Shown here piece by piece: positions 1 to 64,000 of a stretch of DNA of 64,000 nucleotides (positions are counted from its first letter, which is position 1; each line of letters opens with the position of its first letter). The translations under genes and the position numbers were made by a program. The stretch is from Auanema rhodensis (taxonomy: Eukaryota > Animalia > Nematoda). The notes beneath the pieces are model-generated. The model did no database searches. It was given only the letters and a program-made list of their open reading frames with translations, and was not told the DNA's origin. Location: assembly GCA_964057225.1 (NCBI GenBank), contig OZ059896.1:6634001-6698000 (forward strand), written 5' to 3'.

Positions 1-3000
1 AAAGTCATCAAGGGTAAGAACACGATCAAGATTGGGCTGATCTCCAACACTCAGTTGAGGACTAACCACCATTTTTAAGAATGGACGAGATAACGGTAAA
101 TCCACTAATCGGCCATCTTGTAATACCTTGAAATTTGTTTTTTTATATAAAATTTGAATAAATCTATGTATACTTTAGCAAAGAAAATTCCAAGCGATTT
201 GAACATCTCCGCAGCCCGTCTGACTTCTTCGGTATGCGGTGGAAGGGGTGCTGGGAAAAGACCACCTGCTCTTCGAACATAGAAACTGAAACAAAAAATA
301 CTGTAAAACAACAAAATGGCTATCCTACCCCGGGGGCTTCTTTCCTTCTCCTAGGTCTAATTCACGCTCTTCCATTTTCAACTGATGTTCGTCCATATCA
401 TCGCACCACCAAAGAGCTAATGTTTTTCTTTGCAATTCGGCAGCAACAAGAGCATAAAACTCAAGTGTTGGACCTAAGCCTGTTCCTTCTTCTCCGTTGT
501 ATTCAATTTCCAAAACAGCTTTACGATCAGAATGGAATTTCATTAAACGTATAGCTTGTTCAAGAAGAACATCCTCAGAACGAGTAATCTACAAAGAAAA
601 CAAAATAAAAAAAATCAAATAAGTATATAAACCTTGATTCGTTCATGCTTCAGACGACCAATACGATACTCTTGATAACGATCATTACGAGCAGCACTGC
701 TAGCAGCACCTTGAGCAGCTCCTCTAGCTCTATCTGCTACCTGATCACGACGATTTTGAAGCCAAACGATAGCACGAGATACTCCGTATGCCGTAGCATT
801 AATGTACATGTTTCTGGAAGAAAACATTATAATTAATTAATATGTTTATTCTAACCTTGTTTCCATTGCGAAAAGGCAGGGATAAGCATATACTAATCGT
901 TCACACCAATATGGAAGAGCTCGGGAAGCCACAACGAGAGCATCAGATAATTCCTAAGTAGTAAATTAATAAAAAAAATGGCCAGCAAATATTTTTCATA
1001 CTTGTGTTAACTTTAGTGTTATCTTATCACTTATAAACACTTGGGGAGTGATCTGAGCATCAGGTAATTTTTCCATCACGCGTGCTAACAAACGAATTAC
1101 TTCCAAGCACTAAACAAAAAAAAATAACATTCGTTTATGGTGTGATATCACCTCATTGACAGTCTCTGGCACAGAATCATATTCTGAGGGCACTTCGTTA
1201 GCAATAGTAATGGGGGGACAAGATTGATCTTCATAAATTAATGTGTATGTTGGTTCCCAAACTCTACGATTTCTCTCAAATTTCTGGAATGAATAACATA
1301 AAAATCTTTTACGAAAAAGAACATACGGATTCCCATTTGATAAGATTGATAAGATCTTGCACATATCGGAAGATGCTCTCATTTTCATCTTTCATCTCAA
1401 TGGTAACATTAGGAATACCAGGCATATTAGGTCCCTTCAAAAACACCCGTAAGGAGCTCCCCTCATTCTGAAATTGTATAGATAATAAATATAATGGAGG
1501 TAAATAATACAATTGGTGCTTTTTGGGCAACTGTGTCAGGTACAACTGATGGTAATTCAACTTCTTGGGTTTGATTCACATTTGTTCTTCCTGGTCTAGG
1601 ATCAAAAGCAGGGATAAGAGCCTTAATTGAATATCATTAAGAGGCTCATCACATCTCTTCAAACCGGGAATGAGCATTTTAAGACAACTTCATCGTCCCA
1701 TCCCCTGACATTTCTGGAACTTGAACGAGATTCGCGGAAACGAGAGTCTAGTGTGTTGCCCATGATTTGCGAAAGCTAAAAAAAGTGCATGTATCACGGA
1801 AATAAAAAAATCGGATACCTGCTTCCAATTCAACTTATAAGCACTGTCTGTTTTAGATCCTCCAAAGACAGTTAAAAGAGATTCAACAGGGACATCAAGA
1901 TGGAATTCTTCGTCAATATCTTCTTCATTTCCATCTTCTTCATCATAATAGTCATCTTCATCAAGAAGCTCTTCTACTTCCAAAGGCGTGTTGCTAGGAT
2001 CCATTACCTAAAAGTAAGGTTAAATAAATGGATCAAACTAAGATTACACCGTTTGCATCAATCCGCGTAATACTTCAGCATAGCTTCCTAATTTTTGTTT
2101 CAGACTGGATCTTTCTTTGCGAATTGATCTGATAGTTGAAGTGCATCGAGATGCTGCAGCTTGGGCAAATCCTGACTGTGAAGTTTGTGGCGTATCTTTA
2201 CCAAGGTCCATAGAATCATCTAAACAATTGTTAATAACATTGGTCGGTGGTGTACACAAAATCCCACCTGTCAAAACAGCCCGAAGTTTTTCCATCAAGC
2301 ATTGGTCGGGATGTCCTGTTAATGCATCAACCACAAACTCTGCTAAATCTTTTTGGGAACTATCGTCGTCGTCATCATCATCTCTCTCTTCATCCTCCTC
2401 GACGGTCTTGTCCATTTCAAATGTGTCATTAGATTGTTGTCGTTGTCGCACAGCAGCTAAATTTGGAGCCGAAACTGACAAACTGCTCAATTTTGAATCA
2501 GCCTGAGGGTTCAGAACAACAGGAACATTCAAATCATGAACAATTTCGATTACAGAAGAACGAGAAGAAGACGTGGAAAGTTCGACATTGGAGCTGTTAG
2601 CACTTAAACTAGACAAAACGTGAGATCAAAGATAGGAAATTAAATACCTTTCCAAGGACTCAGATTCTTCAGCTCGAGGAGTGTCACATCCAGGTTCAGG
2701 AGTTTCAGACCCTTCAATGGCTTCAGATATTCTACCAAATGCATGTGTGTTTGCCCTGAAAACAACTTATAACTAGTATACTAAGAATTATTATTATTAC
2801 CTTGCTAGCAAGTTCTCCAATGAAGGAGTTTGATGTTGCAAAGATTCAGCAGAAGCTGCCTGGCCAGTAGAAGAAACCGATGGCCCAGCATGACTTCCCT
2901 CACGTGCTTCAACTAGATTAGTTGTTGACATTGATTTTTTCCCTGAACGATATATGGAAAATTGTTTTCAGAGTTATAAGAACACACCTATAGCAGAACT

Positions 3001-6000
3001 AGTCGGGGGAGTGCCGCTACCGGATGGTCCTGCATTTGTTGGTTTACAAAAACGCGAAAATGGTGTGATAGCACTTTTCTTTGGTCTTGCCGTGAAAGGC
3101 GTAAAATTGCTAAAGCTGGATAGAGGCGATGATGAATCACGAGCTTCTCGAGATTTAGAAATAAGATCACGACTTTTGGTTCTCATAGCATTCAATACTG
3201 ACGATGGCTGATTATCAGTTCGCTTCACATCAAATCGTCCATCAGCTCCAAAGCGATAAGAATTGGTATAGCCATTATCCCAACAGACATCAAGCCAACC
3301 TGAATCATTACACGTTTATTGTATAGAGTAAAAAAAAACAAAAACCATGTTGGTCGAGTAAAGTGACAATTTTCCCCTCCATTCCAGAATCTTGGTTATC
3401 CCATTTCCAGTCTGGACCTCTGACTACGCGAACACCTCGCAGGTCTTTGTCCCTGTTATCTTTTCTGATCATCCGCATTCTTAAGAGCCATATTCAAAAT
3501 GAAAAGAAAACGATAGCAAATCAAACCTGAAGCGACTAGAATTTCCCAATGATTCTGGGGTAAATCCTAGACGGAATTTATTATTGTTAGATCCCTGTGG
3601 TAGTTGGTTAGCAGCTATTGTAGTTTTCTAAAAAAATAAATTAAACACAGCAATCAAAAAAAAAAACAAACATCATCGACAGATGTAGACGGACTGTCCT
3701 TTTTACTTGATGAAGGAGTAGAGGTTTTTGATTTGGTCTGAAATAAATATTCATAAGTAAGAAAACAAAAAATAATTTACCTTTTCATCTTCTTTAGGAG
3801 TGAAATCATCGACAACTACATCGACAACCTCACCATATATTTCAAATCCGGAGAGACTGAGGTAGTATGTTTGTCCTGACGAGTTTTTTCCATTTTGAGC
3901 AATTTTTATATATCGGTAGGGTCCTGAACAAGCGATAATATGCACCGTAGATTCAGCATTCTTTACCTTTCTTTCTGTCATCTTCGATAGGCCAAGTGGC
4001 AGTAGATCCAGGATCCGAAAGACTAGCATCGTCAGAGTGAGCAACAAGAACATCCCAAACATTTTTATCTTTTGAAGCTTGAAGAAGCCAATTACGAAGT
4101 GAAGATCTCCCGTATCCTCGAGCATGTCGCAAGGTGTAAGCAGTTGGGTAAATACTAACACCGAGATCAATCATAAAATTAGAGTTCCTTAAAAGGAGAA
4201 TATAACAAAATATTAATAAAATAAGTATAACGTACTTGTCATCACTTGTATGGCAATTTATTGGATTACTTTCACGGCTCAAGATATCAGAAGGTTTGCC
4301 AAAAGGTTGTCGAGGATCCGAGCATGCACACTGAATGATAATACTAGTTTAAGAGAAATCTAAAGCTTAAATACCTGAACAATGTTAATAGTAGCAGGAT
4401 TCGTCCATTCTGACGCCGTTTTTCCATTTGTTCCAAGCCAGTAGATGATTCCTTCCTCATCAAAATCACTTGTGTAATTGAATTTAAGCGAATTTGAATC
4501 CCGAATTTGACGAACAAAATTGAAAGTACGTCTTTCTCTATCATACCTGAAAACGTTTATTGTAGGCGATAAGAAACTGAACACCGACCATTGCTTAGCA
4601 ACCATTTTTGATAGGAATGATTTCAATTGCCCAACACTTGTCACAGGTTCACTTTTTAGAATTTTGCCGGTTCGGTTCAAGAGTTGGCGATCTTGTTCAT
4701 TTTCGGTGCCCGAATATTCAAGCTTCATACGAATACGACGGCTGAGCAGTTGTAAACCAAATGCTGAACCACCGGGAGTATCATATAAATATTGAGGGAA
4801 TTTCTCATTTGCTTCCAATACTGCTACCATTTTACTTGCCAAGCAAGATAAGGCGGTACCCTCAGAAAATGCCTTCAGAAATTAAATGTTAGAAGAAAAT
4901 TTTTTAAATATGGTACCTCAGTAAATATTCTAGCGGGATAAGTAGTCGGATGGGAGTCTACCATAATAAGAACATCGAGTAACACCGGAATAGCCCCTGA
5001 CACAGAAAATTCAAATGTAGAGAGACGCCTTTCATCGATAACAGAATCCCGAATGACTTTCATAGCAGCAACAAGCTTTAAATAACTCAAATAAAACCAG
5101 TAACGACGAGAAAATATACCTCTTGAACTCTCTCGATTCTAGGTTGTCTCATGTGTTTATGTTTGATATCGGGTACGCCATAAACATCTATATCACGAGA
5201 AGCATCAACGACACTGCCAGCGATAACCCTAGCAGCCTGAACAACAAAGTTAGAAACATACTTCCGTTTACTTCTTACATTTTTCAGCTCAATAAGGGCA
5301 TCTCTAGGCTTCGCCCTAGCATCCTTCAAGTGATTATTCCATAATTCTAAAGCTAATTCTTGCACTTTTCGTCGTTGGATATCATTACGGAATTTCGCTC
5401 TTCGGCCAGTGACTCCTTGAGCGCTCCAGCCTGAAAAACAAGGGTTGTTATTTGCTAAGCGATTGAACCAAACCAGTATGGAATTCGCTAGGCAGAGCGA
5501 CATCGGGTAAATAGCTTTGCTTAACTTTCTCGCTATTCTCGAAAACAAATCCACCAGTTTCATCCTTCATGGTTATTTGGTTTAAGCCTTTGAGGGATTT
5601 AATTATTATCTCATTTGATTTTGAATAACTGATTTCCCAAAGAGGAACTTCCCACTGAAAATTTATGAATTTATCTCGACAAAATAAATTTTAAAAACAA
5701 ACCTTTTTGCTAGCAGAAGGAATGCTAACAAGATTGACACAGATACCGTCCTCAGGCCACAGCGCCTTTGCTTTTCTCCATCGTGCTACAAACATGCTGC
5801 GCTCTTCGGCTTTTTGTACAGGAGTGAGGGAGTTGCCAATGGTTCCATTTGTATAAATAACGTTATATTCACCGTTCATTAAAAAGTGGAACCAGCCATT
5901 GCTTCGGAACCTACAACAGAAATACTCGTAGAAAAATTATTAAATGAAAGAAAATACCCGAACTCCAAAGCAATAGTATCGTTCCAGATGAAAAAGGAAT

Positions 6001-9000
6001 CATCTCCTCTGGCAATTCTCCAATCTTTAATTTTATATGGAGTATTTATCTGGAGCCCTTGTTTTGATTTTTTCTCTTCTTTCGTTAATTGCGGCAACCC
6101 AGAGCTCATAGCATTAGTGAGAGCTGTAACAAACGATGACGCAGATGAAGCTTCACTAGAGTCTATGGTTGAGGAAGAGCTGGCCCCCTCTGTTGAACTC
6201 TGGAACTCAATCTTTGCTTTGCAAGTTTTAAGCCCAAACATACCGTAGAGTCCTTCTCATTGTCTACCATAATTCCAGAGCATGTGCTCTCATTTTCGGA
6301 TTCAGAGGTGGATATAGTCTTACTTGATCTAGCCATGATACTATACGCTGTTTCTTCGATAGTTTTAATCTCTCTCATGAAGTCTTCATAATCAATAAGA
6401 GATTCCTTAGCTAATGACCCCACTCTCTCAAAAACACCAAGACGTATGAGCTCCATTACCCATTGTTCGGGGTCTTTTTTTAGCAGTGATGATAAAATCT
6501 GAAAAAAAAGCAAACAGGTTCAAGATAGTAAACATGAGGTTTAGTATTCAATAACTTCATAATAATTAATATGATATTGAGCGCTCAATGCAAAATTGCG
6601 ATGAAATAATATCTCATCAAAAAAACTGAACAAATATTAGATGATTCCATAAAATCACATCAAAATTCATCAAAGAAACACTAACCAATAAAACTTGTTC
6701 CTGTCCATCATAATCATCCTCCTGATCAAGCACGGATACAACAACAGCTATCAATCTCTCAGAACTGTCCGGAATAGAAGAACTATTTGAATCTAAATGA
6801 ATAATTAGCAAGATTATATATTTTTTAAAACCCAACCTTGTTTTGATTTGAGATTGTCAGCTTGGACATGCTCAACAATTTTCCGTAATAACGACAATGA
6901 TGTTCGACGAACGCCACTAGATAATGTTTTCTGAAGAACAATAAAAATTAATAATATTAAAATGTTTAAAACCTGGAAAATTTCACAGAAAATTGGAAGA
7001 AGTTGTTGAAGAACACTTGAAGAAAGTTCGCGATCAGGTAAATCACTAACACTTGCTTCTCTACTCTCGGTAAGAGACTTGCTATCATCAGCTTCTGAAA
7101 ACAAAACACATAGTGGCAGGTTCACTTTTTCGTAATATACTTCCGTGCATATATACAGATGGTCCTTCCAAAAGCTGAGCGACTTGTGAGTGATCTTCAT
7201 CACTTCTTTCACGTGCTTTGTCCAAAGCGGTTTTCCCGTCTTCATCCCTGAGGTCAGGATTAGCTCCTCTTTGAAGTAATACTTTCACAATCTTGAGTGT
7301 ATTTCATGATTAACAAGTAGAAATAAATTCAACTTACATCTGGTCTTCCAAAACAAGATGCATAATGAAGGCTGCTGCTTTTATGACCTTTATTTACATC
7401 AGCACCCTAAAAACATTTGAGATAATGTTTATATTCAAGCAGGCAAACTCACCTTATCACATAAATACTGAACCATTTCGAGTGAACCAAAGGCAGAAGC
7501 CCAATTACATAATGTTTGTCCAACATCATCAGTGAAATTCACATCAACCTGTAAAAATTATAAGTTATGGCAAATAATTAGGGGGATAGCAACCATTCCA
7601 CTTTCAACAGCTTCAACAAGAGCTGAAAAATCTTTTTGACGAATGGCATCTATTAAATGGCGATGAGCTCTATCAGAATTTTGATTACTAGTTGACGGTT
7701 CTCCCGATATCTGAATCTGACAGATATAAACAACAAAATCAAAAAAAGCAGCATACTGGAGCCGTGTGAGGAAGGGCTTTCCTGCCATCGCATAATAGAA
7801 CAACAAGTAAATCCGCTAAACGTAAACCATCAGCAACACAACGATCGTCCTTATTTGTGAGAACAGCATGGATAGCGTCAATGAGATGCGATGAACTAAA
7901 GTAACCGGTATTGGTTAAATTTTATAAAAAAAAAGAAATGATTTAATACCTCAGAACCTGATCTGTTACTGTCGCACTTCCACGACACAAATTGCTTAAT
8001 AATGATAAAACAATTGAAAGAAAATTAGGTGAATGCTCAGCATCAGAAGCTAAAGTTGACAATAAATGTTCAACTAAATTACTGTGCGTTGCTAATTCTG
8101 CTGGATCCATCATTTTTCTTAAAAACCTATCAGTTAAAGCGGCAAAGCACCTAAGAGCACTTTCAGCAACCTATAATCATTTTATGTCATATATTGATTA
8201 GCATTTGCTATTCTCACTTTAGCATCCTCATGAGCTAGAAGCAAACCCAGACTTTCAGCACATTGTGGCAAATCAGCATCATTGGGTTCCATTTTTCCAC
8301 ATAATCTAGTCACCACAGTCATTGCCGAATGCATTGTATCCTACAATGATCATGATAAACAAGTTATATATAACCGCAAAAACCTTATGAATGCTTCCTC
8401 CCTGTTGTCGAACCAATGTCAGCATGGAGTTCATCCCCCCAGCTTCATAAACTGCTAATGTTTCTCGCTGACAAACATGCTCTAACAATTTGACGCACTG
8501 CTCAGCTTAAAAAGGGGACATTCAAACTTCTTTTAATATGTATACCAAACCTAGATCTTTACTAGCTCTTTCAAACATATCAGCAGCAGCCAAACGATGG
8601 CATATAGCTTTTATAGCACCTTCAACCTAAATACCCAATATCAGATACTATTCTTCAATTTCAACAGTGACAGGATGTGTCACGTGCATAAGAAATCATT
8701 AAAATTCAAACCTGAGTAATTCTTCGTGTGCATTCATTTGATACATCAAGATAATATGTGATTGCACGAGCTGTGACCTAAAGCAATTCCAAGATATTAT
8801 GAAATTTCTTTTGTCCATATATTTACCTCAAGAACATTGTCCGGCGCTGAGTCATCTAAGAAAATTTTGCATAAAGCAGGCAAGAATGTTCGTGGAGGAC
8901 ATGATTCAAAGCATCGATCAATATTATCCGACATAAGAAGAAGCATACATAATTGCTCCAATGCCATAAGCTACAACATTGTATAAAATTGATCGTCATT

Positions 9001-9114
9001 TCATACGAGAGAAGATTTTAACTATTTTCTTTAACTAATTACCTGAAGGTCCCTTTCCTCACCACTGCCTGTTTGAAGCCATTCTAATAAAACATCTGGA
9101 TCTATACCGTCCAT
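1..9114 (-). CDS. hecd-1: HECTD1-type E3 ubiquitin ligase (ARM, ankyrin, SUN, MIB/HERC2, HECT); multi-exon, 3' end beyond window start
   Basis: ATG at 9114 gives [61 protein letters not shown]. Later exons give ankyrin repeats ([24 protein letters not shown]), SUN-like [29 protein letters not shown]2 [14 protein letters not shown] and HECT start [29 protein letters not shown]. Confidence 0.95.
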
Positions 9115-9454
9115 TCTTTTCGAAAAAGGATGACTGCCGCAGAAACGCGAACCAGTCAATCCTCAGTCAGCAAACTGCTTTGCTAAAATCAAGAGAATCG
9201 TGATTCCTTTGTGTCAGGGCCATATAAGAAGATAACGACTTTCTATATATACGTATATATACAAAGTATATATGTATATATAAATATCAAAAAAGAGCAA
9301 AAATATTAGATATGGGATTTTTATATATTGATACGTCTATATACATGATATGTCAATGTTTATGCCTATAAAATTTAGTTACTAGTCTACTAATACAACA
9401 TAAAAGTCAAATAACTTATTTTGAGCAAAGGACTAAAGTCGCATGACAAAGTAG

Positions 9455-9915
9455 TGACACGCTGCGTCCTAAGACGCTATTCGGCGCCTGTAGGTCTCGT
9501 GCGCGCCTTCTCTAGGGGGGAATACGCGTTCCACCAGGGCTGAGGCTAAATGTGCAACCGGGCTGGCGCAATCGACACACACATACATACAGCCACACCA
9601 CACATAACATAGGAAAAGATGGCGAGAACGAGAGAGATAGAGAGTGAAAAATACGGAGGAAAGAGAGGATGGAAAGACACATATGAAGGGTAGACAGACA
9701 GAGTCGACTATCGACTCAGTCATCTCCTGTTTCTTTCTAGCTCTCTCGTTTCCTTGTTTGTCTGCACTCTCTCAAAAATTCGCGTTCTTTAAATTTTAAA
9801 TGTCTGTCTGTCTAGCAGTAGTCCTCACTCGCAGTCGTCCGCGGTCTTCGCCAGTCAAACTGCTTGCTTGTCTGCTTTCTTTCCTTGCTCTGCTGGTTTC
9901 TGAGTTGGAGCACTC
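9455..9915. promoter_or_regulatory. GC/CpG-rich promoter-like island between divergent hecd-1 and ion-channel genes
   Basis: Sharp rise in GC and CpG (GCTGCGTCC, GTCTCGTGCGCG, CCGCGG) with GA/CT-rich tracts, 350-800 bp upstream of the hecd-1 ATG, with very AT-rich flanks. Confidence 0.5.
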
Positions 9916-10601
9916 TTTGAAAAACACAGTAGTAATAATGTGTGTTGTTTTGTTGAAAGCAACTGTTAGCTAGGGATTGAGTGTGGCCTTGAAGCTAGGA
10001 TTTTTCTATGTATGTTGAACAAAGTATATGTTTGTTGGTTTCTATTATATTTGAGTCAGCAAAGTGAATTTGAATAAAAAAATATTGGAATGAGGCTTAA
10101 GAAGAAAATAAGTTTTATCAAAACAAATCCTTGCTTTTTCTTGTTTTTGTTTTTGTCCAATAGGAACATCGAATATTTTTAATAATGCTTATCGTGGATG
10201 ATTAGCCTATAAGCGAAATATTTCATATATTGATGATAATTTTCACTAGTCCTTAGCAAGCTGGATAAGAATTGCCGTGATAATTAACATTGGCAGGCCA
10301 TTTATTAAGCTTTTCTGAGAAGAACTTGCTGTTCGTTTGCAATTTCATGACATAAGGATTTTCTGTTGACATGTATTCAGGAATTTATAGTAATCATGAA
10401 TATCATTAAAGTTTTTGAAAAATTTTCAAAACAAATTGGGTATGATGAGGACGGAACGTATGTAGCCGAAGGTCGATTCTTGAAATTTTCCCTAATGAGA
10501 ACCAGTTCCGTAAGACGCCACAATTAACCACATACACACTTCTACATTTGTCTTTTCCTTTACGCGCTTTCGAACTCTAATCATCATGATAATCATACAT
10601 A

Positions 10602-13576
10602 ATGAATAGAATTGTCTTTATTCTCATTCTATTCGTAATTCCTACTGTGTTTTCTAATAAGAAAATAAATGATAAAAGTTTGTTTGTAATAAACGTCTTC
10701 CCTGTGACTCGAAATATGTTTAGATTCAAAATGGTTAAAATATTTAAAAGTCAAAGTATCTGTTGATGAAACTCACGAAGGAACGTCACCATTTTCACAG
10801 GTATATTCTCATATTTTTACTTTTTTGAAAAAGTAAGAAACTATATTGATAATTTTTAATTAATTCTGTTTTTTTTCTCTCGTTGTCTAACATTTTTTCA
10901 TCTTGAAAAGTATAGAAAAAATTCTCAAATATTCGAGAAAACAGATCTCATTAATTTAATTGGACTCGCTAATTCGAGAGGAAAAAAAGATGTAATTGGA
11001 TTCAAAAAAATAATTCATAAAGCGAAAGAAATTCTACTTCTAAGATATATAGAATGAAAGTGGAATTGAAAAAATTACAAGTACCGAAGGCAATGATCGT
11101 AACGATGATGAAAGATATTTGCAAATAGAGCTAATAGAACCAACAAGCAATGTCGATAAAGGCTTTATCAAAGGTAAATGTCCTGGTCGATGAAAACAGA
11201 CAATTTTGAAATAGACTCGATAGAAAATGAGATTGGAAATAGTGAGAATCAAAGGAATGAAAAAGAGCAGACGGCTTTCAATGGCAAAATTGATGCGAAT
11301 TCCATCAGTAGCCCAACAGACACGGTGACAACAATGGAAGAACAGGTGGTAGAAGAAGACCCGAAGGAACTGTCGTCATCGTCAGATAGCAGTATAACTT
11401 ACATAGTTCTAGACGAGAAAGGACGTGTAGGCCCCGATTTTGAAGTCATGGGTGAGATTAAGTTTTTATGAAACAAAATAAAGAAATATTCTAGAAATGA
11501 CAGTGGAACAACTCGATTTATCTAAAGATAACACACTCGTAGCTCATAAGAATATAGCTTTGTTAGAGAAAGAAGTTATGGTTGTTGATATAAGTAAGTA
11601 TGATGAGAAAGAACTTCGAGAGCGTCTGACGAATATTAGTAATCTCGAAGAATCGAAAGGAGAACGGCACAGGTTTGTTTAAATATTTGAAAGTGTTTTC
11701 TGAAGAAAACATTTTTTAAATCTATTTTTAACAATTTATTTAAGCAATTTAATAATGAATTAACACGTTTGCCAAGCAAAAATTTAAGAAAAAATGGAAA
11801 AATCAAATATATCTCTACTGATAATTTTATAAATGACGATATTTATTGTTTTCAATTAATTCTAATTTTGTAATACTTAAAAATTACGAAATCATACGTG
11901 AAAGATTCATTTTTTTCTTAAATAAATACTTTTTTTTATAATAATAAGAAGAATATGAAGAAGAAAAAGAAACAAATTTAAATTATAAAAGCTCAATTCA
12001 AAAGACTATTCAGAGATCTTGGTAGTAGTTTTATTCTACCAATATTGGCTGCTTGTGAATATGATAATAATTCTGCACCTTTAATATTCTCAGGTAAAAT
12101 GATTTTAAGAATGAAAAATTGAGATTTTTTTCAGATGTTCCTGTGAACGTGGTTGTACAATTAAATATTTTGTATTTAGCCAATTTTGATAGTGCTTTAA
12201 TGGAATATACAACTGACATGGAAATGCAATTAACTTGGTATGATTTAAGGTTTGGGTATTAAAACTTTATTTTTATAATATTTTATTTTTATGTTGGCTA
12301 ATAACTACACTCATCCTATTCGTATTCGAGAAAAAGAAATTATGGATAAAATTTGGAGGCCAGATCCATATTTTGTAAACTCAAAGTTCAGCTATTTTCA
12401 TCAAGTTTCTTTTCCAAACTTTCGAATGCGAGTCATGCCTGATGGTTTAGTAACATATACCATGAGGTTAATATTGATTTCATCCATATCTATATGAGAT
12501 TTGTATTTATATTTTCAAATTTATGAAAATATTATTTCAGAGTATCTTCAGTATGCAATTGCTTCATGACATTTTGCCTATATCCTCATGATCGTCAAGT
12601 GTGTGATCTGATAATAAGTTCAAGTAATTCTGTGTGAAAGTTCAACTTTATTACACCCTGTCTTCTTTTTTTAGTAGCTTATCCATCCTCGTTTGTACAA
12701 TTTCATTGGCATTCAGAACCAGTTCATTTCCAATCAAGAATAGCTTTGCCTGAACTACATTTAGAACGACTGTATACGGAACGCTGTCATGTAGAAGGAA
12801 AACTATGTAAGAAATATAATTTTAAATTAATAAAGAATATAGATATTATCGTATCTTTTAATTAATTTAATAATTATTATTATAGTACCATCATCTAGTC
12901 TCCGTCTTATTTTTGTTTTGGAAAGAGATGGTGGACGAGCTGTTGTGGAAAAATATATACCAAGCACCTTAGCCATGATGTTTGCTTGGGTTGCACCATA
13001 TGTGCCTTATAACTATGAAGAAGTTCGTATTGTTACTCCGATTACGGTAATGAGAAAAAAATAAAAACGAGAAGACATTCTAATAAAAAACTATATTGTC
13101 TTCAGGTTTTACTTACTCTTGTTCAAATGGAAAAAGGCGATCAAAAAATTCGTACATCATATCTTACTTCAATTGATGTATGGTTTGCAGCTATGAAGAT
13201 GTTTACTGTATTTTCATTGATTGAAAGTTTGACAGTTCTGGCATTGATTAAGCAAAGCCGAGCAATGGTAACTACTCATCAATCTTTAATGAATAGGATA
13301 AACGTTATTTTAGGAAAAAAATGCAACTAGAGCTTCAAACGAGTTTGAACGTATTCAGTGTAAAACAGAAGCTTATCGGTTGACGAAATTATATCATCGA
13401 CTGGATTCTATCTCTAGATTCGTATCTCCATTAGTAAAAAAAATTTTAAAATTAAAACTATAGATTCTATTTAGGTTTTTGTGTTGTTCTTCCTTTACTA
13501 CGTGCTCTTCATTGCGCAAGGTGATGAATCCGGATGCTTACGTAAGCAACAAATTTCCAATCCATTTTTTGTTTAG
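10602..13576 (+). CDS. Cys-loop ligand-gated ion channel subunit, divergent (LGC-32/33/34-like group), multi-exon
   Basis: Signal peptide MNRIVFILILFVIPTVFS, loop A KIWRPDPYFVNSK, Cys loop C-FMTFCLYPHDRQV-C (C-x13-C), M1 YIPSTLAMMFAWV, M2 RIVTPITVLLTL, M3 SYLTSIDVWFAAMKMFTVFSLIESL, M4 LDSISRFVSPLVFVLFFLYYV, TAG at 13574-13576. The N-terminal exon joins are less certain. Confidence 0.85.
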
Positions 13577-13643
13577 AAAAAATTAATCGAACAATGCTTA
13601 TCTTTATATTATTTTTTTGGTATTTTATTTAAGAGTATGTATA

Positions 13644-14623
13644 TTATTTTTGACATAATTTGGTGATAATTTTTCGAAATGTACTTCGAAAATCTCGTGA
13701 AAAAACAGCGTAGAGTAATGGATTGATAGCAGAATTGGAGTAACCCAACCAAAAGGCAACAGTGAATAATAAATGTGATATGCAATCCGGAACTTTGCAA
13801 AATCCATTAATCTAAAACATATGTTCTTAAGTAGTTCAAACTATAGTTTTAAGAAATATACCTGCATAACATATATACTAAAGAATGGGAACCATGATAT
13901 AATAAAAGCACCGACAACAATTGAAGTTGTTCGAGCTACTCTCATTTCAGCTGTACGAAGTGAAATACGTGATAATCGTGAATATGTTCGCATACTAAAT
14001 ATTTTATATAAAGAAAACATACAATTAATTGAAAACTTACGGAAGTTTTATGGTGGTATGAGTATTACGATCTGAGTTACGGACAACTCCGCCAATTACT
14101 GGAAGAAACAACGCAGCAGAGAATAAAGATCTTATATCAACATTTGTATCCTTTGTTTGTCTCACTATAATTTGTGAATATTGAGAAAGTGTATAAGGAG
14201 CAAGCTGTGTGTTAATCAGTGATATTTGAACGAATATGTAGGCGGATAAGCTTTTCACAAATAATTTTTGAAGCATAGAAGTGGTAATCAGGGTTGGACT
14301 AAGAGTTCACAAAACCAGTTATTACAATTATTTTACATACAGATCTTAACAACTATGATTTTTTATTGTTAAAAACACGATTTTTTTTGTATTTCTTTTA
14401 TTTGCATCTGTATGTCTTTTTTTGGTTGAAAAGAATGTTATTTTGGATTATTTTAATTATTCATATTCTTCAGAATTTTCACGTATTCAATACGAATTCA
14501 AATTCCAATTTTTCAATTAATTGATAGATGATTAATTATAAATGATCATCAAACTCATAAGAAAAACAAATTAAGTTTTTGTGGCTGAACCTCTGAAGAG
14601 AACCTCAAACATCTAGTTTAATT

Positions 14624-14688
<65 letters not shown>

Positions 14689-15932
14689 CCTTTCTCTCTT
14701 TCAAAAACCAAAATACGTCAAAAGTTCAAATACATAAATATAAATGTATATGTATGTACATATGAACTTTCATTAAAGAAATGATAACTAAAGAGATAAA
14801 CGCTTTTAAAAATGAAATGTACCTATAGTTTGGATGTTTTCCGTGTCATTAGTTGTTGTTTGGTGACAAAAATTCGAACTAGTAACCATTTGTTTTACAT
14901 TCTGGCTTTCAAGCGACTGAAAACCGATAGTTCATCAATGGATGGGAAACAAAATTACCGCAGCAGATTTACGACGACCCCTATGAACTCGAAGTGCTAT
15001 TCCATCCGTGTAATTCACTTTTTTGGAACTGTTATTAAGAGATACTTGATTGAAGATTGATACATTCAAAATAATCTTAAAACAATCTGAATATCAATCT
15101 TATATTCTTGATAAATTTACCATTATAACTGCTGGAATAATAAATGATACTGAAGCAGAAAACAAAATATAAACAGACGGCAGTTCCACTGGGGAACATT
15201 CCGTTTTTGGTGAATCTGCTAGTGTTTCCAGAATAAATAAAACGGATGCTAACAGAAGTGGAATAGACCACGCTAGAAATATCAATAAGCGAATAACTCT
15301 GAAAGTGTAATAGATTTTTTGGTTTAGATGAAGCATTAATTTTCTATATTTCTCTTAAAAAAATTTTTTTTTGAAGAAATTGATTTTTTATATTTTTGTT
15401 TCAGTACTTGTATACTTTAACAATTCAACAATTTACAATATTTGATTGGCATATAAGCCTTTAACTCATTGAAAAACAAAATTAATTTTAATTGGTGTTA
15501 CTTACCGTGTAGATGATATGCTTGGGTATCGAATAGGTTGTTTAACAGCCATGTACCTATCAAAGCTTATAGCCAATAGACTATAAATAGATGATGTTGA
15601 TAGCCAAACATCTAATGAAAGCCAGAATCGACATCCTAATTCACCGAAGAGCCATTCATGACGGTCTTCCTTAAAAGCGCAAGTGAACTATTATAAAAGG
15701 AAAGAAAATTTATATAATTCCAACGAACATTACCAACCTGAACAATCGCAAAAGGAATTATGAGAATTCCAAGCAACAAATCACTAACAGTCAAAGACAA
15801 TATTAATGAATTTGTCGGAGTATGTAATGATTTTTGGCTGACTAATATATATAAAACAACAATATTACCAGCTATGATAATAAAGTCAACCAGAAGCATC
15901 AAAATACTTACATAAGAATTTATAAACGCCAT
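13644..15932 (-). CDS. ser-6: Biogenic amine (octopamine-type) class A GPCR, SER-6-like
   Basis: TM1 GN, TM2 SLTVSDLLLG, TM3 LDVWLSTSSIYSLLAISFDRY (amine-binding Asp), TM5 YILFSASVSFIIP, TM6 FIISWFPFF, TM7 WLGYSNSAINPLLY. The very short N-terminus and LRVHR in ICL3 resemble my recollection of C. elegans SER-6. The family is secure; the symbol is less so. Confidence 0.8.
14627..14685. repeat. (CT)n microsatellite in a GPCR intron
   Basis: Uninterrupted CT dinucleotide run of about 58 bp. Confidence 0.95.
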
Positions 15933-18900
15933 ATTTATTTTTAAAAACTGAAAAAAAAATCTATAAAAGAGAAAAAAATCTATATACATGAATGCATAGA
16001 TATAACAACTGATTTTTGATTAATAAATATTTCACGAAGCAAAATTAAAACAAAAGTTCGCTAGACGATAAACCTAACAAAATCGAAGTGAATTAACTGT
16101 GCTAATTAGAAATATTTGACATTTCTCAGAAGTAGCATACACATACTTTATTAAGCTTTTACTTTTACACGAACAAGAGGTCATTATCAAGACTTTTTTT
16201 CCTAAAATGAAGAAAGCGAGAAAAAAACGTTTAGAAGATAAATGTGAAGCATTTTTGCATTTCTTTTCTCATTTTTTTATCAAAGAATTTATAAGAATTT
16301 CAATCTAACCCACTCTTGCTCACTTTATCGCACAAACCACTCAATCTATTTCTATTCTTAGTATGTGAACAAGTAAAATTTCAAAACTGAATAGCAAACC
16401 GTTGAATTCTGAATATCCTCTCATGATTCAAAAAAAAAAAGAAATTGTTTTTCATTTGATGCATCGCCAAATACGAATATAAACATTAAAGAGTTAAAAA
16501 GCGGATTTAGCAGGATTCTTCATTGTCATATTGAATTCAAACTAAAAAATAACAATATATGTACGATGTGACAATTGAATGCTTATTAAACCTGCTAAGA
16601 ATAAAATTATAATCAAAAATTTAATCAAAATCAAAGGGAATTGATATGCAAAGTTTATTTTCATAGAGATGAAACACAATGTGCATAAAAGTTTGAGGAT
16701 ATTTTGAGAAAAATAACTGCGTTACCATCATTTCTTTCATTGTTTCTTTTTTTTTTCATTCTCTCTATATATATCTCCCTCTCTGTTTCTTTTCTTTTTA
16801 ATATTTTTTTTCTATATTACTTGTTCTTCTCTTTTTTTCTTTTCGTTCACTAGTTAGATCTAATAAGAAAATTCAAAATTAAAAGATATTGACTGAAAGA
16901 AGTACAGGAAAAAAAAGCAGAAAAAAAAATTCAAATCGTAAACACGACAAATAATGAGAAAGTTAAGTGGAATTGCCTTCAACTCCAACAAAAAAAAAAT
17001 ACTTTCCGTTGGAAAAAAAAATCTAGCTGTGCTGTCTTTGGGCCTTTTGTGTGTTGGAAGGTTTGATAGTAAAATCAATTCATTATATTATATAATTTTG
17101 AACTAAGATTGGCACATTGTTCAAGAAAGCATATTACGATTCCAAATTTGTAATCATCCTATAATGAAAATCAAATCGGTCATTGTTACAAATATAAAAA
17201 TTCAAAAAAGATTTGAACAAACAGGAAGAAAAATTAGCTGCTTCATTCATAAGATAAGAAAAGGAGATGGAAAAAATGAAGCAAGCGACAGAAAAAGTCT
17301 GGAAAACTGAAGAAGTAAAGGCAAGAGCCATTAAGTTTCATCAATGCAAATTAAGGGCACGTTTATAGAAGTTATTCAAAGGGTTCTGAAGAATTCCGAT
17401 ATAAATATTTTTTTTTAATTCTACCTTATTGCTACAAATTGTTATTTTAAAACAATATGTTGATGAATTAGAGTTATTATTAAGTTGGTTATACACTTAT
17501 TCAAAAGGAAAAAAGCAATTAAAAGTTCAAAATTATCAATAAGAACAATTATATTTTCAAGAAAAAGTTTTAGGAAAAATAGCGTTTCATAGTTAAATGA
17601 ATAAAATTTGATAATAAATAAACGGAGTACAATGATGCTCATGAATAATAAAGTTAATTCAGATTTATTAACTAAAGATTTCAATAAGAAAAGGTGAGAA
17701 AACAAATAATCGATTTGATAGAAAAACAAATATTGAAATGAATATTAAAATGATAATTTATCAAGAAATAGGGTCTTTGGTATAGATTATAATAGGTTGA
17801 AATGGGAGAGTATTATAACAAAAACATGAAAACATAAGATTAAATTCAGAAATATCTGTATAACTTGAACAAATTAAACATTGAAAAAAAGTGTAAGAAG
17901 GAAGAAAGAAGATTCAGTTCAAGCAGATGATGACAACGTCTTCTCGACATTCTACAATGAACACAAAGAATGAGTTAGGGGATAAAATAGAAGGAAGCCT
18001 AGCCAAGCCGGAAATAGCCATTCTAGTCGAGTTTTAAGAACAGCTTTATTTTATGAGAGTATTCAATGCTAAAGCGAGAAAAACGTTCAATTCTATAGTA
18101 ACTTTTTTGGATAAAGTGATTTTTTTCATTTATTGAATTGACCTGTTTTGAAAAGTCCATTGCTTTTCAAAATCACGCAGAAAATGGATAAGGGAAGAAG
18201 CAGCGAGTTGAAATACTCAACAAATAAACATATTAGTAAGATTCTTGCTGCTTGCCGAAGATATTTTTTAGTTGATGGTATCAAAAGTTTGAAAACTAAA
18301 AATAAATAGAAATTTTTTGCGAATTACCAAAGATCATTGGATGTTTCCTTGCAAGAACATCAAAGAGAGTGAGAAAAACTGCTTTAAAAGATTGTTCATG
18401 AACATCATTAAATATATGATGAAAGAAAAATAGAAATATATTGAAAACAAATTGAGCACATGGTTACAAATGTTATAAAAGAACATTACAAGCCAATAGT
18501 TTAGAAGAGTTTTGACAAGTTGATGTTGTTAGTATTGATATAACATTGACAGATGAACTATGTTAGGTCAGAAACACAGCAAAGTAAAAATAAATTTGAA
18601 ACATCAAATGATTATAAAGAGTTGAAACTATATTAATAAATGTTGTTTCTTTTGAATTAGTTCAAGTCGCAAATGAACTTGAAATTTGTTCAATTTATTC
18701 TTCTAGTTTTCAATAGGTTCTTCATATATTTATGTACATCTTATGTTGCTTTCAAGTTCGATTGATTATAAAATCAAAGATGTATAACTGAAGATGTGTT
18801 TAATAAGCTTGTTTTAGAACATTGAAGCAATTAAAATATTTTTCTCAAATATAGTGAAGGTAGATAGTAGAATAGTAGTAATAATATTAATATATTATAT

Positions 18901-21268
18901 GCACGCTAATAAGTATTTTTCTCTCAGCTTTATGAGATCATTTCAATCTTATGGCATGTCGTCTCTGGAGAGAAACAATTGGGGGTGGAACTGAGCACAG
19001 AGCGAGCAAACATTTTTTTGAAACTTATAAACTAATTGATTAGTTAGAATTTAAGAGATTCTATTTTGAGCAATGAAATAAATATTTTCGCAGGATTTTC
19101 AAATTATGCTCCAAAATATGGTAAAAACTTCAGACTCCACAAACAAACGAATCGGCCCTCAAGATTTGTTTCAGCTTTTTTTATGAATGCGAAGGATGTA
19201 TATATATTCGAGAGTTAAAACACAGATTTAAATAACAAAATGCCAGAAGAAGCGTTATTATCACGAGCATGTCACCCACATTATTTCTGATCTTTGGTAA
19301 AATCTAAGATACAAGAATCTAGAAAACAGATATCAAAGATATGAACAAATACTTGGGATAAATGGATATTTCATGGTATATTTGTGTCAAAATAACCTTT
19401 TTTAGTATTACTAGGGTCTAGCTTTTTTTTTAAAGAAATTAGTAAGATTCCTTTAAAATTAATAAACAGCTCAGATTCAATTATTCGAACGAAATTGACG
19501 AAAAATCTAATTTTAACTCATTTATTTGATCGCTTAGGTAATTAAATAAGCGAATAAATGCAGTTCCTCGTTGGATGAGTAAGATCTCAATTTCCTCAAT
19601 TTCTTATTTCTATTACAACAAAGGAAGATGTTCTTTCTCATGTAGCAAAGGCTAATTATGAGTGAATAGAGCTAGATATTGCATATACATACATATGTAC
19701 ATATATATATATTCAACTTTGTTTAGTTACTAACATACATATATGTTTAAGCGTATAATTCGTCACATGAATGTATGTCTGGATATATAAGTTTGAAATC
19801 TCAAGTATTTTTCCAATGGTTTTCCGCAAAACATGAATCTCTAATATTCCACAGATCTAAGTTCTAAGGAAACTGTTTCAAAACTCGAAGCAAGAGTATT
19901 AGGTGTATACAAACTTCTTAATAGTTTCGAAATGTTTGCTTTTACGAAGCTATTTTAGAAGTAAAAACAATTTAAGGTAGATAGTCTAATGGCTTCAGAT
20001 ATTGCTTAAAATTAACAAAAAATTGTGAAACTTTCTACAGCTGAAGAATCACGCTAAAATAATTATGTTCTCAATTGCATAGAAGTATTTTAGCTAGTGA
20101 AGACTAAACATTTTTCGTTTGTTCAAAAAAAATGTAAGACGTTACTCAAAACATATTTAAAAGGCCTTGGACAACTTCAAACTCTATACAAACGTAAAAA
20201 AAGATTTTGTTAGATAAAAATCGATGTAGGATGAATGTTGGTTCACAATAACTTGATTTTATCAAAATTATCGCAACCTAATGATTACAACTCTAGTTTC
20301 AGAGAAGAAATTGAATATACCAATGAATCTCAATCAGTAGATATACTTGTATGTCTTCAGCGAGGTACTCACTCACTAGACTTCGAAATTTCAATATGTG
20401 CATGAGTAAGGTAATAACAATAATACTAAAATTGGATGTCATATCCGAAGAGAATCATTATAATTTTATCCGATTATCTGATTTTCAATCAACCGCATCA
20501 CATGAATTACTTTATTAACGCCTCATGTTTTAATGGAAGCCAATTCACTATGAATAATCTAACATATATTGTGCAAATATTATTATATTATTGTTTATAG
20601 AATAATTTATTACTATTTTAAAAAATGTTATAAGAAAAAATAAATTAAAATATCCATATAAAGAACGGATAATTTTTTTCAAGCAATTGCTATATCTTTT
20701 TTTGCTTAGATTTCGTTACATTATTATATTTGTTGTATTTTTCGCACAGAAACCCTATGATGAGCAAGACGAAATTATTTTATAAAAAAATAGTATTTAT
20801 AACTCCATTCCGCGACTACGGTATCCTTTTTCATGCACTATGTCACACTTATATGAAACGTCATTCTTACACGTAATTAACTTTTTTATTTCGCAATCGA
20901 AAAAACTCAGAGTTAAGTATAACAAAAGTTCAGCAGCATGATCTTTATAATTTTATTTATATATTAATTTAAGATAATACGAGTAAATATCATTATAGTA
21001 ACGTGTTTCACAAAACTAAAAATTAATTGGTCCCGCCACGACAACCTTGATATTTATAAACTGCCTCGGTATTTTATTCAGTGACATGGAACTTGATTCA
21101 TATCCAACTTCCAATGTAATGAGTGATTACAGTAATTTTATGCTTTTCCTTTTTTGGCTTCAAACCATTAGCATATTGTTCAATAATATCTTTGCTTGCT
21201 AGTTCAGCATGTTTCCATTTTTTATATGATTAGTTTAAGATTTGATAAAGAAAAGTCGGTGCAGCACA

Positions 21269-24200
21269 ATGTCGTATGCACCGAACTTTCCTTCTGCAGT
21301 TCCACCTGCAGTTCCTCAAAATGGTTATTATAGTAAGACAACTTTTTTTTTGTTTCACATGTTTTTTTTTATCAGATCAGCCACCAATGAACGCTAATAA
21401 CAGTACTCAACAATCCAATTCTAACAATTACAGTCAAAATAAGCCTGGTGAGAATAGACATTTCTGCCCGTATATGTTGCTAGTTTTATAGGTCCACCTC
21501 AAATGCCAGGACAATATCCTCAACCGGGGGCTTTTGCACATCCTGGAGCTAATAACATTCCAAATTCTGGAGTTCCCGCACCAGGCCAACCTCAGACACA
21601 GCAAGGCCAAACGCAAGCTCCACATTTTCAACACCAGCCTGGATTCCCTCCGGCTACTCAACAGACTTCAGCCAGGCAGACACCAGCATCACAACCTCAC
21701 CCAGCTCAACCTGGTCTTTCACAGCAAACTCCTCAGCCTGGATTTCCTCAACAGACTAATGCACAAGCAGGATTCCCACCTCAATTGTCTCAGCAAGTGT
21801 ACCCTCAACAAAGTGCTCCAGGTGGACTTCCAGCTCAACCTCCAGCAACGCAACCTGGAATTCATCCACAGTCTCAATCTGGCCAACCTGGAATCCCTGT
21901 AAAGTCTCAGACACCCCAGCCTGGATTCCCACAGCATTCTCAAACATCTCAACCTGGGTTTCCTCAACAGTCTCAAACATCTCAACCTGGCTATGCCCAA
22001 CAATCACAAGCACCTCAAGCAGGATTTCCCCCACATGCGCAAGGCCCACAAGCTGGGTTTTCTCAACAAGCGCCCAAGCCAGGGTTTCCTCAACAAGCAC
22101 CAGGTGGCCAACCACAGTACCCCGGCATGCCTCCTCAGGTTTAACAGTGTTTTTTTAAATTTTTAAATTTTTTTTTAGCAATTCCCTCAAGTTGCTGGAG
22201 CAGCGCAAGCGCCTCAGCCTGGCGGATTTCCTCCTATGCCTTCATTTCCTGGTGCAGCTCCTGCACAAGGTTTTCCCCAACCTGGTGGTCCTCAGCAAGG
22301 AATGCCAACCATGCCAGGTATATTATCTTTGTTTTTCGTGTTCAAATTAAATAGTTTCAGGAGGTATGCCTCAACCTGGTTTTGCACCTGGTCCTCCAGG
22401 TATGCCTGGAGCCCCTGGAATGCCTGGAGCCCCTGGAATGCCTGGAGCCCCTGGAATGCCTGGAGCCCCTGGAATGCCTGGAGCTCCTGGAATGCCTGGA
22501 GCCCCTGTAATGCCTGGTGGTCCTGGAATGCCTGGAGGTCCCGGAATGCCTGGAGGATATCCTAATGCTCCTCAGAGACAGAGATTGGATCCAAACATGA
22601 TGCCTAGCGCAGTAAACAATGAATTTTAAGCCAACAAAACTTCTAATTTCTTAGGTATCCGTGATGGAAGATGATGCGGTGCGAGCTGGTATTTTCCCAA
22701 CAGGATATCCATTCGCTGAGCCTCCTCCACTTGTTTCAACAACTATCTTTGCACAAGATCAAGGTATTAATAGTTTTATTTGACTGCCACATCATGCTTT
22801 ATAGGTAACTGCAACCCTCGATACATGAGATCGTCGTTGTATGTAGCACCTGCTAATAACGATCTGCTAAAAACTTCTCAGATACCCTTTGCTGTTGCAT
22901 GCTCTCCATTCGCAAAGCTTCATCCAAATGAGGTTTGCAGACTAAGAATATTTTTTCTTTACCGTACAAACTTAGCAACCTCCTCCTGTAATTGACCTTG
23001 GTCTTGGTGGCCCTGTTCGTTGCCAAAGATGTAAAGCATATATTTGTCCATTCATGGAATTCCAGGATGGCGGAAGACGATTCCGTTGTCCATTCTGTAA
23101 CGCTAGCACTCCAGGTAAACAATAATAATTAACTATATTTAACTGTTTATTTTTTTAAGTTGAGGATGTATACTTTGCTCATTTGGATCATACCGGACGT
23201 AGAACAGATATTGAACACAGACCAGAACTTTATTTAGGTGCCTATGAATTTGTTGCAACTAAGCAATACTGCAAGGTAATTACAGCAAGTTTATTTCAAT
23301 ATACTTAACTATGTTGTTAGAATGGACTTCCACCCAAGGAACCTGCTTTTATTTTCATGATTGATGTGTCATACAATTCTATGCAAAATGGAATGGTTCA
23401 AGTATTATGCTCAAATTTGGAAAAATGTCTTAAAGATTTACCGAGGTACTTGTGGACAAACTGTTTGAATAGTTTAGTTGTTTCTTTAAAGAGAGCTCAA
23501 TCAGCCAGAGTCTAGTATTCGTATTGGGCTAGCTACTTTCGATCAAGCTGTTCACTTTTATGATCTTTCTTCTGCTAAGCCGAATATGCTTGTTGTTGGT
23601 ATGTTTTTACTATCAAGAAGTTAAACAAAATTTCCTTTCTAGGCGATGTAGGTGAAATGTTTGTTCCAATTGTTGACGGTCTTTTGTTGCCTTATAATGA
23701 AGCTATAGTTGGAATTAGAGCTGTTCTTGCCGAAATACCTAAGTTATTTGCAACAAGCAAAGGCACAGAGACAATATTAGGACCTGTGGTTCATGCTGGT
23801 TTAGATGCATTAAAGGTGATATTATAATGTGTTTTCTAAATTTTATTGTTTATTCAGTGTGCCGATCGTGCAGGAAAATTGTTCATTTTTACCAGTGCTC
23901 TACCCACATTAGAAGCTCCGGGTAAATTAAAAACTAAGAATGACAGACCACTTCTGGGAACCGATAAGGAAAAGGTTTTTTCATTTTGAATTACTTAGTA
24001 TCATGTAATTGTTTTTAAGACTGCTCTTTCTCCTCAAGTAGATTTCTACACCAAAACAGCTGAACAATGTGTTAAGGTATAATATCGCTTTCAAATATTT
24101 TACAAATTTCATTCGCTAGGCTGGAGTAACCATTGATTTATTCGTTTTCCCAAATGCATTCATTGATATTGCCACAATCGGTCAGCTTACAGCTGTTACG

Positions 24201-25875
24201 GGTGGTTCGCTTTATAAATATCAGTATTTCACTGTGAGTTGGTTTTGCTGATTTATCGTATTCATGCTATGCGTTCAGCCGGATAAGGATGCCTCTAGAT
24301 TCCTCAGTGATCTTCATCATGATATTTCGAGAAAAATTGGGTTCGATTGCATGGTTCGTATTAGATCTAGCGCAGGTATGGATATGAACTAGTCTCTTTT
24401 AAATTGAATTTTTCTCTGCTAGGTATTCGCCCAGTTTCTTTCACTGGTTCTTTCTTTATGGAGAACTCAACAGATTTGGAAATTGCATCTCTTGATCAAG
24501 ACAAGGTTTTTATTATTATTTAATATTTCAATTTGTTAAATATTGTTATTTAAGACTTTCTTCGCCGAAATTAAGCACGATGATAAGTTATCAGATCAAG
24601 CTGCTATTATCCAATGCGCTGTATTATATACTTCATGCAGTGGGCAACGAAGACTTCGTATTCTCAATCTGTGCCTACCTGTATCCTCTGATTATGATCA
24701 GCTCTTTAAGGTTGCAGATCACAACACTCTTGTTACATATCTTTTCAAACAAGGTTTTTCTTTCTTTTTTCTTTTTTTTCTTTTTTGCAAACTATTCATT
24801 ATTTTAGCTGTACAAATTAATCGCGAAAAGGGTATTAAGGAAGTTCGGGAAGCAATGCCATCACGAGCAGCACAAATTTTGGCTATTTACAGGTCTTTAT
24901 ACTGTATTTTGTCGTAATCGAATGTTATTTTTTTCAGAGAAAAGTGTAGTGGAAATCCTCCATTAGGACAATTGATTCTTCCAGAAGCTCTTAAGCTTCT
25001 TCCATTATTTGTTAACTCTATGTTAAAAAATGATGCTGTCAGTGGAGGTCAGGGTTCTTACTTTTAGAATAACCTCGATGTTGCTTTACAGGTAGCGAAC
25101 TTACTGTGGATGATAAGGCCTGGATGATCGAACTAATACGCTCATTGGGAATTTCAGACTGTATGCGTATCCTGTATCCTAAGTTAGTTTTGTTTTCAGT
25201 TTTTCTTTTTAACTAGTTCTTAATGTATGCATATCGAATGTTTATTTATTCATAATTTCTTTGTTATGATGATTATTTTTATGTTGTTACAGAGTTGTAG
25301 CTGTATCTACTATAGAAATTCAAGAACCTTCTGATTTCATTGAACTTCCATCAGCTATTCGCGCTAGTATGGACTACTTATCTAATGATAAAGTAATATT
25401 TGTCTATTTTTATTTTTTCCATTCATTACTTGATTGTAGGCATATCTCATCGATAACGGTATTGCCTTGTTCTTGTGGATTGGCTTAGGTGTCTCAGAGG
25501 AATGGGTCAGAGATTGTTTTGGAGCTAGCTCAGTTACTCATATGGACACTGAAACTGTATTTTTTTCTGAATTTCGTATATAATATTTTAATTTAGCATG
25601 TTATTCCTGAAAAAGACAATGCGAAATCTAGAGGGCTTCGCAAGGCCATTCAGCTTCTTGAACTTGAGGGATCTAGAACTAGAAAATTCTTCATTATCAG
25701 AGAAAAAGATGCTCTTGAACCATGGATGAAAAAATTCTTAGTTGAGGTATAAATTATGGCCTGTGAACTCTCACCTATTCTTCCCTCTTTTCAGGATAAG
25801 TCTTGTCCAAATTCCATGTCCTACGTTGACTTCCTTTGTCATCTACACAGAGAAATTCGGAACGTTCTGTCTTAA
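21269..25875 (+). CDS. sec-24.1: COPII coat subunit SEC24C/D
   Basis: Long P/Q/G-rich N-terminus, then [22 protein letters not shown], zinc finger [15 protein letters not shown]...FRCPFC, trunk [22 protein letters not shown] and C-terminal [18 protein letters not shown]. Confidence 0.95.
22395..22557 (+). repeat. 18-bp coding minisatellite (CCTGGAATGCCTGGAGCC)n encoding (PGMPGA/G)n
   Basis: About nine tandem units, several identical at DNA level, in the sec-24.1 N-terminal region. Confidence 0.9.
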
Positions 25876-26192
25876 TTTATTTATTTTTATTATTTATTGA
25901 TCGTACAGAGCAACTAATCAGATTTTATATCTTCCTTAACGTTCAAATTCATATTGTATTAGAGTTTTATTTAAGTTTAACAAGTATTGTATAAGTCTAG
26001 CCGCAAAAACTTCGAATTCTTTGGGTGGAATTCCAAAGTCAATGTGCATTAATTTATCTGATTTCTGTGATGCTCTATAATGTCGTTAGTTTTCAAATAG
26101 CCTGTTTTCATAGGGGACTACTATTACAACTTTGGTGGAGAGTATTCCTTTTATTATCGCTGGTCAATTGTTTTTATGGTTTCTTTAAATTA

Positions 26193-26293
26193 ATGAATTA
26201 ATTTATTTTCAACTTTGAAATACTTGTGTCGTTTTGTCGGCAGATTATTGTTTCTAATTGATGCGTAATACTCAACATCGTAAGATTTTTCAG
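26193..26293 (+). promoter_or_regulatory. Operon-type intercistronic region: poly(A) signal, U-rich element and trans-splice acceptor
   Basis: AATGAA at 26193-26198, TACTT (UAYYU) at 26221-26225 in a U-rich tract, and TTTCAG ending at 26293, 1 nt before the pold-2 ATG. Spacing is about 100 nt. Confidence 0.6.
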
Positions 26294-26294
26294 A

Positions 26295-28651
26295 ATGGTT
26301 CAAAGTGTTAGAGTTGAGCTTGATTACGCAAACAAATCTGAACGTTTTCGTTTGGAAAAAACTGATTTGTTAAATGCTTTCCAAAGGCAATATTTCCATG
26401 TGTACAATTCTCGTCTAGATGCCATGAAACCTAGAATTTTAGAAGCTGCTAAGATGGAAGGTAGTTTGTAAAGTAGAGTATCTCGATTATGTCTAATTCT
26501 AGGTTACGATAAATATTATAAACAATTAGAGGGATTAACTCTAAATGAAAAAGCGCTGATTATCGGTACAATTCAGAAAAAAATTAGTCTTCGTCCCAGT
26601 ATTTTGAAGGCAATTAGTCTTAAAGAAATATATTATATTGATAACTTTTCAAGGAATTAGCTGAAGACGAAAAGATGTTGCCAGAAGATGCTGAAGTAGA
26701 TCAAGAAGGAACTCCAAGCTTAATTTCTAACAAAGATTATCTTGAATTCGAAGATGAAAAGCAAATCGTTACTCTTGAAGGAAACATCAGCATGGATGAT
26801 GTTGCAACTGGTTGTACAATTGGTCTGTTCGGAAGTCAAGTTCGTGTTTACCTATCTGTCTGAATATTATAATATTTTGGTTAAGATTAAAGACAGCGCG
26901 TTCAATGTTGAAAAAATATTTTATCCTTCTGTTCCAATTCAAAAGGAACCAACTGTGAAAAGTGGAGCTCAAATTGCTCTTGTTTCGGGTCTTGAGCTTA
27001 CTGGATTGGCTGAGAAAGATGTATTTACTTCTCATTTTCTCATTTCGGCTTAAATCATTTTCTGCTTTAGAGAGATACGTGTCTATCTTTGATGATGTTC
27101 GCTCGTTGGCTGAACAATGAAATGTCTGGTGACAAGGCAGATGCTCAACTGGTATCATCTATTGAACGTGTCATCGTAGCCGGAGACAGTATCGCTGCTG
27201 CGCAGGTACTTCATTAACACTTTTGTTGCTTTTACAATCCTCATCTGCTTGTTACCTTCACTGAGCTCATCCTAATTTATTTATGATATTTACAATTACT
27301 AGTACATGATCGGCCTAATTGATGTACAAATGAGTTCGGGCTTTGCGGCACGACCTCAGAAACAACTAACAGGTGGTTACGTCATATTATATGTTTGTCT
27401 AATAGTGTGACTGTTGTTATATACCATCACGGTACCTTTGATCCGATTCAACACTTTTCATAGAATTGCATCAAAATAAATAGGAATCTTCAATCAAATT
27501 TTCAGGCGAAAGAGTTCTCATCAGCTGTTGCGTATCTGCGATTAAGTAGACAAGATTGTTCTCCTAATATAAATGCTATATCTTCTTTGGACACATTGCT
27601 CTCAAAATTCACGGTAAGATAAATGGGATACTTGTAGCTAACACGTCTTCGAATTGATACAAATAGCTTAGTGATGAAATATTCAAATGTCATAGCAACA
27701 ATCGAAATCTTGTTAAGAGAAAATTTAAAGCAATACTAGCAAAACAAAGATTATTTAATGGAGCACAACAACATTCTCATACATTTCGGTCGGGTGTTAA
27801 GTTTTTTTCTTTTCAGCCTAAACTCAGCATTGATCTGATGCCTGGTCAATCAGACCCTACTACGCAGCTTTGGCCTCAGCAGGTACTTTGCTATACTTTT
27901 CGTTTTGTTATCAATTTATTCTCATTAAGCCAATTCATAAAGCTTGCTTGCCACTTTCGAGCAACTGTGGAGCTGCTCTCGGCTTGGTTACAAATCCATA
28001 TATTTTTAAACTTGGAGATCTCGACTTTCTGTTAACCTCAGGTTGGTTTCCGTCCCTTTTCACCTCATTCATCATGCCTTCCGACGGTTTGATGAGCGCA
28101 ATTATGAGCATATTCTCCTCATAAACGGTAATTAGGGTTGCGCGATACGCGGCTCATTCTTTATGATGAGTCAAGGATGCGCGTCTGACATCCAAGTGAT
28201 GGGGCCAAGGCTCACTCCAAGATATCTGAGCAATATTGTGCTAAAAGAGATAATGGGTTTCTCATGTTACCATTTTAAGGACGCAACATTGCTGATCTTA
28301 GGCGCTTGAGTACTGTACAAAAGAGCATTGAACTTATGAAATTAGTTTTGCGCTGGCAACATGTTGCTCCAACGGCTCCGGACACTATTGACTCTTTCCC
28401 ATTTGAAAATAGGTTTGTTGTATTTACAAAACAAAATAAAATAGCTATAAAACAGGGATCCCTTCATTCTCCAAGAGCTTCCTCACGTAATGATTTGTGG
28501 CAATCAGCCAGAAGCTGCTTCTGAGATGTTTGAATATGCTAATGGAAAAACTCTATGTATCTCTCTCCCTAAATTCTCTAGAACTCATATGGTAACCTTG
28601 TTGGATCTCGATACCCTTAAAACAACTACTCGCTACTTTGGACCAAACTGA
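26295..28651 (+). CDS. pold-2: DNA polymerase delta small subunit POLD2
   Basis: [64 protein letters not shown]...WPQQPIHK, TNPY, WQHVAPTAPDT, DPFIL...PHVMICGNQ. TGA at 28649-28651. Confidence 0.93.
27240..27456 (+). ncRNA. Candidate structured intronic RNA (snoRNA/scaRNA-like) in 300-nt pold-2 intron
   Basis: Helices CTGAGCTCAT(27261-70)/ATGAGTTCGG(27330-39), GTACAT/ATGTAC and GTCATATTA(27381-89)/TAGTGTGAC(27403-11). G-U pairs favour the sense strand. The intron is about 6x the usual size. Confidence 0.4.
27640..27786 (+). ncRNA. Candidate box H/ACA snoRNA in 203-nt pold-2 intron
   Basis: 5' hairpin (TAACA..TTCGAATTG / CAATCGAA..TGTTA) followed by ANANNA box AGAGAA at 27716-21 and ACA at 27781-83. 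Length about 145 nt. The second hairpin is weak. Confidence 0.4.
28158..28234 (+). ncRNA. Candidate box C/D snoRNA in 238-nt pold-2 intron
   Basis: Box C ATGATGA 28163-69, D' CTGA 28185-88, C' GTGATGG 28196-202 and D CTGA 28226-29, in canonical order and spacing. Confidence 0.6.
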
Positions 28652-28994
28652 TCTCTTATTCTTTCTTTGATACTCGTGAATACGTTAGTTTTACTCTATT
28701 GATCCTCGCATGTTTTAAGAAGATTCTCGCCTTGTATTTTGCGTGCAACCGGTAGTAGTGACACCATTTCTTTTTTTGTTCAGGTCATGTATTAAGCCCT
28801 TGTATAACCCATGAAAACAATACGAATATTTACTTTAAGGGTTAACATATCTCGTGTAAATCAACATATCCTTAATCTTTCGTGCTTGAATAATAAACAA
28901 CATTTGTATGACTTTATGTGCATTATTTCATCCATATAAAAAAAGAAAACACCTAGACGAAAAGTGAAGAAGAAAGTGTTCAAATATATTAGAA

Positions 28995-31754
28995 TCACTT
29001 GATTTTTTGAGCCAGAATTTCTCTAATATGACGAATAAGATTATTGAGACCATAAATATAGTTTTCGTCTGGTATTCCTTCAGCAGGGAAGACATGTGAA
29101 AAATCTGAAAGTTTATGAATTATACGAATATGAATTCTTGTATCAACCTATCATATAAACTTCCACATTAGGTGAATAACTTTCTTCAGTTTCATAGAGA
29201 AAAAGAAGGGAGGAGGCATAGAAATGAAATATTCGCTGTTGTTCAAACCAATTTTGAATTTTTTCTAATTTTTCTAATACAACATTGAGAACTTCAATAG
29301 AGTTCATTCTACCAGCCTCGAAAAATTCCGATAAACCTATAATGAATGTTCAAGAATACTCATTAATTTAAAAAGAACCATACCATCACCTACATTGTCA
29401 TCAAATCCTTTACCCCACTCTTTGTCTCTTACTTGAACATGATTGCCAACATGCACCTTAAAGATGTGTTTTTATTGCATTTTTCTTTGTTACTAAAGTG
29501 TAATCTTTATATCTTTCAAATTGGTGAGAACAATATTTTTCTTTGACGCTCTCATACTATCCCTCAGATGACACCCAGCCGTTCCGCCGGCTCAACGATC
29601 TTATCTCAGAAGGAAGATCATCGTCGGTATCCCGTCTTTCCCATTAAATGAGCCGATTAGGTTCAGAAGCAGTGGAACGTAACCCGTAATTAGACCTATG
29701 CTGTTGCATGCAACTGTTGCCATACGAGATCGTTCAACTCTTTTCAAAATTTTGCAGAGGAAGGCTCGGGAGGATGGCAACACCTGTGCAGACAGATGGT
29801 TGAAATACATACCATTGCCTCGGGAATACTATGGTGCACTACCATAAGATCTTAGACGGACACTCATAAATCTGGTTTCTTAAACCTTGAAGGAAAGCAA
29901 AGTTTAAACCAAAAATGGACTTGGAAACATAAGAATAGTTTTCATTTAATAGGCTTAAACTACTTACCCGATAACCAAGCAGACGAAATCCTAAAGTTTT
30001 CTGCGGCAAATACTTTGCACTTTCTTTTTCTCTTTTAGCTTTATTGGCAAGAGGATCAAAGGTGACGCGACCCATTTTCACGTCTAAAATAGCGGGATGT
30101 CGGTAAGTAGACGTGACGTCCTCGAGTATTAGAAACTCATGCTCTGAAATAAGTTCTTGATTTTGTATATTGTTGTATGTTTAATAACTCATACACATGT
30201 ATAGATCAGAATATTCTTTGAAATAAACTAAACTCCCTTTCAATATATAACGCATATCTCAAATTATGTTTCATCGATGAGAAAAATAAGATAAGAAATA
30301 ATTAATTCAAAAATCTTCAGCAATTTATAATTTTTTATTGTAAAAATTATATTTAAACACCAGCTGGTTGGTGCTGAGCACTTTTTTCCGGGTTTATCCA
30401 TATTTTTTTGTGCTAACCTTGAATTTAAGGGCTCACAGAAGTGAAACTGACCTTCACCATCAACAACCAATGTTTCTGTTCCGAAAAATCGTGGAGCCAT
30501 CCGCGCTAATTCCATCACATGACCATTGTTCTCAGCACTATAAAATATAAAATTTCATAATCATCCCTATATAAAACTATATAACTAAAATTTATACTTA
30601 CTCGACATAGCTACAAGGTTGATCAGGTCCGGAAGCAACATTGCGCCATTCACTCTCCAGTCTGCGATACACGTTTTCCTAAACAGCCAACCGTAGATGT
30701 CAGTCACTCATCCTATGTTACGCAATCTATATCCGTCAAGATTTGACAAATCTACTCGTGATTTCATGGAATCGGAAGTCAAGTGCATGCGTATGTTATT
30801 AGGCCAAAAAAGACTTCGAACATTTTGATATTTTTATCAAGAAAAAATGAGAGCAAACTCATATAGTAATAGTATTCTTATTATATATCTATGGTTCGAA
30901 AAAATTATCATTTATGAATTAAATAAGATAAGGGTATTAAATGGGTTTACTTGCAGATAGATGGAGACTAGCAATATTTTAAAAAATTGCTATAAGTCAG
31001 ACCATACATTACATATGTACGTGTTCTTCACAAAAACAATTATTGTAAAACTATCCTTTACAGGTCCATTAAACTAGATCATAGTTTATAAACAATATTT
31101 CATAAACGATTAGATGGACAAGTACAACTTGATACCCATCTCTTGAACTATTGTTGATGACCGAACAAGTAAGGAAGGAAATAATTGCAGATTACGCAAT
31201 TTCGATGAATCACAGTGAACATCATCTGAGGTTACAAGCACGATATATGATCTTGACATGGCACATATTGAATTAGAATGACAAAGTTAGTGACGCAATT
31301 TGTCATCCTCCCCATCCCGACACATCCTGTTGTGCTACAGGCGGAAATTTGAGTAATACGGAAGAAACAAAAGCGAATAAATAACTATTCCAAATACCTC
31401 ACAATCACCACGTTTCGCATCCTGTTTTGGTTTTCGAACTTTATTACTCCCAGTTTTTTTCAGAATTCCTATAACAGAGTGTTTAAACCTCGACCTCATC
31501 ACCTGAGCAAACATAAATAGGAGTGGCAATATATAAACACAGGTGAAAGTACTTTAGAGAAAACAGATAAAAAGAAAATATCACTGATAGTAATCAATCA
31601 CACTTCATGTCCGAAAGCATTAGATCCATCCAAAGGAAGTAAAAAATTGCTAACCTATTTCTCTTTTGCCATTCTTGATCACAGATGGGTGATGACCTGC
31701 AATCTGTTCTTCAAACCAATTGTAATCCGCTGGCAAGCCTTCTGTGTCTTTCAT
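28995..31754 (-). CDS. ipmk-1: Inositol polyphosphate multikinase
   Basis: ATG at 31754 gives MKDTEGLPADYNWFEEQIAGHH. Then PRFFG, FLILEDVT, IPK signature PAILDVKMG (PxxxDxKxG), LGFRLLGY, FYASSLLFLYE and MIDFSHV...DENYIYGLNNL. TGA at 28997-28995. Confidence 0.92.
29524..29895 (-). ncRNA. Candidate long multibranch structured RNA in 511-nt ipmk-1 intron (family unassigned)
   Basis: GC-rich island with many helices: TGTTGCCAT/ATGGCAACA, CCGTCT/AGACGG, GATCTT/AAGATC, AGCCG/CGGCT, TATGGT/ACCATA. An ANANNA box (ATAGTA) is followed by an 8-bp terminal hairpin. Confidence 0.55.
31149..31338 (-). ncRNA. Candidate box H/ACA snoRNA in 719-nt ipmk-1 intron
   Basis: Hairpin GCACA..GGATGACAAA/TTTGTCATTC..TGTGC, H box AGATCA (31253-31248), second hairpin GATGAT..AATTGCG/TGCAATT..GTCATC, then ACA (31154-31152). 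Confidence 0.45.
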
Positions 31755-32848
31755 CCTGGAAAGTTAAAATAAAAAGTTCCTAGTTAATTGATAATATGAT
31801 ATTTTTTAAATAACTTTACTATAGTTAGTTCACAACGAATTAGGAATAAATATAAAGTTATGAAGTGAATAGAAGAGCGTGCTAAGTGAAATATATGCAA
31901 ATAACTTTTTAGATTAGAGACAACTACGTTAAATAGAGAACATAAGGCTGTGTCATCTCAAAATGAGAAGAATAAAGATCAAGATGATCGTACGACAGAA
32001 CGGAAAAAATCTGAATTCATAGGAGTTGGACGTTTCGACAACTATTCTGTGACTGTGCGGAATAATACCATGTTGATTGTATTTAAAATGTAGTCACCTG
32101 ATTATTCATGTAACTCGAAATCCAAACATGTTCATTATGAAACAGATCGTCTGAAAAGTGTTCTTAGTATCTTATCATCATACCAGAAATCACGCTTAAA
32201 GTAACACAGAACTAGTAATCATTATCAACATCATCTTGATTTAATTATATATAGACTCCTATTAAATAATTAGAACATACATGGTGTTCAAATACGTATA
32301 CCAATTAGCTTAGAAGCATGTTATTTACCGGAACCTATTTAGAATTACACAAGCACCTGGCAACCTGCTCTGTACGAGTGACAATTTGAATTAATGGACA
32401 GAAGGATGAAGACAAATAGCAGATCGAGACAACATAGGCAACAAAGAGGAGAAGCCATCAAAGCTAGGAGAAATGTTTCGATATAGTGGCAACAGCCGTA
32501 ACAATCTTTGCAAATTCGCCAAAAATTCAAATGAAGTATGAATGCATTGAAATTTTTTATTATATTTGAAATTAAAACATAAAATGTACAGCTCATTCAG
32601 AAACAAAATGAATATTAAAAACGGAAAAAAAATAAAATGGTGACAAGTTCAAGGAAGACTTTCGACACAACGGGTTACATACGGCTGGTTCGTATTGATT
32701 GCAAATAGTTGGACCATTGCGAATTTCTTTGGCACACATCCAGTTAAACCATAGTAGCTGACTATACACAAAGCATTTAAAAACGTGACAATTGATAAAA
32801 TAACTATTTTCTCTCTATTATTCTCTAAATTATACTTAAAATGTAGGC

Positions 32849-35768
32849 TTATACATTAGAAATGTGAATGTGAGCCTGGGGCACAATATGAGCTTGGCTA
32901 ATATCTTCGAATTGTGTGGATTCGTCTTGCTGGAGGTTTACATAGGTGTGATCGCGAGGAAAGTGGTCTTCCTCCTTTTCGTCCCATGATCCAACGTCCT
33001 CATTGGAATCAGTGACTGGAGAAGGACTGTATGCAGAATCGGAGCCAGCAGGAACAGGGGTACTGGTACGGGCGATTTTCTTTTCAACGGTGCGTCTGCG
33101 TCTACGGCGGAGATCGTCAACAACTTCAACATTTCCTGGGAGGCACTCTGGAGGGTCGATTGGTCCATAGTTTAAGCATTCGGAACTGGAGCTAAGTTGA
33201 ACTCGGTGTTGATGACGTCTACGTCTACGTCCATTAGTGGTTTTTTGTTGCTTGGCGGTAACAACAACATCGTCACGATCGAAGGTGTAATATCTATAAA
33301 AAGGAACAATTAACAATCTTTATTTCTTATTATAATTGGTTATATATGGGCTTGCGTAAGTAATTGCGGACATATCATATGGCAAAGACCTGTTGTCAAT
33401 TCATGTCTTATCTGATTCAATCTTTAGCCACCATATAGTTTTTACAGTTTTGATGCAATTAGAATATCGATCATATTTTGAACTTACATTGTCAAAATTG
33501 ACCGAGGACAATGTAAGGTTTATAAGTGTTAGAAAGGTGAGGTCGACCGTATGCTCCTTGATTTTGCCATCAGCTATTCATGATGAATAACTTATGATGC
33601 GCCAAAAAGGCATGTTGTGACACGTTATTGACAAAATGTTTTGCTCAATACAATAGAAATATGAATAGACCTAATGAGACTGTATCAATAGCTGTAATGG
33701 CCAACGGGTTGCTGACTGTTGACATGCTATGATGAATGGAAAACTTCAGGTAGACCTACGGTTCTCATACTGATATCATACCCCCCTTACTGGATTTTGA
33801 TGGATGGAGTGTTAGAATAAGTGATGAAGTACTAACCTGTTAGCAGTAGTTGCTTGAGGAGCTTTGCTCTGCTTGATAGTTCCCATCCATTCATCAGCAC
33901 TGGTAAAGAAAAATGGCACGGCTGGTGCAGCAGTCATAGGTGCTGGAGGTGGAGATGGAATGGTGTTTGGAAGTTGATTGTTAATTGGGCGACGAGTGAA
34001 AAGACGAGCCAAAAGGCCTTTTTTCTCCTTCTTTTCCTCTTCCATGATAGACATTCCAGTTTGGCATTCGACAGTAGTCTATAAGAATCTAATATTAAAA
34101 AGCATTTGCAATTACAATAATTACCTTATGAACTGGTTGAGCTGTGGATTGAGTTGGAATACTTACAAAAAAGTGTTCACCAATTCTATAGACAAGTCCA
34201 GTATTAACAAGGGTTTGTAAGGTTTGCTTCATAGTTTGTAAATTATTTGAAGCCATGTAAGCGTAATGTTGCAAAATGTAGTCCCTGATGTTGGTCATGC
34301 TGGCAATTTGTCCTAAGCTGTTCAACTGGCTAATAGCATCACAAATGATATCGCCAAGTGGTACGAAATTCATCTGCTCAACTTCTTGGATAGCTCCCAT
34401 AGCACCTAAAATGGATATAGATTAGCTAATAAGTTTAATTGGTTTAGATTCTAAGATGGTGGTTATAGACCGGTTAAGATACTCTTCATGCTGTTATAAC
34501 TTCATGTTTTCTAAGAGAGTCATTTCTATGGAGCATATTCAACAGGCTCATAAGTCACATCTGCTCACCACCTGCCTTACCCGCACTAAGAAGGCTCTGG
34601 AGTCAGATTGCATGTAACTACCTGCTCAAACTCTCCGTCAACGATGACTTGGATCATCACTATTCCATATGGAGACAATTATCACCACAGGAGTGACAAT
34701 AATAGAATCTTGATGATTGTACAGTTAGCTATATGAATCTGTCACAAAACATCTGCAGAAATCGAGCAGGTATACGCTAATCATGAGAGCAGATGATATA
34801 AGTCATGTTATGACAAAGCTTCATTCTATTTTGAATAGCTAATTAGAACAATTAGAAATATTTACTTAGATGTATTCAAAAGTAAATGCAAAGTAAACAA
34901 ATGAAATAGAGTGAGAAAACCATATCATAAGAAAAAAACTTTTTCTTTAGGTGCGATCATTACACACAACTAATTTTAATGGGCCTATTTGAATGAGGTC
35001 CTTTCATGAGGTGTGAGATGGCTGACACCTTTTTCAAAAGAATACGAAAAGAATGAATAGTTTTTGCACATTAGAACTACCGTATAGCCAAATAGAGAAA
35101 TATGAAGTTTTTAAAATGCTTGATGATTTAAAAAAAACTTTTTTGTTGATATTAGTGGATAGAATATTAGAAATGAGAAACTCTAAAGAATTATATGCTG
35201 TCGGAATGAGCTGAGAACAAAGTATAGGCCGAGTCAGCAAACTGCCGAGGGCTAAGATTAAGCAGACAGGCCGGATTAGCGCTTAGTTCTTCGATGAGAA
35301 CGTTTGAATATTACTTCAGAAACAAATAGTGAATGAATACAGTAATGATAGTTATTTTAAAAGAATAGAAAATGAAATGAAATTAAAAAGAAATGAAGGA
35401 AAGAACTTACCAAGAGAAAGAATTTTATAAGTTGTTGGAGCTTTAAGAATACGACGAGCATATTCTGATTTGATTGTGTCAATAGAGTTTGCTGGACCAG
35501 AGATAAATAAAGTTGATGGTCGAAGGAATCCCATATAGATAATTGATTCCATAGCTTCAACCAATTCTCTGAAAATTGATTACGTCTTAGATGAATATGT
35601 AATACTATATGAAAGGAAATGAAATGTTATAATAGATAACCTATATGATATAGTAATATAAACTAACCTATTCCAGAAATTCTTACGATTAGCTTCTTTG
35701 AATGATTCAAATACGCATCGTCCATTTTTGGGCTTTGGGCCTTGGAGAACAACTGCTAAACTAGACAT
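32849..35768 (-). CDS. ham-1: Storkhead-box winged-helix protein HAM-1
   Basis: MSSLAVVLQGPKPKNGRCVFESFKEANRKNFWNR / ELVEAMESIIYMGFLRPSTLFISGP / GAIQEVEQMNFVPLGDIICDAISQLN closely follows C. elegans HAM-1. Basic NLS-like RRRRR tracts and C-terminal SNV*. Five exons. Confidence 0.92.
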
Positions 35769-35819
35769 CGTGGTAGTTGATGATGATTCTAACCCAGAAT
35801 AGCAGTCAGATTGATAGTC

Positions 35820-35915
35820 AATGTGGGCGGAGCACCTACTAGGGGCTGGATGACGAACTCCCTCCCTCTAATAGCACCATACCCCTTCACCACCGTGTAT
35901 AAGCCCCGCCCCTTT
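35820..35915 (-). promoter_or_regulatory. ham-1 proximal promoter with Sp1/KLF GC boxes
   Basis: GTGGGCGGAG at 35823-32 and GCCCCGCCCC at 35903-12, 55-145 bp upstream of the ATG in otherwise AT-rich DNA. Confidence 0.6.
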
Positions 35916-37927
35916 TCGGCGAAAACAAAGGAAATAACATGTAAAAAACCTTAAATTAAACTTTAAATTGAAAGTTTTATTGATATAATTGATAATTTAC
36001 AACCGGTTAAGTGGCGTTAAGTTTATTTAGGCTTAAACTTTTAAAATTTTGTAGAAATCTGAACAATTAGGCTGAATACGGTATTAAAAAGTTGAATATG
36101 ATGAACATATAGTTTAGGTCTGACAAGCATTTGAAGATATAAAATGAAATCATTAAGTATATCAAAGTAATAATCTGAAAAACAATAGAAAAGTAAACTA
36201 AAATTGTTTAAAATTCTACATTTTATTTTCACATTTTTGTGTTTTTTTTAGATAATTATGTAATAAGGAATTTGATACAAGGCGTTAAGTTTGTTGCAAT
36301 ATGCTGGTAATTTTAAGTTTAATAAGCATAGGATGCGGCAAGCATCTGCTACTGTACGTTATCATAGTAATTATTCGGTATAATCAAAAGAAATCACAAA
36401 AAGCATCTGTTACTCACAGGTGTTTTAGATTAGTTATACTAACAGTTCCTTATCTGTAGTCAATCTATTTTGTTTCTTTTATGATGATAATGAGTACAAC
36501 ACTGAGCAGTGAGCTTTAACCTGAGTTGTTGCTCAACTGCCAACAGCTGACTTCGTGCTGTGAATCCATGCTAGCTACATATACACGGCTTTGCTTCAGA
36601 TCTACATCTTTGTGCCGTAGCATAGCATCAAGCTGTTAATATGCATTCTTTTGATCTTCCTTACCTACACTTCTTTCATTTTTTTACTTTAATTTGATGT
36701 AGGCAAAAAACAAGTTTTGTTAACCATTTTTTCAAGTTTAAGTTGACGAAGTTCATGACGTGAAACGATTTCAATCGTTTCAAAGTACAAAATCAAGGAC
36801 AAAACGATGACAGATGGCAGAGTGGCATGACTAAGCTGAGACAATATCTTGACAGGACATGTAGCAGCTGAAAGTCTAGAAGAAAGATCTGTTGTTGAAA
36901 ACAAATTCAAGGTTTTCCGGAAGTTATTCAAAATAGTTTAATATAAACAGTTTTTGTATTATATTAACTAAATATAATTGTTATATAAATCTATTTATAT
37001 ATAAAAAAATAAAATATTCTTTATATATATATGTACATGGTACATGTTTTGTATTCAAATGTTTTCTTAGATGTCAAATCAAATTACAAACTTTGTCGAA
37101 TTAGAAGACGATGACAAACTAAAATTAGTTTGTATTGACCTCATTTACTTTGAAAATATATCATTATACCCGAGACAGGTTGATTCGATAAAATCTACGC
37201 TTTTCTCTACAACGGCGATGGATGGAGTTGATTTTCCGATTGGCTTGTAGTTTAAATTGCCCTTTGGGAGGTCTATTCAACTTATTTTCATCATTGAATT
37301 CCTTTTTTCAGTCTATCATCAGCCTGAACTCCTAAGTGAACTCTGTATTTGTGTTCTAGGCTGACGAAAAAACTTCAAGTTGCTAACTTCTTACAAGCAT
37401 ATATGAACATTGGTTGTAAACTGTAGGCAAGGCATGTTCACAGTTTCAAAAACATATAAGTTGTAGCCTAAAATGAATTAAAAATATAATTAAATAGGTT
37501 ATAAATCTGTCTGTCGTCTATTTTATTTAATTATTTCAAATAAAAACCGTGACAGCTGATAAAATTTACAGTTCTTTGTAGGGTCCTTAACCGATATAGG
37601 TGACAAAATACCCTGAACCTTTGATATACATAGAGCGACTCAATAGATCAAAGCTAATTGTCGGTAAAAATCAAAGACTTTTCATTTATAGTAAGTTTAT
37701 ATAAAGAAAGACTTAAGTGTTGAATATCTTGTATTGTTTATCATATTGCTATTTTAACACTTATTATTCGTTAAAAGCGGATATGATGTTTCAAAGACAT
37801 TTGACCTTTTTTATGAACTTTAATATTGCTTTTGATGAAACATAATAATAGAATTATAATATAATATATAACTATATTGAAAATACATTTATAAAAATAT
37901 AATATAGATTTGATTATTTCCATATTT

Positions 37928-37958
<31 letters not shown>

Positions 37959-40900
37959 TATGTATACTATGCATATAATTAGTATTGTTCAGGTTGTTGT
38001 TTTACGAGCAGATGTTCACAACTTATTTTCACATAAACCAAAACTTATGTCCAACTTATTCTTATGCTTTAGCAATATGTCATGGATATTCGAGAACACA
38101 TAGCAATTATCTAATCTTCTAACTTTTTTCAAGAAAATATTTTATCCTCTACTTATGCGGTCCCGACATCACTTGCAAGTTTAATGATCATCTTTCTTTA
38201 GATTTGATGAGTTCAAAAGACGAAAATGATCTACTCAGAGAGTTTCCGTTACTAATCCTCTATGATTTCTGTCACGACAGTTTCATAGAAGTATCCGGCT
38301 ATAGCGTTAACCCGAAACGGATTACCGGAAGACGATGTCATGCGGTGATTTCTATTCAAAAACATATCTAGGGATTAAATATATTTTTCCCTAGATATAT
38401 TGAAATCGGTAAGTTCAAAAAATATTTTGAAATATAGAATATATAATGAGGAGAAAATGGTATCTGTAATATGCCCAGTTATTATGGAAATATCTAATAT
38501 AGTATAATAGAAACAAACTATTATACTTTTTAATATATTTCATTTTTTTATTAATAAATATATTTATATTATTTACTTATTTATTTATTTTTTATAAAAA
38601 ATAACTTTATTTATTACAGTATATTATTTGGTACCAAGTTATAGTATAACATTTATAAGATCAAAGAATACCGACATTTACTCTGTTTATGGCCTAAGTT
38701 ATCGAAAGATATAATCAAGAGTTTAAAAATACAAATATACATATATAGGTATAGTTAATTAATTAGATTGAAAATTTAAAAAGTAAGATTAAGTGCCAAT
38801 AGGCAATTAAGCCTTATATGCACTTAGTTTTGTACTAGACTATCTCGATTCTCATTGTTTGGGATAATTAGATGAAATCAGATAAGAAGGGCAAAACGTT
38901 TAGAAATAATTATGAAGGTGAGTGCTTGAGAAGTCAGTATGAAGATCTTACTTGCCTATAGTTAAGATGCATTGCGTATTAAGATGGCCATTCAACGGAT
39001 TAGATTGGAGAGATTTTCCATGTCCTCACTTACATCCAGCTGGATGGCATCATGCTAATGGTTTTAGATGGCAATTTATGATTTCTTCCATATTTTTTAA
39101 TTATTTATTAATCCTGTGTAATACCTAAATTACCCAAAAACCAAATAAGGTTTGATGTTTGGCTTAATTTCAGCTTATAGCTTAGATTCTTGAAAAACTA
39201 GGATTTTCCCTTTTTGTAACTTCCCATCATCTTCTATAAAGCTTATGTTAAGCTGTAAATGGGAAAAATCTGAAATAACTCAATCTGACAGCTGATTTGA
39301 ATATTTTTAGAAAATTGATGTTAAGAGCAGACTAAAAGTTCTCTTTGATATTGCTCCCTATAGAGTCATCTGGTCTATTCATAATCTTGGAACGATGAGT
39401 CAGTTGTTCAAGTAGTTAGCACTTGCAGTTATACATTCCAATGAACATGATTATTGACCTTCTTATAACTATATGATATTAATTGCATAGTTAATCATCT
39501 GTATTATACATCTACTGTTGCGAAAATTTTTTGATTTTACTCTGCTTGACCGTTTGATTATAGATTCCACTTGTGTTTTGTAACCCTCTTAACCTATTGT
39601 CATTTTGAATTGGCCGTTTATGGATGATAGAACGTCAAGTATCTAAGCAATAGCTTCCGTTTTTCTCTTTCAATCTTACACTTCTTATATTCATCGTCTT
39701 ATTCTTCTTAAGAATACCAAAAGTCATTGGATGTATAGGATTGGATAACAGGCATGCATCTTCTGACTACTGTACAAGAAATTCTTTTGTTTTCAATAAA
39801 AAATTGCGTTTTATGTCCAATGCATTCCTTTGTTTTACTTTTTTCCTCAGTTTTTGTTTTATTGCAGATGATGCCAATGAAATAAATTTCTTGTTGTATT
39901 GAAACTTTCATATTGAAATGTGAAATACTTATGTTTGTATGTTTTCAAAATATTTAAGATTGTTCAAACGTGGGAACTATTATTCATATTATAGTTAGAG
40001 GTTATATATAAATATCTATTTTAGGAACTTTTTCCAGATTAAAAAATGTCTTTTCGACAGATTTTGATGACTAAGCACCGGAAGTCATACGGACAACTAA
40101 CCAATTGACAACCATAGTTTCACCTTCTCGCAGTACTGTGAAGAAATTGTCCGGTGGTCATAGTCCGAACTTCGTTAGTTTGACAGCTCAGGTCATGAGG
40201 TTCAATCTGTACATACAGTTAGTAAAAATGGCTTGAGGTTATATGAGAGAATCCCAGCTGAATCTCACACTAAGGTCATTTCAGTCAGAAATTAGACATG
40301 ATGATATGCTATGTCTCAAGATATATCTTGTGGCTACTCATTACCTGTCTGTAGGTAATATTCATTGGTAATTGGTAAATTTCATATTAACAACCAATCA
40401 ATCATTTGAATACAAACTGATTGAATATCTAACATTCATGCTTTTTTGAGATAATAGATATGTATGTCTGTAATATAAGATGAATCTACTTAGATCTTAC
40501 ATGAAGATATGTATTTCAATAATTACTGGGATCATCCTATTAGGCAAATAGGTATACAGTGATCATTAGATAGTTTTAATGTCATTTACAACTAAATATA
40601 TCTTTGCTTATCCATATATCCTTTTTGAAATTTAAAATGTTAAAAAGAGATTCACATAATATTAATATCAACAGGTATTAACTAATGTTAGGATGGTTGA
40701 ATGCTTAGGTCATGTCCTTAAAATATGTTATAACCATGTCGGATAATGTTTACGAGCAGTAGTAGTACCACCTTATGCACATGGAAGGGCAGGTGGCCAA
40801 AGTTTTGTTTTTAAGGCCGAAATAAAGATAGCTATCCAGATGGTTCAGGTTTGTAACATGATAGCCATAAAAGGTAAAATAGGAACAGTCTCATTACATA

Positions 40901-43900
40901 AACATCTCATATCACATTCCGTTAGTCTAAGTCAATTGGCTTAGTAGGTAAAAAAAAGTATTTTTATTTGATTTTTAGTTTATCAAATTTCAAATTAATA
41001 TAAGATTAATAAAGATATTTTATAAAAGTTATTTAATAATCTAATTAAGTCTGTTTAGTCTATAATATATATAAGAAGATATTAATATATATATATATAT
41101 AGATATATAGATAGATAGATAGATATTTATCTTAATCTTACATTCGCCAGACTATACTACCATATTTAATTTCAAATTTCAAAACCAGACTAAACAAAGT
41201 TTTATCTGATTAATCATTTGATTTTTTTTTCATATCATATAGCTATAAGTATTAATTATAATAAGGGGATTTTAATACTTAGTTAGAATTATATTTCAAG
41301 TTTTAAGTTGTTTCTCAATGATTCTTGTAAATATATCGTTGTAGAATGGATCATATATCGATGTCATTTCGTTATATGATCAGTTTGATTTGTAGTTGAA
41401 GTAGATTTTACATCTCAATTACATTCTACAGGTACTTGAATCTCTCATCTGACCTAAACTGCATATCAAATCAGGAAATTGTCTCATAAGCCGGCATACA
41501 TAAGTGAGAAGGAACAGGTGATCAGTACCAGATTAAAGATGAAAAGAAATATGCTCTTCTGTCTCTTTGAATGTTATATTTGAACAAGACAGATTGTGGA
41601 TTACTCTGCAAAATTCTTCTCTCTCTCTCTATATGTTTTTCTCGATCTCTCTCCTAGTATGTGGTTGTCTTTCGTGTAATCTGAGAGCAACAGCAGAAGG
41701 ACTTTTTAAGAAAAAAGTCAGATATCCCAAAAATACAACAGAAAGAGAGAGATTGGGGAGAGAAAAAGAGAGAGGGAGAGATTAGAAGAAGGTGTATGTA
41801 TGTAATACAATACTCTGTATGTGGTCGCAAGATTAACACCTCTTCGATGGGTTCAAATCAGTCTTGTTATCTTTGCCGATTTTCTTTGAATTATAGTACA
41901 TTAGCCGTGTTTACAATATAATTGCTATCCTGGTTAAGGACTTGTAGCCTATTGTATCTCTAAATATCTCTATGTAAATGAAAAAAGGAAGAAGAAATCT
42001 AAATGTCATTCATCCCAATAAACATGTAGAAACAGAGTATTGACCAAGGACAACGATGCTCTCAACCATATTCTACCGTCCTTTATATGGTCAATAACAG
42101 TTCTAAATTTCAAATTGAAAAAAAAACAATTTGATATGTTCTTTTAATTTATTAGAATTCAATTGGAATGGTAATGTACTGTGAAGAAGAGAACAGATTG
42201 TTCTACAACCTGGCAGATTCTTTCAAGTCAACTGAACTATTGCATGTTGATCGTTATATGGTCTCCAGATGACCATAATGTAATTTGGTAAGGACTATAT
42301 ATCATTGGATTAATATATCCATATATATATATATACATATAGATATATTTATTTATTTATTATAGAAGATTTTAGTAATATTATTAAATTATTTATGAAT
42401 ATTTAAAAAAAAAATTGAAGTATAAGCAAGCTTATAATATTATAGTTAAGTACATATTCATGCGACTTTCTTAGAATGATTTCCTAAAAGCATAATAATT
42501 CATGCTGTTCAAACTATATAATATTATGAATCAGCTTTTAGTCCAATTATATTATATAATTGAATGTGTTAGAAAAGCTGTGAATGCTATCGGCTTTGAC
42601 ACACTATTCAGAAAAACTGTTTTGACCTTTAACACATATTACATGGTTAGGTATGTATTCAATAGCTAGAAGAAACATACACAGATGCCAATAGCTATTA
42701 AAGGTGTACATGACAGCTATTCAAGCTAAATCAATAGTAATCTAAATAGATAAATAAATTTTATATTTGTTTTTCCTAATTAGGGAATTTTCAAATTGAC
42801 AGCTATAGTACATTGTATTCTATTGTTTTCTTTTATTTGTATTTAATGGGAATTTACTTTTTTGTGGAAAAATTCGAAATTTCAAGCGAGGATTCATAAA
42901 CTTTATTGGGTTCACTGTTATTGAGGTTTTAGAGAGTCCTACAATTTATGACTTCAATGTCAAATCTTCTAAAGATTATCTTGATTTTTTCAATCATCCA
43001 ACTTTAAATTACCTGAATTACATGCTTTTATTTCTTTTTTTTTTTTGAAAAAAAGAAAAGAAGAGCTAACACTTGCGATGAATTTAATTATTAAATTATA
43101 AAAAAAGAATGAGTTCTCTTCATTAATGTTTTATTTCAGTTTGTCTTGAAGATGCCTGATAAGAATCTATTGACCTTTTAAGAATTGATGTAGAAGCGTT
43201 AGATGTTTCACGGTTTCTGTCTGATTTTGAAAGAAATTTCACAGAAATTATATAATTTCTTCTGTCTGTTTACTATTATCAGAATATTTGATCTGAAATA
43301 ATTCGTTTACTTTACGCATCAAACCTATATGTGACATACGATTACAAAGAAAAATAATAGATTAAGAATAGTTGTCTGGGTTTACGAAGTGCATTTTATG
43401 AAAATTATAATTCTTTAATTATAAATATTTTTATGAATAATTGTTTACTATCATTACTATTCATTTCAATCTCACAATAGTTTTTTTGATTTGAAATATT
43501 TGGACAACATAAAGTGAAAGAATATATTCCATAAAAGAACTAAGAAGCATGAGCATTAACAGAGAAGTAAAATATGTTGGAAGTCTTGTATGTCAACTTA
43601 GACAAATTGCAACATTTTAAAATCAATATTGAAGCAAAATGTAATTTAACTCGATTATTCAAAAAATTACTATAATTCAATATTAATAAATGAATTTTTA
43701 AATTTTTAAATATATATTTTTATAAATTCTTATATTTCGATAGTTATTCATAAGATAAATCATTAGTGTTTCTTATGAAATAATTTATTATTATTTATTT
43801 ATATGTATATGTATATCATTTAATTAGATGGATAGTTAGTTAGTTAGTTAGTTATATTTCAATTGAAAATTCAAAAATATTCCTTCTTTATAATTTCTTT

Positions 43901-46900
43901 TAGTGTTCTAATTGAACTGCTTGCTTATTCTTAACAAAGAGAAAGAGTCTCCCAATCAGGAAATGCAGACACCTGCTTCCTGTTCCGGAAAAAGAAGGAC
44001 CAGGCCATAACATCTTTCTTTTCTTTTGACTTGCAATACTACTATATTCTATAATACTAACAAAAACATAATTATCCAATAGATTCTTAAATCAAAGAAA
44101 AAGGGGTGGAGGGGAGCAAAAATAAAAAAAGATTACGAATTGGGAAACAAATATAAAAAAAATGTGGCTATAGTAAAAAGAATATTATTCCTTATATAGA
44201 ATAGCATAATGATAATATATGTAAGTTTATAAGCATTGTATTACCTTTAGTTATAAGTGGATATACATATAGTATAGTATATACTATGTATGTTCATAAT
44301 ATTTATTTATTTCAAATAATTAATGTTATAACTATGTATATGATTGGAATATATTTTTTATTCTTTAAAAGTCAAAGATGTCATCTAGAAATCTGGAAAT
44401 TATAAAGAAAAACTGAATGAAGTCCGAGTAGCAGGGACAAGGTCTGTGAGACCATTATCATCTCATATTTATTTTGAATAAAGAAAAGATATATTATATG
44501 GGTTGAGTAACACAAGAAAAACTTCTGAATAGGCTTTCAAGTTTTCTTGAATGAAAATATTATTTATTTAGAAAAGTGCGTGAGTTTTGGGTAAGTTATA
44601 ACAAAATTATAACATTCATATATAGTAATATTTCATAATATTACTTTATTTTTCATATATTATAGAATAATCATATGAAATGTTTTCTCTCATAAAATGT
44701 TCTTTTAATTCTTAAACATGCATGCACATGTGTGAGTAATGGTATTGAAGAAGAGCACTTAACAAAGTACTAAAGACACCAGATTCAGATGAAATATCTT
44801 TATATTTTGGATATACACATGTGTTGAAGAGAGACGAACAGACGGCATAATACATAATCTGTATATTAATAGTTAATTAGAAGATATTATAACCAACATT
44901 ACGAACACCAATCTAATTAAGTTTTTAATCTTTTCTACAGGTTATTAGGGTTTGAGAGCCACTAAACACCTTTTTTATTCAACTACTTCAGTTTACTATA
45001 AGGAGCCAACTGATCAAGTTTACCATAAATCTAGTTATATTCAATGAATTGCCTCAATTTATATGATATAATAATCTCATTTACATTTTAGATTTCTAAG
45101 TATTATATGGAAATTTGTTGTTTTCAACATGATTTTACAGTTTGTTTGAGCTTTCACGATTTTTCATTTCAAATTCTCGGTTACTCTTAAAGCAAACTAT
45201 TTTTTTCCTATTGGTAGCTAACTTCATATTTGGAATAAAAATAGGAATGAAACTTTCATCTACCTAGAGAGAATTAAGAAGATGAAAAGTAATAAAAGAA
45301 AAAAGAAAAATTATTCTTACATCTATGAGACGAACAGAGAACTACATGTCTGCCTGTCATTTCCTTTCAAAGTTTATGTCAATGCTAATTAGTAGTTGAC
45401 TAACTAACATAAAGACCAAACGAAAATCCAACTTGCGCCATCAGTTTCACTAATTCAACAGCTTTGGGTGGTAGCTGTGGTAGCAATGATGACAGAGTAA
45501 AACTAGTGTTGAAAGTAGAAGTACTAGTAACATGAGGCATAGCTATGAAAACAACGAAAGCCTTTATGGTTTTTGCTACTTCTTCTGGTGCTGTTGTTGT
45601 TAAAAAAACTAAACACATGTAACAAATATATACTTTTATATCGGTAATTATGTTTAACCTATGTTGTAAACTTATTAGTTTTCTATATTTAGGGCTTTAG
45701 TTAGAAAACTAACGGCCACCCTCGATGTAATGCCTTGTCAGATTAACGTAAAACACGCAATTCTTTCTGACAAATCCATCATATTCTTTTAATTTTTATA
45801 GATATTGTAAAATATTCATCATTATTTCTTATATATTATCGAAAAAAAGGGAATATAAGACTATAAAAACATAGTATGTATAATATTATATAAATAATTA
45901 TACATAAAAAATATGTATATAATATTTAAAGATATTCTATACTTATGAATTTCATGCTTTTTGATCCGCTTTCCTCCGCTTTTTTCCAACAACCACTAGC
46001 TCGGAAGCGACAACTAGCTGAATGTCCTTCTCTTTCCTCATGCTCAAACTTATTGCTTTTCAACCATATTCCGACTTTCATAAAAAAAATAACCGATAGT
46101 ATTTTTGAAAACAAGTTTTGTGACAACTCGAAGAAGATTTTGTCATCTTTTCTGGTAATATTGACTTCAACAAGCTGGCCCTTGTGCGAATTTCGATTGC
46201 CGTTTGAATCGTTTTCAACATTTCCATTTTCCCTTAGGCCTCCTTTCGTCTCATCGACAAATCAATATACTCTCCTTGTCTCTGCTTGCTTCGAAATACA
46301 CTCTAGTTACCGCTTTCTATCTATATATAACAATTCTAGAAGTTTATATTTACTTTTAAATCTTTCGTGTTGGTATTTTTTTTAACAAAAATTATTATTT
46401 TCAAAATATATTCATAAAGATGCATGTTTTTCTATTTTGGCTATACGTAACTCTTTATTATTCAATATAAACCATCATATCTTATTATTAATATAATTTT
46501 ATAAATTAATTTTAACTAGATAATATTCTTGAAAGTTTATATAAGCACTTTAGAAATTTTTAAAGTTCTTACGTAAAAAGATGCACGGGCCTTGAACTTT
46601 GTATGAGGAATGTTGTTTTCCAGTTGCCATAATTGAAACAATCATGTTACTTCCTTCAAACAAATACTAAGAACTTTATGAAAGACAAAAACGCTGTAAC
46701 TAGGTTAACAAGCTATGAATAAAATATAAATACGGTAATATAAACCATACGAACCAATACGTATACATTTAAAAGCTTTATTACAGTATTTTGCATAAAT
46801 AATAATAATTATTATAGTTTATAATATACTATACTATATATAAACTATATGTGTATATAGTAAAGTTGTAGTTATAGCTAATCATTAATTTTTTTGTTTT

Positions 46901-47116
46901 GTTTGTATTCATGCTTTGTATGTAATTTAATTTAAATATAAATTTGTCTTTATCATTTTTTAAAATACATGTTATGCCTTGGTCGTGCTCTTCTGTGAAA
47001 AAAGCCAAGACTAATAATATCCGTTTCTCACATATCCTATCATTTCGTTTGATTTTCGACTGAACAACACTTTGTCTTCCAGAGTTGTAAAAACTTGGGG
47101 TTGCTCCTTTTCCGGA

Positions 47117-50100
47117 ATGGATGGCGCTCCAGCTCCGGCTCCTAGTGTTAGAGGGCATCATTTCAGCATTAGTGCGCCTTCTTCTGGAAGAAGACCTCTC
47201 ACAAGGTTTGTATTCTAGCAAGAATTTAGTTGCGATTAAGTTAAAAAGCTTTATTGATTTTTGTTGATATTTATATTTTTCTCTTAATTGCAGACAACAT
47301 CGATCCATGGATGTGGTTGGTGGGATGCATGACTTGGATTTAGGTTATAATACGGATCATCTTCTGAATGTGAGTTTCTTTTTCTAGTTTTTAATATTTT
47401 ATAATCTAATTGATAATATTTATTTTTGGATGTCTTTTTATAGGAACCTTTAAGTGTTGCTACACAGTTTCAACCATATGTTTCAAATGGTAGAGGCCCA
47501 TTATCAAATCCGACGTCTACCAACCCTGCATTTTGGAACAATATAGGCAATTCGTAAGTTTTTTTTTCTCATTTGTATACAAGTGTATCATCTTGCACTT
47601 ATGTTTCTTGTCTCCAATCACTGTTTTCACTTCTTCTGTCCGGTTTTCATCACATTCCTTGTCCATTTCTCTGAACCATATAATGCAATATATCTTATTT
47701 GGAATTAGAAGCACTTCACTAATATTTTTTCTTCAATTATTTTTTATTATTAAAAATTGTATTCTGAGATGTTATACATTCATTAGTTATTTAGAACATA
47801 TTTTCTAAGGACAATTATATGTGTTGAAGATCTCAAGTTTCACTTTTCTTTCCTTTCCATGACTTCAGTTATTTACGAATACTTTAATTAATTCTTATCC
47901 TTTAGAATGATGTATGGAGATGGAACAAACCGAGAAGGTTTGTCGGATTATGATCATTTGAGAGTAGACTATGAGGCTGCGATAGAAAAATTAAATCAAA
48001 CAATGAATAGTATTAAGACATTCTGGAGCCCAGAGTTGAAGGTATTATCTTAATAAATTCTTTTGATTATAAACATTCGAGAAATAATTGCATGGTTAGA
48101 CTCTTCGACTATTTTCTCTCATTTCAGAAAGAAAGGCAATTGCGTAGAGAAGAAGCAATAAAAATTGCAAAGCTAGAGCATATGCTTCAGTCTGGTCAGT
48201 TAGGAAATGCGTCGTCTTCTGAAAATGGTAGGTAGATGCATGTGTGACATAGAATACTATCGTCTTTTCAGCTCAATTACGAATGGAAATTGCTGCTAGA
48301 GATGAACGCATAAGACAATTGTCTTCTTTACTTGACGAGGGGGGAGCTGGTGAGTCTTTTTCAAATTGTTTATAAATATGTATTTGTTCATTTATAGGAG
48401 TTTCTAATGGTTTCTCAGAAATTCGAATTAGAGAATTAGAAGACAACATACTACAACTGCAAGGTTTACTGCGGTCAAAGGATCAACAGGCTCTTAATCA
48501 AATGGTGTCTTATTATACCATATACGTTGAATATATTTGATTGTTTTCAGGATGCTAGTGGTCGGTTTGCTTTGGAAAATGCTCTACGACGAGTTGATGA
48601 AAAAGTAAAATCGATATTGTTATTTATTTTTATTTTTGTTATATCTAGCAAACTCGAATTAATGAATTAGAACAAGAAATGACTCGCCTTCGAACCCATA
48701 GAAGTGGGCAACCTCGAGATTTCACAGATAAGAGCATATCCAATCATGATGTGGTTTGTTTTTTATTAATGCTATACAGAATAGTATATTAATTGAAATT
48801 TAGGTAACAATTCGTATGAAATTAGAAAGATCTGAGTTAGAACTGTGTGAACGGAAAGCTGAACTTTCTACAGCACAATCAAGAATGAGAGTTGCGGAAG
48901 ACCAAGTTTGTTTTTAATTGTTCTCTTTTCTACAGCTATGTTAAGGCTGCTGAAATGAGATCTCATCTCCAACTTCTTAAAGAACAATTAACTAATCGAG
49001 AACAACAATGTGCTCTCCTTCAAGGCGATGTAAGCTCTTTAATGTTTTTCTTTATTTGTTTTATGTCTGTTTTAGGTTGAAGCATTACGGCAAAAGCTAG
49101 AATCCAAAAACGAACAAATGATGCAAAGAGATTCTCGGATAGAAAAATTAGAAAAAGATTTGATTGGATCAAAAGGAGATGTTCAGGATAGAAGTGAACA
49201 GGTTCAACTTTTTCCTTGGAATATGTTGTATTTAATAATTTAGATGAGACAAGCTGATTTAAAAATGTCGCAACTTGTTGGACGTGTTGAAGCACTGGAA
49301 GCAAATCTTAGAGAAAAGGAACAAGAGCTCGATAAAGCTAAGGTTAGTTTTGTTATTTCCTTTATTTATCTCAAGCTTTTGTTTAGATTCGTCTTCTCAG
49401 CCACCCCGATGTTATTAAAGAAAAGGATATGAGAGAAAAAATTGAGCAAGGTTTTTAGTTTAAAATTTTTCTTTCATTTTTCTTTTATTTATTTTCAGGG
49501 GAAAGAGAGAAACAAAAACTTCAAGAACACATTGATCAGCTACGTAGGTGTTCGGAAAAAGATAGAATGGAACAACAGGAAACGTACAAGAAAGAGGTAT
49601 ATCTGTATTTATATTCTTTTTCACATTTTCCTTTTAGGCTCGACAACTACAAGCTAATGTTGATAACTTGCAAAAGGAATTACAAGATCGTGATGTTTTG
49701 CTTGAATCCCAGAATGAGAAGGCATTGTTATATTTCATTCCTCAAAAGATAATGCATTCTATTCAGATAGGAGATCTTGCTCGAGAACTTGGAGCTGCTC
49801 ATAAAAAACTTCAAGATGCTATGGTTGACAAAGGAGCTGATGAACTCCGTCGTGATGTCTGTTTATGGGCTGTATTCATGCTTTTAATGAAAAAAATTTC
49901 AGGTTGAATCGGCTAGAGGAGAAGTAGAAAAGCTTTTAAAGATGGTCAAACAATTAGAAAAAGAGAATAACCAACTTTCGACTCAATGCAAACAGTTACA
50001 AGTAAAAAATTTTTAAAATACTTTAAAATCTCTTCTTATGTAGGGAGCAGCTGATAATAGAAGTGGAAATGAATGTGGAACCTTAATCAAAGTAATCAAT

Positions 50101-50973
50101 AATCTTATCACAAAAACCGAATAATCGTATTATAGAATGATCGAAGTCTTTTAAATAATATAAGTTCATCAGGTCCTGGTGTACATTCAGCTTTGAAAAA
50201 GAGGTATGGATTCCACTTAAATTATATGTGAAATAATTCACATAAATATATAGAGTTGAAGAACTTGAGGAGGCTTTACGTGAATCTGTTAGTATAACTG
50301 CTGAGCGTGAAGTTCATTTATCGCAGCAAAAGCATTTGCTTCATCAAGTTAATACTCAGGTAAATGATGTAAACGTTTTTCATACTCTTCTTTATTTTTT
50401 CAGCTTTCCGATGCTCGTAGAGAAGTATCTGAGTTACGAAAGTCTACTGGAAATGCCAGCGAACGTGACCAACTTATGCGTTCTATTGAAGCTGAGCGAC
50501 GTCAACATCTTGAGCAATTGCTGGCCTTAAAGTATGTCTTACATGTATTATAAATTCATTGATATTCCCAAATTTATAGGCAAGAGGCTATTCTGGCAGC
50601 TATAAGTGAAAAAGATGCTCATCTTGCTCTATTGGAAAAAGGTCGAGCCCCTAGAGATGAAATTGAAACAATCAGACGACAAAAAGAAGCTCTCATGCGA
50701 AAGTTGAAACAAGAAAATGAAAGGTTTTTTTTGTCCGGAATTTATGAGTTTGAATGGATTGCCTCTTAGACGTGCTCTTGTTGTACGACCGGAATCGGCT
50801 GCTGGTTTAGCTAGTGTAGGTCCCGGAGCTCCTGCTGTTTTATCTGTGGTTCCTCAAGCAGCACCAAGACAAGGTATCTTATATAGTTTCTTAAATGGGA
50901 TATAAAAATTGTATATTTAGTTGATCTTATGACAGCATCATTAGATGATGATGGAGAAGGTATATGGGCTTAA
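47117..50973 (+). CDS. elks-1: ELKS/ERC/CAST active-zone coiled-coil protein
   Basis: MDGAPAPAPSVRGHHFSIS...RPLTRQHRSMDVVGG, MNSIKTFWSPELKKERQLRREE, RVEELEEALRESVSITAERE, KQEAILAAISEKDAHLALLE and the C-terminal PDZ ligand DDDGEGIWA*. Confidence 0.95.
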
Positions 50974-51582
50974 AAAAATCTAGTTCGATTCTTGTAATTA
51001 TATGTATTATACATTTAATTTATTTTAATGCTGTTGTGGCATGTGATAACCCAAGCATTTCAATTTACTGCTTTTACTACTGATTGTCTTTTTCAAAATC
51101 GGTGACTAAATACTAATGTTGACTACTTATACATATTTTTATGTTCATATATTTATATTTTTCACTGTTGAGACTTCCGTTTAATATTACTCTCAAGAAA
51201 ATTTGAAATTACAAATCTCATTGTCTTTCACTTATCGTTTGATTATTACTTATGTGCCATCAACGCACATGTCCTCGGCTTGCTATTAGCAATAAATTTC
51301 AAAACTGTTACCATGTATATTCATTTTTAAGATTTATTAAAGTTATATAAATAAAATGAAAATGTATAAATATAATAATTGATATACATATGTCTTTTAG
51401 TATTTAATATTGGTACAGATGAGATCACAGGCAAAATTACTCATGAATGTCATGGGCATTGGCAAAATTTTGAGGCATTCAAATGCTAATAGTGTAAGAA
51501 ATACACAAGTTTCAACGAAGTTTTAAAGAATGACAATGATATAAAGTGAAAATTATGACATTCTCTTAAAACTATATTTCGA

Positions 51583-54546
51583 TTATACAATACTAACCAT
51601 TGGCTGTCTATCATATAAACTTTGAGACATATGAAGATAAAGATCATTATTATCATTTGATTGTATACTTCCATTTGAATCTGGAATATGCCTAGCATCC
51701 ACATGTTCGAGCAGAGCTCGTGATATATCTCGTTTTCTTTCTAAGCTATGATACGATCCATCAACATCGCGCTCATATTCAAAGCGAACACTGAAATATA
51801 AAAATTAAAGAAATTTATATGAATAATAACGATTTTTCGTGAAAACCGATGAATTTTAAGCTTTGTTTTTGAACATAGATATAGCGATAATCTATTATAA
51901 ATTTTAAAATTTAAACGTAGCGTGTTCGTTGTGCAAATGTTCCAGAATTTTACATCAAAATAACATATTTGAATATACATATATAAATATATAAATAGAT
52001 GGAAAAAAAAGTAATAACCGAAATATGCAAGATCCAAATATGAACGATCCTCCAGAATATAATACTTGGGACATTGCAAGTATTATGGTTATATATGGAG
52101 ATTCTTTACGAAATTGGAAAGTTATGATTGAAACATATAAGAAACACATCTAAATAATTATTTCTAAATTAATATTTTTCTCATTTTTTTTAAAAACCTG
52201 GAATATAATCGAAATTGAACTTTGTATAGCTGGTGATATTGCTAGATAACGGTCTGATGATCGATTACGATTTCTAAAAAATTTATATTTGAATTAGGAG
52301 AAAGAAAAGATTATGAATACCTAGCTAAACATCCAGCATAGATGTTCCACAAAGCATAAGCAAAACTTAAGCTGCAGAAAAAGATAACAGGGAATAAGAA
52401 ATTTCCAATAAATAGCCAATCATAACCCCAGAATCTGAAATTTGACAATACATGTAAAGAAAATTTTTATAATAAATGATAAACCTTCTTAATGTGCGAT
52501 CTGCTTCATCGGAATAAATATGAGATGAGAAAGTTAAAAGGCCAGGCAAAACTATAATTGATGTAGTTTAAGCTTAGGTTTTTAATGAAAAAGCTTACTA
52601 AAGCATAAAGTGACAACTGTAAAAGGTCGACTGCAACATTTTTCTTCAATCAAATCTTCTTTTCCATTATTATTTTCAATATTATTATTTGTTTTAATTA
52701 TTTTAATTATTACATCTCGTATAGATGCTATAACTAAATATAATGATGATGAAATAGATAAAATTGAGAATTGAAGAAGAAGTTGTAAGGCTGGAGTAAT
52801 AGCAAATGGATCACCAATCTATAAAAAAATTAAATTTCAATAAATAATTTCTATATATTATGCAAACCTGAGGAGCAATTATCATAACAATATGAGTAAT
52901 TTCTAATAAAAATACAAAGAAAAGGAATACCAATAGAGCTACATCGATTGTCTGATTTCTGAAATATGAAAACTTCTAAAAGTTTCAACTGAATGATGTA
53001 AAACCTTTGAGCAGCAGCCATAAATAGAAGGAAAAGTGAACAAACAATTGAAGAAATTGTTGTTACAGATATAAGCCATGAAGATAAATCTGTTACCGTA
53101 TCATCTTGTAAGAATAAACGTTCCTAAATATATATATATATAATATTTAAAATAATTATTATATTACCGGAAGTATTGAATATATTCCAAATTTGGAAAC
53201 TTCACATTTAACAAATCCATGATATGAATGTGTTAGCTGTCTTACATCATCAGCAGTCCAAATATTTTCTGAAGAAGTAAACAAGGAAATTAAACTTTTT
53301 TTTATAATTTAAACAAACCTGATTGAACATATCTTACACAAGTATAATTCTCTAATCTATTATATGGTTTTAATAGAATTGTTAACTTTTCTTGATTATT
53401 ATTTGATTCATCATCTTCATTCAAATCATCACTTGTAACGACAACAACAGGATCTCTGAATTATTAAGGTTCTTTCTTTACAAAATTTCATTTAAGATAT
53501 CTTACTTAATGCTGACAATTTCGAATAAACTTGAGTTTGTCATACATATTCCACGTATTGTACGAGTTTCATGAATTTTCGGAATCTGCAAACAATCATC
53601 ACATAGTAACTCTAGTTCTATAACAAACTTACATTTATTCTACACCTTGTGCCTAATGACATATCATAATTATCTACAAGTTTTGGCCAATCGACAGCTT
53701 TAATCGCCAATGTATGTTCCGGAGATGATAAAGTCATTGGTGATGGTAATCGTTTAGCTAATTCCATTATAGCTGACATCATATACCACTAAATATAATA
53801 TTATAAATTATATAAAAAAAAATTTACAAAAAAACCTTTGCAACAGTAGTATTTCCATGCATTCTATTAATTTTAAGTGGCATTAATATATCCACTAATC
53901 TTGTAAGATCTTCAGCTATTTTTTGATCAAAATGAGCATGAGTTTTATCAAGTGAAAATGCAGGTACTTTCATTAAATCTTTTATAAATCTATAAATTAA
54001 TATAATTAAATTTATAAAATAAATATATAACATACTTAGCTACAGTATTTATTGTTGAAACACTATGTGCATTACCCAAAAATGTTCCCAATACTCCTAC
54101 ATGTGTTAGAACAGATCTCTAAAATATAAAAAAATGTTTAAACTTCTCTTGTATATTTCCCTTTTTTTCAGAACCCAATTTAACTTATGAAATGTAAAAA
54201 TTTCAATCCATCATCTTGTCACATTATTCTTCAACTTTCACAACATTTTACTTTTTCTTTCTTCTATTTTTCTTTTAATAGCCTGTTAACTATTCTAAGT
54301 TGACATCTTTCCTATTGTATAATATCTTGTTGTCAAACAAGCAGAATGAGATGCCATAAAAGGACACCTGCTTGGGTCCATTAAATGAAAATCCGGATGA
54401 CCCTTGTCTAACACTCAACAACGTAGTAGACATTGAACTAACTACTAAATTCTTTCCTTTTTTTTCTGTTCACATTCTCCATCATTATTTCTTTTTATAT
54501 GTTCTACCTCATTTCCATCTCTCTCTCTTTTTTTCTCTCTCTCCTT

Positions 54547-54585
<39 letters not shown>

Positions 54586-55300
54586 CTTTCTCTCTCTATC
54601 TCTATCTCTACTTCTCCATATTTGAATATCTCGAAACATTACACCAACCTGTGTTTTACATTGATCTTCTCCTGTTATTTTTGACCAGATGGCTTGATTG
54701 AAATGTGGATCCCATGTACAGGTTCTTTCCAGGAATATTGAATCGTCAATCATGTTATAAGGGCCTTAAGTAGAGTATATTATGACGTCATTAAATATAG
54801 AAATTCATAGTAAAGTATGAAACCATTTTCAAGATCTCTTTTCCCTCTTACAACTTCAACTTACAATGTAGCTTGCTTGTAGTATTAGTAGATACTTCTT
54901 GCCAATCTACACCTCCATATCCAGCTATTGTCTTTTCCATCGGACAGGTAGCTGCAAAATGAATTATTAACCTTTTAAGGTTTATCGTAAATCCTTTCTC
55001 TTCAATCTTTTTCCTTATTAGCTTCAATTTTTCGTGACAGCTATAAGTCACAGACTGTTTCTATAATGTTTTAACATCAAAGAACATAAAGCCGAAAATA
55101 ACTTCTTAAAGCTCTCAACCGCTTATTTTCTGTTTTATAAAAGGAGTACATGCCGTCTTCTTTAACATGCTTTTGCCGATGCGTTTTGATTGAGTCATAT
55201 GGTCATCTAAGACTAAGATATAAGTGTTGCCATTATGAATATTATGGATGTGTTCTTCATGCTGTAATTAAGTGTTTGGGTTCGGCTCTCTAGCTCTCAT

Positions 55301-55350
<50 letters not shown>

Positions 55351-58156
55351 TCTCTCTCTTTCTCTCTCTCTCTTTCTCTCTCTCTCTTTCTCTCTCTCTC
55401 CCTCTCTCTCTCATTATTACCATCAACATAATACGTAATATCTTTCACTCTCTTCTCCCTCAATCTGCTTCGCGATTTTCTTTCGTGTGCTCTATATGTC
55501 GTCGGGTTCTGTTGTTATACATGGTAGGCTTCAGCTCATTGGCGGGCCCCATCAGACACGAAAAGCAGGCTCCTTAAAATTGTCGGTCCGACCTAACTCG
55601 TCACCACGCGGAACAGCCTATTCCGGTCAGAGGGTTACTAGATCTTGAGACGACCAGCGTCTCTAATGACCGGTACTGCTTCTCTTTCGTTCCTTGTGCA
55701 TCTCGGCTTCTCTCTGTATTTCCTTTTATTGTTGAGTATTTCACAGCTTTAGCGGATTGTCTCAACGATAGAGCTGTCGAAACAGGAAATTTGCTCTCTA
55801 ACCTCAATATATGGTTCAGTGAGAACGATAACGAGCCGAAGGATATAGGCAGGAATAAGCATAGCCTTTCGGACATCCCACTCATCATTGAGTCTCAAAT
55901 CTCAATTCTTAGATTTCAATTAAGTCAAAAGTAAAGAAAATTATAATGAAGAGTGAAAAGAAATTCTTTTTTAATTTGAAAAATATTTAAAAATAAGTAT
56001 TGGAACGCTTTAAAGAGATTTACTCACCAATATTCGAACATGAGATTCCGGAATATCCTGGATAACACAGGCAATGCAAACCATTGTCGTCCGAAAATTG
56101 TTCAACTCTATTATAATTTCCATAATAACATAATGGTCGACCACCTTTTGAACATTCTCCAGAACATTGTATTTCTTGAGAGAAAAGAAAAAAAATGTTA
56201 TATAAAACTATTTTAATGTGAAATTTACCTTTTTGAATTACTTTAAATATTTGAATTTCTGAAGGTGTTTGACCAGAAGCATCCATTGCTATTACTTGAT
56301 ACGATAGTTTTCCTTCATTTGCTATTGAAATCTATAATATTAATTATATAAATAATAAAATATTTTAATCATTTATATATAAAAAACCTTAGTTAAAGCT
56401 TTAGTTTTCATTCCATCTAACTCATCTTCATACACAATATCTTGTCCTTTACGTACAACTAGACGATAACGATCAGCATGACCATATGATGGTAAATCCC
56501 ATTGAATAATTTGATAATCGGAAGTAGCTATGTTGACAGATAGATCACGAACAGCTGAATATCACAAATATTTTGTTGATATCTATATATGTACATTTCA
56601 TATAACTAACCAGATACTGTAACAGGAACAATAGTTAAATTTGCTATTGAATATAGTTGTGGAGATCCAAAATCAATAGCTAATATCTAAAATATATGAT
56701 ATAAATTAAAAATATACATATATATAAGAATAAATAAACCTGTGTACGTATAGGTCTGTATGGTACTTCATGTACTAATACATTTTTTAAGATAATACTT
56801 CCATTTGAAGAGATTTCAAACATTGAATCCTCTTTTGTAAATGTTAATCGTTTTTCAGAATTATAAATAACAGGATCATTATCAACAACCTTAATATATA
56901 TTATAATATATAAATTAATAAAATATATAATAATTACTTGAACTTGTGCTATGATAGTATTAATATCTGATGTCATCGGAATATAAAAAGTATATTGTTC
57001 TGATGAAAATGTTGGAGCATGATGATTACGGTGAGATATTATTATACGTAAATCTAATGAATGCATACGATTACCAGTACATAATCTAAATATTTACATA
57101 GTTTTATAATTAAATATTTTTAATTTTATAAATTACAAATGTAATGTTCCAGTATTATCAGGAGAATTACGAGCTGAACGTACTGTATCCGTTGTATAGA
57201 ATGCATTACGTGATGATCTAAGAATTTTTAATTATATCATATAGTTTAGCTATAGTATTATACCTATATTCAATCCAATCAATTTCTGTTTCTAATTGTC
57301 CAAAGCAGTTTTTCATTTTTTCAATTTGAGCTTGCAACTCAGAGCTCATAGTGAGACGAGTAGATTTTTCAGCCCCTTCATATATTCTCAAATCATAAAT
57401 TTCTGGTGTTAAAGCTGAAAAATAAGATTCAGCTTATACTAAATTTCGGTTGCACTATTTATCTGATACTTTATATAATTTGAAGGTTACAAGGGAAATG
57501 CTTTGAAAATTTAAAATTCTCATACGATGTTCTCATGCTGAGAGAGTAAGTTTGTAAATGGTTTGGAAGCTTTTATTCTATTCTCTTGTTCTGTTTGAGA
57601 CCTTCCTCTCTTTCTTACTCATTCCTTTTGAAAACAGAAGCACGAAATGATTGGAAGGGCTATTAGGACCCTTGGAGATTTGTTCAAAATTTCTATTGCG
57701 TTCAGTACTGACCACCGGAAATACTTTTCACAGTTAAAATTGTTTTTTTAAAACTAAAGCTATTAGAAAAATAAAAAGAATAGGTATAAATATCTTTTGA
57801 GAAATGTGTGTTTGATGAGAAATAACGTTTAAAATATTTTTTTTGAAATTTTCGAATTGAAAAACAGAAAATTTGTAGTAGCCAATGATGTTTTCAACTT
57901 TAGTTGGTCAACGAAAACTTGACAATGTAACTTTTTTTCTGTGAAAACAATAAAGATCTTCTAAAAAGGAAATTAAATGTAAATGAATTTAATAGCATAT
58001 ATTCAAAAGAATTATTCTTAAAGCTTAAGCTGTTCTAGTATAAAATAATTACAACTTTATATATATATAGTAAAGATTATATAAAGAAAAACCTGAATCA
58101 ATGTTTATAGCAAGAAGTGCTATGCAGATAATTGTGAAGTAGAGCTTTATCATCAT
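51583..58156 (-). CDS. Adhesion-type GPCR: signal peptide, cadherin-like repeats, FN3, EGF, HormR, GAIN/degenerate GPS, 7TM (flamingo-like, possibly the fmil-1 orthologue)
   Basis: MMIKLYFTIICIALLAINIDS, cadherin NHHAPTFSSEQYTF..VVDNDP..AIDFGSPQL, FN3 IIQWDLP..YQVIAMD, EGF CLCYPGYSGISC, HormR CP..GGVDWQ..C..RTCTW..W..DQC, GPS-like CVRY..W..CEVSKFGIYSIL, hydrophobic TM exons in 52000-53100, C-terminal VSIV*. The exon chain was joined manually. Confidence 0.75.
54516..54608. repeat. (CT)n-rich microsatellite
   Basis: CT dinucleotide runs within an adhesion-GPCR intron. Confidence 0.9.
55298..55412. repeat. Imperfect (CT)n microsatellite, about 110 bp
   Basis: Long CT run immediately 5' of the structured island. 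Confidence 0.92.
55465..55878 (+). ncRNA. Candidate ~400-nt structured RNA, antisense within adhesion-GPCR intron (family unassigned)
   Basis: Nested helices TTTCGTGT/ACACGAAA, CCGGTCA/TGACCGG, GAGACG/CGTCTC, TGCTT/AAGCA, GTTCCT/AGGAAT, TCGGCTT/GAGCCGA, ATTTCCT/AGGAAAT and ATTGTTGAG/CTCAACGAT, plus crossing ACAGCTTT/AGAGCTGT. G-U pairs favour the + strand. Confidence 0.55.
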
Positions 58157-59932
58157 AAACCTGAGAGTTTCGTATTGAACTTGAGATACATTCAAATGAA
58201 ACAGTTAAAATCTGAAACATAACTATATGATATAGTTAAAAACAATATTTTATATAAATAAATAAAGCAAAATTAAGAGAAAGTAGAGTTTAATCCATGA
58301 AAGGTATCAAGAGACTAGATGTAGTGAACGCAATTGTTCGCCACACCCCCTTCGTTCGCTCTCTTCACCCTAGCCACGACTCTCCTCTCCCATCTTTCTA
58401 TTATGTCGTTCTCGGGCCTTTAGGATGAGGAAAAGGAAGGATATAAGAAAAAGCAAAAGAGGGAGATATAGAGAGAAAATGATTGAACTATAACAGTTTA
58501 AAGATAGATTGAAAGAAATAGAGAGATAGAGAGAATGTCAGAAAAGGAGGTTGATCTTATAAGGCCATAAGCTTTATGTTTAATAAAGGCAATTAGTAAA
58601 TGAATGTCAAACATAAAAATTGAAGATGTTATAAATATTTTAGCCAAACAACACAATACAATAATCAAAAATAATTTTGAATTTGAAAATATTTTAATTG
58701 AAATCGCTGTCTCTACAGATTGAAATACAGAATAGTTCTTGTTCCGGATATAACATAAGCTTAAAGTTCATTTAAAAGACAAGAAAGTTACAAACTATTT
58801 GAATAAAAAGTATTTGTGTAATTTAAATTAAAAATATTTTTTTCAAAAAAGCTGTAATGATATTAAATCTTTCAGATAATATACATATAGATATATATAG
58901 TTAGTTAGTTAGATACATAGTATGTATATAATTACATGTCAATGTTATACATATAGTTTCATGTATGTAAATGATGTTGTACTATTTGTTTCTAAACGGA
59001 TATATGTATGTATATAGAAGCTATAGAAACATCTATATATATATATATATATTATATAATAATAATAATAATTAAATAATATAATTAAAAGATATTTTAC
59101 AAATTTTTTTGTTTGTTTTTTATAGAAAATGAACAGGTAAAATATAATTAAAGAAATAATATTATTCATATTATATTCACTTTTCATGCAAATTAAAACA
59201 AGAAAATGTTGGAAGAAAGTGCTTTTTTTGTTTTCCAATATGGGCTGAGAACGAATGAAATTGGAAGAGAAAAAGTTTGACAAGTGAAATTGGAAATATA
59301 TTGAAGATGATTGGTATAGATAATACTTTGTTAAAACAAAAAAAAAAAGATTTTTCTTCTGTTTCTTTTTAAAATAAAAAGAAATTTAGATAAACTATGT
59401 ATACATCTTCATATATATATATATATATATATATATCTATATATAGAATTATATAATTATAACTTAATCTTATAATTCTTGGAATATTTTCATTTATTAA
59501 TTTAAATCATGAGAATATTATTTTATTTATTTATATTTCAAAAACTATATATGAAATAAGTTAAATACAAAGTTATACATAAATATATAATTTTTTATAA
59601 TCATTTTTGAATAAAATATTCTACTTATTCTTTTTTTTTAAAATTTTATAAAAAAGTACATAGAAAATCAAATTGTTTTATTCAATTTGTAAGAAAAAAA
59701 ACGAAACAAAAACTTATTTCGATCAGCACATGAATTTCATTCGAAAACTAGCAGAATCTTTCTGCTTCGTCATTATCTTCTTTACTTCATTGAAATTCAG
59801 TTTTTCCTACATCTTTCACCTCTATTTCTATTTGAATCTTTCAAATTATGCATAGGATTACGTGATGTCTGAGGTTCAGTCATGCTTTTTCTTCTTTTAT
59901 TAGATAAAGAATATGAATTCAGTGGTATTTCT

Positions 59933-59952
59933 CTTCTTTTCTTTCTTTCTCT

Positions 59953-60013
<61 letters not shown>
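59933..60013. repeat. (CT)n microsatellite
   Basis: CTTT/CT run of about 80 bp. Confidence 0.92.
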
Positions 60014-60017
<4 letters not shown>

Positions 60018-60719
60018 CTTTATTCTACTCTGTATTATCTCCTTCTTTTCTTAAGTTTTTTCTTGAAACATTTTTATAAGAATTACTAATGACCAATTGA
60101 AAACATAAGACATTTCTTTACACTTATTAAAAGAATGATGCAACTTAACGGAGTTAAATACAACTTGAGAGAGAGAGAGGAAGTTAAAGAAGAAAATCTT
60201 AGGATGACGGCTTTAAGGACGAAAAGACAAGAGACTTAGAAGGATCGAAGACTACGATGAAAATAAGAATTCACTTCTTTTTCACTCATATTTCATTCAT
60301 TCCAGCTTTTCCTTTTATAGATCGTTTTCTTTCTATCTTAACATGCATTTATAAGTAAAAATTGACAATCTATACAGAGAGAAAAGACTTTTGACAAACA
60401 GGTCAATTCTACAAAATGACCAAGTGTTTCATACTTTAGCTGTAAATCAGTCATTCTTTTGTTTTTTTTTCAAAATTTAACATTGAATTATATGAAAGTT
60501 GTTAATCTATGAAATACAGCTATGAATCTTTGTCAGATATACATAAAAGTTTTTTTTAGAATAAAAAATGTTTAAGAAAATGCCGCAAACTAAGTCATTT
60601 TTCAAAAAAAAACCTAAAAGGTAACTGTAGAATATGAGCGAACTTTGAGTATTTAAATGATAAATACCATATGATATAGTTAACATTTAAATAATATTAT
60701 TACGAATAGATATGAATAT

Positions 60720-60721
<2 letters not shown>

Positions 60722-60752
<31 letters not shown>
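60722..60752. repeat. (GT)n microsatellite
   Basis: About 15 GT units. Confidence 0.92.
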
Positions 60753-60753
<1 letters not shown>

Positions 60754-61485
60754 ATCCATAAACGATAAATTGAAAATGGTTATAGACTTGATAGAGGTTA
60801 ACATATCGAAATAAGCAATTCAATTCTTATATGTTTCAATGATTTCTAAATATAAAGTTTTATAAAATATTTTGCCATAATTTGAATGAAAGGGTTAGTG
60901 CATAATTAAGATTATTGGTCATAAATGCCAATTGGCAATCTGATTGAAAGAGAGATGAGGTGAGGTGAAGAGAATGAGCATAGATAGATGAGATGAAAGT
61001 ACTGGAAAAGGTAATGAACTGGGTAATTTGTGTCAGATATGATTACTGTATATGTCAAAATAAATGTAATAAGTGATGCGGAAAATAAAAGTTAAAAGTT
61101 TCATTTTAGAGAAAAATGGAAATTGAGTGAAGCGAACACGTGAAAGAGAAACTTGTCTCAATATTGAAGAGGTAGTTAGATATCCAAATTAGGCGAAATG
61201 GATCAGAAGACGAAACATTGAATGACTATGATAAGTTGAATGAGATTATGAGAATTGCTTCTAGTGAAGGAGCGTTAGAGAGGGAGATCGAAAGAGAAAA
61301 AGAGAATAGAGGTGGACAGTGGGATTTGAAATCTTGAAAAGGATTGAAATCAAGTTGGATTTTGCGAATTTTCTGAAATGGCTATAAGCGTACGACGGAA
61401 AAATCATTCATGGCCATTATGATTGAGAAGTAAATGATAAACAGATAATTGAAGAAATCTATACATATGAATAAGATAAAATATT

Positions 61486-61487
<2 letters not shown>

Positions 61488-61529
<42 letters not shown>

Positions 61530-61540
61530 GAGAGAGAGAG
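61488..61540. repeat. (GA)n microsatellite
   Basis: GA run with one interruption. Confidence 0.9.
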
Positions 61541-63499
61541 GTTCAGGTAGTGTATATATAATAGAAAAGAAAGATGAGATTTTACGGTGAAAAGGATATA
61601 AAATCATTTCTGATTTGGATAATAAATCAAATTCACACTTTCACCAGAAGAATGATATATGATCAAAAGTGACAAGAAAGAGTTTGAATTATGGAATATT
61701 CTAAATGAATTAATTAGAAAAGGAAACAGAAAAAAAAAGAAAAAAAATTGAAAAGTGAAGCGAAACAAGGAAATACATTGATGGACAGATGATGTTGATG
61801 ATGAAGGACATAGTAGCCAGCTAAAATTACAATTCAGACGGCATAGATGTCCTAATAAGGATGTACAATGTGTCTTGAAAAGAAATTAAATTTAAAGCTA
61901 TTCTTCTTCTCAAACAGGTGAATTGAAGAAGAAATCTGGCAATGAGATTGAGAGCGAATGTCATCGTCTTACAAACTCAGGTTGTGACGACGTTGACCTA
62001 AGTTTCAATTAAACATACACAACAGTAGAAGACAGTCGAATAGTCGTTTGAATAGTTGAACGAGTAATGAGTGACAGACAAATGATTGACCGGAAAAGGT
62101 AAACAGGCTGCCAATCTGTATAGGATAAGCTTGTAGCTTATCTACGAGAAAATAAAAATTTAGTGAAGCGAAATGATGAACAAACAGAATTTGATGTCAT
62201 TTTGAGCTTAATAACTTTGTTAATTATAATAATAATAATATATAATTAATGATTAATAAGTTTAAAAAAAGAAGAAGAAAAAGAAGAATATATAAAATAA
62301 AAATAAAAACAAATTAAAAAAATATAAATATATACGTATACGTATATTTATATCTGTTTTTGGCATTTAAAAAGAAAAGAAAAAGATTTGGTTCTATATG
62401 GATATGAAAGATTTTGCAAAAAAAAAAAAAGAAGAGATGAATCATCTGAGGAAAGCAGGCATAGAGCCCATATCTGGCTGAGAAAATGTACAGAGGAATA
62501 TGAAAAAAAAGGTTTGTGATGACGATAGAATGAAAGAAAAGAATAAAAGTTTTATAAATAATATAAGAAACAAAGATAAAAATAATGTTTATGTAAGTTA
62601 GTATTGAAATATGAATTAGAAAGTAATGGGTGAGGTGTGTGAGATAGAAAAGGTGGGGGAGGAGAGGAGAGTGGTGGAAGAGTAAAGGAAGTCTGAAGGT
62701 TGTAAGGTTCATTTCCTAAATAGGTAGTTGCTGCTGAATCTCTATTGAATATACTAAATGGTTGCTAGACTATTAGGTGTTTAAACTAGGAAATATGTAT
62801 ATATATATATTTATAAGAAATATATAAATATAGTAGAATATAGTTAAATATAACATATAAAATTATTAATAATATAGTTAAAATATTTTATTTTAAAAGA
62901 AAATTATAATAAATGTTGTGTATATGTATATGTATATACATAATTTTAGATTTAAACCTTTAAGGTCTATAATATATAATGTATAATAGTATATAGATAT
63001 AAGTATTGACCTAAACAATCTATTATTATATATAAAATTATAATAATAATAATAGTATATATGCTTTATCTATAACTATTTTATTTATTTATAACAAATT
63101 TTAAAACAAATATATATTGTTGAAGAAAGTCCAAGTTTAGAGATCTATAAGAGATAAATGTCGATTAAGAGAAATGGATGTAAGAGGTAGATGAAACGAA
63201 CATACTCTCATGTACGAGTCCCTTGGGATGAATATAGTTCACATCACATTGAAAAAAGAGAAATACGAAGACAAAAGAGCTTTAAAGAAATGAGAAAATG
63301 GCTTTTATGGATAAGAATTTCAAAATGCAAGTGAAAACTATCTGGTATTGTAGTATATTGAAGGAGAAAAATCATACATTTACAATTTTTAATGACAAGA
63401 TAAATGAGACTAAAGGTCTAAAACTATTTGAAAATAACAAAAATTGAGAAAGAAAATGGTTTCAAAGATAGAAGATAAATCCTAAAAAAAGTTAGTGAA

Positions 63500-63530
<31 letters not shown>

Positions 63531-63543
63531 CAACAGAGAGAGA
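63500..63543. repeat. Imperfect (GA)n microsatellite
   Basis: GA runs with short interruptions. Confidence 0.85.
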
Positions 63544-64000
63544 TGAAGAAGAGTTACAGGAGAAGCCATATGAGAGAAAGTAATATTAAAATATGATGTA
63601 AATATGGTTCGTGATACAAGCTGCTTATACTATGAATATTTTATTATAATAAATAACTTTTTCTTCCTTTTGAAATGTTTCGATAAAAGAATAGAAAGTT
63701 GTAGATGCTCAGTGCTCAACATGTATATCTGATTTCAGCTGTATAATCTCGATCCACTATCTGGTAAACGAATGAAATTGTCAGAAATTTATCTTAAATT
63801 TACTAATTACAATAGAAATGAAGTCAAAGAAGAAGCCTAGGAATTTATAAAAATTTTGGTTGGAAAAATGAATATTTACATGGAAAATGAAGAGAAGCAT
63901 TAGATGATGAATGTTGCAACATACATGCACATACACATAGTAAACCAACGTCAATTGTTCAATTGTCTTCAGAAATCTAAGAAACATTGATGAAACTGGA

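Follow-up and report, generated by a model that had tools for sequence, protein, structure and literature searches.

The oversized intron 4 of an IPK-family kinase gene (ipmk-1-like) of Auanema rhodensis houses a non-coding element which, judged by comparison with orthologous introns, is a real, selected feature, as conserved as the neighbouring exons, and is ancient in origin, with homology extending from Auanema to Strongylida. A DNA-level cis-regulatory module of ~340 bp, serving as an intronic enhancer or alternative-promoter region, is the most likely identity of this element, a reading given a probability of roughly one half. The element is conserved, has neither a conserved fold nor a coding signal, and is accompanied by sister blocks in the same locus; selection would probably act on the DNA and not on the transcript.

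Within the window (the whole 64-kb stretch of DNA analysed), the intron occupies 511 nt at exactly 29457–29967 on the minus strand, as the earlier note had placed it, with borders reading GTAAGT...TTTAAG. Both bordering exons match the Pfam IPK family (PF03770): upstream, the coding exon B (29968–30141, minus strand; 58 codons) bears the PxxxDxKxG inositol-phosphate motif and was used as the phmmer query by which orthologs were fetched; downstream, the coding exon C (29386–29456, minus strand; VHVGNHVQVRDKEWGKGFDDNVG) was assigned by exon mapping, and the exon order is backed by the Auanema protein P0181. An intron length of about 50 nt, previously taken as normal, describes the two downstream introns of the gene (47 and ~55 nt) but not the others placed by exon mapping (~180, ~840 and ~310 nt).

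The conserved element, with a GC content of 44%, spans intron nt 142–485 (29483–29826, minus strand), as delimited by blastn against the orthologous intron of Auanema sp. JU1783 (75.7% identity over 358 nt, E 2.6e-66), and the intron core forms a GC island of 44–49% against ~30% in its flanks. Between the window and JU1783, nucleotide identity in the element (78–82%) is at least equal to that of exons B, C and D (73–80%), with the remainder of the 511-nt intron unalignable; among strongylids, the element is 75–85% identical, against 71–73% for exon B. The same intron bears the element in Ancylostoma, Necator, Parelaphostrongylus and one further strongylid, with invariant runs of ~20–30 nt across the strongylid families. 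A profile built from the two Auanema-type copies recovered this intron in P. tenuis (E 3.2e-4) and in a second strongylid locus, L003 (E 6e-3); in the reverse direction, a strongylid-only profile gave no significant match to the window (E 0.59 for JU1783), and the orthologous intron of C. elegans yielded no match to the element. Alignment of the orthologous intron, a check that the earlier note had proposed, thus finds the block conserved in JU1783 and traceable into Strongylida. Metagenome contigs scanned for the pattern ATGGCAACAG...CTAATTnnnGGTTA yielded six chance matches (L007–L012) and no orthologs.

Across the deep split between Auanema and the strongylids, only short words survive in a six-way alignment (two Auanema-type and four strongylid sequences), their order kept and insertions of 30–50 nt lying between them: CAGGTGT, ATGGCAACAGT, TAATTnnnGGTTA and GGRAAAGA. 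The first of these (29780–29786, minus strand) is an E-box (CANNTG) kept in every one of the six species, accompanied by a second, CATCTG, 9 nt upstream; the 11-nt ATGGCAACAGT (29713–29723, minus strand), invariant in six of six species with the element, has exact-word matches in hookworm introns and anchors the nhmmer match; and TAATTACGGGTTA (TAATTnnnGGTTA; 29680–29692, minus strand), likewise invariant in six of six, holds a homeodomain-type TAATTA core. Both CATCTGT and CACAGGTGTTGC lie in runs identical between the window and JU1783. By their resemblance to consensus sites, the words may be read as putative E-box, homeodomain, GATA and SOX/TCF-like sites. Survival of words only, ordered but variably spaced, supports an enhancer, as does P. 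tenuis, where CAGGTG has become CAGATG, which still reads as an E-box, and the GT donor is destroyed. A recursive splice site (CAG/GTGT) was considered separately and rejected, because P. tenuis has CAGATGT at this position and the introns are short.

Short protein-binding words in fixed order with flexible spacing would form the proposed module, whose role would be to control transcription either of the host kinase gene or of one of its neighbours. The upstream Storkhead-box gene is the obvious candidate target, because it has stayed linked to the kinase gene even in distantly related nematodes: in Necator, Pristionchus mayeri and Auanema alike, the Storkhead-box gene is followed by the IPK gene and then by the gene for DNA polymerase epsilon subunit B, and open reading frames of the window match the Storkhead part. 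Four further conserved non-coding blocks were identified in the kinase locus by comparison of the window with JU1783; one, intergenic (32275–32408), keeps CAGGTG and two TAATT words, a vocabulary as in the intronic element.

Conserved non-coding elements of this general kind have been described within Caenorhabditis as wCNEs, which are 58% A+T, have a mean length of 69 bp and a maximum of 432 bp, are intronic in one-third of cases, and have been read as enhancers (Vavouri et al. 2007, PMC1852409). Like wCNEs, the element is non-coding and at least as well conserved as exons; at 56% A+T it is less extreme than its AT-rich surroundings; and it is intronic, one of several blocks in a locus adjoining a developmental regulator-type gene (Storkhead box). 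Its ~340 bp far exceed the wCNE mean, yet fall within the reported range. In contrast to wCNEs, defined within Caenorhabditis, the element is traceable from Auanema to Strongylida, a much greater depth, and has no counterpart detected in the C. elegans intron.

An RNA-level role is the main rival to the enhancer, tentative and less probable, in which linear protein-binding motifs, accompanied by no more than a few short hairpins of local reach and by no conserved global fold, would act in a stable intronic RNA, in a processed intron piece, or in regulation of the pre-mRNA itself. In every species the element lies in sense orientation within a transcribed intron, so that sequence alone cannot separate an RNA-level from a DNA-level role. 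The strongylid invariant blocks of up to ~20–30 nt also favour the RNA; such runs are unusually long for nematode enhancers and suit protein-binding RNA too. Several sister blocks lie outside the 511-nt intron, which counts against an RNA, as does the absence of any Rfam match and of conserved C/D, H/ACA or Sm words. In P. tenuis the two splice sites are ~670 and ~730 nt away from the element, distances which argue that it is not a splice-site-proximal regulator. A more specific version, doubtful and less probable again, would make the block the gene of an unclassified intron-derived non-coding RNA of ~300 nt, present in free-living Auanema-type worms and parasitic strongylids and, in Caenorhabditis and Pristionchus, either lost or relocated; such an RNA would act by means of invariant words in single-stranded form, AUGGCAACAGU among them, and of a few short hairpins too small for six sequences to resolve.

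The case for any RNA depends in part on its fold. The minimum-free-energy (MFE) fold of the intron contains the helices described in the earlier note, and the words given there (TGTTGCCAT/ATGGCAACA, GATCTT/AAGATC, AGCCG/CGGCT, and TGAGAGCG/TGTTCTCA followed by ACC) are all present at their positions. The window fold is only modestly better than chance, with z-scores of −2.0 for the whole intron and, over 381 nt, −2.6 for the sense against −0.4 for the antisense strand; for the conserved part of the intron alone, z falls to −1.1. That the sense strand of the window copy folds somewhat better than the antisense counts against the enhancer and in favour of an RNA, as does the P. tenuis core (sense z −2.7 against antisense +1.1). 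Core-only MFE z-scores range from +0.2 to −2.7 across orthologs, with the sense/antisense trend absent overall.

Structure conservation was low, with a structure conservation index (SCI) of 0.46, 0.37 and 0.05 and column-shuffle z-scores of −1.1, −0.4 and −0.3, respectively, and 100-column windows revealed no significant structure conservation on either strand (shuffle z near zero), so that an RNA is disfavoured both globally and locally. Among 39 changed base pairs inside the block, 29 are lost, with 27 pairs broken against one compensated. Covariation tests on two plus four sequences have little power for a few short helices; pairing kept beyond the level expected from sequence identity was not found, within the limited power of six sequences. 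The claim of a real structured multibranch RNA therefore stands as to a real conserved element and fails as to conserved structure, the SCI being 0.37–0.46 and the shuffle z near zero.

Much of the predicted architecture lies outside the conserved block, in a lineage-specific 5′ segment (intron nt 7–141; 29827–29961, minus strand) with no JU1783 counterpart: ~85 nt are missing there and the rest is unalignable, with an identity of 0.28 over the longer sequence. Four of the described helices have their 5′ strands in this segment, which carries those of the closing stem and of GTGTC-CGTCT, the TATGGT hairpin and a telomere-like 8-mer. All 22 of the MFE pairs in the closing stem, the GGTTT hairpin and CCGTCT/AGACGG fall on alignment gaps in JU1783. 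Two local hairpins look kept, in keeping with an RNA-level role: GATCTT/AAGATC in the two Auanema-type copies (eight pairs the same, one changed on one side, one broken) and CCGCGAGAAAG/CTTCTTTCCGG in the strongylids, with one compensated pair. Of the eight pairs of the 3′ hairpin TGAGAGCG/TGTTCTCA in the window fold (29525–29554, minus strand), four are the same in JU1783, one is changed on one side and three are broken; the 3′ strand AAATATTGTTCTCAC is invariant, the 5′ strand is changed, and by eye the hairpin may re-form in JU1783 by GAACAA/TTGTTC pairing in a register shifted by 2 nt, a further point for an RNA-level role.

The layout of this intron had suggested an intron-encoded telomerase RNA, in which TAAGCCTA (intron nt 11–18; 29950–29957, minus strand), an 8-nt complement of the TTAGGC repeat, would serve as the template, with a core, a three-way junction and finally an H/ACA-like 3′ end behind it. 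The telomerase RNA of Caenorhabditis, 327 nt in length, is itself intron-encoded, residing in nmy-2 intron 2 (Klapproth et al. 2026, PMC12921731; Takeda et al., cited there), and nematode telomerase RNA is unknown beyond the Elegans and Japonica groups (PMC12921731). As in Caenorhabditis, the intron is oversized and the candidate lies on the sense strand at ~300–370 nt, and the template-like word of the window copy satisfies the Caenorhabditis minimum template rule of one repeat plus 2 nt (PMC12921731). Unlike in Caenorhabditis, the host gene is a different one, the template word lacks conservation and is placed at nt 11–18 rather than 80–90 (its distance to the 5′ splice site being 11 nt, against 80–90 nt), and the element has no conserved closing stem, H/ACA end or structure conservation. 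The word falls within the segment that JU1783 lacks, outside the conserved block, and is absent from the sense strand of all nine other orthologous introns; with five template-like loci in the 64-kb window, two of them 9-mers, it is judged a chance occurrence, a possibility that had been allowed for from the start. A telomere-like word of 11 nt does occur in JU1783, but it lies on the other strand, and the window lacks such a word at that site.

The 3′ features fare no better. The H-box candidate ATAGTA (29555–29560, minus strand) is not conserved, the aligned JU1783 letters ATTGTT breaking the ANANNA consensus, and the letters after the 3′ hairpin are ACC in the window, as had been pointed out, and ACT in JU1783, never ACA. 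No orthologous template of at least 8 nt, no conserved closing stem or core helices (neP, P1, P1.1) with covariation and no H/ACA 3′ domain were found among the orthologs. On the evidence of sequence, the telomerase or scaRNA-like layout is refuted: the template word is unconserved and falls beyond the conserved block, the H box has not been kept, ACA is missing and Rfam offers no match. By these sequence comparisons, a telomerase RNA is already contradicted and is highly improbable. As relatives share neither the predicted fold nor the telomerase-like features, a gene-control element is likelier than a telomerase or guide RNA.

A box H/ACA snoRNA or scaRNA, or another known class hosted by the intron (C/D, U17/snR30, RNase P/MRP, 7SK), is very unlikely, the sequence ATAGTA followed by a hairpin in the window copy being its H/ACA-like feature. 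The Rfam family search that had been recommended found no snoRNA, scaRNA, telomerase or other family: Rfam 15 at gathering score gave no match in the whole 64-kb window; at E up to 10, applied to the region only, matches were noise (12–16 bits against thresholds of 37–100); and in eight loci with orthologous introns nothing was found inside the element. No tRNA-like gene was detected by tRNA scan, and no conserved C/D, H/ACA or Sm word was seen in the ortholog alignments. The H box is lost in JU1783 and ACC or ACT stands where ACA is expected, so the arrangement of two hairpins, a hinge H box and an ACA 3 nt from the 3′ end that defines box H/ACA RNAs was not found; C-like and D-like words are not conserved either (CTGA to GTGA in JU1783). 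Like the nematode intron-hosted H/ACA snoRNAs (Rfam ceN families), the element forms a GC-rich island within the single long intron of a gene of housekeeping type; unlike them, it is two to three times too long and has no ACA, conserved H box or Rfam match. Three further candidates were examined and rejected: a polymerase III gene, where a perfect B-box-like GGTTCGAATCC in L003 decays elsewhere and TTTT occurs inside the window block; U17/snR30 m1/m2-like words (GTATTCCC, CAACCAT), which are lost in Necator and L003 and lie at the wrong end; and an Sm-site-like AATTTTGA, which reads ATTCGAA in strongylids.

An unannotated exon or small gene on either strand has been considered with similarly little expectation, in view of a sense-strand open frame of 75 codons (29604–29828). 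The frame has no Pfam match (best E 0.16) and is not kept in JU1783, and indels of 6, 4, 4 and 1 nt between the Auanema pair and of 4, 7 and 2 nt among strongylids are mostly not multiples of three; such frame-breaking indels between orthologs rule out a coding block, and no coding signal was found on either strand. Protein P0121 extends into the strongylid element; it derives from a gene call, made on an assembled contig, that continues from the exon into the intron. A word search with the exon-plus-intron reading frame of the window gave one unhelpful match. A repeat or transposon was also rejected, the 64-kb window holding no second copy and inverted repeats of 9–13 nt only.

For nematode telomere biology, the analysis removes a false lead to the telomerase RNA, still unknown outside two Caenorhabditis groups, and illustrates that an 8-nt template word and a foldable GC island can mimic the expected telomerase RNA layout. 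Extensive non-coding divergence is among the findings reported across nematodes in PMC4447282, and the element represents unusually deep non-coding conservation, its ~340 bp being traceable in hookworms and a deer lungworm relative as well as in Auanema. The element also offers a small target common to parasites, open to reporter and deletion assays in a free-living worm. If it is an enhancer tied to the order of the Storkhead, IPK and polymerase genes, nematodes would provide a rare and testable case of gene order being held together by a regulatory block.

The 511-nt intron occupies the minus strand from 29967 (GTAAGT) to 29457 (TTTAAG), and the exons either side match the Pfam IPK domain (Pfam accession: PF03770; E 5.5e-13 and 1.2e-13), which therefore identifies the host as an inositol-polyphosphate multikinase-type gene and bears out the earlier note. 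Its statement that introns here normally measure about 50 nt fits two introns of the gene; others are also long, at ~180, ~840 and ~310 nt. The intron core is a GC island, with 44–49% GC versus ~30% in the flanks, and intron nt 142–485 (29826–29483) align with intron nt 57–409 of Auanema sp. JU1783 at 75.7% over 358 nt (E 2.6e-66), while the remainder of the intron does not align between the two. Expressed as nucleotide identities between the window and JU1783, the element reaches 78–82%, compared with 74–76% for exon B (the coding exon upstream), 80% for exon C (downstream) and 73–77% for exon D; between strongylid pairs, the element reaches 75–85% and exon B 71–73%. At the amino-acid level, exons B and C of JU1783 are 78% and 82% identical to those of the window; JU1783 is the nearest relative among those compared at the DNA level, with exon B of Heterorhabditis bacteriophora slightly nearer (79%), and from the alignment to JU1783 we infer that the window is Auanema. 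By these sequence comparisons, the island is a real element; no second copy was found in the window, and blastn detected no similarity between it and 55465–55892.

Orthologs were sought by phmmer with the upstream exon alone as query, with no joined spliced protein, and by a word search that started from the Necator protein. The orthologous intron is long in all nine fetched loci: ~475 nt in Ancylostoma duodenale, ~505 nt in Necator americanus, ~470 nt in a further strongylid (L003), ~1.7 kb in Parelaphostrongylus tenuis, 430 nt in JU1783, ~420 nt in Pristionchus mayeri, at least 514 nt in L004 (where the contig ends), ~585 nt in L005, and ~2.2 kb in C. elegans ipmk-1 (chromosome IV, L013:4869–7060), an intron with no detectable match to the element or to Rfam. 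Significant element matches were likewise absent in P. mayeri, L004 and L005. A block of ~300 nt, with invariant runs of ~20–30 nt, is common to the four strongylids, and a profile of just two sequences, the window and JU1783 copies, matches P. tenuis at L015:4205–4393 (E 3.2e-4) and L003 at 983–1048 (E 6e-3), both inside the orthologous-intron block. The words CAGGTGT, ATGGCAACAGT, TAATTnnnGGTTA and GGRAAAGA keep the same order in six of six species, with insertions of 30–50 nt in between.

All the words and helices quoted in the earlier note were found where it had placed them; the multibranch, telomerase-RNA- or scaRNA-like fold that it assembled from them is not conserved. The window copy of the intron is predicted to fold only modestly better than chance (whole-intron z −2.0; over 381 nt, sense z −2.6 versus antisense −0.4), and intron nt 7–141, carrying the template-like 8-mer, the TATGGT hairpin and the 5′ halves of the closing stem and the GTGTC-CGTCT helix, have no counterpart in JU1783. 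Of the 157 minimum-free-energy (MFE) pairs of the window copy, 63 are unaltered in JU1783, 11 differ on one side only, 3 are compensated, 36 broken and 44 deleted; for the 97 pairs within the conserved block, the figures were 58, 9, 1 and 27, with 2 at gaps. Core-only MFE z scores (sense, antisense) follow no consistent trend across six copies: window −1.1, −0.2; JU1783 +0.2, −0.9; A. duodenale −1.45, −1.3; Necator +0.1, −0.6; L003 −0.1, −0.5; P. tenuis −2.7, +1.1. With RNAalifold, the structure conservation index was 0.46 in the Auanema pair (column-shuffle z −1.1), 0.37 in strongylids (−0.4) and 0.05 across the six copies together (−0.3). Scanning both strands in windows of 100 columns revealed no outlier, covariation power for short helices being low with six sequences. 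The local hairpins GATCTT/AAGATC and, in strongylids, CCGCGAGAAAG/CTTCTTTCCGG may still be kept, as may the 3′ hairpin in a shifted register. An element acting at the RNA level without a conserved fold is the main alternative, less probable than the DNA-level reading given below.

An intron-encoded telomerase RNA or an H/ACA RNA is very improbable. The window contains five loci with a template-like 8-mer of the TTAGGC repeat, extended to a 9-mer at two of them, and none of the orthologs keeps the proposed template (29957–29950) on its sense strand; the proposed H box ATAGTA (29560–29555) is replaced by ATTGTT in JU1783, and ACC/ACT occupies the expected ACA position. In Caenorhabditis, the telomerase RNA template is located 80–90 nt into intron 2 of nmy-2, and the RNA has an H/ACA end and a closing stem that is conserved (PMC12921731). 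Within the conserved block, JU1783 has CCTAAGCCTAA on the antisense strand, at a position occupied by AGCCGGCGGAACGGCT in the window. This telomere-repeat word of 11 nt (GGTTAGGCTTAGGG, L014:3316–3326) is readable as template on the antisense strand only; its position corresponds to the AGCCG/CGGCT hairpin of the window, which does not share the word, and its chance occurrence in 430 nt is unexpected. Rfam covariance models, which the earlier note had proposed as a check, gave no match at gathering scores across the window and only noise in E-value mode over the element region. Inside the element, L003:960–985 reads TCGGTTCGAATCCGA, a word that resembles a tRNA T arm and has a perfect B-box; hookworms have the degraded form ATTCGAATCC and the window has ATTTTGAAA. 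A scan with ARAGORN found no tRNA, despite the L003 word. A coding exon is equally improbable: open frames in the element region have no Pfam match, and the element carries frame-breaking indels.

Four more blocks are common to the window and JU1783 in the locus. The first (31120–31345, minus strand) lies in the ~840-nt intron 2 of the ipmk-like gene, and matches L014:1865–2069 over ~215 nt (78%, E 1e-40); the JU1783 gene model places it outside coding sequence. Two more, 32275–32408 and 32664–32735, lie between the Storkhead-box and kinase genes (84–86%) and could alternatively be 3′ UTR; the former retains CAGGTG and TAATT words (TGCCAGGTGCTTGTGTAATTC, CATTAATTCAAATTGT, CTAATTGGTA), the same E-box/TAATT vocabulary as the intron element. 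The fourth (28747–28885, non-coding, 82%), downstream of the kinase gene, lies in the gap between that gene and the DNA polymerase epsilon subunit B gene, whose 3′ ends converge, and is probably within the 3′ UTRs of both. The order Storkhead-box, kinase, DNA polymerase epsilon subunit B is the same in Necator, Pristionchus and Auanema. In a public H. bacteriophora gene model (Uniprot accession: A0A1I7XDA6), which ends three residues past exon B, the Storkhead-box gene and the first kinase exons are joined into one, which indicates that the two genes adjoin there too.

In P. tenuis, CAGGTG has become CAGATG, which is still an E-box but could no longer act as a splice donor. Transcription-factor readings of such conserved words are our interpretation from consensus sites, as opposed to scored matches. 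The sequence is strongly constrained but its pairing is not, indels break the reading frame, and short words keep their order with flexible spacing; together these features argue for a putative DNA-level regulatory module, a cis-regulatory conserved non-coding element, to which we give roughly even odds (about 0.5). Published conserved non-coding elements of worms are 58% A+T, up to 432 bp long and one third intronic, and have been interpreted as enhancers (PMC1852409).
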